A stretch of DNA of 64,000 nucleotides, from IMG/VR virus record IMGVR_UViG_2974789816_000001; one strand, 5' to 3'. The notes under the pieces were generated by a model. That model was not told where the DNA came from. It searched no databases and saw only the letters and a program-made list of their open reading frames with translations. Both the position numbers and the translations under genes were made by a program. Positions 1-64,000 of the stretch are shown here, piece after piece (the first letter of the stretch is position 1; each line of letters starts with the position of its first letter). Source of the DNA: a virus (taxonomy: Duplodnaviria > Heunggongvirae > Uroviricota > Caudoviricetes > Crassvirales).

Positions 1-651
1 TTCTACAAGACTCTTGCTCAATCTATTGCTAAGAACTTTAGCAGGGAAATAGTTCCCTTGATTAAGATTGAGGTACATAGTGCTGCAACCAAGAGCAAGG
101 GAGGATTTGATGCAAATGGTTATATGACAGTAACTCCTTCTACTAAGGATAATGGCAAGAGTGATAGTACTAACCCATACTATGATGGTACTTTAGCAAT
201 TGTAGCTGACATTGACAGCATCAGAATTACTGAGGTAGAACAGCCTTGGAGATTAGGTGTTATGTCTCAGACACCAGTATATTTCACTGTACAGCTAGTT
301 GAAATAATTGTAGATGGAGATGAGAGAATTTGGGGCACTGTAGAGATGGGTACCAATGGTACAATAGGTAATGGTAAGGTTATTGCAGACTTAGAGTACT
401 TCTGTATGGGTGAAAGAGGAGACATCTACAGAGGCATTGGCTGGCCTAACAACATTCCTACCACTTATCTGATAGACCCAAGCAAGACATATAATGTGCT
501 TGATATACACTATGCCTATGTAGGCAGCAATGAGTCAGTACAAAAGTCTGAAAAGACAATAACTATTGCTTGTGCAGATAAAGCAGTTCTCAATCAGATA
601 ATCAATGCAGTGGAAACTGCTACAGGACTTACTATTGCAGACATCTCCTAA
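1..651 (+). CDS. 5'-truncated CDS continuing from upstream of the window (listed ORF starts at TTG 58, but frame 1 is open from nt 1). Hypothetical protein of the virion-structural block.
   Basis: Uninterrupted reading frame from position 1. Followed by a strong hairpin plus T-run terminator. Same strand and packing as the downstream structural genes. Confidence 0.45.
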   Translation, partial: FYKTLAQSIAKNFSREIVPLIKIEVHSAATKSKGGFDANGYMTVTPSTKDNGKSDSTNPYYDGTLAIVADIDSIRITEVEQPWRLGVMSQTPVYFTVQLVEIIVDGDERIWGTVEMGTNGTIGNGKVIADLEYFCMGERGDIYRGIGWPNNIPTTYLIDPSKTYNVLDIHYAYVGSNESVQKSEKTITIACADKAVLNQIINAVETATGLTIADIS

Positions 652-666
652 AAGCGAGATACAAAT

Positions 667-696
667 AAGGAGACTTTTATAGTCTCCTTTTTTTTA
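667..696 (+). terminator. Intrinsic terminator: 9-bp perfect stem aaggagact/agtctcctt, loop tttat, then a T7 run.
   Basis: Read directly: aaggagacttttatagtctccttttttttat immediately after the stop at 651. Confidence 0.7.
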
Positions 697-706
697 TTTA
701 CCTAAT

Positions 707-1288
707 TTGTGTAATATGATAAGATTTGCTACATTAAAAGCCTCAGGAGAATGCAGGCAGTTGGTAATTGATGCTTCTATAGAAGCATACTCCTTCTATG
801 ATGATGTCTATATTGACTCAGTAGTCATAGATACTCAGGATACCTTCATGACCTCTGGGCCATCATCAAGCAGTGTATATACAAAAAGCATTGATGGTAA
901 TTCCAAGCATGTGACATTAATCCTAGACAAGACAGATTTCAATGCAGCAGTAGATTTTGGTAAGGACTTATTCTTTGTCTATATTACTGTCAAAGGTACA
1001 ATGGCACCTGATACTCCATGTGGATATGACAGATATTATGATTTAGGAATAGCTGTCAATATGCATAACCTTTATAAGTCACTGATGGGTGGCATCAGAC
1101 AGGTAGAGGAGACTTGCAATATTCCCAAGCAGCTTATAGACAAATACCTTCAACTGAAGGCTTTTACTACTTCCTTAAAGACAGGGAACTATACTTTGGC
1201 AATAAAGTATTGGAACAAGTTCTTTAGGAACTGTGTGATAACAGATGATACAAGTACTAAATGTGAATGTTCATTATGGATAACTTAA
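707..1288 (+). CDS. hypothetical protein
   Basis: 193-aa ORF, no recognisable motif, same strand as the structural block. Confidence 0.4.
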   Translation: MCNMIRFATLKASGECRQLVIDASIEAYSFYDDVYIDSVVIDTQDTFMTSGPSSSSVYTKSIDGNSKHVTLILDKTDFNAAVDFGKDLFFVYITVKGTMAPDTPCGYDRYYDLGIAVNMHNLYKSLMGGIRQVEETCNIPKQLIDKYLQLKAFTTSLKTGNYTLAIKYWNKFFRNCVITDDTSTKCECSLWIT

Positions 1289-1614
1289 GTAATGTATTGG
1301 AAAGGGCATTAACTACATACTTCAATATACTTTCAAGTACAGGATATGTATGTTATAATGATGTCAATAAGTTACTGCTTTTGTCCTTGATAGAAGAGCT
1401 TACTAGTGGCCCAATGTCTGCCTTTATAGATGATAAGGACTACAATAGCATGAATAATGCCCTATATTGTATATTTGGTACTTCATGCCTGATACCATAT
1501 CCTCCTACTGAGGAAATCTCTGCTGTGTATGGTGAAGAGGGATCTATCAGAATATCTGAGGATGACATGATAAGATTCACACAAGATAACAAACTTAGAA
1601 CTCCTACTATATAA
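1267..1614 (+). CDS. hypothetical protein
   Basis: 115-aa ORF overlapping the previous stop by 22 nt. Confidence 0.3.
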   Translation: MFIMDNLSNVLERALTTYFNILSSTGYVCYNDVNKLLLLSLIEELTSGPMSAFIDDKDYNSMNNALYCIFGTSCLIPYPPTEEISAVYGEEGSIRISEDDMIRFTQDNKLRTPTI

Positions 1615-1725
1615 GTTATATATTTGCTTACTGCAAAAGATTCAATTAAAACTATTGCAATATTGATTATAAATATCTATATTTGCAATAGTTTTTTATT
1701 TATTAATAAGCATGCATATATAGTT

Positions 1726-2400
1726 ATGACATACAGAGAATTAGTTTATTTATGTCTGGATGAGGTAAAGAGTATATCAGATGACTCTACTTTCAATGAG
1801 AATCATATTATACTTTTGGCAGATAAGTATAGGGCATTCCTTATAAAGCAAAGATATTCTGATGTTAAGAAGCATATACCTGAAAGCAACTATCAGACTA
1901 TATGTCTGGATTTGACCAAATCAGTATCTCCTTCTGATTCATGTGGCAGAACCTATCTTATGAGTAAGGAAGAGGTACCTAATATATTAAGTGTCAGTAA
2001 TACCAGAGTATATCCTATTGATTTCTATCAGGATAGTATAACCTTCATAAGCAGGGATAGGATGAGATATGTAGGATATGACAAATATCTACAGAACATA
2101 ATATATTGCTCCCTTGCTCCGGATAACCACTTGTATTTAATCTCTATGAATCCCCAATTCCTTTACCTCTCCAAGATAAAGGTAACTGCTATATTTGAAG
2201 ATGCCAGCATAGCCTCTGAATTGGAATGTGGAGACAATAAGGAGTGTGATGTGCTTGATAGGAAATTTCCTATTGAGGAGAGCCTTGTTACTCCTCTTGT
2301 AAGTCTTATAGTAGGAGAAGTACTGGGTGCTAAATACAGACCTGATGATAATAAGAACAATGCTAAGGATGATTCATCTGATGTTTCAGTAAAGCAGTAA
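1726..2400 (+). CDS. Hypothetical protein. Start moved to the internal Met (MTYRELVY...); the first 34 codons of the listed ORF are A/T-rich intergenic-looking sequence.
   Basis: ORF 1624..2400. The N-terminal 34 residues are low-complexity I/N/F/Y-rich. Confidence 0.4.
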   Translation: MTYRELVYLCLDEVKSISDDSTFNENHIILLADKYRAFLIKQRYSDVKKHIPESNYQTICLDLTKSVSPSDSCGRTYLMSKEEVPNILSVSNTRVYPIDFYQDSITFISRDRMRYVGYDKYLQNIIYCSLAPDNHLYLISMNPQFLYLSKIKVTAIFEDASIASELECGDNKECDVLDRKFPIEESLVTPLVSLIVGEVLGAKYRPDDNKNNAKDDSSDVSVKQ

Positions 2401-2403
2401 CCT

Positions 2404-2958
2404 ATGAGTGATTGTCAAGAAGAGTATAAGAAATGGAAGGAGTTTAGGACATCAGTGTGCCACTTGAATGAACATAGAACACATAAGGTGTCAGGTTCCT
2501 TGGGTGTATATGATGCCTATAAGTATATAAGGAAAAACAAGTGGTTTGACATAGGCAGGCCATTGACTGAGCATGAGTTTTACAGCATTATAAGAAGAGT
2601 CAACAACTATCTGGCTGAAGAGCTGCTTAAAGGACATGATATTAGTCTTCCTCATAGGATGGGAAGACTGGAGCTGAGAAAATATGATGCCAAAATCTAC
2701 CTTAAAGATAATAAGGTTGTCACCAACTTGCCAATAGATTGGGATAAGACATTAAGGTTATGGTATGAAGACAAGGAATCTTATGATAATAGGACTTTAG
2801 TTAGAATGGAGGAGAAAGAGGTATTTAAAATCCATTATAATAGAAGTAAGGCAGACTATAATAACCAAACCTTTTATGAGTTCAATCCCAATAGAGAATT
2901 AAGGAAAGAATTGAAGAAGAGGATAAAAGATGGCAAGATTGATGCCTTCAAGTGTTAA
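2404..2958 (+). CDS. hypothetical protein
   Basis: 184-aa ORF, tightly packed, no motif recognised. Confidence 0.4.
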   Translation: MSDCQEEYKKWKEFRTSVCHLNEHRTHKVSGSLGVYDAYKYIRKNKWFDIGRPLTEHEFYSIIRRVNNYLAEELLKGHDISLPHRMGRLELRKYDAKIYLKDNKVVTNLPIDWDKTLRLWYEDKESYDNRTLVRMEEKEVFKIHYNRSKADYNNQTFYEFNPNRELRKELKKRIKDGKIDAFKC

Positions 2959-2994
2959 ACTAAAGGATTGTAGAAATTTAATTGAGATGGATAA

Positions 2995-3702
2995 ATGATT
3001 AATAATATTCAATATACTAACATCAGACAGATACTGGATAGACTGAAAAGGCATCCTCTATTGCAGAACCTTACACTTGAACAAGTGATATCCCACCTAG
3101 TTACATTTATTGGGATATTTGGAATGCCAGAGTTATATTTAAATAAGGAGAGTGTACTGCATATAGAAGAGTTTAGGGCCATATTACCCTGTGACCTTGT
3201 ATCCATAAATCAGGTGAAGGAGTGTAAGACTGGGATATGTTTAAGGAGTATGACAGATAATTTCATGCCTAGAGAACATCGTGATAAGTATGAAGGACAT
3301 AAAAGACCACAAGAGTTTGCCTTTAAGACACAAGGCAGAGTAATATATACTTCCTTCAAGTCAGGAGATATAATGGTCTCATATAAGTCTGTTCCAATAG
3401 ATGAGGATGGGTTTCCATTGCTCATAGACAATCCTATGTTTATGAGAACACTTGAGCTATATATTAAGATGGAAGAGTTCACTACTTTGTTTGATATGGG
3501 AAAGATTTCTCCTGCTGTATTACAGAACACCCAACAACAATATGCTTGGTCAGCAGGACAATTACAGAGTGAATTTACTATACCATCACAATCTGAAATG
3601 GAATCAATAAGCAGAATGTGGAATACTCTTATTCAAAGGACAAGTGAGTTTGATAATGGATTCTCTTCTCTTGGCAATAAAGAGTATATAAAATTGCAAT
3701 AG
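2995..3702 (+). CDS. hypothetical protein
   Basis: 235-aa ORF. Its stop abuts the start of the 1453-aa gene (3702/3704). Confidence 0.4.
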   Translation: MINNIQYTNIRQILDRLKRHPLLQNLTLEQVISHLVTFIGIFGMPELYLNKESVLHIEEFRAILPCDLVSINQVKECKTGICLRSMTDNFMPREHRDKYEGHKRPQEFAFKTQGRVIYTSFKSGDIMVSYKSVPIDEDGFPLLIDNPMFMRTLELYIKMEEFTTLFDMGKISPAVLQNTQQQYAWSAGQLQSEFTIPSQSEMESISRMWNTLIQRTSEFDNGFSSLGNKEYIKLQ

Positions 3703-3703
3703 T

Positions 3704-6700
3704 ATGATAAAGAAATCTACATGGCAGATAAAGGGTATGCAGAGGGACTTGTCTGTAAGCAAATTCTCTTCTGAGTATGCTTATGAGAACAAGAATATAA
3801 GGATAATGTCTACTGATGATAATACCCTGCTCAGCATAGTAAATGAGAAGGGCACTAAAGAGGTATCAAACATAGAAGGTATAGACTCTATAAAGGGATT
3901 ACCTATAGGACAAGCTACAATTAATGGTTATCTAGTACTGTTCACTACAGACCAAGACAATGGAAAAGATTACATATATAAGATATGGTTTGACAAGGAC
4001 AGCTTGCATGGAGTAATATTATATGATAGTAACAAAGGCAATCTTAACTTTAATCCTCTCTATCCTATAGAGACATTGTCATTCTATGAAGATGATAACA
4101 TACAGAAAGTATATTGGACTGATGGATTAAACCAGCCCAGAGTTATCAATATTACTTCTATAGAAGATTACACACCCAATTCTTTTGACTTTGTTATGAG
4201 TTTGAATCCCGGTTCAACTGTTAACATAACCAATATAGAAAAAGGGTATAGTGGGATATTCCCGTCAGGGGTAATACAATATTGTGTTACAGTCTATACC
4301 AAGAATGCTCAGGAGTCCAATATACTGGCTATATCTCCTCTATATTACATAACAAAGTATGATAATGGAGGTAGTCCTGAGGATTCTTTATCTGTGAGTT
4401 TTAATGTAACAGTGTCTGTTAAAGATGTTGCATGTGAGTATGTCAGATTATATTCAATACTGAGAACTACACAAGATTCAACTCCCATTGTCAAAAGAGT
4501 TCAAGATATAAAGTTATCTTCCTCTACTCAAACAATCAGTTTTACAGATACTGGTAATATTGGAGAGAGTATTGACCCTACTGAATTATTATACTTGGGA
4601 GGAGAAGACATATCTTGTGGTACAATGTGCCAAAAGGACAATACATTATTCTTAGGAAATATCAATGTTAATAGAATTGAGCCTGATAGCTCTATTAGAG
4701 AGTACTTCAGAGGATTAAATGTAAACCTCAATACAGTTACCACAATTAATTTGGGAACACCTTCTGGATATTATCAACATGAGTTTCAGTTGAATAACAA
4801 CTCTAGCACTATTAAGATATTTAAATATTTGGAGTGGTACAGATTTGGCATACAGTTTAAGCATAAGTCAGGCAGGTGGTCTTCTCCAGTATTCATAAAA
4901 GACGCTCAGATTACCAAAACACCCGGTACTAATGACTTATATGGTAGTTTTGGTGTTTCAAATCTGGTATTCTATAAGTGCATACCTGAGGTATCATTCA
5001 ATGATGATACCATAATTGGTAAACTAAAGGATTTAGGATATATTGGATTCAGACCTATAATAGTATATCCCTCTATAGGGGATAGAGAAGTAATATGCCA
5101 AGGAGTTTTATGTCCCACTGTTTATAATGTTGGTGACAGATTCAGTAATTCCCCATTTGTACAGTCTTCTTGGTTCTCAAGACCCAACATTCCCTTTGAT
5201 GTGATGAGGTCAGAGTCTGGGGATGCAGGCTTGCCAGATGTGTCACCTATATTTGATGTTCCTGAAAAGGCATTATATAGTGACCAAACCTTGTCAAGAT
5301 ATGGTATAATAAATAATGATAAGCAGTTTTATTCTCCTAATGAGTCGGTTAATATAAATATTTCCTTGATTGATACAGGTACTTGGGCTGAGTGTAGGCA
5401 TAGTAGTCCTATACCAGGAAACACTCATAGGAATGCGGAGATACAGAATATATCCTACCCTCCTGCCACTCCACGCCTTGCAGGAGGAAACCATTTGCTG
5501 ACAGATTTTAGTGAATATGTGGAGAAGCATAAACATGAGTTTTTTGTAGACCAATCAATAGTTACTCTTCATTCCCCAGATATTGAATTTAACAGTGAAG
5601 TTGAGAATTATGATATTTCCAAGTGTAAGCTGAGGATAATAGGTGCAACTTTGGTAACTGCCAGTGTAGGGGATATTGACATTGTAACTTCTACCACAGG
5701 AACTACCATGGTTGGTGCAGGTGATAAGAAGTTCCCACCAACAGGGTTTTACAAAGAGTCTTGTGGTAGTGTCAACATATCCCCTTGGGCATTCAGAAGC
5801 CAATTGGCTAATATCAACTGGATAGATAATATTCAAAGAGACCTTGGTGATGTTATGCCCTCACAATATAGAAGGATGCAGGTAGGCTTTGCCACATATC
5901 CTTGGCATAGGAGTGGAGGTCTTGATGGTACAGGCTGGGCAGATGAGAATGGATATAGACCTGCCAAGTTACAGTATAAGAGGCTATCCAATTTGAAATT
6001 CTCTGCCACTAACCTGTACCTTAGCAGTACTAGTACATGGAATTCAGGGGAACTTGCAGATGCACAGATTTTTAATTCAAACGAGGTTACTCCACTCAAA
6101 TTGAAGGCTCAGGAGCATTCTGGAAAAGGTACTTTAGTGTACTATGGAAATGTGGATAAGATTACTTCAAATACTGAATATTCAGGTAGTGATTATTACC
6201 AGATTGTAACATCTTCCACCTATAATCAGAATGATACCTCATATACTAACCACGACATATATGTTGGTGACTTTACACCTACCATACCTTTCACTGATAA
6301 CTCAATAAATAAGGCATATGACCCTGTACACATAAAGTACAAGTCTACCCCTCATGCTGTTATTGTACTTGAAGACAAGTACAACTTGGGTAAGTACTCA
6401 TATAAGGTTTTGCCTACTATCATAGATGGTAATGATTATGGAGAGCCTACATCTAGTAGTTGGCCTGTAAACCGTGTTGCAATAACTCATGATGGTGCCC
6501 CTAACTTCTGGGATACTTTGGAAGTATACAACTCTGTGTCTCAGGATGTTATAGGAGACTTTGTAGGTACTGGTCCTAATAAGACAGTTAAAAGTATCCA
6601 ATACGGCTGGTGGTGGTTAGCAGAATTATACAGAGATGATGTCACCAATAGGTTTGGAGGAGAGTCTGATGATGCTATACAGAGTAATCAATGGTTACCA

Positions 6701-8065
6701 TGTGGAGAAACTACCTATTTCTATGATGATGACTCCAGCCATACTTATCTTGTAAAGTACTTGGAAGGAGACACATACTTCCAAAGATATGACCATTTAA
6801 AGACTTATCCATTTACTTTGGAAGATGAAAACTCGGTGACTGAGATAATGTCATTTATGTGTGAGACAAGGGTAAATCTAGATGGCAGGTATGACAATAA
6901 TAGAGGCAATACTTCTAATCTATATATAACCCCTGAGAACTTTAACAAGCTAAATCAAGTATACAATCAAAAGGATAACTTCTTTACCTATAAGGTAAGT
7001 ACTGATGATACTTCAGTATTGAACAAATTTCCTAATGTGGTTACTTGGACTAAGACTAAGACTGCTGGAGAACTTATTGATGCTTGGACCAATATCACTC
7101 TTGCATCCACTCTTGATTTTGATGGTGATAAGGGTAGTATAACAGCTCTGAGAATGCATAATAATAATATCCTTGCTTTTCAAGATAAAGGCATTAGTCA
7201 GATATTGTATAATGAGAATGTGCAGATTTCTCCCACTAATGGAGTGCCTATTGAAATTGCCAACAGTGGAAAAGTTACTGGTAAGAGGTACTTATCTGAT
7301 AGTATAGGATGTTCTAATAAGTGGTCTATATGCAGGACACCTAATGGTACCTATTTTATAGATGATATTACCAAAGGTATCTTCCTACTCAACAACCAGT
7401 TGGATAACATCTCTGATAGGCTTGGATTCCATTCATGGATTAACAGTAGGTCAACTGGAATAAATGTATGGAATCCTAAAGACTTTAGTGGATTTGTAAC
7501 ATACTATGATAAGGTAAATGGAGATGTATTCTTCATAAGCAAGGATGAGTGCTTGGCATTTTCAGAACCATTAGGCCAGTTCTCTTCATTCTACAGCTAT
7601 GAGAATGTGCCATATTTCTCCAATATACTAGACAGGGGACTGTGGGTAAAGGATGGGAAGCTATGGCTGCACAATGAAGGTGATTATAATACCTTCTTTA
7701 ACAGTTACCAACCTTTCTATACTACTGTCATATCCAATCCTGATATGACCCAGGATAAGATATTTAATACTCTTGAGTTCAGGGCAGACAGTTGGAACAG
7801 TGAAGGTAAGCTATTGGATACAACCTATGATACTCTTAGTGTTTGGAATGAATACCAAAGTGGTGAATCCAAGCTTACCCATGTACTTGGAAGACCTTCA
7901 AGTCTCAAGAAGAAGTTCAGGATATGGAGGGCTAATATACCAAGGGATAAATCAAACAATAGAGACAGGATGAGAAATCCTTGGTTATATCTTAAGCTAT
8001 CTATGGAATCTGAAAATACAAATAAGACCATATTGCATGATATGGTGGTGCACTACTTTGAATAA
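3704..8065 (+). CDS. Large (1453 aa) virion/tail-associated structural protein. The specific role (tail hub/'muzzle'-type) is only inferred from size and position.
   Basis: Very long ORF with Ser/Thr/Asn/Gly-rich, beta-rich composition. It sits in the structural block and is followed by a strong terminator. Confidence 0.5.
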   Translation: MIKKSTWQIKGMQRDLSVSKFSSEYAYENKNIRIMSTDDNTLLSIVNEKGTKEVSNIEGIDSIKGLPIGQATINGYLVLFTTDQDNGKDYIYKIWFDKDSLHGVILYDSNKGNLNFNPLYPIETLSFYEDDNIQKVYWTDGLNQPRVINITSIEDYTPNSFDFVMSLNPGSTVNITNIEKGYSGIFPSGVIQYCVTVYTKNAQESNILAISPLYYITKYDNGGSPEDSLSVSFNVTVSVKDVACEYVRLYSILRTTQDSTPIVKRVQDIKLSSSTQTISFTDTGNIGESIDPTELLYLGGEDISCGTMCQKDNTLFLGNINVNRIEPDSSIREYFRGLNVNLNTVTTINLGTPSGYYQHEFQLNNNSSTIKIFKYLEWYRFGIQFKHKSGRWSSPVFIKDAQITKTPGTNDLYGSFGVSNLVFYKCIPEVSFNDDTIIGKLKDLGYIGFRPIIVYPSIGDREVICQGVLCPTVYNVGDRFSNSPFVQSSWFSRPNIPFDVMRSESGDAGLPDVSPIFDVPEKALYSDQTLSRYGIINNDKQFYSPNESVNINISLIDTGTWAECRHSSPIPGNTHRNAEIQNISYPPATPRLAGGNHLLTDFSEYVEKHKHEFFVDQSIVTLHSPDIEFNSEVENYDISKCKLRIIGATLVTASVGDIDIVTSTTGTTMVGAGDKKFPPTGFYKESCGSVNISPWAFRSQLANINWIDNIQRDLGDVMPSQYRRMQVGFATYPWHRSGGLDGTGWADENGYRPAKLQYKRLSNLKFSATNLYLSSTSTWNSGELADAQIFNSNEVTPLKLKAQEHSGKGTLVYYGNVDKITSNTEYSGSDYYQIVTSSTYNQNDTSYTNHDIYVGDFTPTIPFTDNSINKAYDPVHIKYKSTPHAVIVLEDKYNLGKYSYKVLPTIIDGNDYGEPTSSSWPVNRVAITHDGAPNFWDTLEVYNSVSQDVIGDFVGTGPNKTVKSIQYGWWWLAELYRDDVTNRFGGESDDAIQSNQWLPCGETTYFYDDDSSHTYLVKYLEGDTYFQRYDHLKTYPFTLEDENSVTEIMSFMCETRVNLDGRYDNNRGNTSNLYITPENFNKLNQVYNQKDNFFTYKVSTDDTSVLNKFPNVVTWTKTKTAGELIDAWTNITLASTLDFDGDKGSITALRMHNNNILAFQDKGISQILYNENVQISPTNGVPIEIANSGKVTGKRYLSDSIGCSNKWSICRTPNGTYFIDDITKGIFLLNNQLDNISDRLGFHSWINSRSTGINVWNPKDFSGFVTYYDKVNGDVFFISKDECLAFSEPLGQFSSFYSYENVPYFSNILDRGLWVKDGKLWLHNEGDYNTFFNSYQPFYTTVISNPDMTQDKIFNTLEFRADSWNSEGKLLDTTYDTLSVWNEYQSGESKLTHVLGRPSSLKKKFRIWRANIPRDKSNNRDRMRNPWLYLKLSMESENTNKTILHDMVVHYFE

Positions 8066-8082
8066 CTTGATGGAGATAGCCT

Positions 8083-8123
8083 AAAGGGAAGGTAAGTAAT
8101 AAACTTATCTTCCCTTTACTTTT
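8083..8123 (+). terminator. Intrinsic terminator: ~15-bp stem (aaagggaaggtaagt / acttatcttcccttt, one G-U), loop aataa, then actttttaaa.
   Basis: Read directly after the stop of the 1453-aa gene. Confidence 0.65.
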
Positions 8124-8158
8124 TAAATAATATTCTTGTATAATTCTGATACTTTACT

Positions 8159-8166
8159 TATCTTTG
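8159..8166 (+). promoter_or_regulatory. Bacteroidota-type -7 promoter element TATCTTTG (consensus TAnnTTTG), ~19 nt upstream of ATG 8185. cttg at ~8135-8138 sits at roughly -33.
   Basis: Motif read in sequence. The Bacteroides sigma-A consensus TAnnTTTG/-33 TTTG is established knowledge. Confidence 0.4.
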
Positions 8167-8184
8167 CAAATAAATTATTATAAC

Positions 8185-10956
8185 ATGGTTAATAGAAAAG
8201 TTATAAGGAAACACAATAGTCCTGTTACTACTGGTATCATTAATAGATATGATGATGGTGGTAGTATATGGGACATTAGCAAGCTTTTTACCAAAGAAAA
8301 CTTAGGTAAACTAGGTCTTGGATTATTAGGCCCTGCTGGTAATGCAGCAAATGGTTTAATAAGTAATGGACTAAGTTCAGGAGCAGGCAATGCAGTCAAT
8401 AAAGTAGGAAGTACTGTGGGTTCTGCCATTAGCACAGTCAACCCTTTATTAGGAGGCATTGTGTCTGCTGGTACTGGGTTGATAGGTGGTATAACCAATG
8501 CATTATTCGGTTCAAAGATTAATGAGGAAAATGTCAATAATGTCAGAAACTCCAATAATGCCCTGAGTACAGTTAAAGTTGATAGCAGTAGCAATGACTC
8601 TATACTTAATCAATGGTCTAATCAGGACTTTGGAGCAGACTTCTCCCAATCAGATATTGGGAAAGATGGATTGTTCAGTGACAAGGCAGAAGATTTATAC
8701 AATGAGTTGAAGAAGGAACAGGAGATAGCCAGAGGCAGGGCACTGCTAAGTTATGATAATGCAATAGAAAGTGCCGATAAGATGAATGATTTAAGAGCTA
8801 TGTCCAATTACATGGCAAAGGGAGGTAAGATTCATATCAAGCCTGAGAACAGAGGCAAGTTTACTGCCCTTAAAAAGAGGACTGGAAAGTCAGCATCTTG
8901 GTTCAAGGAGCATGGTACTCCTGCACAAAAGAAGATGGCTACCTTTGCCTTGAATGCTAGAAAGTGGAAACATGATGATGGAGGATGGATAGATGAAGAG
9001 TTTACTTTGCCTTATAGTGCCTATATAGCAGACAGGGTAAATAACATGGGACTTAATAACTCTCAAAAGGCTGCTGTATACAGTTCAATATATGGGGAAT
9101 CAAGGTTCAATCCCTATGCCTATAATCCCAGAGGTGGTGGAAAGGGAGCACATGGAATCATGCAATGGAGAGGTGCCAGAATACCTGAAAGCTCTTATCT
9201 GCCTAGCCAAATGGACTACTTGGAAAATACACTTAATAGTGTAGATAGGATGAATTGGTTGAGTAAGAGAAGTCTGAACAATTTCAAGAAATCCAATACT
9301 CCTGAGGCTTCCTCCTCTGCATTTGAAAGAGGATATGTCAGGGGAGAGGAGTTCTCTAGAACCTCTAAAAGAAAGAAGGCAAGGTCTGTATATGACAAGA
9401 TGCACACTCCCAGTCTGTCTGACTTATCAGATTATAATATGAGAACTATTACCAAACCTAATATACAAATACCTTTTAATCCATTTGGAGATGGTGGCCT
9501 CATGGGTACTCATGGAGCAGATTTTACCAATGGTGTCACTGTTATAAATAATGGAGGATACCATGAAGAGAATCCACATGAAGGAGTACAGATTGGGGTT
9601 GATTATAATGGAATACCTAATCTTGTGGAAGAAGGAGAGGTGATTTATAATGATTATGTATTTAGTAACAGGATTAAAGTACCTGATTCAGTGAAGCAGA
9701 AGTATAAATTGAAAGGTGGCAAAGGTCTGACATTTGCAGATGCTGCCAAAAAGATTCAAAAGGAATCTGAGGAAAGGCCCAATGACCCAATAAGCAAGAG
9801 AGGGCTGGAAGATGGTCTTATAAAGTTAATGCAGGAGCAAGAGGCTCTTAGAGGACAGGGGCAATATGGACTTGAAGGAGTACAATATGCAGAGGGAGGT
9901 CTTATACCTGATGATTACACATATACTCCGGTGTTTGGTTCTTGGAAATCAGGAGAGATGCCAGAGGTTACAGCTACAGCAAAGAGACCCAGCATGATTA
10001 AATATGTGGATTATAATATACCTTCTACCATAGAGCCTATAGGTATTGATGGGCTTTATGCAGGATTTAGTGGCTTGTCCCCTATGGAAATATCAGGTAT
10101 TGGTGAAGTAGGATATGATATACCTTCTAATGTGGAAGGTACAACTCCTGCTAAAGTTAGGGTACCCAAAAGAAAGGGTAATACAGATAGAAGAGGATTT
10201 GATGCTACTTGGCTAAGATATGCACCTGTAGTAGGTTCTGCAATAGGATTGGGTCAAAGTATATTCAGCAGGCCTGATTATACAGGACCTGATGCAATCA
10301 TAGAGGCTGCAAACAAAGTAGGTAATTATGTTCCTGTAAGCTATAAGCCAATAGGGAATTATCTGCAATATAAACCACTTGACAGGAACTTTTATATAAA
10401 TAAGCTTGGTGCACAGGCTGGTGCAACAAGAAGAGCTATTATGAACTCTTCAAGTCCTTCAAGGAATGCCGCACTACTTGCAGCAGACTATAATGCACAA
10501 GGCAAGTTGGGAGACTTGGCAAGACAGGCTGAGGAGTATAACTTGGCACAGAGACAGATGGTAGAGCAGTTTAATAGAGGAACCAATCAAGCAAACTCTG
10601 AGATGGGGCTTAAAGCTGCAATGGCTAATCAGGAGGCTGCACTAAAGGCAGGAAGTACAAGGCTAAGTGGTATTACACAAGCTATGGCAATGAGAGATGC
10701 AATAGATGCAAGAAGAGGTGCAAGTATGAGTGCTAACCTGACTAATCTGTTTGACTCATTGGGTAATATAGGAATAGATGCTTATAACAGGTCTGACAGG
10801 GATATGCTAATCAACTCAGGGGTATTTGGTACTCTAAGCCAGAAACCTAAGGAATGGAGTAAAGAAGAGTGGGAGGATTACAAGATGTCTGTAGCAGGAG
10901 GCAAGTATTCTAAAGGAGGAAAATTAAAGAAGAGAAGAGGAGGTCTCACTTACTAA
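8185..10956 (+). CDS. Tail/virion-associated protein with a lytic-transglycosylase (SLT/lysozyme-like) domain and a Gly-rich N-terminal region. The listed ORF starts at TTG 8164, inside the promoter motif; ATG 8185 (MVNRK...) is the more likely start.
   Basis: Motif ...GESRFNPYAYNPRGGGKGAHGIMQWRG... (catalytic Glu-Ser followed by GIMQ) is typical of SLT-family transglycosylases. N-terminal block GLGLLGPAGNAANGLISNGLSSGAGNAV... is glycine-zipper-like. Confidence 0.55.
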   Translation: MVNRKVIRKHNSPVTTGIINRYDDGGSIWDISKLFTKENLGKLGLGLLGPAGNAANGLISNGLSSGAGNAVNKVGSTVGSAISTVNPLLGGIVSAGTGLIGGITNALFGSKINEENVNNVRNSNNALSTVKVDSSSNDSILNQWSNQDFGADFSQSDIGKDGLFSDKAEDLYNELKKEQEIARGRALLSYDNAIESADKMNDLRAMSNYMAKGGKIHIKPENRGKFTALKKRTGKSASWFKEHGTPAQKKMATFALNARKWKHDDGGWIDEEFTLPYSAYIADRVNNMGLNNSQKAAVYSSIYGESRFNPYAYNPRGGGKGAHGIMQWRGARIPESSYLPSQMDYLENTLNSVDRMNWLSKRSLNNFKKSNTPEASSSAFERGYVRGEEFSRTSKRKKARSVYDKMHTPSLSDLSDYNMRTITKPNIQIPFNPFGDGGLMGTHGADFTNGVTVINNGGYHEENPHEGVQIGVDYNGIPNLVEEGEVIYNDYVFSNRIKVPDSVKQKYKLKGGKGLTFADAAKKIQKESEERPNDPISKRGLEDGLIKLMQEQEALRGQGQYGLEGVQYAEGGLIPDDYTYTPVFGSWKSGEMPEVTATAKRPSMIKYVDYNIPSTIEPIGIDGLYAGFSGLSPMEISGIGEVGYDIPSNVEGTTPAKVRVPKRKGNTDRRGFDATWLRYAPVVGSAIGLGQSIFSRPDYTGPDAIIEAANKVGNYVPVSYKPIGNYLQYKPLDRNFYINKLGAQAGATRRAIMNSSSPSRNAALLAADYNAQGKLGDLARQAEEYNLAQRQMVEQFNRGTNQANSEMGLKAAMANQEAALKAGSTRLSGITQAMAMRDAIDARRGASMSANLTNLFDSLGNIGIDAYNRSDRDMLINSGVFGTLSQKPKEWSKEEWEDYKMSVAGGKYSKGGKLKKRRGGLTY

Positions 10957-10957
10957 T

Positions 10958-12265
10958 ATGGCAAATTATAGTTTGGTTGTAAATAGCAAGTTCCAGCCTT
11001 TCTCTTTTGACAGGTACTTGCAACCATATCAAATATATGGTCAGAATTATAAGGAAATTGAGGAACAATATACTGACTTGTCTACAAAGGCTGGTATATG
11101 GGATAGCTTAGCCAATGAGCAGACTGACCCACATACCTATAAGATGTACAAGACCTATGCAAATGATTTGGAGAATCAAGCCAGTCAGCTTGCAAGTGAA
11201 GGACTTAATGCTATAAGTAGGAAGAATATGCTCAACATGAGAGCAAGGTACAGTAAGGAAATTATTCCTATTGAGCAAGCATATAATCGAAAAAGCAAGT
11301 TAGCAGAAGAACAGAGAAAGTTAAGAGCAGCTAATCCATCAATCATGTTTGACAGGGATTTCTCTTCAATATCATTAGATGACCTTCTAGACAATCCAGA
11401 GTTAAGTTATACTTCAGTTAGTGGAGATGATTTATATAAGAAAGGTAAGGAAGCTGCTATATCTGCATCATCAAGAATGATGAATGTATCTCCTGCATTA
11501 CAAGGTCAATACTGGAAGATAAAACAGGGATATGGAGCAGATGCAGCTAATAAGTTCTTATTAAACCAATCTAATATACCTGAACTTAAAGATGCTATAA
11601 ATAGAATAGTATCACAGTCAGGAGTTACAAAGGAAAATTTAAGTAGAGCTATAGACTATACTATAAGTGGTATAATGTCTGGAATATCATATAATGAAAG
11701 TTATCAAGCTAATAGGGGATATATAGACCCAGCAGAAAGAGAAAGATTAGCTTTAGCTAGAGAACAGTTTGAGTGGTCTAAGGATAGATGGGAAAATGAG
11801 CAGTTAGGAGCTGAATTACCTAATGGAGATAGAGTTAAAGATGTTGGAGGTGGAAGAGTTAGGATAACACACCCTGATGGAAAGGTTGAAATTATGGCTG
11901 CCCCTAAATCTACTAGTGTCTCAAAAGGTCAGAATAAAGATAAGAAGCCATTCTCTGGATTACAATTTAAGATGTGGAACAACTCTAGTGCTACTATAGA
12001 TTTCCAAGAAGGATTATCTAATGAAGAGTGGACTACTAAGAGAAAGGGCTTTGATACAGGAGATGAAGAACAAATATCATTTACTGACCTAAGTAACTCA
12101 ATGCAGACTAATTTGGCAGCTAAGTTAGCTGAGTATGGCTTAACATTTGATGATGTAGAAGTATGGAGAGACCATGACTCATTCTCAGATGACCATTACC
12201 AAATAAGATTAAAACAAAGTGAATCAAATACATCTCAAGAACCTATAGGGTTTGGAGATTTATAA
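10958..12265 (+). CDS. hypothetical virion protein
   Basis: 435-aa ORF whose start follows the 930-aa gene's stop by 1 nt. Confidence 0.45.
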   Translation: MANYSLVVNSKFQPFSFDRYLQPYQIYGQNYKEIEEQYTDLSTKAGIWDSLANEQTDPHTYKMYKTYANDLENQASQLASEGLNAISRKNMLNMRARYSKEIIPIEQAYNRKSKLAEEQRKLRAANPSIMFDRDFSSISLDDLLDNPELSYTSVSGDDLYKKGKEAAISASSRMMNVSPALQGQYWKIKQGYGADAANKFLLNQSNIPELKDAINRIVSQSGVTKENLSRAIDYTISGIMSGISYNESYQANRGYIDPAERERLALAREQFEWSKDRWENEQLGAELPNGDRVKDVGGGRVRITHPDGKVEIMAAPKSTSVSKGQNKDKKPFSGLQFKMWNNSSATIDFQEGLSNEEWTTKRKGFDTGDEEQISFTDLSNSMQTNLAAKLAEYGLTFDDVEVWRDHDSFSDDHYQIRLKQSESNTSQEPIGFGDL

Positions 12266-12274
12266 ATTAATAAT

Positions 12275-15200
12275 ATGGCTTTAGAAGGATTAAAAGGATT
12301 GACAGCTCAGGATAGAGCCAATTGGGAAAAGAAATATAGTGCATATCTTTCAGGAAAATCTTCTGATGAAATAGAAAGAATGTATAGAAATGAAATGTTT
12401 AAGGCAAAGTTTAAGGACAGAGAAGATTACTCTGCCCTTAAACAGATGTCTCCTGAAGAGAGGGATGCCTTTTATAATAAAAGCTATACTGATTCTATTG
12501 AAGCAGTTAGGAGAAGTGCAGAAAGATATAGTGCCAATAATGATTTATTTACTGTAAAGTCAGATGCAACTAGAGTCAGAGAGCCTATAAGATATGAACT
12601 GTCTCCTCAAGAGCAAGAGGCTTTCAAGGCTAAGTCAATAGCCTATGATAATGCTATGAGGAAGTATAGTAGTGATTATGCTAAAAATGCCTATGATAGG
12701 GACCATGCTGTAAAAGATATAAGAACTGTTACTGAGAGTGTATCACCATATTATAGAAAGTATAAAAACACTGATTATCTTCCCTTTACAAATAATGACT
12801 GGCAAAATATTGCTACTGAGTATAATGCCAAGAGAGATGCTTATGGAGAAGAAAGTGCTAATATATGGCTGCAAGGTAAAATGCAGGATACAGCATCAAA
12901 GAACCAAAGCTTGTTTGAAAAGGCATGGAATGGTTTTGTAGGAATGGGGGCATCAGCAGCAGGAGCACTTATAGGAACTTATGGTATGCTCAAAGGTGCT
13001 TATGACTATGTTGCTGGCAATTATAAGGATGTAAAAGGCCTGAATGGGTTTGAGAATTTTATGAATTCTGTAATGGATAATGATATTACCAGATTTGGTA
13101 ATGATGTTACCCAATACGGAACAATAAATAACTTAGATGAAGCTAAAAAGAGTGGATTATCTGAGTCGGAGGTAATGCAGACTCAAGGACAACAAAGTGG
13201 TTCAGATAGTTTATTTGACCAAATATTCAATGTAAATACTATACCTGTAGCCATGCAGTCAGGAGGATTTACTGTAGCATCTATGCTAGCTGGATATGGA
13301 GAGGCCAAGTTGGCTGGATGGGCATTTAAAGGTATGAAGGGTGCTACAATGTTAGGTAAGACAGGTAGTACTACTCAGAAGTTAATGCAGGCTAGAAACA
13401 CTCTCAATGCTATTCAAAAGGCTGAAAACTTTACTAATAAGTTTGTTATCCCTGGTCTTGCTGGAACTACTGAGGGTGTTATTGAAGGGCTTAATACTAA
13501 ACTAGAAGTTCTAGAGGACTCCAAGAAAAAAATAGCAGAAGCTCAATCTAAATATGTAGATAGAAGATTTAAGGAACTGTATGAGGCTGAGTATAATAAA
13601 AGAATGCAGGAAGCCTACAATAAGTCAAAACTCACTAGGAATAGAGAAACAGGAAGGATGACTTCTTCTTTTAACCCTAATAAAGAGTCAAAGAAGATTT
13701 TAGATGATTTATATAAGCAAGCTTGGGATGAATATTCATCTAAGTATAAAGAAGCCCTAAATCAGGCAGAGTTTGCTGCTAGTAAAGCAGGAGTTAATAA
13801 TTTCTTAGTGAACTCAGCTATTAATGGAGTAATAAACCAAACATTAAAAGCTGGATTGCAGTCTCCTACTGTACAGGGTACTCTTCAAAAGTCAAGACTA
13901 TTTAATTGGGCAACTCCTAAAGGTAAATTTGATATAACAGGCTCAGGTGCAAATACTACTGTAACTCCTAAGTATAGAGCTTGGAAACAAACTTGGAATA
14001 TAGCAAAAGAGCCACTTGGTGAATTTACAGAAGAGTACTTACAGAGTGTATCTAATGCTACAATGAGTGGAGGTGCAGCCAATAATATTCATCAGTTTAT
14101 TGAAAATAAATATAATGGTGATGGCTCTGCTGAAGTAGGTGATTATATGGCTGGAGATTTTACAGCAGCCCTACTATCTATGGGTGAATCTATGGTAGAT
14201 AATGAAACCATTAAATCAGGTATTTATGGTGCTATATCTTCAGCTATGGGAACTCCTGTATTTAGAGGTGGAGATTATACTAAAAGAGTGAAAGGAAGTG
14301 ATGGTAAATACCATACTGAAATTGACTTGTCTAGAAGAGAAGGAGAGAGCAGGTTAGGTCATATAACCAGACTAATGCCTTGGAGAAGTGGTATCACTAA
14401 TGCTATAAGAGAGAATGCTGAGACAAAAAGACAATTATATGATGATGCTAAGACCTTAGAAACTTGGTTAAGAGACCCTAATAACAAAGCTAAGTTTGAT
14501 GGTATAGTAGGTACATATAACTGGGCAAAGCAGATGGAGAGTGATGCTAAAAGTAATGATGAGTTTGGATATAGAAACAGCTTGTTAGGTAAGACTATCA
14601 ATGATGTATTCATGTTAGATAAGATGAGGGGAACTCAGTATTATGATTCATTTATGAATGAACTTATTACTGTAGCTAACCTTGAAGAAGGTACAGAACA
14701 GGCTAATAGCTATATTAAATCTATGAGGGACAACATCAATACTCAAGATAGTAATGTTAGTGATACAGAAGTACTTAACCAGTTAAAGAGTAATGCCAAT
14801 AAACTACTTAATACTATTAACACCATACAGAAGGAGTCTGATAAGATAGATAGAACATTAGGCAATGTAGATGAAGATACAAAGCAAGCTCTTATATTTG
14901 GTCAGATGTCTTTGCAGGATTGGGATAGTAGAGGCAAGAAGATTGAATCTGAACTTGGTAATATAGCATCTCTTATAACTGACAGCTCTAAGCCTGTTAG
15001 TAACATGTCTCCTGAACTAAGAGATATTGTAAGTAGGCATGGCTCATTAAGTAGGGCTAAAAAAGTTAAGGAAGAGTTATCTAACTCCTTACAGAGCATT
15101 AGCAAGGATATTGATAATCTGAATAATAGGAAGGATAACCTTACAGACTCTGAAAAGAAAATCCTGAAAGAGAAGAAAGCTAAGCTGAAATCTATTAATA

Positions 15201-18200
15201 AGGTACTTAATACATTAAAGAGCATTGATAATGTAGAAGAGGAGTCTACTGTATTAAATGAATCTGAAATAATGGCTTTGCCTGCAATAGATAAAGCTAT
15301 TATGATGAATAAAGAAAATCTCTCAAATTATTCAGAGGAGCAAAGAGATATTATAAGTAATCTTATAGATAGAGGTACATCTAAGGATATAAACTTCTAC
15401 AATAAGATACAGGATGCTGGAAGAATGGAATTGGCTAAACAGTCATTCTTGACTCAATACAATGAGATACTGAGAGACCCTAACAGCTTTAATATGTATG
15501 TTCAAAAAGCTAAGCAGGCTGCATCTGATGTACTTACTAAGAAGAAGTATGAATCTATAGATAAAATATCTGATTATAAGGACTTTGCACTGGAGATGGA
15601 TAAACTTATGGATAATGGGTCTCCTAGAGAACAAAGACTTATAATAAATGCTCTATCCAAATCAAATAACTCTAATTATGAGAGATATAAGAATGATAGA
15701 AAAACTCTTGAAGGTTTATTTAATCAGATAGTAAATGATGATGCTTTTAGGGATATAGATGCTAATGATGCAGATATGTTTGCATTATCTCTACAGTATT
15801 TAAGTAACAATGGAGTTGATTTGAATGATGAGAATGCTGTTGTTAATTCACTGTCTGAAGTAGATAGTGATGATAACTCATTATTCCAAAAGTATGTAGA
15901 AGATATAAACTCTAACTCTCCTGATGAGACTAAAGTTGTATTTACTAGTATTGGTGAAGCAATACAGACTTATAAGGATGTAATGCAGAACTATAAAAGG
16001 GATGAAGATGAAAGAGCTAATAACTCTAAGCCAGTAGAGGTACAAAGTACTACAACAGAACAATCTGCCCCTGCTAAGCCTGTAAATCCTATGCCTGGCA
16101 TATTTGGTTCAGCAGCTACTACATTAGAGGAAGCCAATGAGTCTGCAAAGAAGACTGTAGAGGAACAGTCTTTACCAGCTGATAATACTACTTCAGCAAC
16201 TACAGATAATACAGTTGAGAGTAAAGAAGATAAGAAATCAGATGAAAAACCAGAACCATTTGATACTTCTTCAAGACAGGAGAGTAATAACTCTATAGAG
16301 GAATTTAGAGAAAACAGTAATGATGATGTAGCTAAAAGTGCTGAACTGGGGTCAAGAGTTATAAGAAACTCTTCTGATAATTATTCAGAAAATGCAAAGA
16401 ATACAGCAGAGGAAATACTAAACAGCTTCAGTAAGAATGAGTTTGAAAACCCAGATGAGTTAAGTGAAGCTTTAGTACAAAAGGCTAATCAGTTAGATAC
16501 TTCAGCTGATGAAAATGATGAGGATGCTATGCAGGCATCTGCATTACTGAGGCAGGCTGCATCTAAAATTACAAACCAAACTCAGGAAAGAAAAATAAAG
16601 GAAAAGGAGGAAGAAGAGAGAGCTTCAGAAAACAAGAAACCTTCACTATTTGATAGAGCAAGGCAGAAGACTCAAGATACCAATAGAAGCATATTTGATA
16701 ATAACTCAATGTCTTCTTTAATAGACTCTTCAGATATACAGTGGTTAAGGGAGAATTACCCAGATAGCCCAATAGTTAAATATTGGGATAAGAACAATAT
16801 AGAGTCTTTTATAAGAAGTGGAAAGTTAAAGACTGGTAAAGATGCTACTAGAGTATATTTTGTAACAGATAATATATTAGCTCAAGAAATAAAAGCTAAT
16901 ATGGAATCTAATGGAGCTAATTATACTAACTTGGATATTCCTATAATAGCAGTGGTTGAGGATGAGAATGGTACATTAATCATAGATAACAAGAAGTATC
17001 AGCCTATAGGTACTTTCCCATCAACTAATACTAGTAATTATAAAGGTGTAGGAAATGTAGTAAGGATAAGAGAGTTAGTGGGAAACCAAAAATCTGGAAA
17101 ACTCATAAGGGATAAGAATGGTAATATACTGACTTCAACATTAGCATCAATAGTTGCTAAGTCTCCTGAAAGAGTACCAGTAGGTAAACCTAATAATAAT
17201 GCACAAAATCTATCTTTTAATATTTTAAGTAAGGAAGACCAAACCTCATTAAGAAGTGTCCCAAAGAGGGATAGGTATAAGAATCCTATATATGCTAAAA
17301 TGAGAAAAGCATTTCTTGATAGATTAGGATTCTCTGAAAGTAACAAGTACCTATATGTAAATGTACCTAATTTGAAAGATAGTGTAAAAGACTTTAGAGT
17401 ATTTATAAAGTCTATTTCTAACACTGTTGACAGAAACTCTAATAAGTCTATAGTAGAATTATTTAATGAGGGTGATATAAATGCCCTATTAAATTCTAAT
17501 AGTAGGTTAATCAAGGCAGGTACTATATTGGATGAAATGTCTTCCAGCTTTCCTGATAACTCTGAAATTACATTAGATAGAGTAGATGGGCAATTAGTTC
17601 CTACTGGTGAGTTTGCTGATAGATTAAATGAGCTGTCTAATACTCTGACTAGAAAGATGAATAACCATCTTATTCTACCTAATCAGAATTGGAAATATGT
17701 AATATCACCTACTGAAGAAATATTAGAGGATGGAAGAAGAATGTTCTCTATAAGTATCTCAGATGATAATACTACTATACTAGTAGGTAGGATAACTAAT
17801 GGTACAATGTCTCCACAAACTAAGTTTGAGTTCTTTAGGAATCTTATAATGGATGGAACTGAAACTAGGAAGAGGGGAAACTTTGATTTTATAAAGTGGC
17901 AGGTAGAGTACCCAAAAAGTGGAAATAGTGTAGATACTGTCAAGGGAAATCTAGCTAATGCCTTTGATGATGGTATATTGGAAATGAGTAATGAAGGTAT
18001 AGAGTATAAAGTTAAGGGAATAGAAGTTAGGTCCCCTTTCACTTCTACAGGTGAAACTATAAGACCAGTAGAAGTATCTAACCCAAGTAATGCTACTCCT
18101 TCTACTCCTGTTAATACTCCTACTGTATCAGCTACTGACCAAGTGCAATCTGATAAAGCTATAATAGATAGTGAGACAGGTACTGTACTTGAAGGAAAGG

Positions 18201-19465
18201 TAGAAGAAAAGACTAATGTTAAGTTAGAAGCAGCAAGAGTTATAGCTGATAGAATTACAGAGGACTCTAAATTGATACAACTGGCTCCTGATGGAAGTGG
18301 ATATATTAACACTAAGACAGGAAAGAAGTATTCAAGAGTAACTTCAATAATTCAAGCAGATGCTGAAGCTGGTAATAGATTTGACCCTAATAGTCCTTGG
18401 ATATTACCATCTACAAATATAGGAACTAGTGTAGATGAATTTGTAAGAGATTTCTTTGCTGGAGAGTTCCATGAGGATGGTAAATTAATAAGTGATTTCT
18501 TCTATGACTATCCTAATGCTACTAATGCACAATGGAAACATTTTGTGCAAGAACTCCAAAGTCTGAAAAATTCTTTTGATGCTATGGGATTGACTATAAT
18601 ACCTAGAGATGTTACAGTTACTGGTACATTAAATGTTACAGATTCTGAAGGAAAAGTACATACTATAGATGTTGCTGGAACACTTGACTTACTAGCCTAT
18701 GACCAAGAAGGTAACTTCTATATCTATGATATGAAGACTGTAAGGAGTTCCATAGACCAACATAAGGAAGAGAAGTATGCAAGACAATTATCTTTGTATA
18801 AGAAGTTCTTAGAGAATACTTATGGTATTAGTGTTAAGAGCCTGAATATTATTCCTATACAAGTTGAGTACCCTGAACCTAAAGGTTGGAAGAACAGCAC
18901 TAATGAATATACTGTAATAGAAGGTAATCAATTAGCTATTAATGGTGAGGAATATAGAAATGCTAAGCCTCAGTTGTTTAAACCTAAGGAAGTAGGATAT
19001 AGAGAGCCTAATATACAATATGAGAAATTAACTGATATTGAGAAGTCTCAAATATCTGAAATAGAGAAGATGATTAAAGAAAAAGATGCTTCAGTAAATC
19101 AGACTAGTACTGAAACTATTACTCCTACTGAGACCAAAGAAGTTAAAGTTGAAGAAGTTACAGTAGCTGACAATACTGAACCTACAGTTGATTTAAATAC
19201 AGGATTAAACATAGGAAAGGTTAAAGATAGAAGAAAGAAGAAGTCAGGTACTAAGGTAAATCCTAAACCTACAAGGCTAATACCTTCAAGATTAACTTGG
19301 GGAGTTTGGGAAAACTTTATAACTGAGGATGGTGTATCATTATGGAATGAAGAAACCATTAAAGTACTAGAGTCTGTAGGATATACAGAAGAATCATGGA
19401 ATCAACTTTCTGATGAAGAGATGGAGCATGAACTTAAATGTAAAGGAGTTAAAGTTCCATTCTAA
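12275..19465 (+). CDS. Giant (2396 aa) virion 'cargo'-type protein. It has a coiled-coil/K-E-rich N-terminal half, a long acidic/Ser/Asn-rich low-complexity centre, and a C-terminal region with a PD-(D/E)XK-nuclease-like signature.
   Basis: Single uninterrupted ORF. The central segment (~aa 1230-1480) is D/E/S/N-rich. C-terminal ...DVAGTLDLLAYDQEGNFYIYDMKTVRSS... gives the spaced D...D-x-K pattern (IYDMK at ~18722..18736). Confidence 0.55.
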   Translation: MALEGLKGLTAQDRANWEKKYSAYLSGKSSDEIERMYRNEMFKAKFKDREDYSALKQMSPEERDAFYNKSYTDSIEAVRRSAERYSANNDLFTVKSDATRVREPIRYELSPQEQEAFKAKSIAYDNAMRKYSSDYAKNAYDRDHAVKDIRTVTESVSPYYRKYKNTDYLPFTNNDWQNIATEYNAKRDAYGEESANIWLQGKMQDTASKNQSLFEKAWNGFVGMGASAAGALIGTYGMLKGAYDYVAGNYKDVKGLNGFENFMNSVMDNDITRFGNDVTQYGTINNLDEAKKSGLSESEVMQTQGQQSGSDSLFDQIFNVNTIPVAMQSGGFTVASMLAGYGEAKLAGWAFKGMKGATMLGKTGSTTQKLMQARNTLNAIQKAENFTNKFVIPGLAGTTEGVIEGLNTKLEVLEDSKKKIAEAQSKYVDRRFKELYEAEYNKRMQEAYNKSKLTRNRETGRMTSSFNPNKESKKILDDLYKQAWDEYSSKYKEALNQAEFAASKAGVNNFLVNSAINGVINQTLKAGLQSPTVQGTLQKSRLFNWATPKGKFDITGSGANTTVTPKYRAWKQTWNIAKEPLGEFTEEYLQSVSNATMSGGAANNIHQFIENKYNGDGSAEVGDYMAGDFTAALLSMGESMVDNETIKSGIYGAISSAMGTPVFRGGDYTKRVKGSDGKYHTEIDLSRREGESRLGHITRLMPWRSGITNAIRENAETKRQLYDDAKTLETWLRDPNNKAKFDGIVGTYNWAKQMESDAKSNDEFGYRNSLLGKTINDVFMLDKMRGTQYYDSFMNELITVANLEEGTEQANSYIKSMRDNINTQDSNVSDTEVLNQLKSNANKLLNTINTIQKESDKIDRTLGNVDEDTKQALIFGQMSLQDWDSRGKKIESELGNIASLITDSSKPVSNMSPELRDIVSRHGSLSRAKKVKEELSNSLQSISKDIDNLNNRKDNLTDSEKKILKEKKAKLKSINKVLNTLKSIDNVEEESTVLNESEIMALPAIDKAIMMNKENLSNYSEEQRDIISNLIDRGTSKDINFYNKIQDAGRMELAKQSFLTQYNEILRDPNSFNMYVQKAKQAASDVLTKKKYESIDKISDYKDFALEMDKLMDNGSPREQRLIINALSKSNNSNYERYKNDRKTLEGLFNQIVNDDAFRDIDANDADMFALSLQYLSNNGVDLNDENAVVNSLSEVDSDDNSLFQKYVEDINSNSPDETKVVFTSIGEAIQTYKDVMQNYKRDEDERANNSKPVEVQSTTTEQSAPAKPVNPMPGIFGSAATTLEEANESAKKTVEEQSLPADNTTSATTDNTVESKEDKKSDEKPEPFDTSSRQESNNSIEEFRENSNDDVAKSAELGSRVIRNSSDNYSENAKNTAEEILNSFSKNEFENPDELSEALVQKANQLDTSADENDEDAMQASALLRQAASKITNQTQERKIKEKEEEERASENKKPSLFDRARQKTQDTNRSIFDNNSMSSLIDSSDIQWLRENYPDSPIVKYWDKNNIESFIRSGKLKTGKDATRVYFVTDNILAQEIKANMESNGANYTNLDIPIIAVVEDENGTLIIDNKKYQPIGTFPSTNTSNYKGVGNVVRIRELVGNQKSGKLIRDKNGNILTSTLASIVAKSPERVPVGKPNNNAQNLSFNILSKEDQTSLRSVPKRDRYKNPIYAKMRKAFLDRLGFSESNKYLYVNVPNLKDSVKDFRVFIKSISNTVDRNSNKSIVELFNEGDINALLNSNSRLIKAGTILDEMSSSFPDNSEITLDRVDGQLVPTGEFADRLNELSNTLTRKMNNHLILPNQNWKYVISPTEEILEDGRRMFSISISDDNTTILVGRITNGTMSPQTKFEFFRNLIMDGTETRKRGNFDFIKWQVEYPKSGNSVDTVKGNLANAFDDGILEMSNEGIEYKVKGIEVRSPFTSTGETIRPVEVSNPSNATPSTPVNTPTVSATDQVQSDKAIIDSETGTVLEGKVEEKTNVKLEAARVIADRITEDSKLIQLAPDGSGYINTKTGKKYSRVTSIIQADAEAGNRFDPNSPWILPSTNIGTSVDEFVRDFFAGEFHEDGKLISDFFYDYPNATNAQWKHFVQELQSLKNSFDAMGLTIIPRDVTVTGTLNVTDSEGKVHTIDVAGTLDLLAYDQEGNFYIYDMKTVRSSIDQHKEEKYARQLSLYKKFLENTYGISVKSLNIIPIQVEYPEPKGWKNSTNEYTVIEGNQLAINGEEYRNAKPQLFKPKEVGYREPNIQYEKLTDIEKSQISEIEKMIKEKDASVNQTSTETITPTETKEVKVEEVTVADNTEPTVDLNTGLNIGKVKDRRKKKSGTKVNPKPTRLIPSRLTWGVWENFITEDGVSLWNEETIKVLESVGYTEESWNQLSDEEMEHELKCKGVKVPF

Positions 19466-19479
19466 GGCAAAAAAAAAAT

Positions 19480-19509
19480 AAGGCTAGAGAGGTTATCCTC
19501 CCTAGCCTT
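19480..19509. terminator. Bidirectional intrinsic terminator between the convergent giant genes: stem aaggctag/ctagcctt with inner gagg/cctc, flanked by A9 upstream and T-rich sequence downstream.
   Basis: Read directly: ggcaaaaaaaaaataaggctagagaggttatcctccctagcctttattgttttatt. Confidence 0.7.
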
Positions 19510-19519
19510 TATTGTTTTA

Positions 19520-22500
19520 TTAGTTTCTAACCTTTCTACCATACTCATAAGATTTAGCTGCTTCATAGGGGTGTTCCCATACATAGTTACTTCTAAGATA
19601 AGGAAACATTCTCCAGAATTTAGCCTCCCATTTGGAATCTCCTTTCTCATACACACCTTCTTTCTTAGATTGATAGTAAAATTCACTATTATCTTCATCA
19701 GCTACAAGGCTTCCACCAAATTGGTATGCCAGATTAGAAATATCTATAAGACCACTTACACCAACAGGAATCATACTCATAAGATTTTGTGACTCATCAA
19801 CCATACCCCAAGCAGTATTCATTGCAGACTGCTCTCTCAACAATCTAGCTACAAAGTAGTAAACTATACCAGTAGTAGTGTCTACTTCCTCCTCAGACTC
19901 TTTGTCATCATCATCTCCACCACCTTTAGCAGTCAATATCTTTAGTAGAGTTAATGCAAGGATAAACATAGCATCACCCATATTTCTCCTCATATTATAA
20001 TACTGATTAGCAGAGAATCCAGCATTAAGCATTGCTTGTTTTGTCTTCTTACTGACTGGCAGTAATATGGCTCTCATAGTTAAACCAAAGCCTCCTCTAT
20101 CAGTAAAAGTAGATGCAATAACTTTAGCTAAGCTTCTCATTGAACCCTCAGTTTCTCCACCAAGTATAGTATTATATTTGCTTGCACCATATCTTCTTTC
20201 AAGCATACCTAAGGCATAACCTCTCATGGCTAGCAACATATTACCAAACATATCCTGTTGGAAAGCTACTTTATCTTGGTTATTATAGATACCATGTAAT
20301 CTGTTGTTTATTTCTCTGGCTTTATCCATGAAAGCAGATTCATCATCAATAGTCCAAGTAAGTTTATATGAATCCTCAAGTAGCTTTGTTTTAACATCTG
20401 CCATGTCAGCTAGATTATAGCCCTTGGAATTTATATAATCTAACTCTTCCTGACTAAGATTCAGTACAGAGCCAAAAGGGGAAGGGTTACTAAGAACATT
20501 ATCTATCTGACCTATTATAGATTGTATAAGGTTATATTCTTTGATGCCCTCTTTACTCTTAAAGAATGTGCCTTCTAGTTTAAGAGTTTTGCCATATTTT
20601 GGGTCTGCATTTCCACTTTCATCCTCAACATCTACTACCTTATAAGCATTAAATAATGATATTCTGTTGCCATTAGAATCATACAACTTAATTTTATTAG
20701 CTAAAGCAAGATAAGACATAGAAGACATGTAGTGCTCTCCTACTTTATATGGTAGGAATAGGCTTTCTCCGAACATATTAAGTATCCTAGAATCTCTTGT
20801 GTGCCATGCTCTTTGGTTACCTCTATTTTCACCAAGCATATTAAAATGCCTAATCATTAAGGATACTTTATCTTCCTTAAATTCCTTTCCATATCCCCAC
20901 CAATTCTGCATGAAACTTCCATAATAGGATTTATGTGCCTTGGCCCAATCTTTTACATCAAAGTATTCACCAGAGAAAGCTTCCTTAAATATTTCTATAG
21001 AACCAGTTCCAGCATTGACCATACCACCTGCAATATTACCTCCTAAGAAGTATTTACTTGCAAATCCAGTAAGAAATCCAAATAGTTTATTAAGCACTAG
21101 CTTATTGCCAATCTTCAGCTTTGGAACTCCAATACCATATACTTGTTTATCAAGAAATTTAAGGTATCTATTATAAGCCCTAGACTTATCCTTCAATCTA
21201 CTTTCTTCTGAGTTAATACCTTCTACAGTCCTCCTATTAAGAACCTCCTTTCCAACTTCAAGAGTATCAACAACCTGACTCATAGCTGCATAAGAATTTG
21301 CCATTCCTGCATAAGCAAATGTAGAATAGAATAAGTCAGTAGATAGCTCAGAAGGGTCTTTCAGCTTGTTGACCCCATATAGAGGAACCCTATTAATCTT
21401 CTCCCTTTCAAATGCAAGTTGATTATGGAACATATCCTCATCTATAGTATTGTATGTCTGCTGACTTCCAAAATCAGTATCTTCACTGTCCTCACAGAAA
21501 GTATCTCTCATTTCAGTCATTACAGTATGTATAGTAGCCTTACTTGAATTTTCAAATAATCTCCTATTCCTAATCTTATTGGAGAATGTACCCTTGAATT
21601 GAGGCATTCTGTGTAAAGGCATACTACCTTCAGGCAGTCTACTATCCAAATCAGCTTTAAGTTGCATATACTCATTAAGCCATTTTACCCTTTCAGGATA
21701 TGGCTGTATATCTCTCTTATACTGTTCACTTTCATAGTCAGAGCTAGGAATGTACATCTGCTGCTGATTGTCCCACTGACTATGGGCAATATGTGTTGCA
21801 TCTCCCTTATGCCATATTTTAGCTTTAGGTTTAAAGAAGTTATCCCATAGCAATGCTTTTTCAAAGTCAGATTTTCCATCAAGATTAGGGTACTTTTGGT
21901 TAAACTCCTCTATACTTTGTTTCTTGAAGTCTAGCCAGTCATTTTCATAATCTCCCCAGCAGTATGCTGATATAATGTTTCCTGTTATAGTACCATCCCT
22001 GTTACTTCTTTCAACAAAAATATCAGTATTACTCAGCTTAATATCTTTTAACCTAGACTGTAATACCCTAAGTTGGTCCTGAGCTTGAATAGTCATATCA
22101 TCTGCCCACTTATTAGCTAGCTTCACAGTCTTATCTGCTAACTGACCTATAACATCTGAATTGTTAGACATAGATGCAAGGAACCTTTCAAACAGAGATA
22201 TATCACTCTCCAAGTCATTCATCAAATCTGATATAGGAATGTCCTCTGAATCTCTATACTCAATAAGCTTGTTATTGCCTCTACCTTTCCAATTGAATAT
22301 GACTCTGGCTGCTCTTGTAATATATTTATTGCCATAGTTAGCACCTTCAAGGAATTTAAGGAAGAATTGACTTTCCTTATTCTTGAGTTCATTAATCAAT
22401 CCATTTCTACCAGTAAGTAGCTTGTTCAACTTATCAGTAATATCTAATAAGTTATATGATACTTTGTTACCAAGAGAGTCAGTAATTATAACATTCCTTG

Positions 22501-23941
22501 TATCTCCAAGTAATCTATTTGCCCCAGATATGTTAGAGGTAGATGAGTTTATAAGGTCTATTAATGCAAGAGCATTCCTAGCAAATGCCCTAACAACTCT
22601 TAGTGCCTTAGCATTAGCTGGCATATTGGAGTTGAAGTCAGTTACATTATCAAAGTCAATTGATGCCAATGTATCAGGCATCTCAGCTACCATTAAGTCA
22701 CTCATTAGTGATATAGCTTCTGTTATCCCTTCAAGAGCAATTGAATCTGCAAATGAAGAGGGTACATTTAAGTTTCTACCACTCTCAACCTGGCCCACTA
22801 TATTATTGAATTTATCAAATAATGTATTACTGATAGACTTCATCTCTGAAGCTTGCAATTTAAGCCTGTTCACAGCCTGCTTGAATACTTTAACATTAAA
22901 GGAAGTAGGAGCATTATATAAGGTCTCCTTGGTTTTAATAGCCTCTTCTACACTACCTGTAAAGTTGGGAGACATAAATCCCTTAGCTATCATATCTGCA
23001 ATTCTTTCAGCCTCTAATGCAGCATTGGCAATGCTATCTCCTTTTATGCTATGAAATATTCTCTTGGCTGTATTGACTATTCTCTTAACAAGAGATTGCC
23101 AAGGTGCTCTATCATCTATATTACCTGCTATAGCCTGACCAACTAAGGTACCAGCTATCTCTCTTCTGGAAGACTCTCCTAGATATTTACTATCATACTC
23201 ATCTCCTACTATCTGCTTTTGTACCTCTGGAGTTAATAACCTCATAAGCCTCTCTACTAGAGGGGAATTTCCTAAGGCACCTATAGCAAAGTGTCCTGCC
23301 TCTTCTGCCAATACACCAGTTACATTTTTACCATTAGCTACTTGTATTAACTGATATAGGCCATCAGCAGTCTTCTTGGCATTTTTAGTACTATACCTTC
23401 CATTTACCTTCTCATCATTCTCAATGAATTCTATACTGACTCCAGCCTTATTCAGGTAGTATTTAATCCTGTCTTGAAGAGTCCTATTAGAGATTTCCTG
23501 ATTAAGAGCTAATTCATTGGAAGGGTTTTTCTCAACTACAGATAAATTATATCTACCATCTTTTGTAGATGTAATAGTAGCCATAAATTCATTATTAAAC
23601 TGGCTGTTTCTATTAAAAGATTGCAGTCTGTTTACTGCTTCCTCATAATCATAAATGCCAGAGTTTATATCCTTATTCAGAGTATTAATCAATGTATCTT
23701 TGTCTACATTAAGCTTAGCAAGACTTCTCAATGATTGGAAAGTAATTTCACCATTCTCATCAAACTTAGCACTTCCTTGTACCTTTTCAAGAAATTTAGG
23801 ATTAATTCCTATACCATAATACTCCTTTGCAAGTTCCCTATTATTAGAAGTGTAGTGAAGCAGGTCTTTGAATAACCTGCTTTCTACTACTTCACCTTTA
23901 GAGTTTGTGCAATGAGCATAAATTGAACATTTATCTGCCAT
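19520..23941 (-). CDS. Giant (1473 aa) virion protein, probably co-packaged/ejected with the RNAP.
   Basis: Uninterrupted 4.4-kb ORF immediately downstream of the RNAP gene (stop/start 23943/23941). Contains an acidic G-G-G-D-D-D-D-K-E-S-E-E-E patch. Confidence 0.5.
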   Translation of the reverse strand: MADKCSIYAHCTNSKGEVVESRLFKDLLHYTSNNRELAKEYYGIGINPKFLEKVQGSAKFDENGEITFQSLRSLAKLNVDKDTLINTLNKDINSGIYDYEEAVNRLQSFNRNSQFNNEFMATITSTKDGRYNLSVVEKNPSNELALNQEISNRTLQDRIKYYLNKAGVSIEFIENDEKVNGRYSTKNAKKTADGLYQLIQVANGKNVTGVLAEEAGHFAIGALGNSPLVERLMRLLTPEVQKQIVGDEYDSKYLGESSRREIAGTLVGQAIAGNIDDRAPWQSLVKRIVNTAKRIFHSIKGDSIANAALEAERIADMIAKGFMSPNFTGSVEEAIKTKETLYNAPTSFNVKVFKQAVNRLKLQASEMKSISNTLFDKFNNIVGQVESGRNLNVPSSFADSIALEGITEAISLMSDLMVAEMPDTLASIDFDNVTDFNSNMPANAKALRVVRAFARNALALIDLINSSTSNISGANRLLGDTRNVIITDSLGNKVSYNLLDITDKLNKLLTGRNGLINELKNKESQFFLKFLEGANYGNKYITRAARVIFNWKGRGNNKLIEYRDSEDIPISDLMNDLESDISLFERFLASMSNNSDVIGQLADKTVKLANKWADDMTIQAQDQLRVLQSRLKDIKLSNTDIFVERSNRDGTITGNIISAYCWGDYENDWLDFKKQSIEEFNQKYPNLDGKSDFEKALLWDNFFKPKAKIWHKGDATHIAHSQWDNQQQMYIPSSDYESEQYKRDIQPYPERVKWLNEYMQLKADLDSRLPEGSMPLHRMPQFKGTFSNKIRNRRLFENSSKATIHTVMTEMRDTFCEDSEDTDFGSQQTYNTIDEDMFHNQLAFEREKINRVPLYGVNKLKDPSELSTDLFYSTFAYAGMANSYAAMSQVVDTLEVGKEVLNRRTVEGINSEESRLKDKSRAYNRYLKFLDKQVYGIGVPKLKIGNKLVLNKLFGFLTGFASKYFLGGNIAGGMVNAGTGSIEIFKEAFSGEYFDVKDWAKAHKSYYGSFMQNWWGYGKEFKEDKVSLMIRHFNMLGENRGNQRAWHTRDSRILNMFGESLFLPYKVGEHYMSSMSYLALANKIKLYDSNGNRISLFNAYKVVDVEDESGNADPKYGKTLKLEGTFFKSKEGIKEYNLIQSIIGQIDNVLSNPSPFGSVLNLSQEELDYINSKGYNLADMADVKTKLLEDSYKLTWTIDDESAFMDKAREINNRLHGIYNNQDKVAFQQDMFGNMLLAMRGYALGMLERRYGASKYNTILGGETEGSMRSLAKVIASTFTDRGGFGLTMRAILLPVSKKTKQAMLNAGFSANQYYNMRRNMGDAMFILALTLLKILTAKGGGDDDDKESEEEVDTTTGIVYYFVARLLREQSAMNTAWGMVDESQNLMSMIPVGVSGLIDISNLAYQFGGSLVADEDNSEFYYQSKKEGVYEKGDSKWEAKFWRMFPYLRSNYVWEHPYEAAKSYEYGRKVRN

Positions 23942-23942
23942 A

Positions 23943-26900
23943 TTAACAAACTTTTTCTCCTGTATTATCAGTTAAACCACTATTTTGAATCTCATTCCTT
24001 ATTGCATTGACAGTGTCTGATAGGTCTACATCTGACTGACTATTAAGATACTCTTTTATAGATTCCACTTGTTCAGCCATGAATTCTCCATTCTTGATGC
24101 CATAATCAATTATCTGATTGATAGCTTCTTCTCTATTGAAAGAGTTAGGAGTATTTTCAGGAATAAATTCCTGAGAGCTATTACCTTCCATATTGTTATC
24201 ATATTGCTCATTGTCTGTCAATCTAGATTCTGAGTCAGATACATATTGAAGGGATTTATTAGTGGTACCTAATTGAGATACCTTATAATAGGTTATAGAC
24301 CCATCATAACTTACATTGAACTTATCATTGCTACTATCACATATATATGTTATACCATCTACTACTATACATGGTCTGAATGCCACACAGTTCTTTGGTA
24401 ATGTACTATCCTTAATAGTATAGTTCTTAGCATCATCACCAAGTTTATTGACATCTAGAGTAAAGTTAGAAACAGCTTCACCATTCTTATAAACTAATGT
24501 TTTAAGATATTTAAGATTGCTTCCTTTTGCTGTAAATACCAGTCTCCTGTTATCAAGATGGTTCAATATATACTGTTTAGCAAACTTCTCACTATTAGCA
24601 GTAACAGTACCTTCCTTAACATCATTAAGGAAGTCTACATAACTCCTTTCAACCCATGCACCATTTCCATCATTAGCACTAGAATCCCACTTTCTTCCTA
24701 CTTTGATAGCAAGCTTCAATTCAGTAGGAGCAAGGTTCATAAAAGCTAAAGGACTGAATGTAAATCCTAGCTTATAGAAATTGTACATGAACAAGTCTCT
24801 AGCTAAGTCAGGCTCTGTTTTAAGTAACTCTGCCCAACTTCCTTTCAACTCATCTTTCTGATAAGGAGCAAGTCCACCTATTCCCTGTACATTCATACTT
24901 ATATCACCAGTTTTTTCATTGGTAACAAACTGCATATACTGGAATAAAGGAAGAGACTTCAAATCAGGATTACTTTCAAGAGTATTGAATACTTCTTTAG
25001 CAAAGTGTTTAGTATAATATTCTCTGGCTGGAATACCATCTTTAGTAGGCATCTCACCATTAAATAAACTATCCTCTTGCTGAGAAAGCATATAAACAAG
25101 CATATCACTATGGATACTATTGATTGTATCAGCATCTAAGAAATTACTCTTAGTAAGTTCTGCTAATCTATTTCTAGCTCCACTATATGAAGGAGTATTA
25201 TATGGATAGTAACTGTTAAGTAACATACCAGCTCTCCTGTTCATATCATACATAGCCTGTTCATAAGCCAAAGGATTCTCAATAAGACTTTCAAGATATT
25301 CCTGATTACTTCCTTGCAAGTTGGTGTTATTGGTTATAGGAGAATCTATAATATCTGTAACTTTCATATTTACAGACAAAGCATTCTTACCATTCTTAAC
25401 AACAAACTTATCAATATAATTCTTGACTTTCATCTGTTGAGAATATAAATCACCAAAAGTAGAACCAACTGCATTAGAAGCTGTAAACTTAGATGAAGTA
25501 ACAAACTGGGAAATATCACCTGCTACTGTCTGAATCTGAGAGAATAATTCTGCTACTTTCAATTGGTCAGCCTTGAATGACTGATTATCCATAGCATTCT
25601 TACCTTGCTCTCTCATAACTCTATCATTGACAATATTCAATGCAAGTTTGTTGATAGAGAAGTCTTCATCAGGGTTAGCTTTAGGACTTTCTGTATCATC
25701 TCCCATATAGTTCTTAACTACTTCTCTCATTGCCATATCAGCAGTAACACCATTATTAAAGCTATACTCACATATCTCTTTAATTATAGGTTGGTTAAAT
25801 AACAAACCAATCTCTTGGGTTGTATAACCTATTCTAGCTAATACAGCACCAGCATCAGCAGTTATAGTATTCAAGTTCAAGAAATTCAATACAGGGTCTT
25901 TTACAGCATCTACAGAAGCTGCCAAGAACTCTGCAACATTCAAATCAACATCAATACCTTTAGGAGCATGTAACAAATCATTATAACTATGACCAGCAAA
26001 TCTAATAGGGTCCTTCAGAGTGAACTCACTCATTAAAGAGGAGAAAGCATGATTAGTATTCTGATTAGCAAATATACCAATCAACTTTCCAGCTACTTGA
26101 TTCTGCTGATTATAAGTAATGATAGTCATTGGGTCTGAAGGGTCATAGTTAGGTTCTGGGTCTGACTTACTATCTTTAGCTCTTTCAGCTATAGCATTGA
26201 AGTCTACAGTTCCTCTACTTACAATACCTTCAAGATTACCAAATAACAACTCTCTTAAAGTTCTGGCAGCCTTAGAAGCATTAGCAAATCCACCTGGAGT
26301 ATATCTCTGCTCAAAGGTTTCATAGTCCATAAGTCTTTCTTGAATTAACTTTATAAGCATGTTATTTCTAGCAGCTCTAGTATTATCAAGTGGAGACTTA
26401 CTGAAGTCATAACTCTCAAAAGAGATATAACCTCTATCAGCAATAAACTGTGCAAAAGCTTCTTTATAACTGTAAGGCAGTCCTGCTTTATCCCAATACT
26501 TGTAAAGTCTGTTAATAGATTCAGTATCTTCTTCTCTAGCTTCCTTCAAGACATCTTTTATGTTGGGATATGTTTCATAGAATTCCTTCCATATTTCAGC
26601 TACTTCAGAAGATGATAATTCTCTCTGTCTATACTCATTTCTCATGAAGTACAGCTTATCAATATCAAAGTCAAATCCTGCAATAGTAGTACCTTGTGCT
26701 GGAACTTTGATAGTACCTCCTGCTGTTTTCTGACTGAATCTTTTCACTCTAAGATTAATCATAGAGTAATCTCTTTCAGTAGGAATTCTATAAGCAAGGA
26801 TACTTAAAGCATTAGGGAATTTCTTTTCAAGTAATGTGTTACCATCCTTATCAGTCTTGAGAGTACCATCTTCATTACAGTAATCACTGAACTCCAATGC

Positions 26901-29900
26901 TACTTCCTTACCATTAATATCAGTATAACTAATATCCCAAGGAATTTCACACTCTGCATATAAGATGTTATTAGGATTATTAGGGTCTACAACATAGTGT
27001 AAATCACCAGACTCTTCATATCCCTTAATACCCATTGCAGATACCTGAACAGCACTACCTCCTTTAATAGACTGCTTATTAACTCTCTTCTTGAATATAC
27101 TGAATAGCATTGCAGAAGAATCATGTTCCAATGCTCCTTCAAACAAAGGTACCAAGAACTTGTCATCTCCTGTCAAAGAATATGCCAACATATTATCCAT
27201 AGATTCCCTGCTATTATTGATAGTAGTCTGAAGAAGTTTATCACTTAACTTCTTTATATCAGATACTTCATTAGCAAATAAATCATAGGACTCAAGTATA
27301 TTAGCTACAATAAGAGAGTTATAGAATGAAACTAGGTTTCTACCATTCAATCTTACCTCACCATATTTACCTCCAAGATTTACTTTCTTTCCACCAACAT
27401 AATTCTCATAGTGATAGTCATCCATTTTAATGTTAGCCATAATAAGCTTTCTTACCTGAGTACCAAATAACTGAGAGCTATTAATATGCTCAGGTATATT
27501 AGTCTGAATTCTATAATCACCATAACTTAATTGATGGATATAAGCCTTGTCAAGTGCATTACTTAACTCTTGAGCATTAGAAGCTTTAAATATATCAGTA
27601 GAACCAAATCCACCAACCTTAACAATCTTAGTAGAACCTACCAAATCTACGCCCTTAGACTCCATCCAATAGGCCATATCCCTTAACTTACTACCAGCAG
27701 GTAATAACTCTGGGATAAGTACTGCTTCAGCATACTTATGCTGAACTGGAATTTTTAACTTATCAGTACTATTTACTGCCAAGTTTTCTATAGTGTACAT
27801 ATAAGGTTTAATAGGTTGAAATACTACAGACATATTAGCAATTTCAGTAAGTTTGTCAGAAGGAATCTGAGCATCTTTACCATATTCAGCTCTGAGCTGT
27901 TTAATAGTATTATACACATTTTCCATTTCCTGTGTCCACTTACCAGCCATACCCATTACTTTTCTGTAGCTTTCAAGGGTTCTATATCCCTGACCATCAG
28001 TAAGAGTATTCTTAGTATAAGCTTTATATATTGGAGAGTTCTTGCCGAACTTAGCTTCAATAGCTTTCATGAATTCAGGATTAGACACTTCTGCATTTAA
28101 ACTAATGTCATCAAAATAAACACATCTTTCTATTCCATCCTCACTATAAAGATTGCCATCAAAGTCTTTAGCTTCAAGGCTTAATACACTGCCTGGGGCA
28201 TGTATTTCCTTATATCTCTTCTGTAAGTCTTTAGTTCCATTATAGAATGCCGGGTCAATAGTGAACAATTGAAGCTGCTGTATAGTAGCAAACTTTGTAT
28301 TCCAATAGTAGTCTGCTATTACCTCATCTATAGACTTATTACCATTTACTTCTTGACTGAAATATACATATTGTACCTCCTTTTTGTTTGTCTTAGGATT
28401 ATATACTTTTTTAGTTTCAAGAAGACCTAAGTTATTAAGGCTTGTTTTGAAGCTATTTACAGCCTCCTCCATATAGGCTTGAATAGCCTTTACAACTTCC
28501 TGCTTTGAAGGATTTTCCCCTATCATAGCTGCATACTTGCCTACAGTACCATCAGGAGATTTGTGATCCTTGTTGAGGAAAGGAAGAGCTGTATATTCAT
28601 TCTCTTTACTTGAGAAGTTTTCAATAAGTGAATACCCACCTTCTTTTAACTTAGTATTAGCTGCTGATGTGAGAGCCATTCTTCTCCTCTCTTGTCTATA
28701 TACATCATACAGACCATCAAGTATCTCCTGAGTAGAATATCTTTTAGCTTTGATAAACTTAGATACTCCACTATCTCCTAAGACGAATACAGGATAGTAG
28801 GCATACTGGCTATTAGGACTCTTTTGTCTTTCAGAGAAGTACTCTGCCATCATGTCAATAGCATGTTGTTTACTAGTAAAGTTCTCAAAGTTATTATCAG
28901 AAGTTCCTAAGAATCTCTTAAATCCAAAGTTGGCAGCAAAATCTTTCTCATCTAAGCCACTCTCATAAAGGTCTCTCAACCACCTATTGAATATAGTACC
29001 ATTATCCTTATCCATGAAGAAAGAAGAGTCCAAGAACTCATTTTCAATCATTCTCCTAAGACCTTGCTTGTCATTGTTAGACACAAAACTGGCAATTCTA
29101 TCCATCTTGTCTCCAAGATATGAAGGAATGACATTACTGAACAAAGTAACATTATTACCATTCTTATCTTTATGCCTTACTCTAGACTCAAGTCTAAGAC
29201 CTTCTCTGTTCTTAGTTACAATAGATAACATCTTGTCAATCTTCTCTCTTATAACTCCCTGCTTTGCTGTAGAGCCTGCTGGAGAAAATCTTATAAAGTC
29301 TTTGAAAGACCTATTAGACAAAGAGTACTCACCTTTATCAAGTGATTCAAGCTCCTTCTTATTAAGAATCTTGTCAGTACCAAACTCTACTAACTCACTG
29401 ATAGCATCAGTAAACTTATGAAGGTCTCTACCACTAGACATAATCTTATCCAATGTTTCACCATCAATGTCTATACCCAAAGCTTCAGTAATCTTAATGA
29501 GAACTCCTTTCTTTTCTTGCCAAGAAGTTTCTTTATTGTTATAGAACTTTGGTGCAATGCTTACAGACTTACTTGGAAAATATTCCTTAACCAACTCTCT
29601 TAGACTCTGTAAGTTTTTCCAATTGATACTACCATCCTTGTTAAATACAGAGGTATTTGGATTAACCTGTTTACCCAAAGTGATACTAGTAAGGTATTGA
29701 CCAGAGAGACTATTATTAACTCTATTCAATATAAGAGTCTTGAAAGTTCTTAACCCATTCTTTACCTCTTCAAGAAGGATAGAGTAAGGTTGAAAGTTCT
29801 TCTTAAAATCTACATAGAACTGTGTCCTAAGCTGGTCATTATTTTCAAGCTCTTCTATAACAGGCTGTAACCAAGTCTGACTGTTAGAGGCATTTCTAAG

Positions 29901-30785
29901 CAAACCTATCATTTGTCTTTCAGATGTAACACCTCTTAATATTTCAATCAAAGACTGGTGTGCTTTAACAGGGTCAAGCATTATAGGAAAACCTAAGTCA
30001 TCATATACTTCTTCTCCATTTTCAACTCTCTGAATAGAACCTAAAAGTTTTCTTACTTGTTTTCCTACAGAACCAAAGGCAGAGTGCATATCAGAGGTCT
30101 CTTGCCATGCTTCTCTTCTAGACTCTGAAGCATCATATAATTCAGATAACTTATTATCATTGTAGTTATCTGGATTTGTATCATCTGCATACTCTATCTT
30201 GTCACCAAGTCTGAGTTCCTCTGTATCTCTCAATCTCATTCTAGCATAAGAGACTAGTGCTCCCCAGTTTTCAAGAACCTTCTTATAACTATTGGCTGTA
30301 TCCATATCACCTTCTTCAACAGCCTCTGAATAGTATTCAAGCAAGTCATTATAAACACCTTCAAATACTGAGAATTGACCTGCCACTAGTTTACCATTTG
30401 AAACAAATCCATTACATATAACTTTCCTACTTAGGGAAGGATTAGCTTCTTGTAAGGCATCAAGTCTGTCAGAAAACATAGTAGAAATCATATTGATTCT
30501 ATTAAATCTCTCTTCAGCACTAAAAGACTCCTTCAACTTCTGATAAGACTCAGATAAATTAGAACTAGCAGTCTTGATAGACCCTGCATTCATTTTTCCT
30601 AAGTCTCTTCTATATGAGATCAAGTCCTGTACAGCTCTATCAAGGTCTGATGTATCAAGTGGAGATGAGTGTGATTCATCATACATTCCTCTTAATGTAG
30701 CTACTCTATACTCATTCCAACCCTGAATTTTACTAGCAATTACGTCATCAATTCCCTTAATAGGATTATAACATTTTGTACTCAT
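23943..30785 (-). CDS. Giant (2280 aa) crAss-type virion-packaged multisubunit-like RNA polymerase (candidate).
   Basis: Contains ...TIAGFDFDIDKLYF... (DFDID encoded by plus coordinates 26658..26672). This is a DxDxD catalytic-Asp-loop motif of the type reported for the giant virion RNAPs of crAss-like phages. Its size and position beside two other giant genes fit. Confidence 0.6.
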   Translation of the reverse strand: MSTKCYNPIKGIDDVIASKIQGWNEYRVATLRGMYDESHSSPLDTSDLDRAVQDLISYRRDLGKMNAGSIKTASSNLSESYQKLKESFSAEERFNRINMISTMFSDRLDALQEANPSLSRKVICNGFVSNGKLVAGQFSVFEGVYNDLLEYYSEAVEEGDMDTANSYKKVLENWGALVSYARMRLRDTEELRLGDKIEYADDTNPDNYNDNKLSELYDASESRREAWQETSDMHSAFGSVGKQVRKLLGSIQRVENGEEVYDDLGFPIMLDPVKAHQSLIEILRGVTSERQMIGLLRNASNSQTWLQPVIEELENNDQLRTQFYVDFKKNFQPYSILLEEVKNGLRTFKTLILNRVNNSLSGQYLTSITLGKQVNPNTSVFNKDGSINWKNLQSLRELVKEYFPSKSVSIAPKFYNNKETSWQEKKGVLIKITEALGIDIDGETLDKIMSSGRDLHKFTDAISELVEFGTDKILNKKELESLDKGEYSLSNRSFKDFIRFSPAGSTAKQGVIREKIDKMLSIVTKNREGLRLESRVRHKDKNGNNVTLFSNVIPSYLGDKMDRIASFVSNNDKQGLRRMIENEFLDSSFFMDKDNGTIFNRWLRDLYESGLDEKDFAANFGFKRFLGTSDNNFENFTSKQHAIDMMAEYFSERQKSPNSQYAYYPVFVLGDSGVSKFIKAKRYSTQEILDGLYDVYRQERRRMALTSAANTKLKEGGYSLIENFSSKENEYTALPFLNKDHKSPDGTVGKYAAMIGENPSKQEVVKAIQAYMEEAVNSFKTSLNNLGLLETKKVYNPKTNKKEVQYVYFSQEVNGNKSIDEVIADYYWNTKFATIQQLQLFTIDPAFYNGTKDLQKRYKEIHAPGSVLSLEAKDFDGNLYSEDGIERCVYFDDISLNAEVSNPEFMKAIEAKFGKNSPIYKAYTKNTLTDGQGYRTLESYRKVMGMAGKWTQEMENVYNTIKQLRAEYGKDAQIPSDKLTEIANMSVVFQPIKPYMYTIENLAVNSTDKLKIPVQHKYAEAVLIPELLPAGSKLRDMAYWMESKGVDLVGSTKIVKVGGFGSTDIFKASNAQELSNALDKAYIHQLSYGDYRIQTNIPEHINSSQLFGTQVRKLIMANIKMDDYHYENYVGGKKVNLGGKYGEVRLNGRNLVSFYNSLIVANILESYDLFANEVSDIKKLSDKLLQTTINNSRESMDNMLAYSLTGDDKFLVPLFEGALEHDSSAMLFSIFKKRVNKQSIKGGSAVQVSAMGIKGYEESGDLHYVVDPNNPNNILYAECEIPWDISYTDINGKEVALEFSDYCNEDGTLKTDKDGNTLLEKKFPNALSILAYRIPTERDYSMINLRVKRFSQKTAGGTIKVPAQGTTIAGFDFDIDKLYFMRNEYRQRELSSSEVAEIWKEFYETYPNIKDVLKEAREEDTESINRLYKYWDKAGLPYSYKEAFAQFIADRGYISFESYDFSKSPLDNTRAARNNMLIKLIQERLMDYETFEQRYTPGGFANASKAARTLRELLFGNLEGIVSRGTVDFNAIAERAKDSKSDPEPNYDPSDPMTIITYNQQNQVAGKLIGIFANQNTNHAFSSLMSEFTLKDPIRFAGHSYNDLLHAPKGIDVDLNVAEFLAASVDAVKDPVLNFLNLNTITADAGAVLARIGYTTQEIGLLFNQPIIKEICEYSFNNGVTADMAMREVVKNYMGDDTESPKANPDEDFSINKLALNIVNDRVMREQGKNAMDNQSFKADQLKVAELFSQIQTVAGDISQFVTSSKFTASNAVGSTFGDLYSQQMKVKNYIDKFVVKNGKNALSVNMKVTDIIDSPITNNTNLQGSNQEYLESLIENPLAYEQAMYDMNRRAGMLLNSYYPYNTPSYSGARNRLAELTKSNFLDADTINSIHSDMLVYMLSQQEDSLFNGEMPTKDGIPAREYYTKHFAKEVFNTLESNPDLKSLPLFQYMQFVTNEKTGDISMNVQGIGGLAPYQKDELKGSWAELLKTEPDLARDLFMYNFYKLGFTFSPLAFMNLAPTELKLAIKVGRKWDSSANDGNGAWVERSYVDFLNDVKEGTVTANSEKFAKQYILNHLDNRRLVFTAKGSNLKYLKTLVYKNGEAVSNFTLDVNKLGDDAKNYTIKDSTLPKNCVAFRPCIVVDGITYICDSSNDKFNVSYDGSITYYKVSQLGTTNKSLQYVSDSESRLTDNEQYDNNMEGNSSQEFIPENTPNSFNREEAINQIIDYGIKNGEFMAEQVESIKEYLNSQSDVDLSDTVNAIRNEIQNSGLTDNTGEKVC

Positions 30786-30808
30786 ATAAATTAATATTTA
30801 TTTTTATG

Positions 30809-30816
30809 CAAAGGTA
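30809..30816 (-). promoter_or_regulatory. TAccTTTG (-7-type Bacteroidota promoter element) on the minus strand, ~24 nt upstream of the RNAP ATG at 30785.
   Basis: Reverse complement of caaaggta read at 30809..30816. Confidence 0.4.
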
Positions 30817-30858
30817 AGTAATTTAATTTCAATACACAAGCTTTTATTCAAAAAGCTA

Positions 30859-30891
30859 AAGGGAGAACAAGTATTTAATTTATTCTCCCTT
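30859..30891 (-). terminator. Hairpin aagggagaa/ttctccctt (9 bp, 15-nt loop) just downstream of the minus-strand gene ending at 30898, with a T-rich tract following on the minus strand.
   Basis: Read directly. The loop is rather large. Confidence 0.4.
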
Positions 30892-30897
30892 ATAAGA

Positions 30898-31524
30898 TTA
30901 CTCAACAATGTACTTGACACCATTGAATATGAGCCATTTGATTGTTAAGATATTGACTGGTCTAATACCTGACTCTTTATCAGTCTTAGTAATGTCCATA
31001 TCTACACAATCATATCTGCCATCTCTTGATTCAAATTGAATCTTATAGCCTCTAAGAACTCTATCTTCACCTTCTTCATAAGGAAGTACAGGGCTATTAA
31101 CCAGCTCAGTAATAAGATTCTTTGCTGCATTTGCAACACCTTTCTTATTGTTCTTAACTGTGTCAATACTATTTGAGAACTGCTCTACAATAGCATCAAT
31201 CTCCTCCTGTAACTTTTTCTTACTCTTAGGTTTATCCTGCTTCTTGAAACATACAGTAAATACCTGACCAGAATGGATGTTCTCCCAAATACTTCTAATA
31301 CCAAGAGTACCATCCTTCTTATCTTCCTTAGTTACCTTTACTGTAGTTTCAAACAAGTCAGCAGAGTTAGTGTAGTTCTTCAGATAACTCATACCAATCT
31401 GAACCTCTTCACCACTTTCAAAATGAGTAAGCCAAGCATTAGAGCCTGACACTCTGTTCACAATATAGTGAGAACTCTCACTAATAATGGAACCTTGCTT
31501 TAACTGATTTATTTGCTCAATCAT
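30898..31524 (-). CDS. Hypothetical protein. Start moved to the internal Met (MIEQINQ...); the first ~65 listed residues are the out-of-frame overlap with the upstream gene.
   Basis: The N-terminal part of the listed 273-aa ORF is basic low-complexity (RLQRRNLKLLHCRK...) and overlaps ORF 31526..31801. The internal ATG sits directly after that gene's stop. Confidence 0.4.
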   Translation of the reverse strand: MIEQINQLKQGSIISESSHYIVNRVSGSNAWLTHFESGEEVQIGMSYLKNYTNSADLFETTVKVTKEDKKDGTLGIRSIWENIHSGQVFTVCFKKQDKPKSKKKLQEEIDAIVEQFSNSIDTVKNNKKGVANAAKNLITELVNSPVLPYEEGEDRVLRGYKIQFESRDGRYDCVDMDITKTDKESGIRPVNILTIKWLIFNGVKYIVE

Positions 31525-31525
31525 A

Positions 31526-31765
31526 TCAAATAAGCTTTTCTGTATTAGACATAAATGTTTCAGCCTCCTGCTTAGTAACACCAATAGTTTTGATGTCTTC
31601 CTGCAATGCAGCAATTTGAGATTCCTTCTTTGCAATCTCTGACTCCATTTCTGCATGGAGATTACTTGCATTCTCATGTGCAGTCTTAAACATAGACTTA
31701 ATGCTTGCCATTCTTTCACTGAAAGAAGGTGCAGCTACAACTGATTTCTTCGTACCAAAAGCCAT
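31526..31765 (-). CDS. Small hypothetical coiled-coil protein. Start is uncertain (31801 or 31765).
   Basis: 91-aa ORF whose 5' end overlaps the thyX stop. The alternative MAFGTKKS start avoids that overlap. Confidence 0.3.
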   Translation of the reverse strand: MAFGTKKSVVAAPSFSERMASIKSMFKTAHENASNLHAEMESEIAKKESQIAALQEDIKTIGVTKQEAETFMSNTEKLI

Positions 31766-31775
31766 ACTTTTTTTT

Positions 31776-32666
31776 TTAGTTATTAATATACTTTCTTGCA
31801 ATAAATTCCTTCATTAAAGGCTCTGCTAATTCCTTAGCCTGAGGATGTGGAGCACCTGTAGTACCTCTTGCTCTTAGGTCAAAGAAGTGATTCCAATCAG
31901 ATACAAATCCAGTTACAACCAATTCTGTCTTTAAGGAGTTAGGTAAAACAGCTCTTGCTTCTTGTGGTTTCCAACCTAAGTCAATCAAGTCAATATAATC
32001 CTTTTCAGCATTATTTAGACTGGCAATGAAGATACTTTCAAGAGATTTATCCCTTATTACAGTATGATAAGGTCCATATAGTTTCAGTCTCTCATCATCC
32101 AACCAACAGGGTTGAATAAATGTAAGCTCATTGCCAAATTTATCCTTGGAATAGTTACAATACCTTGTGCTTTCTTGGGCAAAAGACATTACTCTGTGCC
32201 TTACAAACTCATGTGATACGCCTCTATCACATACAAAGTGTACAGTGATTCTTTTCTCGTGATATTCTGTAGGTTCACAAATATATTGTAAATCATCAAG
32301 CCAATCATTCTCTACTAGTACTCTAAGATTAGTAGTAACATATAGGTATATACCATCATCATTTGTTACTGAGTAAGAATTATATTCATATTTTTCCAAC
32401 TTATTAAAATCCTCTTCTTCACCATCTTCAGGATGTATATACCTATTTATGACCTCTGTTTCGCATTTAAGATATACTGTACCATGCTCTAACATAGCTC
32501 CATGACCAGACTTAATCATCCTATCCACAAAAGGCTTGGCAGAATCTTCTGTTATCTTATCCTCAGACTTATAACATACTCTACCTACTCTCTCAATCTG
32601 TTTATAAACTCCTTCAAGACCAGCAGGCTGATTCCATATTTCAAAACTTGGCTTAATTAGTTTCAT
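31776..32666 (-). CDS. thyX: flavin-dependent thymidylate synthase ThyX
   Basis: Contains EFVRHRVMSFAQESTRY, i.e. the ThyX signature RHR-x7-S. Confidence 0.7.
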   Translation of the reverse strand: MKLIKPSFEIWNQPAGLEGVYKQIERVGRVCYKSEDKITEDSAKPFVDRMIKSGHGAMLEHGTVYLKCETEVINRYIHPEDGEEEDFNKLEKYEYNSYSVTNDDGIYLYVTTNLRVLVENDWLDDLQYICEPTEYHEKRITVHFVCDRGVSHEFVRHRVMSFAQESTRYCNYSKDKFGNELTFIQPCWLDDERLKLYGPYHTVIRDKSLESIFIASLNNAEKDYIDLIDLGWKPQEARAVLPNSLKTELVVTGFVSDWNHFFDLRARGTTGAPHPQAKELAEPLMKEFIARKYINN

Positions 32667-32687
32667 TGTGCCTAAATATTTTACTTA

Positions 32688-33068
32688 TTAATTCCATAAT
32701 CCTATCTTCTTTCCTGCTAATTCATCAATAAAACAGAATCTAGTTCCGTCCTTCAAGGAACGTATATACTTACTGAAGTGTGCAATTAAAGGAGCACCAT
32801 TTCTTACCCCAACAACTTGCCCTATCCTATATACTTCTTCACTAGGAGAGTTCTCTGAATCTATTCCAATAAAAAACACAACTTTGTCTTTATATTCAGA
32901 ACACTTTTTGCAGGCATGGTCAGAAAATCCTACAGCCTTTCCATCTAACTCCTCTACTTCAGAAGCAGCTTTCTTTGTAAGGTGAGTGTTTGCCACAATT
33001 ACCTCTTCAGCTACTCCTCCGCAGATTGGGCACATGTACCTGACCAAGGAAACTTTAAAATTATCCAT
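32688..33068 (-). CDS. hypothetical Cys-rich (zinc-ribbon-like) protein
   Basis: CPICGG ... HACKKCSEY cysteine pairs. No further assignment. Confidence 0.3.
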   Translation of the reverse strand: MDNFKVSLVRYMCPICGGVAEEVIVANTHLTKKAASEVEELDGKAVGFSDHACKKCSEYKDKVVFFIGIDSENSPSEEVYRIGQVVGVRNGAPLIAHFSKYIRSLKDGTRFCFIDELAGKKIGLWN

Positions 33069-33221
33069 TTTCTTTCTTTTTTTTTTAACCGGCAGCCTTT
33101 TTCAAGGCCCTTATACCATACTCTCTGACTCCAATTAGTTTGCATTTATGAAAATTCTCATAGTTTTTCAGCCTCATCCTTGTTAAATTCTACTAATTGA
33201 ATCTTAGTTGCTGTTGCCATA

Positions 33222-33575
33222 TTATTCCTCTATAACTTCAAAGTCATCAACATTCCAGCCCTTTAGGTCAAAGATGGCTTTAACATCCTTCTTTGTTTTA
33301 GGAGCTATATAATCCCAAGCCTTTTGAGGCAATACAATCTGCTCTTCAACTGCACCTTTAAGGTCACAGTTTGAGTAGTCTATATCCTCAAAATACTCAC
33401 CATCTTCATCCTTTCCAGAGTCAGTAATCTCATAGTCAGATACCTTAATCTTTACAGTTTTACTAAGGGTGACACTTACTGTGACCTCAATTTCCCTTTC
33501 AGGATTATCAGCCTGATTCCAGGGTGCATTAGGGTCATGTTCTGCCCCTGGGGGATAATATCCACTTTCAGTCAT
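33222..33575 (-). CDS. Acidic small protein. Possibly a HicB-like partner of the upstream HicA-like gene, or a DNA-mimic-like acidic protein.
   Basis: 117 aa and strongly D/E-rich. Its start overlaps the HicA-like stop by 4 nt (ATGA). Its position is the canonical hicB slot. Confidence 0.3.
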   Translation of the reverse strand: MTESGYYPPGAEHDPNAPWNQADNPEREIEVTVSVTLSKTVKIKVSDYEITDSGKDEDGEYFEDIDYSNCDLKGAVEEQIVLPQKAWDYIAPKTKKDVKAIFDLKGWNVDDFEVIEE

Positions 33576-33775
33576 TTCTTTTTCTTTTTAATGTCTGTTA
33601 CCAAGTTATTCTCTTTAATCAGTCTACGAGCAATTACACATTCAAGATTTCTAGGTATGCTAATATGCCTTCCCTTGTCATTTACATAGATAGCATGGTC
33701 TCCATTATGTCTATTATATTGAAAACCATTATTCTTTACTATCCTTATGAATCCTCTCTGTGTATATTGCCTCAT
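33572..33775 (-). CDS. HicA-like (YcfA family) mRNA-interferase toxin-fold protein
   Basis: 67 aa: ...NGDHAIYVNDKGRHISIPRNLECVIARRLIKENNL... aligns by eye to HicA (G..H....R..V.PRH.DEI....L..ILKQLGL). Ends in a poly-Lys tail. Confidence 0.5.
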   Translation of the reverse strand: MRQYTQRGFIRIVKNNGFQYNRHNGDHAIYVNDKGRHISIPRNLECVIARRLIKENNLVTDIKKKKK

Positions 33776-34030
33776 CTACTCCACATCACCTGTATATATA
33801 CTATTACACTTCTCACACACATAGTGTCCATTCTTGTCAATAGTTACAGCAGGCTTACCACAAAAGTAACACCTATCTACTGCTTTAAATCCAAGAGTTA
33901 CACTATTCTTTGTAAAGTCCTTAACTACCTCTTCAATAAGATTCTTAGCTTGAGTTAGCTTCTCTCTTTCTCCTTGAGTCATTGGCACATCCCAAGGGAT
34001 AACCATACCCTTTATTCTCCAGAGAAGCAT
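33776..34030 (-). CDS. small protein with a C-terminal CxxC...CxxC zinc ribbon
   Basis: ...CYFCGKPAVTIDKNGHYVCEKCNSIY. Its stop abuts the HicA-like start. Confidence 0.35.
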   Translation of the reverse strand: MLLWRIKGMVIPWDVPMTQGEREKLTQAKNLIEEVVKDFTKNSVTLGFKAVDRCYFCGKPAVTIDKNGHYVCEKCNSIYTGDVE

Positions 34031-34129
34031 AACTCTCTTTCTCCAAGATAGTTGTTTGGGAGAAGATTGTGTTCTCCTATCAGGACTTGCATAAATTAAT
34101 CTTCCTGAATTTCCTATATTAACTTTCTT

Positions 34130-34351
34130 CTATAATATCTCTACATTTTTATAATCAAACCCTAATTGTCCAACCCAACTCTTTGCTACTATAGCAGAAT
34201 TAGATGAATAAAAGTGAATAGCTTCTTTAGGGTCATCAGTAACCCAGTAACACATTAATCCTGTTACTGGGTGAAACAGTTCATCTACTGTTTCAAGACC
34301 ATAGTCTTTAAGATACTTACCCTCTTTATTCTGTAGTACTTTAACTATCAT
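34130..34351 (-). CDS. hypothetical protein
   Basis: 73-aa ORF overlapping its neighbour by 4 nt. Confidence 0.3.
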   Translation of the reverse strand: MIVKVLQNKEGKYLKDYGLETVDELFHPVTGLMCYWVTDDPKEAIHFYSSNSAIVAKSWVGQLGFDYKNVEIL

Positions 34352-34779
34352 TCACCTGACTTTTTATCCATCCACATTACAGTCATTATAGCATAGTTTG
34401 CCATGTCAAGAAGAGTATCTTTAATAGACTCATCTTTAACCTGAGCTTCTTTCTTAGTGAGAGATTCAATTCTATTCATCTTGTCTCCCAATCTAACTAC
34501 AGAAGCTACAAGACCAAACTTATCAAGAGACTGCTCAAAGCTATTACCATAGTCATGATTCTTGGCTGCATAAGTCTTAGCCATGTTACTGGTAATCTCA
34601 GTGAACTTCTCCACACTTTCAGCCAGTTTAGGTCTACTGCCTAACATTCTGATTCCTTCCTTTACCCCTCTTAAGAGAGAAAGGCCAATTTCTGTCCTAC
34701 CAGAATCTTCATATGCAGTAATAGCTGCATTCAACCTATCAATGAGGCTCTGATATTCCTTGTTTATTGTTACTTCCAT
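34348..34779 (-). CDS. hypothetical protein, possibly DUF1599-like (nucleotide-metabolism-associated)
   Basis: Motif AKNHDYGNSF...RLGDKMNR resembles the K-x-x-DYG core I associate with DUF1599. This is weak. Confidence 0.25.
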   Translation of the reverse strand: MEVTINKEYQSLIDRLNAAITAYEDSGRTEIGLSLLRGVKEGIRMLGSRPKLAESVEKFTEITSNMAKTYAAKNHDYGNSFEQSLDKFGLVASVVRLGDKMNRIESLTKKEAQVKDESIKDTLLDMANYAIMTVMWMDKKSGE

Positions 34780-34806
34780 TTCTTCACTTTATTAATTACT
34801 TAAATC

Positions 34807-37119
34807 TCAATGAACCCAACATGATGCAATCTCAGGCACAGCTTTGATAGTTACCTTCTTGCAAAAGATAGATGCTGCATACTCCATACATTCACTTAAC
34901 TTCTTGGCTTCCTGTTCAGCTATCTCTTCAGGAGGCTCAATTAGATACTCATCATGTACATCATTAGGAATGAGGACTTTGAATATAAGACCATCATTAA
35001 CCAAATGATTAAAGTATCTAATACCTGCTATCTTAGTCATTGCAGCAGCAGTACCTTGAGAAGGATAGTTACATGACTGATTATCAGAAGCACTCTTTCT
35101 CTTCCATAAGTGCTTCATCACTGACACATATACAGTCTCCCTGTTAATGTCAATAAACTTCTCCTCTACCTTACCTGCTTTTTTAACCTTATATGAATAC
35201 CTAACAGCTATTTCTTCAATAGGAACACCTTGGGCAAACTTCTTTGCAATTTCTTGCATGACAGATGGTGGAATCTCAGATATTACTCTGCCACTATCTC
35301 TTGCAGCTTTGTATATATCCCAGAAATCTTCCATACCATTCTTTCTCCTTTCAATACCTTTCAGTATAGGATAGTCATAGATATATGCCCTTAATCCGGT
35401 TATCTTTGAGATTAGGATATAGCCTCTATTCCACATATCTCTCTTCTGTACCTTGAAATAGCTTGCTATACCATTAAATCTCTTGAAATAGTTGTTATAA
35501 ATCTCAGTTGCAAAGTCCACAGGAATATTACAATTAGTTGCCATTGTAGGAGCTTGACCATTATAATTGAAACAGAACCTTGCCTTCTTAGCCAAATCTC
35601 TAAGGTCTTTTCTTACCTTCTTGACATCCTTCTCTGCAACCCCATCAAGGTCTTTAGGGAAACACATCTTGGCTACAAAGGAGTGTCCATCTCTTTGATT
35701 AGGGTCATTGTAGAATGCAATCCATTCCCTATCATTGGATAGTTCAGTGAACACATGTCCTTCTTGGTCCCCATAATCACAGTCTACCAGCAAGTGACCC
35801 TCTTCAGGTACAAATGCTGCTCTTGTTTCTTCTGTAGCTGGAAGCTGCTGAACATTGACACTCTTATCATTTGCTTGTGTAGAAGTGTCCTTGTTTTCAT
35901 CTTCCTCCTCTGCAATATCATCATCTTTAGTCTTACCTCCTTTACCTTTTCCTCCTGAGCCACAACTCAATCTACCAGTATCCATCATTTGATTGAATGT
36001 TGGGTGGATTCTTTGTGTAACAGGATTAATGGCATCAAGGAAGTTTTGACCAAAAGATGTTACTACCTTGAAAGCTGCTGAATATTCCAAGTATAAAGGA
36101 ACAATACTACTCTTACTTGCCTGCAATTCTATAAACTTAGACTCCACAGACTTTTTCATCTTGCCTGTTTTCTTGTCTTTAACCAATAGGTCAAATCCAA
36201 GTTCTTCAAACAATCTGATTACCTGCTTGGAACTATTCCAGTTAATAATACATTGAGGTCCAGTATCAAACTCAGAGAATAATGAAGGTTGTGGTATTAC
36301 CACATACACATTATCTGCAAGTTTGGCTGGCTTACCTTTCTTGTGAGTATCATAGTTTCTTGCAATGAGGGAAGGGTCATCCTTTTTCATTACATAATCT
36401 ACTACCCAATCATTAAGTTTCTGCTCAGCAATCCTTAACCTCTCTGCATCTTTAGCCATCTTAGCCTTCCACTTAACAGGGTCAAGTTTAATGCCGCAAT
36501 ATTCAATATATGCAAGGACTCTTACAAACTCATTCTCAATATCAAGTGCCACTTTTTGACCTCTTGCATTGATAGTAATAAGCTGCAAGTTCATAATATC
36601 CTCAAGATGCACAACATCATTTGCTGCATAAACTATAACCTCTTCTGTCATACCTGCATGTATCTGTCCTCTGACAGTCTTGTCAAGATAGATATGTAAA
36701 TACCTATCACAACAAGCCTGCAAGGACGAAGATACAATGCCAGGTGGAAATCCAAGAAATAGAATCTTCTCAGCTAAATAAGTATCATAGACATTTCTGA
36801 CTACAATATGTTCCTTATACAGCCATCTTAAATCAAACTTTGCATTATGAATGATGAATAGTCTGTCACTTTCAAGATAATCCTTATACTGCTTGACATC
36901 AATAGTCATACAGTCTATTACAACTTGATTTTCCTTATTGCCAAGTTGAAGAGTAAGTAATCTACCCTGCCATATCTCCGTACCTGTAGTTTCAGTATCT
37001 AAACCTACTACTCGAAGAGGCTCTAATATTTTAAGAGACTCTTCTACAGAAATACATTTATACTTAGCATCAGGAAACTCAAATAGTTCTCTCTGACCAG
37101 TAACAAAATATATCATCAT
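34807..37119 (-). CDS. family A DNA polymerase (Pol I-like) with 3'-5' exonuclease domain
   Basis: Exo I GLDTETTG, Exo II IIHNAKFDLRWL and Exo III YAANDV are present. Polymerase motif A is LVDCDYGDQEGHV, motif B is RDLAKKARFCFNYNG, motif C is VHDEY. A Gly/Lys-then-acidic insertion (CGSGGKGKGGKTKDDDIAEEEDENKD) lies at ~35859..35964. Confidence 0.85.
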   Translation of the reverse strand: MMIYFVTGQRELFEFPDAKYKCISVEESLKILEPLRVVGLDTETTGTEIWQGRLLTLQLGNKENQVVIDCMTIDVKQYKDYLESDRLFIIHNAKFDLRWLYKEHIVVRNVYDTYLAEKILFLGFPPGIVSSSLQACCDRYLHIYLDKTVRGQIHAGMTEEVIVYAANDVVHLEDIMNLQLITINARGQKVALDIENEFVRVLAYIEYCGIKLDPVKWKAKMAKDAERLRIAEQKLNDWVVDYVMKKDDPSLIARNYDTHKKGKPAKLADNVYVVIPQPSLFSEFDTGPQCIINWNSSKQVIRLFEELGFDLLVKDKKTGKMKKSVESKFIELQASKSSIVPLYLEYSAAFKVVTSFGQNFLDAINPVTQRIHPTFNQMMDTGRLSCGSGGKGKGGKTKDDDIAEEEDENKDTSTQANDKSVNVQQLPATEETRAAFVPEEGHLLVDCDYGDQEGHVFTELSNDREWIAFYNDPNQRDGHSFVAKMCFPKDLDGVAEKDVKKVRKDLRDLAKKARFCFNYNGQAPTMATNCNIPVDFATEIYNNYFKRFNGIASYFKVQKRDMWNRGYILISKITGLRAYIYDYPILKGIERRKNGMEDFWDIYKAARDSGRVISEIPPSVMQEIAKKFAQGVPIEEIAVRYSYKVKKAGKVEEKFIDINRETVYVSVMKHLWKRKSASDNQSCNYPSQGTAAAMTKIAGIRYFNHLVNDGLIFKVLIPNDVHDEYLIEPPEEIAEQEAKKLSECMEYAASIFCKKVTIKAVPEIASCWVH

Positions 37120-37394
37120 TCAAATGTTATAGTCCATCCATAATCCTCAACAAAGTCTATAGATTTGACAACTGCTTTGGCTTCCTCAAGCTCCTGACCT
37201 TCTATAATTATTGGACCTTCTGATGGATTAATAAACTTATGTATGTGGCATACACCTCCCACTTCACCAACTCTTAATGTAGGCACATCAGTCTTAAGTA
37301 CATAAGTTTTTGATTCAGAACCATCAGGCTTAGGCATCTTCTTGAGATAGTTTACAGCTTTGTATCCAGACCTAAGTTTTATAATATCTTCCAT
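37116..37394 (-). CDS. hypothetical protein
   Basis: 92-aa ORF, coupled start/stop with its neighbours. Confidence 0.35.
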   Translation of the reverse strand: MEDIIKLRSGYKAVNYLKKMPKPDGSESKTYVLKTDVPTLRVGEVGGVCHIHKFINPSEGPIIIEGQELEEAKAVVKSIDFVEDYGWTITFE

Positions 37395-37888
37395 TATTTC
37401 TTAGAATAGGCAATTAACTCTTTAAAATCTAGTACATATTGGTACTTATGAAAGAATTGGCTTCCTAGTATTCCAGAAAGTGTCACTCCACTCTCTTCTT
37501 TTATATTACCAAAGGCATTACTCATATCTAGAACTTGAAAATCCTCTTTATAGTTTTCCCCTTTATAGTCTAATTGTGCTCTTACATAAGACACTGGAAC
37601 CTTATTACCTTCAACACCAAATACTGTACCAACATCTTTCAGTTTTTCACAAGTAAGGCTATCTAATATATTTGAGTCTACTATGGATATTGTAGCCCCA
37701 GTATCTAGTAGAAAATTAAACTTTTTGCCATTATTATAAAATGTGATAACTGGCAAATCTACTAAATCCATTGCCTCTTTGAAAGACATATTTACCCTTT
37801 TACTTTGCTTACAGTAATCTTCTGCACCATTAATAATAACAGCTAAGATGATTACTGCAAGCAATATACCCACTATTTCTAATATCAT
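37394..37888 (-). CDS. membrane-anchored retropepsin-like (clan AA) aspartic protease
   Basis: N-terminal TM helix MILEIVGILLAVIILAVIING. The catalytic motif FNFLLDTGATISIVD (D-T-G-A) is present. The C-terminal GILGSQFFHKYQYVLDF matches the retropepsin-like flap/dimerisation pattern. Confidence 0.6.
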   Translation of the reverse strand: MILEIVGILLAVIILAVIINGAEDYCKQSKRVNMSFKEAMDLVDLPVITFYNNGKKFNFLLDTGATISIVDSNILDSLTCEKLKDVGTVFGVEGNKVPVSYVRAQLDYKGENYKEDFQVLDMSNAFGNIKEESGVTLSGILGSQFFHKYQYVLDFKELIAYSKK

Positions 37889-37909
37889 GCTTCATGCTTT
37901 TTTTCATTA

Positions 37910-38446
37910 TTACTTAATTCCTGTTGAGCCAAATCCTAATCTATTTTCATTGCCCAAATCATCTACTTCCACAAGTTCAATACCTGAACTTAGCAGCCAT
38001 TTAATCTTCTGCCACATAGTAGCTTTCTGACTAAGCTGTATCCTAAATTGACAGATTCTGTCACCTGCTTCAATAGTGGTCTCTCTCATAGGAGAACATA
38101 CATAGTGCCACTGGTCATCATTGCCATTATATATGTTATCCACTACACCTTGACCATTTGGGATGAATAATCCTAACTTCTTAGGACCACTACTCCTTGA
38201 ATCAATAATAGCTTCAAATCCTTGTGGTAGTTGCATTGCAACTCCAAGAGGAATGTAATAGGTGGGAATCTCTACATCCCTATGACCTACTCTCTCTCCT
38301 TCAACAGTTTTTCTCTTAAGAACATTAGCCTGTGGTGCAGGAATAGTGATGTCTATAGCAGACCTTAAATCTACCCAATCACCATTCTCATTGATTACAG
38401 GCATACATCCCTTAGTCAATACTTTTACTTTAATTTTCAATTTCAT
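37910..38446 (-). CDS. dut: dUTPase
   Basis: Motif 1-like NGDWVDLRSA, motif 2 RSSGPKK, motif 3-like GQGVVDNIYNG. Confidence 0.6.
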   Translation of the reverse strand: MKLKIKVKVLTKGCMPVINENGDWVDLRSAIDITIPAPQANVLKRKTVEGERVGHRDVEIPTYYIPLGVAMQLPQGFEAIIDSRSSGPKKLGLFIPNGQGVVDNIYNGNDDQWHYVCSPMRETTIEAGDRICQFRIQLSQKATMWQKIKWLLSSGIELVEVDDLGNENRLGFGSTGIK

Positions 38447-38906
38447 GTTTCCAAAATTTATTTGTTATGTCTACCAGCTCCTTGCCACTTACCTTGTAGA
38501 ATCTCTGATTAGTAGTCCTACTGTTAAGTGGTCCAAACTCTTCCTTATAAGGTCCTAACTTAATAAAGTCAAACCACTGTAACTGTCTTGCTACTATACC
38601 AGCAAGTTCCTGTCTGCCACTATACCAAGCAACTTTAAGATGGGTGTGTGTCTTCACCCAACTTGCCAAAGCTACTAAGTGTATAGCATCACTATCTCCA
38701 CCCATAAAGGACACACAGGACACTCCTTTGTTACCCTCAATAAGCTCACTAAGGGATGATTTATTTAGGGGTTTTCCAATATCCTGTGCCAAGTAAGAGC
38801 TATGACAGTTTTTGCACCCATTTTTACATCCTGTAATATTTATACATAATGTAATTTCGTCAGGCACCTCTGCAAATGTTACTTGAGTACTCAAATATTT
38901 CAACAT
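38430..38906 (-). CDS. nrdG: anaerobic ribonucleotide reductase activating protein NrdG (radical SAM)
   Basis: CxxxCxxC cluster GCKNGCKNCHSSY. Size ~158 aa. Adjacent to nrdD. Confidence 0.65.
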   Translation of the reverse strand: MLKYLSTQVTFAEVPDEITLCINITGCKNGCKNCHSSYLAQDIGKPLNKSSLSELIEGNKGVSCVSFMGGDSDAIHLVALASWVKTHTHLKVAWYSGRQELAGIVARQLQWFDFIKLGPYKEEFGPLNSRTTNQRFYKVSGKELVDITNKFWKHEIEN

Positions 38907-39588
38907 ATCTTTTAACTATATTAAGGTTATCTATAGGTAGGGGATATTTTTCCACTAAGGTATTAAGATATTCCATATCTCTATCCTTCTTATAAGCAAC
39001 TGCCTCTTCCAAAGTTTTGAAATTTCTATTAACCTTAGCAAACTTCCTCCTCAATCTAACACAATATGTATTATGAGGAGTAAGATAAATACCCTTACCT
39101 ATAGTTGAAATAAAAGTGTTAATCTCTGGAGGTAAGAGAATACAAGTATTAGGAGAGTATATTTTGGGAATATTTAGTATAAGAGATTTGCAATCTTTAT
39201 CTATTTCGAGACTATGACTACTATCTCCATTTTCTTCATACCATCTCCTAAAATTTGAATATATCTTGAACTCTTCTGATACTATTATCCCCTTAGCTCC
39301 ATAAGTACTGTAAACAGGACATTTAGGGTCATAACATCTCCTCTCCATATTCTTCCAAACATTATAAATATGCTTATCAGTAATAGACTCATCACAGATA
39401 AATCCATATTCATCTCTCTTATCTGGATTAGAGACATTACCATATTGGGCACTATCTAATCTAAAATATAGCCTTCTGGTGTATCCCTCAAAATGTCCTG
39501 TGTAATAGTACCTATTCCTTACTTTCTTTGTTGATTTACCTTCTATTACCAAGACATCACCACAACTTTGTAAAATTTTATCTTCCAT
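38860..39588 (-). CDS. Free-standing homing-endonuclease-like protein, with an AP2-like DNA-binding C-terminus and a phage 'WxxMxxRC...YGxxGI' N-terminal module.
   Basis: IYNVWKNMERRCYDPKCPVYSTYGAKGIIVSEEFKIYSNFRRW resembles a module recurring in phage HNH/AP2 endonucleases. C-terminal YCVRLRRKFAKVNRNFKTLEEAVAYKKDRD is AP2-like. It sits in the classic nrdD-nrdG homing-endonuclease insertion spot. Confidence 0.4.
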   Translation of the reverse strand: MEDKILQSCGDVLVIEGKSTKKVRNRYYYTGHFEGYTRRLYFRLDSAQYGNVSNPDKRDEYGFICDESITDKHIYNVWKNMERRCYDPKCPVYSTYGAKGIIVSEEFKIYSNFRRWYEENGDSSHSLEIDKDCKSLILNIPKIYSPNTCILLPPEINTFISTIGKGIYLTPHNTYCVRLRRKFAKVNRNFKTLEEAVAYKKDRDMEYLNTLVEKYPLPIDNLNIVKRYVEIFEYSSNICRGA

Positions 39589-39650
39589 ACTAAATTATTT
39601 TGATGCAAAGGTACTAAAAATAATGCAAATAACAAAATCTTAAGGACAAA

Positions 39651-40793
39651 TTATACACCTTTACTATAAACTCTTTTGTTAGCTTCAATCTGCCTATCTT
39701 TACCAAATGATTTAATAGGTCTTAAATACCCTATCACTCTTGTATATTGAGTAATATTCTTACTATGGCACTTTGGGCATTCAGTGATAGGATGCTTAGT
39801 AATGTAGCCACAATCATCACACTTACTATTAGGAATATTAAATGTGAAGTAGTTAGTTCCATTAGCTATAGCAAAATCTATAAGCTTGAGATACTGCTCC
39901 TTGCTCAAGTGGTCTTCCAAGTTGATATGAGCTGCACTTCCCCCATCAGTATATTGGTAAGTCTGTCTCCCATGAAGTATAAACTTATCAAGTACTGAGG
40001 TGTCATCATGTGCATCATAGAAGTATGAATTGTACAGGTTCTCATCATCAGGAACCCAATATCCATCCTCTTTATCCCAATTATAATTCTTTCCTCCTAA
40101 CCCTTCAGCAGGAACTACCTCAGAATTGAATAGGAATGGTCTATTGGCATCATGGATAGAATGTATCTTGTTCTGCTCTTTGATAGTACCAAGAACCAGT
40201 TGCAGGAACTCAATATACTCCTTGTTGTTGCCAACAGTCATACCTAAGAATCTTGCAGCCTCATTCAAGCCATTGATACCTATAGTACTATACAATTTGA
40301 TGATGTGAATATACCCGCCATTTGAAGCAGCAAACATACCCTTATCTTCAAGTTCATATAGCATTGTCTTAAATGCAACATGGTACTTGTAGACTCTTTG
40401 GAGAATATCTACTAAGTAATCTCTAAGAAATGAAGTATTTTCTTTCCATCCTCCATTCCTCTTCAATCCATAAGCCTTGTTGCAATCCTGCACAATCCTA
40501 TTGATATTAAGAGTGATTACATTGCATGAACCTGTCATTACACCAGTAAGACCTGATGTAGGATTGAAAGTATTCTCTGCAAGCTCATTCCTCAATCTAC
40601 AACATGATGCAAGACTATCAGCACTATCTGAAATATAGGTGAAGAAGCTATGGCCTTCTGCATACATTTCAGCAGTAAAGTCCTTATACTCCTTATCTAT
40701 GATGTCATTAGTCTTTGGGTCATACACCATAGCCATAGTTTCCACGGGGAATGTAAGTATCTGCTTGGTTCTTAACTTATTGAAGAACTTCAT
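39651..40793 (-). CDS. nrdD: anaerobic ribonucleoside-triphosphate reductase NrdD, 3' exon (C-terminal ~380 aa)
   Basis: Glycyl-radical motif TRVIGYL near the C-terminus, preceded by a C-x2-C...C-x2-C zinc ribbon (CDDCGY...CPKCH). A conserved SCCRL thiyl-radical region is present. Confidence 0.75.
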   Translation of the reverse strand: MKFFNKLRTKQILTFPVETMAMVYDPKTNDIIDKEYKDFTAEMYAEGHSFFTYISDSADSLASCCRLRNELAENTFNPTSGLTGVMTGSCNVITLNINRIVQDCNKAYGLKRNGGWKENTSFLRDYLVDILQRVYKYHVAFKTMLYELEDKGMFAASNGGYIHIIKLYSTIGINGLNEAARFLGMTVGNNKEYIEFLQLVLGTIKEQNKIHSIHDANRPFLFNSEVVPAEGLGGKNYNWDKEDGYWVPDDENLYNSYFYDAHDDTSVLDKFILHGRQTYQYTDGGSAAHINLEDHLSKEQYLKLIDFAIANGTNYFTFNIPNSKCDDCGYITKHPITECPKCHSKNITQYTRVIGYLRPIKSFGKDRQIEANKRVYSKGV

Positions 40794-41854
40794 AAACAGC
40801 CTTTGCAGGCAATCTATTGCCTCCCACTGGGGCTTGGTTCCATCAGGATAATAGAACTCTCCAAATAGTGAATCAAAATATGTGTGGTCATAATAAGATA
40901 CATTTGTAACATTATGTTCACATAGAGTCGTTAATTCTATGCAGTTCTCTTATGAACTTCTTATAGTTTCCTATAAGTTCAGACTATATCATTACTCAAA
41001 AAATGAGTACCCCCAGCTTCCACTCACTTGAGTGTACTTCCATAAAGGAATAGTCGTTGAACCTTACCAATAAATTGGTCTTGGCTGCTGATTGCCATAT
41101 CTTATGACTTAGGGTTCCAGCAATTCAAGGGGTTTATAGTCCACCTACAACTGACCATGTATTTTATGGTGGCACATAGAACACACTGTTATTAGATTAT
41201 TAGGATTATTCAGCTCTTTGTCTTTAACAGCAATCTCGTACAATTTATCTGCATCATCTACTGGTGATAATGGATAATTTTGTATAATAATTCTATTAAG
41301 AATAGACTTAAATGGAATTAAATGATGCACATGTAGGCTATCTTTACTACCACATATAACACATTGATTGCCATCTCTGCAAAGTATGTCCTTTTTCAGA
41401 GAGTCATCACTACAATATTCTCTAATTCTTTGAGATAGTGTAGAAATTCCACCCTTCCAATTAGGATGATTATCTCCTGTCATCAGACCTACCTTGCTTT
41501 CTGAATTATTCCTAATTTTAATACCTAAGTTCTTCAGAACTCTATCAATAACACAAGGGTCACAATTATATCTAATACCAAGCTCTTTCTTTGAAAGACC
41601 CTCTTTCAAATATAATCTTTCCATGACTTCTTTATTGCTAAAGTCTTTAGGAATTTCTTTGGATTTGAAATTCCATTGTGACTCTGATAGAGTTCTTCTC
41701 TCTATAGTATGCTTTTTTAATCTTAACAAGATTGTTCTATGAGAAGTCCCAAACTGTTTTGCTATTTCAGTTGAGGACTTACCTTGTAAATACAAGTCAA
41801 TAATAGTACTATCATCTAAATCTTTTCTATGTGCAGCCATAATTATAAATTATT
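40794..41854 (-). mobile_element. Putative group I intron interrupting nrdD, carrying an HNH homing-endonuclease ORF. Its boundaries are approximate.
   Basis: The nrdD reading frame is split into an N-terminal ORF (41855..42802) and a C-terminal ORF (39651..40793) by ~1.06 kb containing an HNH ORF plus ~350 nt with no ORF. T-even phage nrdD introns are a precedent. Confidence 0.5.
41145..41840 (-). CDS. HNH homing endonuclease (intron-encoded) with N-terminal HTH
   Basis: CVICGSKDSLHVHHLIPFKS...NLITVCSMCHHKIH (HNH with Cys pairs). GDNHPNWKGG motif. N-terminal GKSSTEIAKQFGTSHRTILLRLKK HTH. Confidence 0.8.
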   Translation of the reverse strand: MAAHRKDLDDSTIIDLYLQGKSSTEIAKQFGTSHRTILLRLKKHTIERRTLSESQWNFKSKEIPKDFSNKEVMERLYLKEGLSKKELGIRYNCDPCVIDRVLKNLGIKIRNNSESKVGLMTGDNHPNWKGGISTLSQRIREYCSDDSLKKDILCRDGNQCVICGSKDSLHVHHLIPFKSILNRIIIQNYPLSPVDDADKLYEIAVKDKELNNPNNLITVCSMCHHKIHGQL

Positions 41855-42802
41855 TTATGCTGCAAGGATATAAAATTTATTTGAAAGTACCAAATTTCTT
41901 AATGGACTTTGATATGACCTATTACCAGCAGGCTGATTTACACCATAGATAAACTGTTTGAATGCTTTATATATGGCATCTCTTACAGTCCTCTGCTTAC
42001 TGCAATGGTCTGTAGTAGTTACTACATCCAACTTTTCATACCAATTAGGACCAAATTCCTGCACAATGTAATAGTTAAGGGCAATAAAGTATTCACCTAT
42101 TGCCACTGCACCTTTACACTGAGAAGATAGCAAGAAGATAAGATTGGTTACTTGACCACTGAATGATTGCAGGTCATTAGGAGGTGTTGGAGTGATACCA
42201 TCAATATTGCCAACTCCTTCCATCATAAGAGGATACAGACTCACAGCCATACAATACTGCTTCAAGACAGGAGTGGCTGCTTCATCATGTGTATAAATAA
42301 CATGAGAGTTCAAATCCTCTTCATACTTCTTAGCTACTTCAGGATACATTTCATTCAGCTTGTCTTTCATCCTTTGCCTCTGAATAACCCTATTAGTAGT
42401 CTTATATACTTCACCCTCAAGGTTGGCAACATTCTTCATAGTTACATTTGCATTAGCATCTGTTTCTGATGAAGTGGCTGCATTTTCATTAGACTGACTA
42501 TACTCATCCATATAATCAATTCTTTCTCTAATGAATCTTGCCTGCTTATGCTGCTCTCTATAAATGATATAACTCCTTGCTACATCAAAGTGTTTGTCAT
42601 TCATAAGAACATCCTCAACCTTATTCTGTATCTCCTCAATACCTATAGTATCTCCTTCCAAAGTACCAAACAAGGCACCTATCATATCATACAGATATTG
42701 AGGCATTTTCTTGTTGCAAGACTTAAAGGCTTTCTCTACAGCACTTATAATCTTATCAACATTAAATTCCTCTATACTGCCATCTCTTTTTATTACTTGC
42801 AT
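41855..42802 (-). CDS. nrdD: NrdD, 5' exon (ATP-cone + N-terminal core). The 3' end of this ORF probably reads into intron sequence.
   Basis: The N-terminus MQVIKRDGSIEEFNVDKIISAVEKAF is a textbook ATP-cone start. Confidence 0.7.
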   Translation of the reverse strand: MQVIKRDGSIEEFNVDKIISAVEKAFKSCNKKMPQYLYDMIGALFGTLEGDTIGIEEIQNKVEDVLMNDKHFDVARSYIIYREQHKQARFIRERIDYMDEYSQSNENAATSSETDANANVTMKNVANLEGEVYKTTNRVIQRQRMKDKLNEMYPEVAKKYEEDLNSHVIYTHDEAATPVLKQYCMAVSLYPLMMEGVGNIDGITPTPPNDLQSFSGQVTNLIFLLSSQCKGAVAIGEYFIALNYYIVQEFGPNWYEKLDVVTTTDHCSKQRTVRDAIYKAFKQFIYGVNQPAGNRSYQSPLRNLVLSNKFYILAA

Positions 42803-42803
42803 A

Positions 42804-43889
42804 TTACAATGTATTTAACCATTCTTTTAAATCATTAGGACCAGTTTCATTAATACCCACAGGAACTCTTGGTCTGGAAGTGAGATAAGAAGAAAGCTCT
42901 TCTCCTATCACAAAAGGACTTCTCATTTCTATTTGGTCATTCTTTCCAAATTTCAATGTACCTGCTACCTGTGTAAATGGACAAGTCCACACCAATGGGA
43001 CAAGGATTCTCCTATTGACTACAATGAAATCATAGTCAAGCAGCTTGAAGTCTTTGAAGTACTCATCCTTATCCATATTTTGCCTTATAATAGCCCAATA
43101 TAGTCTTGCCTGAATTTGATAATTCCAATCTACAAAGGATTTATAGAAATCCCACTCTGTATGGGAACTTGTTTTCAAATCTACTGGCTTTACCCACTTC
43201 TCCTTATGATTGACTATGATTAAGTCAGCCATGTTTCTATACTTTACACCATTGAACTCTCCTTTGAACTTCAACTGATAGAATCTTTCAATGTCTGGTT
43301 CAAATGGATTGTCCTCTGCAAAGTAGAATTGAGTGGATTTGCTCTCTTTCAATGCTCTTACTGCATTGCACACATCTTGGTAGGTCTGTGTGTCAAGTAT
43401 AGTCCTATTACCTGCTACAAATAACAGATTATAGTATTCATATCCCTTTTCCTTAATTACCCTAGCTCTAGTCTCTGGTCTCCAATTCATTTGATAACCC
43501 TGTTTCTCAGTCTCTTTGATAATTCCAGTATCCTGAATACTGCTCAGGTTATCACAGGAATCCTTATATTGACTGAACAGGGACTTTACTATCCTCACAA
43601 TAGAGTCAGGAATTGATGGGTATTCTGCCACCATAAATTCCTTATCAAATTCTGGCTGTCCTCCAGTAATGATGCTGTCCACAGCTCTACCAAATGTCAG
43701 GGATGGGGTATCCAGCTTATCAAACAGCTTATCTAGGTTATTAAACCCCTCCCTCTCATATCTTGCAAGGGTTGAATAGCTTAATGCTGAGTCCCTTCTA
43801 TACTCCTCTTCTGTTATATTAAGAGATATATCAGATAGCTTTTTCTTGATTGTATTCATAGAAAAAAAAATATTATTTCTCTGGGTCAT
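42804..43889 (-). CDS. PD-(D/E)XK-type (RecB/YqaJ-like) exonuclease candidate
   Basis: ...NMADLIIVNHKEKWVKPVDLKTSS gives the D-(x)n-D-x-K pattern. 361 aa. Confidence 0.35.
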   Translation of the reverse strand: MTQRNNIFFSMNTIKKKLSDISLNITEEEYRRDSALSYSTLARYEREGFNNLDKLFDKLDTPSLTFGRAVDSIITGGQPEFDKEFMVAEYPSIPDSIVRIVKSLFSQYKDSCDNLSSIQDTGIIKETEKQGYQMNWRPETRARVIKEKGYEYYNLLFVAGNRTILDTQTYQDVCNAVRALKESKSTQFYFAEDNPFEPDIERFYQLKFKGEFNGVKYRNMADLIIVNHKEKWVKPVDLKTSSHTEWDFYKSFVDWNYQIQARLYWAIIRQNMDKDEYFKDFKLLDYDFIVVNRRILVPLVWTCPFTQVAGTLKFGKNDQIEMRSPFVIGEELSSYLTSRPRVPVGINETGPNDLKEWLNTL

Positions 43890-44136
43890 ATATTCCTAGT
43901 CCCATGCAATATATATCTACCGTAGACTTTAAAGATAAAAGGTTATTAATATCTACTGACATTAAAGGGCTGCTTACATCCCCTATAGTCTTAGCCCTTT
44001 TAACTTTATACACTGCTGAGTTAACTAAATCTTGTAAAAACTCAAAATTTCTTTCTCTTATGAATTTATTTGCCAATTCAATATCTTTTGTGGGAAGTGC
44101 ATATATAAGCCTCTCAATATCAGTCAGTATTCCCAT
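43873..44136 (-). CDS. hypothetical protein
   Basis: 87-aa ORF. Confidence 0.3.
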   Translation of the reverse strand: MGILTDIERLIYALPTKDIELANKFIRERNFEFLQDLVNSAVYKVKRAKTIGDVSSPLMSVDINNLLSLKSTVDIYCMGLGIYDPEK

Positions 44137-44674
44137 AATTTCTAATTATATTTATAGCTTGTAAGAGCTGCTTCTTAGTATACACTTCAAAGTATATACT
44201 TTTTTGTCCTGTACTATTATATATGTCATCAAGTAGCTTTCTAAACATTTTTTTCTTATAAGGAAATACATCATTGGTAAATCCTTTACATTCTATCCAA
44301 ATGTCCAAATTATTATATCTTACATATATATCAGGAGTATATGTAATGGGCTGAACTAGCCCATTACATAGTCTAAGTTCCTTACTACTTTGCCTACCTA
44401 AAGATTCAACCCTTTTCTTCTGTTGTGTATCAGTCTCTTTATCATAAAAGGGAGTTATGGGAACAAAAGAAGGAAAAAGGATGAATTTCTTTGGTTCATA
44501 TTTAGGAGCAAATCCATGTTCTTCAAGACAAGTAAAACATGTTTTCTCTAATATACTTTTGAAAGTTATATTCTTAGCAGCACATACAGTAGCATTCCTA
44601 ATCTTCTTATTTTCCACTTTTGAACATTTCCTTAAGAATATCTTTTGTAATTTTGCAGGCAATCTTCGCATCAC
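44120..44674 (-). CDS. PD-(D/E)XK family endonuclease (Hjc/VRR-NUC/restriction-endonuclease-like fold)
   Basis: ...ITYTPDIYVRYNNLDIWIECKGF = P-D ... E-x-K catalytic signature. Confidence 0.5.
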   Translation of the reverse strand: MMRRLPAKLQKIFLRKCSKVENKKIRNATVCAAKNITFKSILEKTCFTCLEEHGFAPKYEPKKFILFPSFVPITPFYDKETDTQQKKRVESLGRQSSKELRLCNGLVQPITYTPDIYVRYNNLDIWIECKGFTNDVFPYKKKMFRKLLDDIYNSTGQKSIYFEVYTKKQLLQAINIIRNYGNTD

Positions 44675-45161
44675 TTATAGACCTGAATGCTGCAAAGTTC
44701 CTATAGTTCTTGATATGAGCCTTATTAGCCTTGGTAATTCTACCATCAAGCATAGAGATTACATAAATCTCAGGACTCTTCTCAATATGGTCCTCATACT
44801 TCTTGTCCAACTCAATGGCTACTTCTCTAAGTACCATAGAGAATGCAGCAGCAGGAAGAATACTATCTACACTGTTAAGGTAGTTATAGACCTTCTCCAT
44901 CTTCCAACCAAGTTTCTCTGCAATCTTCTGAATGTAGTAATCTAACTCCATAGGAACCTCAGATTCAACCACAGCAGACTTTGCAGGCTTGGTAGTAGTA
45001 ACAATGCCAGCCTCAAGGAGCTTAGGGAGAATGTCCTTAGTTACCACAATGTGCTGAACTACAGTACCCTCATCAAAGAAAGGGTCTACTACCTTAGATA
45101 CTTTAACTAAAGTATCTCCAATCTGTACTTCCTTACCATTTGTCAAATAAATCTTTTCCAT
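44607..45161 (-). CDS. hypothetical protein
   Basis: 184-aa ORF. Its 5' end overlaps the downstream gene by ~70 nt; the real start may be an internal Met. Confidence 0.3.
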   Translation of the reverse strand: MEKIYLTNGKEVQIGDTLVKVSKVVDPFFDEGTVVQHIVVTKDILPKLLEAGIVTTTKPAKSAVVESEVPMELDYYIQKIAEKLGWKMEKVYNYLNSVDSILPAAAFSMVLREVAIELDKKYEDHIEKSPEIYVISMLDGRITKANKAHIKNYRNFAAFRSISDAKIACKITKDILKEMFKSGK

Positions 45162-45176
45162 CTTTTTTGTTTAATA

Positions 45177-45854
45177 TTAATACTCTTCGTACCATTTTAT
45201 AGGCACACCATAAATCTCTTTTACCTTATTACTTATATCAACAAATAGCTGATGTGGCATCTTAGTACCACTCCTTGCAGAATATGCAGGATGTTCAATC
45301 TCTATAATATGATTGAACCTATCATTAATATAAGGTTTGAAGGTTTGGGCTTGTCTGCCAAACAATACATATACTATAGCTGTATTATATTCAGACAAGT
45401 TCTTTAGCAATTTAGCTATGAAAGGTCTCCACAACATCACATGGGAACCTATCCTATTCATTTCTACAGTGAGTGCAGAGTTTATCATTAGTATTCCTTG
45501 TTTAGACCAACTCTCAAGAGAGTTGTCAAAGGTAATACAATAATGTGGAACCTCAAAATTAATTGCTGCCTCTTTAATAACATTTAATGAAGGAGATAAG
45601 TTATCCTCATCAACTTCCTTTCTATTCCCGAATAATACTCCAGTTGCCACTCCCTTTTGTGGATAAGGATCCTGACCTAACATAACTACTTTCAAGTCAT
45701 TGAGAGGACAAAGCTCGAATGCTCTGAATACATTAGATTGGGCAGGACACAAAGGCTTTCTCCTGTATTCTTGCCCAACCTTAGCCATTACATTATTAAG
45801 CTCTGTCCTATCAATTACCTTCATCCAATCTCCAAAGTATTCATCTAATGTCAT
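45177..45854 (-). CDS. ung: uracil-DNA glycosylase, family 1
   Basis: VVMLGQDPYPQKGVATGVLFGN (the GQDPY water-activating loop). ILMINSALTV, VLFGRQAQ and EHPAYSARSG (the HPSPLS-equivalent) are also present. Confidence 0.85.
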   Translation of the reverse strand: MTLDEYFGDWMKVIDRTELNNVMAKVGQEYRRKPLCPAQSNVFRAFELCPLNDLKVVMLGQDPYPQKGVATGVLFGNRKEVDEDNLSPSLNVIKEAAINFEVPHYCITFDNSLESWSKQGILMINSALTVEMNRIGSHVMLWRPFIAKLLKNLSEYNTAIVYVLFGRQAQTFKPYINDRFNHIIEIEHPAYSARSGTKMPHQLFVDISNKVKEIYGVPIKWYEEY

Positions 45855-46621
45855 ATCAACATCATTATGTCATCAATATTGTCAATAAGGCATTCATTCA
45901 GTGCATCATTAGAGCAGGTAGATGGAGTAGGTTTAATAGGTTCTACAAAGAGCTTATTGAAATTATCTACTATGACCTTTACTTTCCTGTCCTCTGGATT
46001 ACTGCTGAAACTGTAATTGTTTCTTGGGAAATTTACATCCGTACTTATATAATAGGGAATCAATTTCTTGATGATACCTTTATTAATCAACTTATCAGAC
46101 TCTAAGAATACTTTGGGACCGACATGGCACACAGGTCTGTAATAGACCATAGTATTACCATTATCCTCAGTATGTACACTTCTTGCAGTTAATGTACATA
46201 ATAGTAATGGAGTGTAGCTCTCATCAAAGATGATACCTTTACCACCATAATACACTTCACCCTTATTGGTAGTTATCTTCTGCAATCTTCCACCATATCC
46301 TACATTAGTAAATAATTGAGTTATGATACTATTAAAGGTTCTTCTCTCTTGGCTTGGTGCATTATCATATAATGGCAGTATTATCCTCTTGATTCCCATA
46401 ATTGTGGGATAAGCCATATTGTCTGAGACCAGCTTTTCAAAGTGTTCTCTTGCAATCACAGGTATCTCTACCTCACCATTGTTTACTTCAATGACAAGGC
46501 TTCTTCTAAATACATTGTTACTATCAAGAGACAGATTCATTTCAAGTTGGTCTGGATTACCAAACTCACTGCTATTGAAAATACCCATTACATTATATGC
46601 AAATCTTAGGTTAAATTCCAT
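45851..46621 (-). CDS. Hypothetical protein. It is the operon partner downstream of the E1-like gene.
   Basis: 256-aa ORF. Its start overlaps the E1-like stop and its stop overlaps the ung start. Contains internal GYGG/YYGG motifs. Confidence 0.4.
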   Translation of the reverse strand: MEFNLRFAYNVMGIFNSSEFGNPDQLEMNLSLDSNNVFRRSLVIEVNNGEVEIPVIAREHFEKLVSDNMAYPTIMGIKRIILPLYDNAPSQERRTFNSIITQLFTNVGYGGRLQKITTNKGEVYYGGKGIIFDESYTPLLLCTLTARSVHTEDNGNTMVYYRPVCHVGPKVFLESDKLINKGIIKKLIPYYISTDVNFPRNNYSFSSNPEDRKVKVIVDNFNKLFVEPIKPTPSTCSNDALNECLIDNIDDIMMLI

Positions 46622-47559
46622 TATACTTCAGTTTTAAGATACATTGTTTCTGCATTATATGTGGTAAGGAATGGCAGGTCTCTATCAATGAGAGGCTCAC
46701 ATTGATTAGCACAGAAGTTTACAAACAAATTAACCATATAAGATGCAATCATATTTGCACAGAAGGTAGTTTGTTTATAGGAGCAGATAGTTTCATCAGC
46801 TTCTGCATCAGAGAATAGGAACTCATTATTGTACCTATTGATGTTGTACTCATCATCTCCCTTGATACACAATACCTGAAACTCTTCTGCTGCTAATCTG
46901 CCATCAATAAATAAGCAATTCTTTCTCTCCTCTTCTGGTTTGGATTGAACATGATTTACCCATTTATTAAAGAAGAGTCTTCTTGCTGCCATATTATCAA
47001 AGCCACAAATCATAATGTCTGATGCTTCAGATTCATTGGTAAATCTCTCATTTATTGCAAAGACACTGCTATAGCCAGCATAGTTTCTAATCATCTCAGC
47101 CAGTGCAGATACTTTAGTTCTGCCTAAATCAGACTGACCATATAACTGACCTGACATATTGACAGTTTCCACTATGTCATCATCATAGATAAACATGGAA
47201 GCTGGCTTCATTCTTGCCAATAAAAAGCCTACATAACTACCAATACCACCTACACCTGCCAAAATGATAGTCTTCTTCTGAATATTCTCATACCAAATGG
47301 CAGAACTAAACCTACTTGTAGCTTCATCTACAAGCAAAGTTGCAGAGTTTGTAGGTATTTCCTGATGTGCATCCTCTACAGCTTGGTCAAGGATAGCCTG
47401 TTCTTCTTCTGAAAGTCCAGAGCTAATACTATCACCATCATTTTCCATAGGATTATCTGATTCAGGTATAGTACTCTCATTGAGGTCCTCTATAAAAGAA
47501 TTATAAGCTTCCTGTAAAGTTGCAGGAAGGCTTTCTTGGGCTGTTACTTCTTCATTCAT
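46621..47559 (-). CDS. E1-like adenylyltransferase (ThiF/MoeB/HesA fold) with an ~90-aa acidic N-terminal extension
   Basis: Rossmann motif ILAGVGGIGSYVGFLLARMKP. Next is YDDDIVETVNMSGQLYGQSDLGRTKVSALAEMIR (the D-x-D-x-V-E-x-S-N-hx-R-Q-like segment), then ICGFDNMAARRL. C-terminal Cys pairs are present. Confidence 0.65.
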   Translation of the reverse strand: MNEEVTAQESLPATLQEAYNSFIEDLNESTIPESDNPMENDGDSISSGLSEEEQAILDQAVEDAHQEIPTNSATLLVDEATSRFSSAIWYENIQKKTIILAGVGGIGSYVGFLLARMKPASMFIYDDDIVETVNMSGQLYGQSDLGRTKVSALAEMIRNYAGYSSVFAINERFTNESEASDIMICGFDNMAARRLFFNKWVNHVQSKPEEERKNCLFIDGRLAAEEFQVLCIKGDDEYNINRYNNEFLFSDAEADETICSYKQTTFCANMIASYMVNLFVNFCANQCEPLIDRDLPFLTTYNAETMYLKTEV

Positions 47560-48767
47560 AATATTAAATATTTTTGAAGTGCATCAATATACCCTTTGAT
47601 ATAATCATTTTCAGGGAGTTTTGTAAGCTCCTCTATCATATCATGGGCACAAATAGCACAAATTTCTGTTTCATCAAAGCCAAGCTCTTCCAACTTCTCA
47701 TCTGTCACATACCATGTCAGATATTCTGCATAGGTATCTGCCCACATTTTGAAATTTTCCATGCCTTCTTCACCCTTACCAAATCTCTTTTCATACAATG
47801 CAGGCATTGACTTAGCCCATTTGGTAATGTCAATCTTACTATCATTAGAGATAATAATGCTGCCTGTAATCAATTGAAGTACAAGAAGCTTCAAAGTAAC
47901 TTTATCAAATGATACTTGACCATAAGGCATGTCATATTCCTCTTCAAATGGCAAGTCATCTATATCATCAAAAAAAGTTGGCTGAACTACCTCAGGCTTA
48001 TTAGCTTCCTTCTTGACAAGATTTGCTGGACCTGCCTTTGTACCATAGGAATTAGCAATAACAGGTTTATAACCACCTTGATATGTAGGTGTCTGAGCTT
48101 TCTTGGCTTTCTCTGCCTTAGCTTGCTTGATTTCTTCAAGTCTTGCATCCATATCAGGGAAAGAGTAGTTTTCACCCTCTTTCTCTATTTTAAGGTAGAA
48201 CCATTCAATCTCATCTGCATTGCTTGCATATTTCTTAGTATCATGCTTTTCACCATCACCAAAGAACTCATATACTAACATGTCCTTAATTTGACTATAT
48301 CTTTTTACTCTCCTGGTAATGGCGGCAGTATAAGTACCTGCATTATTCACAATGAGAGATACAAAGTTATTTCTATCCCTACCTTCCTCCTTCAGAGTAG
48401 CAGTATCTGTTCCACTAAAGAAGGTACTCATATTGTTATGGGAATGTATAAGACCCATTTGGCAATCAAGTAGCTCAGGATTCTCACACATATAGGCTAT
48501 CACATCAGGATTCATATCAAACTCTGTATAGGCTTGAGTACCAATATCCATAATGTAAATATCCACACATCTTATTACAAGGTCATTATTTTCAAATGAA
48601 CCTTCATGTGTAAAGAATAATGTACCTGACCATTCAGTACTCCACACCTTTTGGCAGGCAAATCTTATCTTTCTCTCCACTTCTGCTGGGATAATCAGCT
48701 TATAATTATAAGTACCTGACTTCTGTACCAAGCTGATTACTTTCGTGGGTTGCTTTATTTCTTCCAT
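47556..48767 (-). CDS. JAB/MPN+ (JAMM) metalloprotease domain protein with a ~240-aa C-terminal extension
   Basis: GLIHSHNNMSTFFSGTDTATL = H-x-H-x7-S-x2-D JAMM zinc motif, with an upstream Glu. Its stop overlaps the E1-like start by 4 nt (ATGA). Confidence 0.6.
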   Translation of the reverse strand: MEEIKQPTKVISLVQKSGTYNYKLIIPAEVERKIRFACQKVWSTEWSGTLFFTHEGSFENNDLVIRCVDIYIMDIGTQAYTEFDMNPDVIAYMCENPELLDCQMGLIHSHNNMSTFFSGTDTATLKEEGRDRNNFVSLIVNNAGTYTAAITRRVKRYSQIKDMLVYEFFGDGEKHDTKKYASNADEIEWFYLKIEKEGENYSFPDMDARLEEIKQAKAEKAKKAQTPTYQGGYKPVIANSYGTKAGPANLVKKEANKPEVVQPTFFDDIDDLPFEEEYDMPYGQVSFDKVTLKLLVLQLITGSIIISNDSKIDITKWAKSMPALYEKRFGKGEEGMENFKMWADTYAEYLTWYVTDEKLEELGFDETEICAICAHDMIEELTKLPENDYIKGYIDALQKYLIL

Positions 48768-50007
48768 ATCTGTAGTTTAACACTTTAAGAATTATATTTA
48801 ATATATACAGTGCAGTCTGAGTATTGAGTATTATACTCTTGTTCTCATTCCTTACTTCCGCAATATCTGTAATATCTACAGTTATCTCTCTTCCCTTGAA
48901 TACACACACTTTCTTGCCTATATACTGAGTATAATTATTTACATTATTCCTGCCACTATCATAGTAAATCTTCCCATTGTCTATGATACATTCCCTAAGT
49001 AATTTTCTTGTCTTTAGGTTGTCAAATGTGTTAGTGACTTCACCTTTGTTGAACAAGTCATTGTACCAAGAAATGAACTCATTACTGATAAGGATAATGT
49101 ACTCTAGCAAAGACATCCCTATTGAATAACTACCATTTACATAGTTGAATTTGAGCTTCTTTGTATTGATAAAGTGCCTTACAAAGTCCCTCAACTTGTC
49201 AGTAGACAGGGTATCACCATAGTAATTAGGAGACAGATATGTAATGAATCTATCTACACCTACTTCCATATTATTGGTACCTAACTTCTCCAAGTAATTA
49301 TAAGGTACTCCAGCAACAGATTCTACAGTCACATACTTACTCAGTTCAAGGCAGAACATATTCCACATATCCTCATCATAATCCCTATTGAGGGCACTAA
49401 TAGTACCATTAATAGGACCACTGCCTGTACAAGGATTTTGGAATTGGGTGAAATCCCCTGTAGGGATACTACTGATATGACTGTGCATGTAATGACTTCT
49501 GATGTGAAGCAGGGTATACTCTGACCTGTTAAGTGTGAATCCTCCATTCAGTGTACCATTATAAGACACCTTTACTTTAGCCCATAAGTGGTTAATATCC
49601 ACAAATCTATCATGCTCATTAGTCACTCTTACATGAGGGAAATGCACAAGTATGAATATGCCATTGAACTTAGCATTACCAATTCTTTCCTTTACTGTAG
49701 TATTTGTAAGCACATTTACAACCTTTTCTACCTGGTCTCCAGGTAAATCAGTAATAGACCATGTTTTATACATGCTCCAGTCATTCATGTTCATGCTTAC
49801 AATATTACCACCAGGAATATAAGTAGATAAAGGCTCTATATTCATCCAAGATTTGAACTTGTCCAAACTCCAATATCCTTGCATATCAACTTTATCCTCT
49901 CCAAAGAAATCATTGAATATGCCTAATACTCGAAGTGGCTTGTCCATCAAGGAGTTATATAGTTCCTCTATCTTCTCCTCAATTAATTTAATTGTTTCTC
50001 CACTCAT
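48706..50007 (-). CDS. hypothetical protein
   Basis: 433-aa ORF. Its 3' end overlaps the JAB start by ~60 nt. Confidence 0.4.
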   Translation of the reverse strand: MSGETIKLIEEKIEELYNSLMDKPLRVLGIFNDFFGEDKVDMQGYWSLDKFKSWMNIEPLSTYIPGGNIVSMNMNDWSMYKTWSITDLPGDQVEKVVNVLTNTTVKERIGNAKFNGIFILVHFPHVRVTNEHDRFVDINHLWAKVKVSYNGTLNGGFTLNRSEYTLLHIRSHYMHSHISSIPTGDFTQFQNPCTGSGPINGTISALNRDYDEDMWNMFCLELSKYVTVESVAGVPYNYLEKLGTNNMEVGVDRFITYLSPNYYGDTLSTDKLRDFVRHFINTKKLKFNYVNGSYSIGMSLLEYIILISNEFISWYNDLFNKGEVTNTFDNLKTRKLLRECIIDNGKIYYDSGRNNVNNYTQYIGKKVCVFKGREITVDITDIAEVRNENKSIILNTQTALYILNIILKVLNYRYGRNKATHESNQLGTEVRYL

Positions 50008-50064
50008 ATTACTGTAAAAAAATAGGTAAGGGGGTATCTCTACCCTCTTACCTATTGTCTGTTA

Positions 50065-50721
50065 TTAATGAATACTCATTCCTTCAAACATATCATTAAT
50101 CTCATCATCAGAGTAAGGAGAAGCTGGCTTAGGCTTATACTCCTCAGATGGTGCAACTTTTACTGCACCCTCAAGAATATCAAGCACTTTCTCTTTCTCA
50201 TAATCTTCAATTGTGCCATTGTCCTCAAGAATTTCCACCAACTTGCTGATAGCAGCTCTTGCTACAGTATCAACACACTCACCACCATTACTTGCAGGTG
50301 CTACAGGAGCAGGTTTTGAAGCACCATTGCTCTGTACCAATGCAATAAGGTCAGCAGTCTTACACATAGTGAAGTTTTTGCCAAACTTCTTAAGGCAAGC
50401 ATCTTGAAGACCCCTTCTCTTGATTTCAGCATATATCTCCATTCTACTCATTGCGCCAGACTTAATTTTCTTGTTGGTGTTAGTAAGCATGAAAACCAAC
50501 TCATTGGTGACAATTCCCTTATAAGGAACATCATGTGGCAGAACTGAAGCATCATTCTTCAATTCAACCCTTGATGTACCTTCAAAGAAGGTCATACCAT
50601 TATAGTCAATACCATTGGCTCTCAGGTCACTTTTCAACTCAGCAAGGGTCGTGGCTGCTGACATAATAACACTCTTCTTCTGATTCTTAGTCTGTATGAC
50701 TGTAATTTTACGACTTTGCAT
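50065..50721 (-). CDS. hypothetical protein
   Basis: 218-aa ORF, first gene after a ~370-nt gap. Confidence 0.4.
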   Translation of the reverse strand: MQSRKITVIQTKNQKKSVIMSAATTLAELKSDLRANGIDYNGMTFFEGTSRVELKNDASVLPHDVPYKGIVTNELVFMLTNTNKKIKSGAMSRMEIYAEIKRRGLQDACLKKFGKNFTMCKTADLIALVQSNGASKPAPVAPASNGGECVDTVARAAISKLVEILEDNGTIEDYEKEKVLDILEGAVKVAPSEEYKPKPASPYSDDEINDMFEGMSIH

Positions 50722-50742
50722 AACTTTTTAATATTTTATGTT

Positions 50743-51074
50743 TCACAATGTTTTGAATTTCCAAATATAACCATAGGCTGTTTTTCTTTTAACAGTGCCA
50801 AATTGGGTATCTGCTACACCATTACAACATTTTAAAATATTAGTAACAGCTGCTTTTATATTTCCATTGTTCACTGTCCTTGCAGCTTCTGCTATACTTG
50901 GAAATTCTTTTAAAAATTCTCTTGTTTTAGAGTATTGAAGGGCTGGGATACTAAAGAAGGGATTGTTAGTCAGGCTATTAGACAGCTTACTATTCCTGTT
51001 TCCATAATTCAGATTATACTTGTGACTACGTAATTAGGGAATCCATCTATTTCTCTCCATTCCTTCATACCCAT
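50743..51074 (-). pseudogene. Degenerate homing-endonuclease remnant: a NUMOD4-like N-terminus and NUMOD1/IENR-like HTH C-terminus in two frames (frameshift), with the catalytic core missing.
   Basis: Minus-strand translation gives M(G)MKEWREIDGFPNYVVTSII* (frame 1). The +1 frame then reads ...NYGNRNSKLSNSLTNNPFFSIPALQYSKTREFLKEFPSIAEAARTVNNGNIKAAVTNILKCCNGVADTQFGTVKRKTAYGYIWKFKTL*. 'W..I.GFPNY.VSN.G...S' and 'F.SI.EAAR......G.....I......G......TA.GY.W...' are hallmark homing-endonuclease DNA-binding modules. There is no Met in the second frame. Confidence 0.45.
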
Positions 51075-51094
51075 TCAATTTTTTTTTCTTTTAT

Positions 51095-52135
51095 TTAATC
51101 TATGCAAAAGGGCAAATCATCCCAATCATTGTCCTCTTGTCTTGAAGAGTTGAATAAAGGCTTGATTATTCTAAGGAACTCATCTTTGCCCTTAGCCTTA
51201 TACAAGTCTGAAATATCTTTCCCTTCATTAAAGGGTGGCAATACTACATTAGTAAATCCTGTTTCCTCAGCTAACTTCTGAGCATCTTTCAATCCTGGCT
51301 CATCATTATCCAAGCAAATGAAGACTTGTTTATATCTTCTTTTCAGTTCACTAATTGCAGTATCACTCATCCTATATCCCTCACCCTGTATTGCAAGAGA
51401 GGGTATTCCTGTGTTAGTCCATAGACATAAAGCATCTTTCAATGAGGAGCAAATGCAAATTTGCTCTCCATATTCAGGTACTTTAGTCCATAGACTTACC
51501 ACAGAAGTGTCATGTTTATTACTCCATTTATAACCACCTTTGTTAAATGGCTGATAGATTTTGAGAGTAACCTTACCTTCCTTATGTTCTACATAAGCAT
51601 AGGCATATCTGTCAGCTCCAAATACATACTTATTACCATCTTTGATGACAATCTTATGTGATATTGGATAAACTTCTGCATACTTCAGCCAGTCAAGACT
51701 TATTCCATAGGATGCCCAATACTCAATATCATGAGGTGCCCAATCTCTGACTTTACATTGCAGCTCTGTATTATTGAGCTTGAAAATCTTAGGAGTTAAG
51801 TGTTGCTTTGAAGTATTTATACCTAGGTCTTTTGTACTGAACTTAGAAATATCATGAGCTATCTTGGCAAGAGCTTCTATATAATTGCATCCCCACAACT
51901 TGCAAAGAATATCAAAAGTATTTCCTCTGTCCTTAGTTGCAAAGTCTACATAGTAGACTCTATGCCCATCTCTGGAATAAAGTCCAAAGGAAGCCTTATC
52001 ATCTATTCTTAAAGGAGAATGAATTACACAGGGAATTTCTGTAACTCCAAGATAATAAGCTAAAATATCTGCTTCTGTAGTTTTACTTAGAATATCATCT
52101 AAAGTCACAGAAGGATTACTCTTGCCAATAGCCAT
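51095..52135 (-). CDS. DnaG-like DNA primase (degenerate zinc-binding domain + TOPRIM)
   Basis: TOPRIM: SLAIQGEGY (Glu) ... VFICLDNDEPGLKDAQKLAEE (DxD). The N-terminal PLRIDDKASFGLYSRDGHRVYYVDFATKDRGNTFDILCKLWGCNYIEALAKIA parallels the DnaG zinc-ribbon region. Confidence 0.6.
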   Translation of the reverse strand: MAIGKSNPSVTLDDILSKTTEADILAYYLGVTEIPCVIHSPLRIDDKASFGLYSRDGHRVYYVDFATKDRGNTFDILCKLWGCNYIEALAKIAHDISKFSTKDLGINTSKQHLTPKIFKLNNTELQCKVRDWAPHDIEYWASYGISLDWLKYAEVYPISHKIVIKDGNKYVFGADRYAYAYVEHKEGKVTLKIYQPFNKGGYKWSNKHDTSVVSLWTKVPEYGEQICICSSLKDALCLWTNTGIPSLAIQGEGYRMSDTAISELKRRYKQVFICLDNDEPGLKDAQKLAEETGFTNVVLPPFNEGKDISDLYKAKGKDEFLRIIKPLFNSSRQEDNDWDDLPFCID

Positions 52136-52156
52136 AACTGTTTAGTTTAAAAGTTA

Positions 52157-53080
52157 TTATTTACCAAAATCCCAAGGAGAAGACTCTTCTGCCTTAGGGA
52201 AAGGCATGTCACTTGAGCCTGAGTTGTTGAAGTCAGTAGCTTCTACAGTATATTCTCTAAAGGGTTTAATATCATACTCCACATTAGAGAATGCTCCGGC
52301 ATTCTTTCTTTCTTGTAAGTCCTTATCTATTTCACTGTAATCTCTTGCTCCATTTCTAAGTACTTTGTTAGTATATACTACCTGATATTGTTTTCCATCC
52401 TCAGTAGTTCTTACTCCAAACATCACCTTGACTTTATTCTTAGGCATAAGCTTAGGAACTTCATTAAGTTCAGAGAAATCTCCCTTAAACAGCTTATCCA
52501 TATCAAGGGAACATTCACACTCCTCCATGTTAGCTACTTTGGGGTTCTTAACCCATTCACTATTAACATAGGAAAGTGCTTCATCAAAATTAAGATAGCT
52601 CTTAATAAATTCAATAAGTTGTATTTCTCCATTATAGGCAGGCCTGTATTCAGTAGTAATTCTAAGGGCTTTACCAGTGCTACTTTTAAGAGTCGCTTTA
52701 TTTTTCAGATCCTCTGGGGTAGCCCAAGCACTATAACCATATTTATCAATTACTTGTACCTTAGTTTTGTCTCTATTATACCTATAGGATTTATCTACAA
52801 AGAAAGTCATAGGAATAATTATATCTCCCTCTACATCTGGTTTGACATAGAAAGTAACCATAACTTGAGGTACATTCTTACCATCTACCTCTCTTTCTCT
52901 CAGATATTCAGGCTCAGAGTCTATTTCTGCATTCAACAGTTTATTTCTTTCTTCTTTTGTGGGATTAACTGCTAAAACATATATAGGAGAAGCACCAATA
53001 TACCTCTTAATACTTCCACCTTCTTTACTCTCTACTGCTTTACCAAAAGCCATAAAACTAAAATTAATATTTTTATTCAT
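52157..53080 (-). CDS. Hypothetical protein. It is a possible ssDNA-binding protein candidate.
   Basis: 307 aa. The acidic C-terminal tail ...SSDMPFPKAEESSPWDFGK is reminiscent of SSB tails. Support is weak. Confidence 0.3.
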   Translation of the reverse strand: MNKNINFSFMAFGKAVESKEGGSIKRYIGASPIYVLAVNPTKEERNKLLNAEIDSEPEYLREREVDGKNVPQVMVTFYVKPDVEGDIIIPMTFFVDKSYRYNRDKTKVQVIDKYGYSAWATPEDLKNKATLKSSTGKALRITTEYRPAYNGEIQLIEFIKSYLNFDEALSYVNSEWVKNPKVANMEECECSLDMDKLFKGDFSELNEVPKLMPKNKVKVMFGVRTTEDGKQYQVVYTNKVLRNGARDYSEIDKDLQERKNAGAFSNVEYDIKPFREYTVEATDFNNSGSSDMPFPKAEESSPWDFGK

Positions 53081-53138
53081 TTCTATTCAATTTATTTAAT
53101 TTTACTTCTTGTTATTTTATTGCTTGTTCTTAATGAAC

Positions 53139-53585
53139 TTAGTAAGGGAGATTGTTAGGAAAGGGAGAATCTCCCTCTGCCTTGACCTCTACTTCAGGTG
53201 CCTTCTCGGCATCATCTACTGTCTCAGGAGCAACATTGTCAATAGCAGGCTCCTCTACATGAATTTCATATACATTAGCCTCCTCATTGAACACTACTAC
53301 ACCAGCCTTAGGTTCATACTTAGTAACCTTTACAGGCTTACCATCCTTATCAGCCTTACCAGTATCTTCTACCTTCTTGACAACCAAGTCTTCACTTGTG
53401 AGACCACCTGTCAAAGCCTTGACACCCATCTCATGTCCCTCAATCTCCTCAGTCAGGGCATTATACTCTGCATTGAGTTCATCAATCTTGGCAGCAATCT
53501 TATTCTTCTTCACTACCAAAGGATTAACATTCTGTGCAATTCTTTTTACACCTGCAAACTGTCTTACTGTCAATGTCTTATTCAT
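53139..53585 (-). CDS. hypothetical acidic protein
   Basis: 148-aa ORF with K/E/V-rich composition. Its coding sense was chosen over overlapping plus-strand low-complexity ORFs. Confidence 0.35.
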   Translation of the reverse strand: MNKTLTVRQFAGVKRIAQNVNPLVVKKNKIAAKIDELNAEYNALTEEIEGHEMGVKALTGGLTSEDLVVKKVEDTGKADKDGKPVKVTKYEPKAGVVVFNEEANVYEIHVEEPAIDNVAPETVDDAEKAPEVEVKAEGDSPFPNNLPY

Positions 53586-53635
53586 ACTTTTCTTGCTAAA
53601 ATAAAAAATAAAAAAAAATACTTAAATACTTGTTA

Positions 53636-53920
53636 CTAAAATATCTGTAATAATTGTCCTAATCCTCCAGACTTCTGTAATATATCAGGCTTATCCCACA
53701 GCTTGTATATTGTGAATTTCCTTTCATAATAGTCTAGGGCTGTTATAAAACATGCTGCCAATTGTGCACTACTTAATAACTTGGTAACAAACAGGGTAGT
53801 CTCATAGTAAGGCTTGCCCTGTTCTATACAGTATTGCATCAATACCATACTGATGTCACCTGTAGTAATACTATTATTAGCAACTAACCTTGATATTCTT
53901 ACAGTCTCATCCCTATCCAT
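53636..53920 (-). CDS. hypothetical protein
   Basis: 94-aa ORF. Confidence 0.3.
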   Translation of the reverse strand: MDRDETVRISRLVANNSITTGDISMVLMQYCIEQGKPYYETTLFVTKLLSSAQLAACFITALDYYERKFTIYKLWDKPDILQKSGGLGQLLQIF

Positions 53921-54683
53921 AAACTTCTCTTAACTTGTCTACAACAATAGACAAATCATTAGGAATCTCATCAGGAAGGTCATCCAATGCACCAAGACTG
54001 TCTTTAGCAGGATATTCTCCATCAAACTCCTTGACAAAGTGCTTGATAGGCCTCTTGTTTTCTGCATCATACCCTACCTTGCCAAAGAGGATAATATCAA
54101 ACTTACCCTCAGGAGTAATATAGTCATCAACCATCTTTCCAGTGGTCTTGAACTTATAGGAAATGGAATCACCATTCCTGTCCTTATACTCCTCATAATG
54201 GGCACAGCAGATGATATTCTTATCTTCAGGGAATCCCTTGAAAGAATCAAAGATGAGACCCATACCATAACCAATCTGCTTAGGAGTATCCCATCCACCT
54301 TTCATGGCATTTGCCATATAGAAATCCTGAGCAAGATAGTTCATATCATCTATAAGAACATTCTTATAAGGTGATTTCTTCATTATATTGACAATCTCTG
54401 CAACTGCTGCAAATCTGTCAAGTCCTGTAAGACTATCTACCTGTACTCTGTTTCCTGTGGCAAGGGCATTTGCATTTACAAGCTTCTGTGTGGGCTTACC
54501 TACATTCTCCACTCCAATGTTGCCTTCAATCAATTTGAAGTTAGGGTTAGGAACACCCCTACCAATACACTGGATAACATAAGTTTCCTTTGGGTTAAGC
54601 CCCTTAATACCTAACTTCTCCCTACCACAATAGGAAGTGGTTTTTCCAAAGCCTGACTTAGCCAAAACTAAAATCTTTGCCAT
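53913..54683 (-). CDS. RecA-fold P-loop ATPase, AAA_24/Sak4-like
   Basis: N-terminal MAKILVLAKSGFGKTT Walker A immediately at the start. Length ~256 aa, typical of phage Sak4-type ATPases. Confidence 0.5.
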   Translation of the reverse strand: MAKILVLAKSGFGKTTSYCGREKLGIKGLNPKETYVIQCIGRGVPNPNFKLIEGNIGVENVGKPTQKLVNANALATGNRVQVDSLTGLDRFAAVAEIVNIMKKSPYKNVLIDDMNYLAQDFYMANAMKGGWDTPKQIGYGMGLIFDSFKGFPEDKNIICCAHYEEYKDRNGDSISYKFKTTGKMVDDYITPEGKFDIILFGKVGYDAENKRPIKHFVKEFDGEYPAKDSLGALDDLPDEIPNDLSIVVDKLREVYG

Positions 54684-54707
54684 TGTTTTTGTCTTATAAT
54701 GTTACTT

Positions 54708-55919
54708 TTACTTGAAAAGGGTTGCAAACTTATGAAATATTTTCCACCTGTGCAACTTTCTATTCATTTTATTTACTCCATAACTAAAGAAAGTCTTAGC
54801 AGTTTTGCTCTTCCTTGATTCCATATAGTTATATACTCTCTGTAGTGCTTCCCTATCATCAGGTTTTGGGAGTTCATAAAATGTACTCACTGCACCATCA
54901 AAGAATAAAGGGCAGATTTGACCATTTGCTCCATAGTCTCTATCTTCAATCACCTCCATGAACCTTATATGGTTCCTGAACTTGGTTATATCATATCCTT
55001 CATACTCTCTTAGTCCATACTTGAATGGACTATAGAGACCTATAACCATATTGGCATCTCTGGTAGTAGTCTTACAATCTGCAAGACCATCAGAAGATGG
55101 TTTAAGCTTATTCAGCTTTTGGTTCTCAATACCCTCTTGAGCCTGTGCTTGATGCTGAATCAATACAAAGATGAATTTCAATTGATTCCTGAGAGTAATA
55201 CCATACTTGCTCATCTTATCAATAGTTTCCATCTTCTTCAATCCACTTTCAAGAGATAGATTCGAGGCATTATCTATGATGATTATCCTCCTCTCCTCTG
55301 GGTCATCTGGGGTATAAGGATTGTCATTGTCTACCACATCTGCATCTATAATTTTATCTGTGATAGGGTCTTTCCTCTTACCTTTCTTGAAGTTAAGATG
55401 TCCATGAGCTAAGGCATAGTCTCTACAGTACTTATTGATTCCTGTAGGATTCCTTTGGCCATCAATATACTCGACCATATCCTCGAATGCCTTGATATAT
55501 CTCTGATACTTATCAGATTCAAGTAATTCAAGAATCTTCTCATCAATAGGATGGTCTCTATCTGTACTTTTCAGTTCAGTGGGAGATACCTCTATTCCAT
55601 CCAATCTAAACAATAGATGACACAAGAACTCATTGTACTTTTCCTCTGGACTCATCTCCAAAGTAAAGTAAAGAACCTTAACTCTCATCTCAGGATGCTC
55701 CAATATAAAGAACAATGGTTCATATACAAATAGGTAATCACAGAACTTTGATTTACCTACCTTTTGGTTGGCAGTCACCACTATGAACTTAGCAGTTTCA
55801 ATGCCTGGAACCCATGCTCTAAATCTTGGAAAAGGAAAAGGGATACAATTATAAAGTCCATTAAGAACTCTCTCTCTCCTTAACCTCAGATTTCCCATTA
55901 CTTGCTTAAATCTACTCAT
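54708..55919 (-). CDS. replicative helicase-like RecA-fold ATPase (DnaB-family candidate)
   Basis: Walker A VVTANQKVGKSKF. Walker B RRIIIIDNASNL. 403 aa. Located between the primase and SF2 helicase genes. Confidence 0.45.
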   Translation of the reverse strand: MSRFKQVMGNLRLRRERVLNGLYNCIPFPFPRFRAWVPGIETAKFIVVTANQKVGKSKFCDYLFVYEPLFFILEHPEMRVKVLYFTLEMSPEEKYNEFLCHLLFRLDGIEVSPTELKSTDRDHPIDEKILELLESDKYQRYIKAFEDMVEYIDGQRNPTGINKYCRDYALAHGHLNFKKGKRKDPITDKIIDADVVDNDNPYTPDDPEERRIIIIDNASNLSLESGLKKMETIDKMSKYGITLRNQLKFIFVLIQHQAQAQEGIENQKLNKLKPSSDGLADCKTTTRDANMVIGLYSPFKYGLREYEGYDITKFRNHIRFMEVIEDRDYGANGQICPLFFDGAVSTFYELPKPDDREALQRVYNYMESRKSKTAKTFFSYGVNKMNRKLHRWKIFHKFATLFK

Positions 55920-55921
55920 AA

Positions 55922-56521
55922 TCAGTTAATTGTAGAAGTCCAATCTCTCTTCAAATCATCTTCCTGACCAGCATTCTCTATGTAAGAAGCAAGGTCTGAT
56001 ACCTCTTCAATGTACTTTCTATCATCACTTCCCATTTTCTTTTCATCCTTCCATATAAAGTATTTAAGTGCTCTCATATAAATGTACTGTCCATTGAAGG
56101 ATTCCACATATTTCTTGGCTGCATGTATAATCTGCTCATCAGAGTACTTATTACCATACAACTTGAAGAACTTTTGAAGCCTCTCTTTATTGTCTTTTCT
56201 ATTGCCTTTCCAATACAAAGATGTACCTTCTTTCTTGCCTGATGGGAAGATAGACATAAGAGTATCTACTAGAGGTAATAGTCGCTCATCTGATGGTACA
56301 GAAGTATCAGCACTAAGTAATATATCAGAGCATATACTATCCCACCTTTGAGTAACTAGGAAACCTTCAGAGAACATATCTTTTACCAGTACCTCTTTAT
56401 TAACCAAGTCATTAAACAGCTCAGTAATGTTTACTCCAGTCTTAACAAGCAATACTGCAAGAAGAGAAGGTAAATCCATGCCTTTCTTCTTACAAATATC
56501 TTCATTGATTACATAATTCAT
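55922..56521 (-). CDS. hypothetical protein
   Basis: 199-aa ORF. Confidence 0.35.
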   Translation of the reverse strand: MNYVINEDICKKKGMDLPSLLAVLLVKTGVNITELFNDLVNKEVLVKDMFSEGFLVTQRWDSICSDILLSADTSVPSDERLLPLVDTLMSIFPSGKKEGTSLYWKGNRKDNKERLQKFFKLYGNKYSDEQIIHAAKKYVESFNGQYIYMRALKYFIWKDEKKMGSDDRKYIEEVSDLASYIENAGQEDDLKRDWTSTIN

Positions 56522-56639
56522 TCTGATAGCTTTTTCACATGATTAACTTCAATTTCCTCTACTGCTGCACAGTTTTTAGTCATTACCTCTTTGTTTTCTG
56601 GCTTTACAATAAATTTGGATGTTGTTCTAACTCTAGTTT

Positions 56640-57779
56640 TCATAATGTTATTTCATTTATATTATTAATAGTAACTATAGACTCTTCTGAATACTCCTCT
56701 ATCATCTTCTGCACAAGTTCCTCTTCCCTTGTATCCTTAAAATAAGGTATAATGATAATAGGAGATTTGTGTCTAAGTATTCTACCAACTCTTTGCTTTA
56801 CTACAATCTCCGAACTATTCAAGTTGCAGAATATACCTATCCTACAATTAGTCAAGTTCACACCTTCATTGAGTATGTTACAGGCAGTAATATGCTTAAT
56901 CTTGTTAAGATTAAACATTTCAAGGTTCTTCACTGAAGCCTTATTCTTTGAGGTGATATTGTATTTACCTAACCTCTCTGACTGCTCAATACTACTACAG
57001 AAAATCAAAGTCTTGTAATTCCTGAACTTGTCAAGAAGAGATAGTACAAGGGCTTCCTTCTGTTCAGCACACCACTTCAGCCTTTTGCCTGCTGTTGAAA
57101 GCCATAAGTTCTTTATCCTCTCATTTCTTGAGTTAAAGTACTTATTCTTGTACCACTCTATAAGTGAAGAGATACTATCATAGCAACCTTTCTGAGTGGT
57201 GATTATATCACGATCAAACTTCTTAACCTTATAGGTATAATTAGTAGTGTCCAAAGTCAAAGGCAGTAGATATACTGTAGGCTCAGGTAGTACTTCATCT
57301 TCTACAGCTTCCTTGAGACCACACTTAATGACCTCAGCCTTGTGGTTGTAAATGAAATAATCCCTCATGTCTCTCTTAATAGTGGCAGACAATCCAATGA
57401 AAGACTCATTGATATGGATAGTCTCCAATACATCAATTCTTGCTTCTGACAAATGCTGCATCTCATCTGCCACTACTACATCAAAGTATGAGTTCTCATA
57501 GTTCTTTAGTGACTCATAGCATTCAATGGTAATATAGTCAGACTTGATACCTCCCCATTTCTCAATCTCATCCTTCCAAGTCTGCTTATGCACAGTCTTA
57601 GATACAAGTATCAGGATACTTGTAGGGCTTTCATCATTTCTGAATACCCTATCACATATATGATTAATGAGGTCTATTGCTACTTTGGTCTTCCCCATCC
57701 CAGTAATAAGCTCTAAGATAAGATACTTAGTTTTGTCTATCTTAGACAAAGCTAAGCTATTCACTTCTTCTCTAGTCAT
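56640..57779 (-). CDS. SF2 DNA helicase (DExH-box)
   Basis: Motif I ELITGMGKTKVA. Motif II VVADEMQHL. Motif VI QRVGRILR. Confidence 0.6.
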   Translation of the reverse strand: MTREEVNSLALSKIDKTKYLILELITGMGKTKVAIDLINHICDRVFRNDESPTSILILVSKTVHKQTWKDEIEKWGGIKSDYITIECYESLKNYENSYFDVVVADEMQHLSEARIDVLETIHINESFIGLSATIKRDMRDYFIYNHKAEVIKCGLKEAVEDEVLPEPTVYLLPLTLDTTNYTYKVKKFDRDIITTQKGCYDSISSLIEWYKNKYFNSRNERIKNLWLSTAGKRLKWCAEQKEALVLSLLDKFRNYKTLIFCSSIEQSERLGKYNITSKNKASVKNLEMFNLNKIKHITACNILNEGVNLTNCRIGIFCNLNSSEIVVKQRVGRILRHKSPIIIIPYFKDTREEELVQKMIEEYSEESIVTINNINEITL

Positions 57780-57801
57780 TGCTCAATTTCTCTTTACTAT
57801 T

Positions 57802-58143
57802 TCATACTTTCCAACATAGTAGCTTCTTGATTTTCAGTAGGCATTTTGTGATAATGTTACCTCCATCCAATGAAAATACTATGGCTTCATTGTCAAGTTC
57901 ACCCCAATTCTCCTCTAATGAGAATATGAAATAAAATATAATAAAGATTCCAAATAGAGTTACATTAAGCCAAGGAACAATGCCCAATAGAACAATGACC
58001 AAGATTGCCCATAGAGGTACTCCTATCTTATATGTCTCTACTATTTGCATCTCTCCATTTATCCTACGATACTTTTCAACATTTGTATCTGTCAAGATGC
58101 AAATAGTGAAAAGTATGATAAGAATTGATATAATCCACATCAC
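57802..58143 (-). CDS. small multi-pass membrane protein
   Basis: Three hydrophobic helices (MMWIISILIILFTICIL...; LWAILVIVLLGIVPWL; LFGIFIIFYFIF). Confidence 0.4.
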   Translation of the reverse strand: MMWIISILIILFTICILTDTNVEKYRRINGEMQIVETYKIGVPLWAILVIVLLGIVPWLNVTLFGIFIIFYFIFSLEENWGELDNEAIVFSLDGGNIITKCLLKIKKLLCWKV

Positions 58144-58373
58144 TTGCTAATATCTTTAAAGATTGTAGGAACCTGACCATATACAGGTAACTATATAGTA
58201 ATCTTGTTGTCTAACTCAGAGGATAAAGGAAATATATTTTTTCTCTCCCTTCTTACTACCTCTTGAGCCTCCTCTAAGGTATTATATCTACCAAAGGAAT
58301 GACCCCCAATTCTTACCCTATATTTACCATCCTCTATGGTGATGTTCCTACATTTTAGTAGTACTATTCAATA

Positions 58374-59174
58374 CTATTTTCTTATTTTACTTAAATCCAA
58401 AAATGTAGAAGTATTCCCACCAGTGATTACTGTTGGTACAGTCCCATCCCATTTCTCAATCCACATCTTCTCAAGAATTGCAGGAGTAAGAGCCTGTTGC
58501 CTCAACTCATTGGCTTTCTTCTCTGCCTCAGCAGCTACAATAAGTTTCTTAGCCTGAGCTTCTGCCACTTTAACCTCATTCTCTACCTGCATAGCCTGTT
58601 GGATAGCTTTATTCTTGGCATTTACAGACTCTACAATAGTCTGAGGGTATTTGAGACCTGAAGTGAGTTGTTCTAATTGAAAGTTCTCTTTGGCAAGTGC
58701 TTGAGCCAAGTACCTTTCAATAGCATTCTCAATACTGTCCCTTTTACTTACAATGTCATCAGTAGTAAACTTGTTTAATTGGATTCTAAAGGCATCCTTT
58801 ACATAGTTATACAGAGTACCTCTGATTACCTCATTCAACTCTTTTCTGTACTTCTTAAAGACAGCAGGTGATTTACCATCAATAATCTTCAATGATACAG
58901 TGGGGTCTACAGTGAACTCTGAACCATCCTTTGCATTGATTGTAAATGGCTCATAGTCAATGGTCTGTACATAAGTAGGATACTCATATACTGTGGTAGT
59001 CCAAGGATTGTACCATACAATACCAGTTACCAAAGAAGCATCATCCACTCCCTTATCACTGCCATACAGATTCACCTTGATGCCTTCACAACCTGCATCT
59101 ACCTTCTCCATACATGATGTCATTGAGAACACCATAAACAAGGACAGAAGTCCCAAAATCAATTTACTTTTCAT
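58374..59174 (-). CDS. SPFH/band-7 (HflK/C-stomatin-like) lipoprotein
   Basis: Signal peptide + lipobox MKSKLILGLLSLFMVFSMTSC. Central SPFH-like region. C-terminal Ala/Glu-rich coiled coil QAMQVENEVKVAEAQAKKLIVAAEAEKKANELRQQA, typical of HflK/HflC. Confidence 0.5.
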   Translation of the reverse strand: MKSKLILGLLSLFMVFSMTSCMEKVDAGCEGIKVNLYGSDKGVDDASLVTGIVWYNPWTTTVYEYPTYVQTIDYEPFTINAKDGSEFTVDPTVSLKIIDGKSPAVFKKYRKELNEVIRGTLYNYVKDAFRIQLNKFTTDDIVSKRDSIENAIERYLAQALAKENFQLEQLTSGLKYPQTIVESVNAKNKAIQQAMQVENEVKVAEAQAKKLIVAAEAEKKANELRQQALTPAILEKMWIEKWDGTVPTVITGGNTSTFLDLSKIRK

Positions 59175-59364
59175 GTTTTCTTTCTAATTTAATTGCTGTT
59201 AAACACTTTGTTCTGACTGATAGATATAATGTTGCCACTACCATAAAGAATCCTATCACATTCTCAATGGTATTAGGTGCTGAAATCATTTCAAGTCCTA
59301 AGGTTATTAGGATAATGAAGATTACAAACCATACAGCAAACTTTGCTACTACTTCAGCTTTCAT
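59164..59364 (-). CDS. small two-TM membrane protein (possible SPFH partner)
   Basis: 66 aa: FAVWFVIFIILITLGL and VIGFFMVVATLYL helices. Overlaps the SPFH gene's start. Confidence 0.3.
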   Translation of the reverse strand: MKAEVVAKFAVWFVIFIILITLGLEMISAPNTIENVIGFFMVVATLYLSVRTKCLTAIKLERKHEK

Positions 59365-59675
59365 ACTATTTCAATTACTTTCACATTATCAGGAAGTGTT
59401 TCCTTGTTCCAATCCTTTTTTAGGTTGTTATATGCACTCTCCAAAGTCGGAAATACATAGTTAGATAATCTTTAGAATAATGATTCTATCATATTTCAAA
59501 CAGTTTTATGTAAGTTCTCTTACACTCCCCACTCCAATACCATTTGTTATACCATAATAGCACAATGTATTTATTCCTTAATATGACTATATCAATTCTG
59601 GGAAGATACCTATTGTACATTATAATAACCCAAACACATAAAGCAATGAGGAGTAATACATTATATACCATCATA

Positions 59676-60230
59676 TTATTCTGGTTTAGGACAACATATT
59701 ACATACTTAAATCTTGAACAAATTTCTTTCCATTTCATATAGTTATCACATGAGTTTTTCTTTAATGCCTTTGCATCAATGAAGTTACTTACACAGAGCA
59801 TATCATACTTGTTAGTAGGATGAGGAATTACCTCAAAGTACCCATCTAAATCATGTATAATTGCCCTAATAGTATCACCTGATGATATAAAGTCATCCAC
59901 AACTATGAACCTTGTAGTACCAACCTCATCAATTCCTCTTAATGAAGAACAATGAGCACTTGTATCTTCTTCCTTCCTGACAATCAGGATGTAGGTCTTA
60001 GTAGTTGGGTTAATGTTGTGTAACTCATTAAGCATAGCACCTGCAATCATAGCTCCTGATGTACCTCTTACTACAAAGGTTATGCTTGTACCTTCCTCAA
60101 TGTCCTCTTTATATGTATTGAAGATTGCTTCTGCACTCTGTTGTATGTAGCTATGCTTCCAATGAACACCAAATGGATATTCTACGATAATAGAATGGTC
60201 AAGATGTATAAATTTAGGAACATATCCCAT
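59676..60230 (-). CDS. type I phosphoribosyltransferase (PRPP-binding)
   Basis: RFIVVDDFISSGDTI = canonical PRPP-binding motif (hydrophobic x4-DD-x-h-x-S/TG-x-T). 184 aa, similar in size to APRT/HPRT. Confidence 0.55.
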   Translation of the reverse strand: MGYVPKFIHLDHSIIVEYPFGVHWKHSYIQQSAEAIFNTYKEDIEEGTSITFVVRGTSGAMIAGAMLNELHNINPTTKTYILIVRKEEDTSAHCSSLRGIDEVGTTRFIVVDDFISSGDTIRAIIHDLDGYFEVIPHPTNKYDMLCVSNFIDAKALKKNSCDNYMKWKEICSRFKYVICCPKPE

Positions 60231-60297
60231 AGTCTCTTAGTTTTATCCCACTTAGTCAGTAGGTCGTAAAAAAAAGAAAAAAAAAGAAAAAAAAAGA

Positions 60298-60328
60298 AGG
60301 ACAAGGATATTGATAATACCCTTGTCCT
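60298..60328 (-). terminator. Hairpin aggacaagg/ccttgtcct followed (on the minus strand) by a long T tract, the complement of (A8-9G)x3 at 60268..60297.
   Basis: Read directly. It is downstream of the minus-strand gene ending at 60350. Confidence 0.55.
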
Positions 60329-60349
60329 CTACTATGAGAACATATCCAG

Positions 60350-60784
60350 TTAGTCCTCAAACACTTGGTAAGTGTACGAAGTACCCCCAAGATGTTCTAC
60401 TGTTCTCTGCAAATGAGCTTCAAGTCTTTCCTTTTTACTCATTGTAGACCATTCTCTTGGCTTGAAACATGGAGGACAAGAATCCTTGCTAATCATGTAC
60501 TCATAAGCCTCCTTACTCATGTTGATAGTCTGAGTAGCTGGTTTACATTTTCTAGTGTGGAAAGTGATAATCTCGGGATTTTTCCCATTCTTATCAGTTA
60601 TCCTCACAGAGCCTTTGGTCATCTTGTCCAAATCTTCAGTTTGGACATAGATGGTCTTTTTGAATACTTTACCAGATTTGGTTTTTCTCTCAATGACTTT
60701 TCGAGTTGTTTTAAGGCACTCTTCCTTGCTGAACATTGTACTTCCTTGAAGTTCAATACTCAGACTTAGTTTGATTTCACTCAT
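60350..60784 (-). CDS. hypothetical protein
   Basis: 144-aa ORF. Confidence 0.35.
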   Translation of the reverse strand: MSEIKLSLSIELQGSTMFSKEECLKTTRKVIERKTKSGKVFKKTIYVQTEDLDKMTKGSVRITDKNGKNPEIITFHTRKCKPATQTINMSKEAYEYMISKDSCPPCFKPREWSTMSKKERLEAHLQRTVEHLGGTSYTYQVFED

Positions 60785-60801
60785 GTTTATTAATCTTCTT
60801 T

Positions 60802-61098
60802 TCAGATTCTTCCTTCATATTTTTCTCTCAACTCCTTTGCCATTTTAATGTGAAGAGTATGTTCCAAGGCTTCAATAGTGCCCATTAATTCTCTCACATT
60901 GAGGAATATTGCACTTGTTATAATCACCTCGACAGGTGCTTGCATTGTCTTACCTTTGTAGCTTTCCACCAAGTTTTCAACAAGTTCAACATTGGTTAAA
61001 CCACCATTCTCTTTGCCACCTTTAATGGCTTTTGCAGCATTTTCAAATGACTGCTCATCCAACTTTCTTTCAAGTGGATTCTGTTCTTTTTCTTTCAT
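60802..61098 (-). CDS. hypothetical protein
   Basis: 98-aa ORF. Confidence 0.3.
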   Translation of the reverse strand: MKEKEQNPLERKLDEQSFENAAKAIKGGKENGGLTNVELVENLVESYKGKTMQAPVEVIITSAIFLNVRELMGTIEALEHTLHIKMAKELREKYEGRI

Positions 61099-61436
61099 CT
61101 TTTTTTTTAGAAAGTGAATAAAAATAGTAAGTTACACACAGTAAATGCTAACTATAACAATGACTATATCAAAAGCAAGAACCTGCCATCCCATCCAAAG
61201 CAAGAACAACCCTCCACAATCAAGCTTCATAGGGCAGAATATTTCTCGGAATGGCAGTCATAAGTAATGGCAAAGCACTACTCAATTATATTTTGCAGAT
61301 ATAATCTTCATTATTATATTTACACAAATAGCATCCACTGTGTGTATTCAATGCAGTTAAGAGTAAATACCCTAAGACCTACATTTACTTACCTAATGAA
61401 TTTACAGTGTTGTACACACCAATCTTATTATTTTGT

Positions 61437-61745
61437 TTATTCAAATAATATATCAAGTACTCTTCTCCACTTACTTTTTCTTGTCCTTATAGTATTGTCA
61501 GAAGTATTACTTGACACATTCTTTCTGTTGCTGTTGAGTGTTCCTTTTCTCCCATAAGTCATAAAGAGCTTATCACTCTTCTCTCTTAGTCCTCCTTGAT
61601 ACCATCTATATTCAATAGCAGCAGGAGTTCTGTCAATTTCAAGTGATGCTTCCCTAAATGCTTTTTGCAAGTTATTAGGATTTTCCTCAATTTTACTGAT
61701 GATTACTTTCTCTTCATCCTCAGCCCATTTTCTAAGTATACTCAT
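61437..61745 (-). CDS. small Myb/SANT-like HTH protein (candidate regulator)
   Basis: KWAEDEEKVIISKIEENPNNLQKAFREASLEIDRTPAAIEYRWYQ follows the W-x2-EED ... RT-x5-RW spacing of SANT/Myb repeats. The basic C-terminus fits too. Confidence 0.3.
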   Translation of the reverse strand: MSILRKWAEDEEKVIISKIEENPNNLQKAFREASLEIDRTPAAIEYRWYQGGLREKSDKLFMTYGRKGTLNSNRKNVSSNTSDNTIRTRKSKWRRVLDILFE

Positions 61746-62028
61746 TTGATAATTTAATTATTCATTTTGTTCTGTAACATGATATAGTGTTTTATATACT
61801 AATCTAGTATAAATATAATGGATTCATTTCATATTGAAAGAATGTCCTAACAAAGTCATACAGCTTTTCATGTTGAAACTCTTGTATTCAAAGTCACGTA
61901 ACCCTTTCTTTATATCCCCACATTTGGTCATTGCATCACAAGTGGTTATAGCTTTCCTATAAGCATCACATTTTGCTTTTCTTCAGGTTCGACTGCTTAG
62001 TAGAAATAGTGAGCTAAATCCACCATTG

Positions 62029-62100
62029 TATCTCCAGTGAGACTCGAACTCACATTGAATGCTTAGAAGGCATTTGTTCTATCCCTTGAACTATGGAGAC
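62029..62100 (-). tRNA. tRNA-Arg (anticodon UCU). CCA is not encoded.
   Basis: Manual cloverleaf of the reverse complement. Acceptor GTCTCCA/TGGAGAT (one G-U). D arm GTTC-AAGGGATA-GAAC. Anticodon arm AATGC-CTTCTAA-GCATT (U33, UCU, A37). Variable CAAT. T arm GTGAG-TTCGAGT-CTCAC. Discriminator A. 72 nt. Confidence 0.75.
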
Positions 62101-62186
62101 ATCACAAAAGGTCAGATATTCTCACGAACCTCTGACCTGTAGTGACAATATGTCACCCGAACTAAAAATCCTTTACTTAAAAATAA

Positions 62187-62417
62187 TCAAATTAACTTTC
62201 CTGTTATTTTGTTAAACCATCTGTATAAAGACAATACTTCAAACTCTTCCTCTGAGATTAGCTTATAGCAACAGAATATCATCACTACAACAGCTATAAG
62301 AGTCTGAAAGAAATATCCATTGTCATAGATGCTATCTACTCCTGCTACAAAGAGTATAGTCACAAAGCCTGTTGCCCATAACAATATGCCTTTGATTATA
62401 AACTTAAATTTGTTCAT
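62187..62417 (-). CDS. small two-TM membrane protein
   Basis: 76 aa with two hydrophobic helices. Confidence 0.3.
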   Translation of the reverse strand: MNKFKFIIKGILLWATGFVTILFVAGVDSIYDNGYFFQTLIAVVVMIFCCYKLISEEEFEVLSLYRWFNKITGKLI

Positions 62418-62434
62418 TTTTGTTTAATTGCTTG

Positions 62435-62665
62435 TTAAGTTGAAAATAATTCAAGCACATCTTCTGTACTAAACTCTACCTTATTCTCATAGTCTATGTC
62501 AGACTTACTCATAGATTCACTGCCTTGATTATTCATAATGTTGCTATGAGCTAAGGTATTATTATGCACAGAGATGTGCTTTATATATTCATCAATGACC
62601 AGTCCCACACTCTTGTCAAGAAGAGCATGAGACTGAGCAAAGATGTATAACTCTCTAATTGTCAC
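62435..62665 (-). CDS. hypothetical small protein
   Basis: 76-aa ORF. Confidence 0.25.
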   Translation of the reverse strand: MTIRELYIFAQSHALLDKSVGLVIDEYIKHISVHNNTLAHSNIMNNQGSESMSKSDIDYENKVEFSTEDVLELFST

Positions 62666-62735
62666 TGTATATTTATTTAAGATTTGTTATAGTAATCAAA
62701 TATAATGTAGAGGATTATGGCATGGAATAATAGTA

Positions 62736-62972
62736 TTACTTCCATATTATAGTCATCTCCTTTTCAAATCTTACTACTTCACTTGGAGTAATAGCTATCA
62801 AGTTACCAAATACCTTAATATATGCCTGTCTCTTGATAACTATTTCTTCCTTTATTACCCTTTCCATGAATACTTCATGATTTCTCTTTAACATATCCAT
62901 GTGTAATTTCTTTGATTGCTTGTAATTCTTTGAACTACATATTGCATTAGGATTTACTCTATATCTTGCCAT
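62736..62972 (-). CDS. hypothetical small protein
   Basis: 78-aa ORF. Confidence 0.25.
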   Translation of the reverse strand: MARYRVNPNAICSSKNYKQSKKLHMDMLKRNHEVFMERVIKEEIVIKRQAYIKVFGNLIAITPSEVVRFEKEMTIIWK

Positions 62973-62975
62973 AAC

Positions 62976-63164
62976 TTAGTCCATTAAGTCCCATAAATAA
63001 GATTCATACTCACATGCAATTTCCTCATAAGTTAGTTTGGCTTCCTCTAAATATTCTGAGAGAAAATTACTTACTTGTTGGAAATTGTTAATATCACCAT
63101 TGTATGTGACATTAAGCCACTTTTCACAAAAGTGAACAGCAGCTTTCTGTTTATCTGTAGTCAT
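62976..63164 (-). CDS. hypothetical small protein
   Basis: 62-aa ORF directly upstream of the previous one. Confidence 0.25.
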   Translation of the reverse strand: MTTDKQKAAVHFCEKWLNVTYNGDINNFQQVSNFLSEYLEEAKLTYEEIACEYESYLWDLMD

Positions 63165-63333
63165 ATTTGATTGTTTTTAGGTATATTTCTAGTTTTTACA
63201 TTCATAAATTATTGCTGCTGTCAGTATTACTAAAGTACAAATTATATGTATTGCTAACATAGTATTCAGTAAATATAGCTATAGAATTGTATATGTTGTT
63301 GCTTATAACACAAGGTAAAAAAAAAGAAGGTAT

Positions 63334-63360
63334 AAGGTAGGAGATTTTTGCTCCTACCTT
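63334..63360. terminator. Bidirectional terminator hairpin aaggtaggag-atttttg-ctcctacctt flanked by A9 (upstream) and T10 (downstream).
   Basis: Read directly. It is downstream of the minus-strand gene ending at 63380. Confidence 0.6.
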
Positions 63361-63379
63361 GTAATTTTTTTTTCAGCTA

Positions 63380-63661
63380 TCAGATAGAAACTCTATTAAT
63401 ATCTAACTCACCCCCCTTCTCCAATGTGAGAAGTTTAGCCTTGGTCAAATCAATAGATTCTCCAACTCCTACAGTAGCATCATTAGCAAGAGGAATATAA
63501 GTCTGTCCTCCTCCTACCATCATAAAGCAAACTGAGTTGCCATATTGTGATGGTACTACTGTTGCAGACTCTACTGCCTGAATTTCTTCCTGAGTAAATG
63601 CTCGTGAAGATTTAACACTCCATTTTCCTGCATAAGTTCTAAGAGTTGAGAAAATGTTCAT
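63380..63661 (-). CDS. hypothetical protein
   Basis: 93-aa ORF, first gene downstream of the repeat-rich window edge. Confidence 0.3.
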   Translation of the reverse strand: MNIFSTLRTYAGKWSVKSSRAFTQEEIQAVESATVVPSQYGNSVCFMMVGGGQTYIPLANDATVGVGESIDLTKAKLLTLEKGGELDINRVSI

Positions 63662-63711
63662 ACAAACTTACCAATGCCCTTTGGATTTATTTTGGTATCT
63701 GGCACACCTGT

Positions 63712-63747
63712 TAAATGATAAATGATAAATGATAAATGCTAAAATGC
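63712..63747. repeat. Tandem heptamer array taaatga x3 + taaatgc + taaaatgc.
   Basis: Read directly: ttaaatgataaatgataaatgataaatgctaaaatgc. Confidence 0.6.
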
Positions 63748-63772
63748 AACTATTGTGGAGTTGCAAAGGCAC

Positions 63773-63867
63773 AGGAGGAGTAATGAGCTATACTAATATC
63801 ACATATATGATATGATATAACTGATAACTAACCTTAGTGTGTCAAGAACAAAGGAGGAGTAATGAGC
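63773..63867 (+). repeat. Two direct copies of AGGAGGAGTAATGAGC(T/C)AT (63773..63788 and 63852..63867) ~80 bp apart. Each has a perfect SD-like AGGAGG + ATG opening only a 9-10 codon ORF. The first is preceded by the inverted repeat tgcaact...agttgca (63744..63764).
   Basis: Read directly. Confidence 0.5.
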
Positions 63868-64000
63868 CATGCTGATAATATATTGCTGTAATAGAGCTTT
63901 GAGATAATAATATTGCTTCTACCTTGCCATTCTTTATACAATATAATCATTGTCTTGAAGAGGATAATAATAGTCTTGATTATCTCTATCACCATAATAT

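Follow-up and report, generated by a model that had tools for sequence, protein, structure and literature searches.

The window, a 64,000-nt stretch of DNA from a phage of the Crassvirales (IMG/VR record IMGVR_UViG_2974789816_000001), very probably carries a mobile IA-type group I intron, inserted in phase 1 of codon F301 in nrdD of a crAss-like (Steigviridae-related) phage. The comparisons behind this sequence-based assignment reveal the ribozyme architecture, exact junctions, covariation, an intact HNH motif, a presence/absence polymorphism and mosaic exons. The insert occupies the same site of nrdD in more than 15 independent public contigs, and the Rfam match to the intron has an E-value of 1e-23, which far excludes a chance origin.

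An earlier note on this DNA had described nrdD as two exon ORFs parted by an insert that carries an HNH homing endonuclease gene. The three ORFs lie where that note had placed them, all on the minus strand: a 315-aa ORF at 41855..42802, a 231-aa ORF at 41145..41840 and a 380-aa ORF at 39651..40793. The insert itself, put at ~1.06 kb in the note, measures 992 nt (41901..40910). The locus is laid out as follows.

41902..42802, minus strand: nrdD exon 1, 901 nt, codons 1–300 and the first base of codon F301, ending ...AGUCCAU
40910..41901, minus strand: group I intron, 992 nt, starting UAAGAAA and ending ...CAUAAUG, with the terminal G at 40910
41145..41840, minus strand: HNH homing endonuclease gene, 231 aa, in loop L1 (the P1 loop) of the intron
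39651..40909, minus strand: nrdD exon 2, 1259 nt including the stop codon, starting UUACAAAUG
38430..38906: nrdG (activase gene), downstream of nrdD

Joining the exons gives an open frame of 2160 nt that encodes a 719-aa NrdD and reads ...QSP-F-TNVSYYD, with the junction inside the conserved motif NQPAGNRSYQSP|FTNVSYYD. Exon 1 holds the ATP-cone, already recognized at the N-terminus of the 315-aa ORF, and the N-terminal half of the NRDD domain. Exon 2 holds the C-terminal half of NRDD and, as first read at the C-terminus of the 380-aa ORF, a CxxC...CxxC zinc ribbon and the glycyl-radical motif RVIGYL. Only the joined exons bring the ATP-cone, NRDD barrel, zinc ribbon and glycyl-radical motif together in one polypeptide. 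Specifically, the joined product matches Pfam families PF03477 (ATP-cone) at 78.5 bits and PF13597 (NRDD) at 274 bits, the latter in one stretch that crosses the junction and covers profile positions 3–560 of 562, and it matches the Thermotoga NrdD structure 4COI over residues 110–713 (E = 2e-55). Furthermore, the product is a full-length NrdD that aligns without gaps with the uninterrupted NrdDs of IAS virus, cr85_1 and bajarodcaudo virus 1 (78–88% identity), supporting the earlier view that the two halves make one NrdD of normal length and fixing the splice junction at 41902|40909. In the DNA, megablast homology to intron-free relatives breaks at 41901/41902, and homology to IAS virus returns exactly at 40909.

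The exon 1 ORF runs into the intron, as had been presumed, for 15 codons up to a TAA at 41857..41855. The ~350 nt between the flanking ORFs that had been taken as non-coding (40794..41144) proves to be composite: its first part, 40794..40909, codes for the portion of exon 2 that precedes the first ATG, and the remainder, 40910..41144, falls within the ribozyme core (40910..41150).

The group I intron that the note had considered probable is detected by the Rfam model Intron_gpI (RF00028) at 96.6 bits (gathering score 50), and P1, P10 and the core helices co-vary. The core contains the following elements.

40910..41150, minus strand: ribozyme core, 241 nt, from the Rfam alignment
41133..41128 with 41014..41009, minus strand: P3
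41122..41117 with 41091..41086, minus strand: P4
41112..41095, minus strand: P5/P5a
41085..41061, minus strand: P6/P6a
41055..41051 with 40986..40982, minus strand: P7 (pseudoknot)
41050..41038, minus strand: P7.1
41034..41021, minus strand: P7.2
41008..40994, minus strand: P8
40977..40960, minus strand: P9, with a GAAA loop
40958..40943, minus strand: P9.1
40942..40920, minus strand: P9.2

An unconstrained MFE fold returns every nested core helix. In an alignment of only 9 sequences, two of them hand-trimmed and one of them the source of the structure, 97.4% of cells in 15 helices are paired and both sides have changed in 25 of 77 pairs, with P7 invariant; slid controls give 3–6 such changes, and the observed value is reached in none of 500 shuffles. 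Between P7 and the 3′ strand of P3, P7.1 and P7.2 form UUCC/GGAA and CACUC/GAGUG hairpins (41050..41021) with compensatory changes. The presence of P7.1 and P7.2 and the absence of P2 place the intron in the IA type. The ribozyme is unevenly placed in the insert: its 241-nt core is compact, follows the HNH gene on the downstream side and overlaps the final six bases of the HNH ORF.

Rfam also aligns a "P2" (model positions 1–50) to 41203..41151, at the 3′ end of the HNH ORF. We reject this helix because the gap between P1 and P3 is only 4 nt, the ORF-less alleles described below lack that sequence, and the aligned pairs are non-canonical. Rfam returns no match, even at E ≤ 0.01, for contig L028, a 90%-identical copy, or for the Lak megaphage loci, among which Lak-B5 has obvious core motifs. 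Rfam scores alone are therefore unreliable for this lineage, and we take the silence on these loci as insensitivity of the model rather than absence of the intron. We also looked for further introns across the window. The same strand has three other copies of the P7 9-mer GATATAGTC (48301, 59593 and 61170), where ~0.8 are expected; we attribute these to chance because none has a partner strand or core motif and one lies inside an intact 403-aa ORF. An nhmmer search of the window with the intron alignment found the nrdD copy only.

Both splice sites are defined by pairings of the exons with an internal guide sequence.

41902..41908, minus strand: 5′ strand of P1, AGUCCAU
41138..41144, minus strand: 3′ strand of P1, GUGGACU, in the internal guide sequence
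41145..41150, minus strand: P10 part of the internal guide sequence, UUGUAG

All seven bases of AGUCCAU are complementary to GUGGACU (41144..41138), the last U of exon 1 forming a U·G wobble pair at the 5′ splice site, and UUGUAG pairs with UUACAA, the first six bases of exon 2. All copies of the intron end in ...AAUG, that is, with a terminal G. Among the copies, P1 occurs in four co-varying versions (AGUCCAU/GUGGACU, AGUCCGU/GCGGACU, UCUCCGU/GCGGAGA and AGUGCGU/GCGCACU), and the 6-bp P10 co-varies as well (UAACAG/UUGUUA in L041, GUGG/UCAC in L038). P1 has to close across ~750 nt because the HNH gene lies within its loop, with the stop codon in the guide sequence; at the level of sequence, the four co-varying exon/guide pairs confirm this predicted closure. 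The MFE fold of the full precursor does not contain the long-range P1, and enforcing it costs only 1.1 kcal/mol.

The P1-loop cassette measures 747 nt and includes, beside the HNH gene, two leader elements.

41841..41901, minus strand: leader from the 5′ splice site to the HNH start codon, 61 nt, containing the stop TAA of the exon 1 frame (41857..41855)
41804..41892, minus strand: predicted nested hairpin around the HNH start codon (AUG, 41840..41838), in which the leader pairs with ORF codons 10–12

In the 231-aa protein, the N-terminal part contains two helix-turn-helix modules and the C-terminal part the HNH motif CVIC...HVHH...NNLITVCSMCHHKIH, whose residues (C160xxC...H172H173...N...C220xxCHHxxH) are intact. 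In agreement with the original reading of the middle ORF, Pfam assigns HNH (PF01844; 28.6 bits, cut-off 21.4) and HNH_2 (PF13391; 25.5 bits, cut-off 21), and the HTH families score just under cut-off. The protein matches phrog_8446 at 4e-29, 88 homologues were found for it, and it is 99% identical to a cluster with 787 member sequences; relatives at 70%, 64% and 51% identity occupy the same place in nrdD. The family is large and nameless in the databases searched. When the sequence was searched against solved structures, the top match was an HTH protein at E = 0.004, which is not a meaningful relative, so no link to structurally characterized intron HNH enzymes could be drawn. The stop codon UAG (41147..41145), 1 nt ahead of the P1 strand, is located inside the guide sequence, and the leader is missing from ORF-less alleles. 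The nested hairpin around the start codon is the same in MFE folds of the window copy, L028, L036 and L038, with compensating pairs GGUAC/GUACU, GGCAU/AUGCC and GGU/ACC, and may have a regulatory function.

Contigs of related phages show three states of the locus, all with an identical junction: no intron, an intron without an ORF, and an intron with the endonuclease gene. The intron is absent from IAS virus, cr85_1 and bajarodcaudo virus 1, in which the coding sequence is uninterrupted, and a tblastn match in cr111_1 is unbroken across the insertion site. L008, L017 and L019 have ORF-less introns of 245–248 nt at that site. The intron is 95–100% identical across contigs with exons that are only about 70–80% identical, and this near-identity in divergent exons indicates recent horizontal spread. 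In L020, L021 and L027, exon identity is 96–100% for 50–200 nt beside the intron and then drops sharply. [quoted passage not shown]

These features fit a simple cycle. We propose that nrdD is transcribed as a single precursor, in which AGUCCAU at the end of exon 1 would pair with GUGGACU ~750 nt downstream to form P1 while the compact core (P3–P9.2) folds. Two standard transesterifications would then release the 992-nt intron and ligate the exons into the mRNA for the 719-aa NrdD. The expected ligated junction is ...AGUCCAU-UUACAAAUG, or in longer form ...CAAAGTCCAT-TTACAAATGTATC. Catalytic splicing, the activity of the endonuclease and its target are our inferences from this architecture: the HTH-HTH-HNH enzyme most likely cuts or nicks intron-free nrdD at NQPAGNRSYQSP/FTNVSYYD during co-infection, the putative target DNA being the intron-free junction AGTCCAT/TTACAAATG, and recombinational repair would copy the intron and adjacent exon sequence into the cut allele (homing). 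Since the HNH stop codon is in the guide sequence and the start codon in a conserved hairpin, splicing and endonuclease translation probably compete on a single transcript. This arrangement could act as a switch in which P1 is blocked whenever a ribosome reaches the end of the HNH ORF and covers the guide sequence, so that each precursor would yield either NrdD or endonuclease. A wider scheme, which we offer only tentatively and think rather doubtful as a whole, would combine this P1-loop switch with an nrdD hotspot (at least three distinct insertion sites, occupied by related IA-type introns in Lak megaphages, crAss-like phages and a 151-kb contig of an unclassified phage) and with ribozyme scaffolds exchanged with Firmicutes phages.

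An HNH gene might instead have truly split nrdD into pieces that are translated apart and then assemble, the ribozyme being inactive or irrelevant. In Aeromonas phage Aeh1, mobE reportedly splits nrdA into halves that form an active reductase. Here too both halves are ORFs, and an in-frame ATG is available in exon 2 at 40793. However, exon 2 coding sequence extends for another 116 nt ahead of this ATG (40794..40909), a segment that lacks a start codon, and a start at the ATG would lose 38 codons conserved in intact NrdDs. In addition, core, P1 and P10 are kept by compensatory changes in copies whose endonucleases are only 51–70% identical, an upkeep that implies selection for splicing, and the 245-nt ORF-less alleles, which still interrupt the gene, make sense only if they are spliced out. 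We therefore consider a gene in pieces very unlikely. Still less can be said for an intein or a group II intron, for which nothing speaks beyond the interruption of a conserved enzyme gene by an endonuclease gene: the insert is out of frame, with a stop 15 codons past the junction, Pfam gave neither a Hint/intein domain nor a reverse transcriptase, and the Rfam families matching the window are Intron_gpI and a tRNA only. This reading is refuted.

Splicing could also be retained in an element that has lost its mobility, with an inactive HNH enzyme in this copy and vertical inheritance; the T4 nrdB intron is the comparison case for such a decayed, no longer mobile intron (PMC2988022). Degraded endonucleases do occur elsewhere (143 aa in P0030, 181 aa in P0017, a 1-nt deletion in L029), as do the ORF-less alleles. 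The window copy, however, is full length with its CxxC...HH...N...CxxCH motif intact and belongs with the 787-member cluster, and the near-identical intron in divergent exon backgrounds points to recent transfer. A decaying element is thus improbable, though less so than a split gene, and a mobile, splicing group I intron remains the preferred reading.

For annotation, it follows that these crAss-like genomes are best described as having a single functional nrdD rather than a pair of fragments with an orphan HNH gene between them; the exact junction 41902|40909 lets pipelines join the exons, and Rfam alone misses many sister copies. The empty site, the ORF-less intron and the endonuclease intron coexist naturally and represent all stages of the homing cycle. 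Because all stages occur together and near-identical introns lie in divergent phages, these abundant human-gut phages could serve as a field system for the spread of selfish introns by co-infection. The endonuclease is a candidate for a new sequence-specific nuclease, since it comes from a large nameless family and its putative target is a highly conserved reductase motif. Our understanding of how such elements work stays unchanged.

The earlier note had likened the insert to the nrdD and nrdB introns of T-even phages, a parallel that holds as an analogy only. Like the window intron, the T4 nrdD (sunY) intron is annotated as group IA, lies in the same conserved region of the gene for the large subunit of the anaerobic reductase, contains a gene for a homing endonuclease and is not present in all relatives. 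Between nrdD and nrdG, T4 further carries mobC, a free-standing HNH gene; in this gap the window has an additional endonuclease-like ORF of 242 aa. In contrast, the two NrdDs are only ~21% identical, and a shared insertion site is rejected: with T4 QTPF aligned to QSPF and T4 Y180 to Y286 of the window, the T4 site lies 15 codons upstream. Moreover, T4 encodes the GIY-YIG enzyme I-TevII towards the 3′ end of its intron, whereas the window has an HNH enzyme in the P1 loop, and the guide sequences differ (GCUCAU in T4, GUGGACU in P1 of the window). T4 intron ORFs sit elsewhere than P1, in the P6a or P9 region.

Earlier publications already describe nrdD group I introns from Bacteroides phages of the gut, to which the window intron adds a member; our literature search found no earlier report of such an nrdD intron in this crAss-like phage family. 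Jug jumbo phages, with hosts in Bacteroides/Phocaeicola, have an nrdD split by both group I introns and endonuclease genes of HNH type, and metatranscriptome reads back its splicing (PMC12880540). By their published description, these are, like the window phage, gut phages of Bacteroidales hosts, but they have genomes of 360–402 kb and often several inserts per gene (PMC12880540). [quoted passage not shown] 2021, PMC7886860); those introns, found via protein domains, lie in MCP, PolB, primase, ATP_43b and TerL of other crAss families. The same paper leaves nrdD unmentioned and describes the best-studied alpha–gamma genomes without such insertions.

The nearest DNA-level relatives of the ribozyme are cores from Herelleviridae. 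The intron in the portal gene of Bacillus phage vB_BceH_LY2 (Rfam, 85 bits) is 78% identical over 203 nt, and Staphylococcus phages, among them a Staphylococcus epidermidis phage with an intron in its endolysin gene, are 86–87% identical to the window core over 78 nt. P7, P7.1, P7.2, P9, P9.1 and P9.2 are common to the window and Herelleviridae cores, with compensatory changes. The Herelleviridae introns differ in that they reside in other host genes, in phages of another bacterial phylum, and none has an ORF in L1; the LY2 intron has P2 and a large P5 extension, and the Staphylococcus intron has no ORF. For the position of the ORF, the closest parallel comes from nuclear rDNA group I introns, in which P1 is among the known endonuclease-gene positions (PMC3679873). 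Like the window intron, these place the gene in a peripheral loop of the substrate domain, but they are eukaryotic and encode His-Cys box enzymes.

The nrdD locus of the window comprises three co-directional minus-strand ORFs, whose coordinates exactly match those of an earlier note:

42802..41855, minus strand: ORF 1, 315 aa, with an N-terminal ATP-cone
41840..41145, minus strand: ORF 2, 231 aa, an HNH endonuclease
40793..39651, minus strand: ORF 3, 380 aa, with a C-terminal zinc ribbon and an RVIGYL motif

Pfam identifies an ATP-cone and NRDD in the outer ORF pair and HNH/HNH_2, with scores over the curated cut-offs, in the middle ORF, which also matches PHROGs family phrog_8446 ('HNH endonuclease', 4e-29), bearing out the endonuclease assignment of the earlier note. 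The N-terminus of the middle ORF contains two helix-turn-helix modules with Pfam scores slightly under the cut-off. An Rfam scan of the whole window at gathering thresholds found the suspected group I intron as a single Intron_gpI match (96.6 bits, E = 1e-23, 41203..40960, minus strand), together with one tRNA gene (62029..62100, minus strand, 65.4 bits), and nothing else. The nrdD insert is confirmed as a mobile group I intron of the textbook type, carrying an HNH homing endonuclease gene.

The last base of exon 1, which ends in ...AGUCCAU, is 41902. The sequence 5′-UUGUAG-GUGGACU-3′ is located at 41150..41138, at the HNH stop codon; GUGGACU pairs perfectly with the exon 1 end to form a 7-bp P1 whose splice-site pair is the canonical U.G wobble, and UUGUAG pairs with UUACAA, the six bases immediately 3′ of the G at 40910, to form P10. 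With the 992 nt of 41901..40910 taken out of the sequence, the frame is open over 2160 nt and encodes a protein of 719 aa, which aligns without a gap at the junction (codon F301, motif NQPAGNRSYQSP|FTNVSYYD) to the uninterrupted NrdDs of IAS virus (725 aa, 78.5% identity), cr85_1 (717 aa, 87.7%) and bajarodcaudo virus 1 (747 aa, 84.4%), pinning the splice junction in the way the earlier note proposed. Independently of the protein alignment, megablast homology to intron-free relatives ends at 40909 and resumes at 41901. Pfam NRDD spans the joined protein as a single stretch (profile positions 3-560 of 562), and residues 110-713 match the Thermotoga NrdD structure 4COI (E = 2e-55). The exon 1 ORF reads 15 codons past the junction into the intron. 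Given the gapless joined NrdD and the mapped junctions, the 350 nt described as non-coding is in fact exon 2 coding sequence, 5′ of the first ATG (40794..40909), and ribozyme core (40910..41144). The core reaches 41150, overlapping the end of the HNH ORF.

The same element is present in IMG/VR contigs of related phages, and three contigs (L008, L017 and L019) carry, at the identical site, an ORF-less version of 245-248 nt with the junction AGTCCAT|T(C/A)AG-TTGTAG-GTGGACT.... Comparison with these alleles reveals that the window intron is a minimal intron with a 747-nt cassette within the P1 loop, composed of a 61-nt leader and the HNH ORF and bounded by TAAG...TCAG. By sequence, the terminal CAG TTG TAG of the HNH ORF (final codons and stop) corresponds to the ancestral loop and guide sequence. 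When the minimal allele is folded without constraints, the MFE structure contains P1, P3, P4, P5/5a, P6/6a, P7.1, P7.2, P8, P9 (with a GAAA loop), P9.1 and P9.2; P7 (GACUA/UAGUC) is the expected pseudoknot, and the structure has no space for a P2. The presence of P7.1 and P7.2 identifies the intron as IA-type. In the MFE fold of the full 1,009-nt precursor, all core helices are retained and P1 is missing, with forced P1 formation costing only 1.1 kcal/mol.

Covariation was assessed in nine sequences, namely seven distinct nrdD copies with the cassette removed in silico and the hand-trimmed cores of Bacillus phage LY2 and contig L006. On either pairing measure, 0/500 shuffles attained the observed value; P7 is invariant across the alignment.

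Pairing in the nine-sequence alignment
Cells with a standard pair: structure 97.4%; slid controls 32-41%; shuffles, mean 90.8%
Pairs changed on both sides, of 77: structure 25; slid controls 3-6; shuffles 5.0 +/- 1.9

The claim of a P1 spanning the endonuclease gene is unusual; it is backed by four exon/guide combinations that co-vary, with 7/7 positions complementary in each.

Co-variation of P1 (exon 1 end/guide) and P10
P1, window and most copies: AGUCCAU/GUGGACU
P1, contigs L028 and L036: AGUCCGU/GCGGACU
P1, contig L038: UCUCCGU/GCGGAGA
P1, contig L041: AGUGCGU/GCGCACU
P10: window UUACAA/UUGUAG; L041 UUGUUA/UAACAG; L038 UCAC/GUGG

Three states of nrdD occur among related phages: an empty site, the ORF-less intron, and the intron with the HNH gene. 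The CDS is uninterrupted in IAS virus, cr85_1 and bajarodcaudo virus 1, and tblastn matches run unbroken across the site in cr111_1 and MT836281; the intron with the HNH gene is found in the window, in at least 10 IMG/VR contigs, and in further copies in ENA and Logan. Where the flanking exons share only 70-80% identity with the window (e.g. L012/L024), the intron and its endonuclease gene share 95-100%. Exon identity beside the intron is 96-100% over 50-200 nt and then falls abruptly (from 100% to 81% in contig L021), a pattern that fits co-conversion, although the conserved protein motif lifts identity there in intron-free alleles too. The ORF-less alleles have TAAG or TCAG, which fits a possible cassette loss via recombination between the 4-nt repeats. 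Judging from anatomy and family, nrdD would be restored by standard group I splicing, and the HNH enzyme would drive homing into empty sites.

Since the HNH stop codon lies within the guide sequence, a terminating ribosome would cover P1/P10. The HNH start codon sits inside a predicted nested hairpin (41892..41804) that recurs in L028, L036 and L038 with compensating changes. These placements of stop and start codon suggest regulation, and the start-codon hairpin may be likened to the hairpins that restrain translation of T4 endonucleases (PMC2988022).

The endonuclease belongs to a large family without an informative database name: a homology search returned 88 matches, with identities ranging down to 37%, and the cluster at 99% identity comprises 787 sequences. 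For relatives at 70%, 64% and 51% identity, the gene always lies at the same position in nrdD, also on a 151-kb contig with different neighbours. Short versions of 143-203 aa are on record (proteins P0030, P0031, P0017 and P0004), and the HNH gene of contig L029/L018 (IMGVR_UViG_3300045988_065572), 99.6% identical to that of the window, has one nucleotide less and would be frameshifted; all of these appear to be decaying copies, of the kind expected late in a homing cycle.

Between nrdD and the nrdG activase gene there is an extra 242-aa ORF (38860..39588, minus strand), with matches to PHROG families labelled 'HNH endonuclease' (phrog_953, 1.7e-28; phrog_374, 1e-26); no Pfam family matched, and no recognisable catalytic HNH motif was seen. 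IAS virus, in which nrdD and nrdG overlap, and most related contigs lack it; copies, at 99-100% identity, are confined to L027 and L029/L018. The ORF probably represents a second homing-endonuclease-like element, of the free-standing kind; the same gap in T4 holds the free-standing HNH gene mobC.

The nrdD genes of Lak megaphages show several splits, in Prevotella phage Lak-B5 (L033; about 2090..3497 and about 3684..4476) and Lak-A2 (L034; about 2116..3498), and Rfam detected none of these interruptions. In Lak-B5, an IA-type core (GUUCAACGACUAU...GAUAUAGUC) ends precisely at the window's site (...QSA|FVNFSYFD), and a second core ends at ...FPV|.., about 55 codons downstream; in Lak-A2, the window's site is intact and the break lies about 15 codons upstream, at roughly the T4 intron position. 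Three crAss-like Logan contigs of 50-99 kb (L038, L039 and L040) have two nrdD introns (locus positions about 4100..4939). The intron at the window's site carries a 241-aa HNH relative, whose ORF crosses the guide sequence, P3 and P4 and has its stop codon in P5, while the second, inserted at FPV|ETMAMV (about window residue 356), combines a related core with a NUMOD4/HNH_3 endonuclease gene. Even with permissive filters and a limit of E <= 0.01, an RF00028 search of L028, L033 and L034 missed clear homologues, among them a copy 90% identical in the core to the 96-bit match; gut phage intron surveys using RF00028 alone will undercount.

In T4, the nrdD intron interrupts codon Y180, and its P1 consists of AUGAGU and GCUCAU. 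In BLASTP, T4 Y180 aligns with window Y286 and T4 QTPF with window QSPF, placing the two sites 15 codons apart; moreover, the T4 intron enzyme is the GIY-YIG I-TevII, whereas that of the window is HNH, and identity between the two NrdD proteins is only about 21%. The T-even parallel drawn in the earlier note is one of analogy; the two introns do not descend from a single insertion. By DNA, the closest ribozymes are the portal gene intron of Bacillus phage vB_BceH_LY2 (78% over 203 nt) and endolysin gene introns of Staphylococcus epidermidis phages (86-87% over 78 nt). In the former (L004, 375..3848), the portal gene is annotated in two pieces with a group I intron in the gap (Rfam, 85 bits); the core, 78% identical to the window's, is followed by two ORFs annotated 'transposase' and by a RAGATH-18 RNA match (70.9 bits, 1170..1233), which suggests an insertion-sequence-like element nested in, or adjoining, the intron. 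Published group I introns include those of the crAss-like Delta and Zeta groups, which lie in other genes (PMC7886860). In gut Bacteroides jumbo phages, nrdD is broken up by group I introns together with HNH genes, and metatranscriptomes show splicing (PMC12880540); nuclear rDNA introns have endonuclease genes located in P1 (PMC3679873). The window intron adds no new mechanism to this already-known kind of element; it is of use for correct annotation and offers a natural system in which intron spread can be studied in abundant gut phages.
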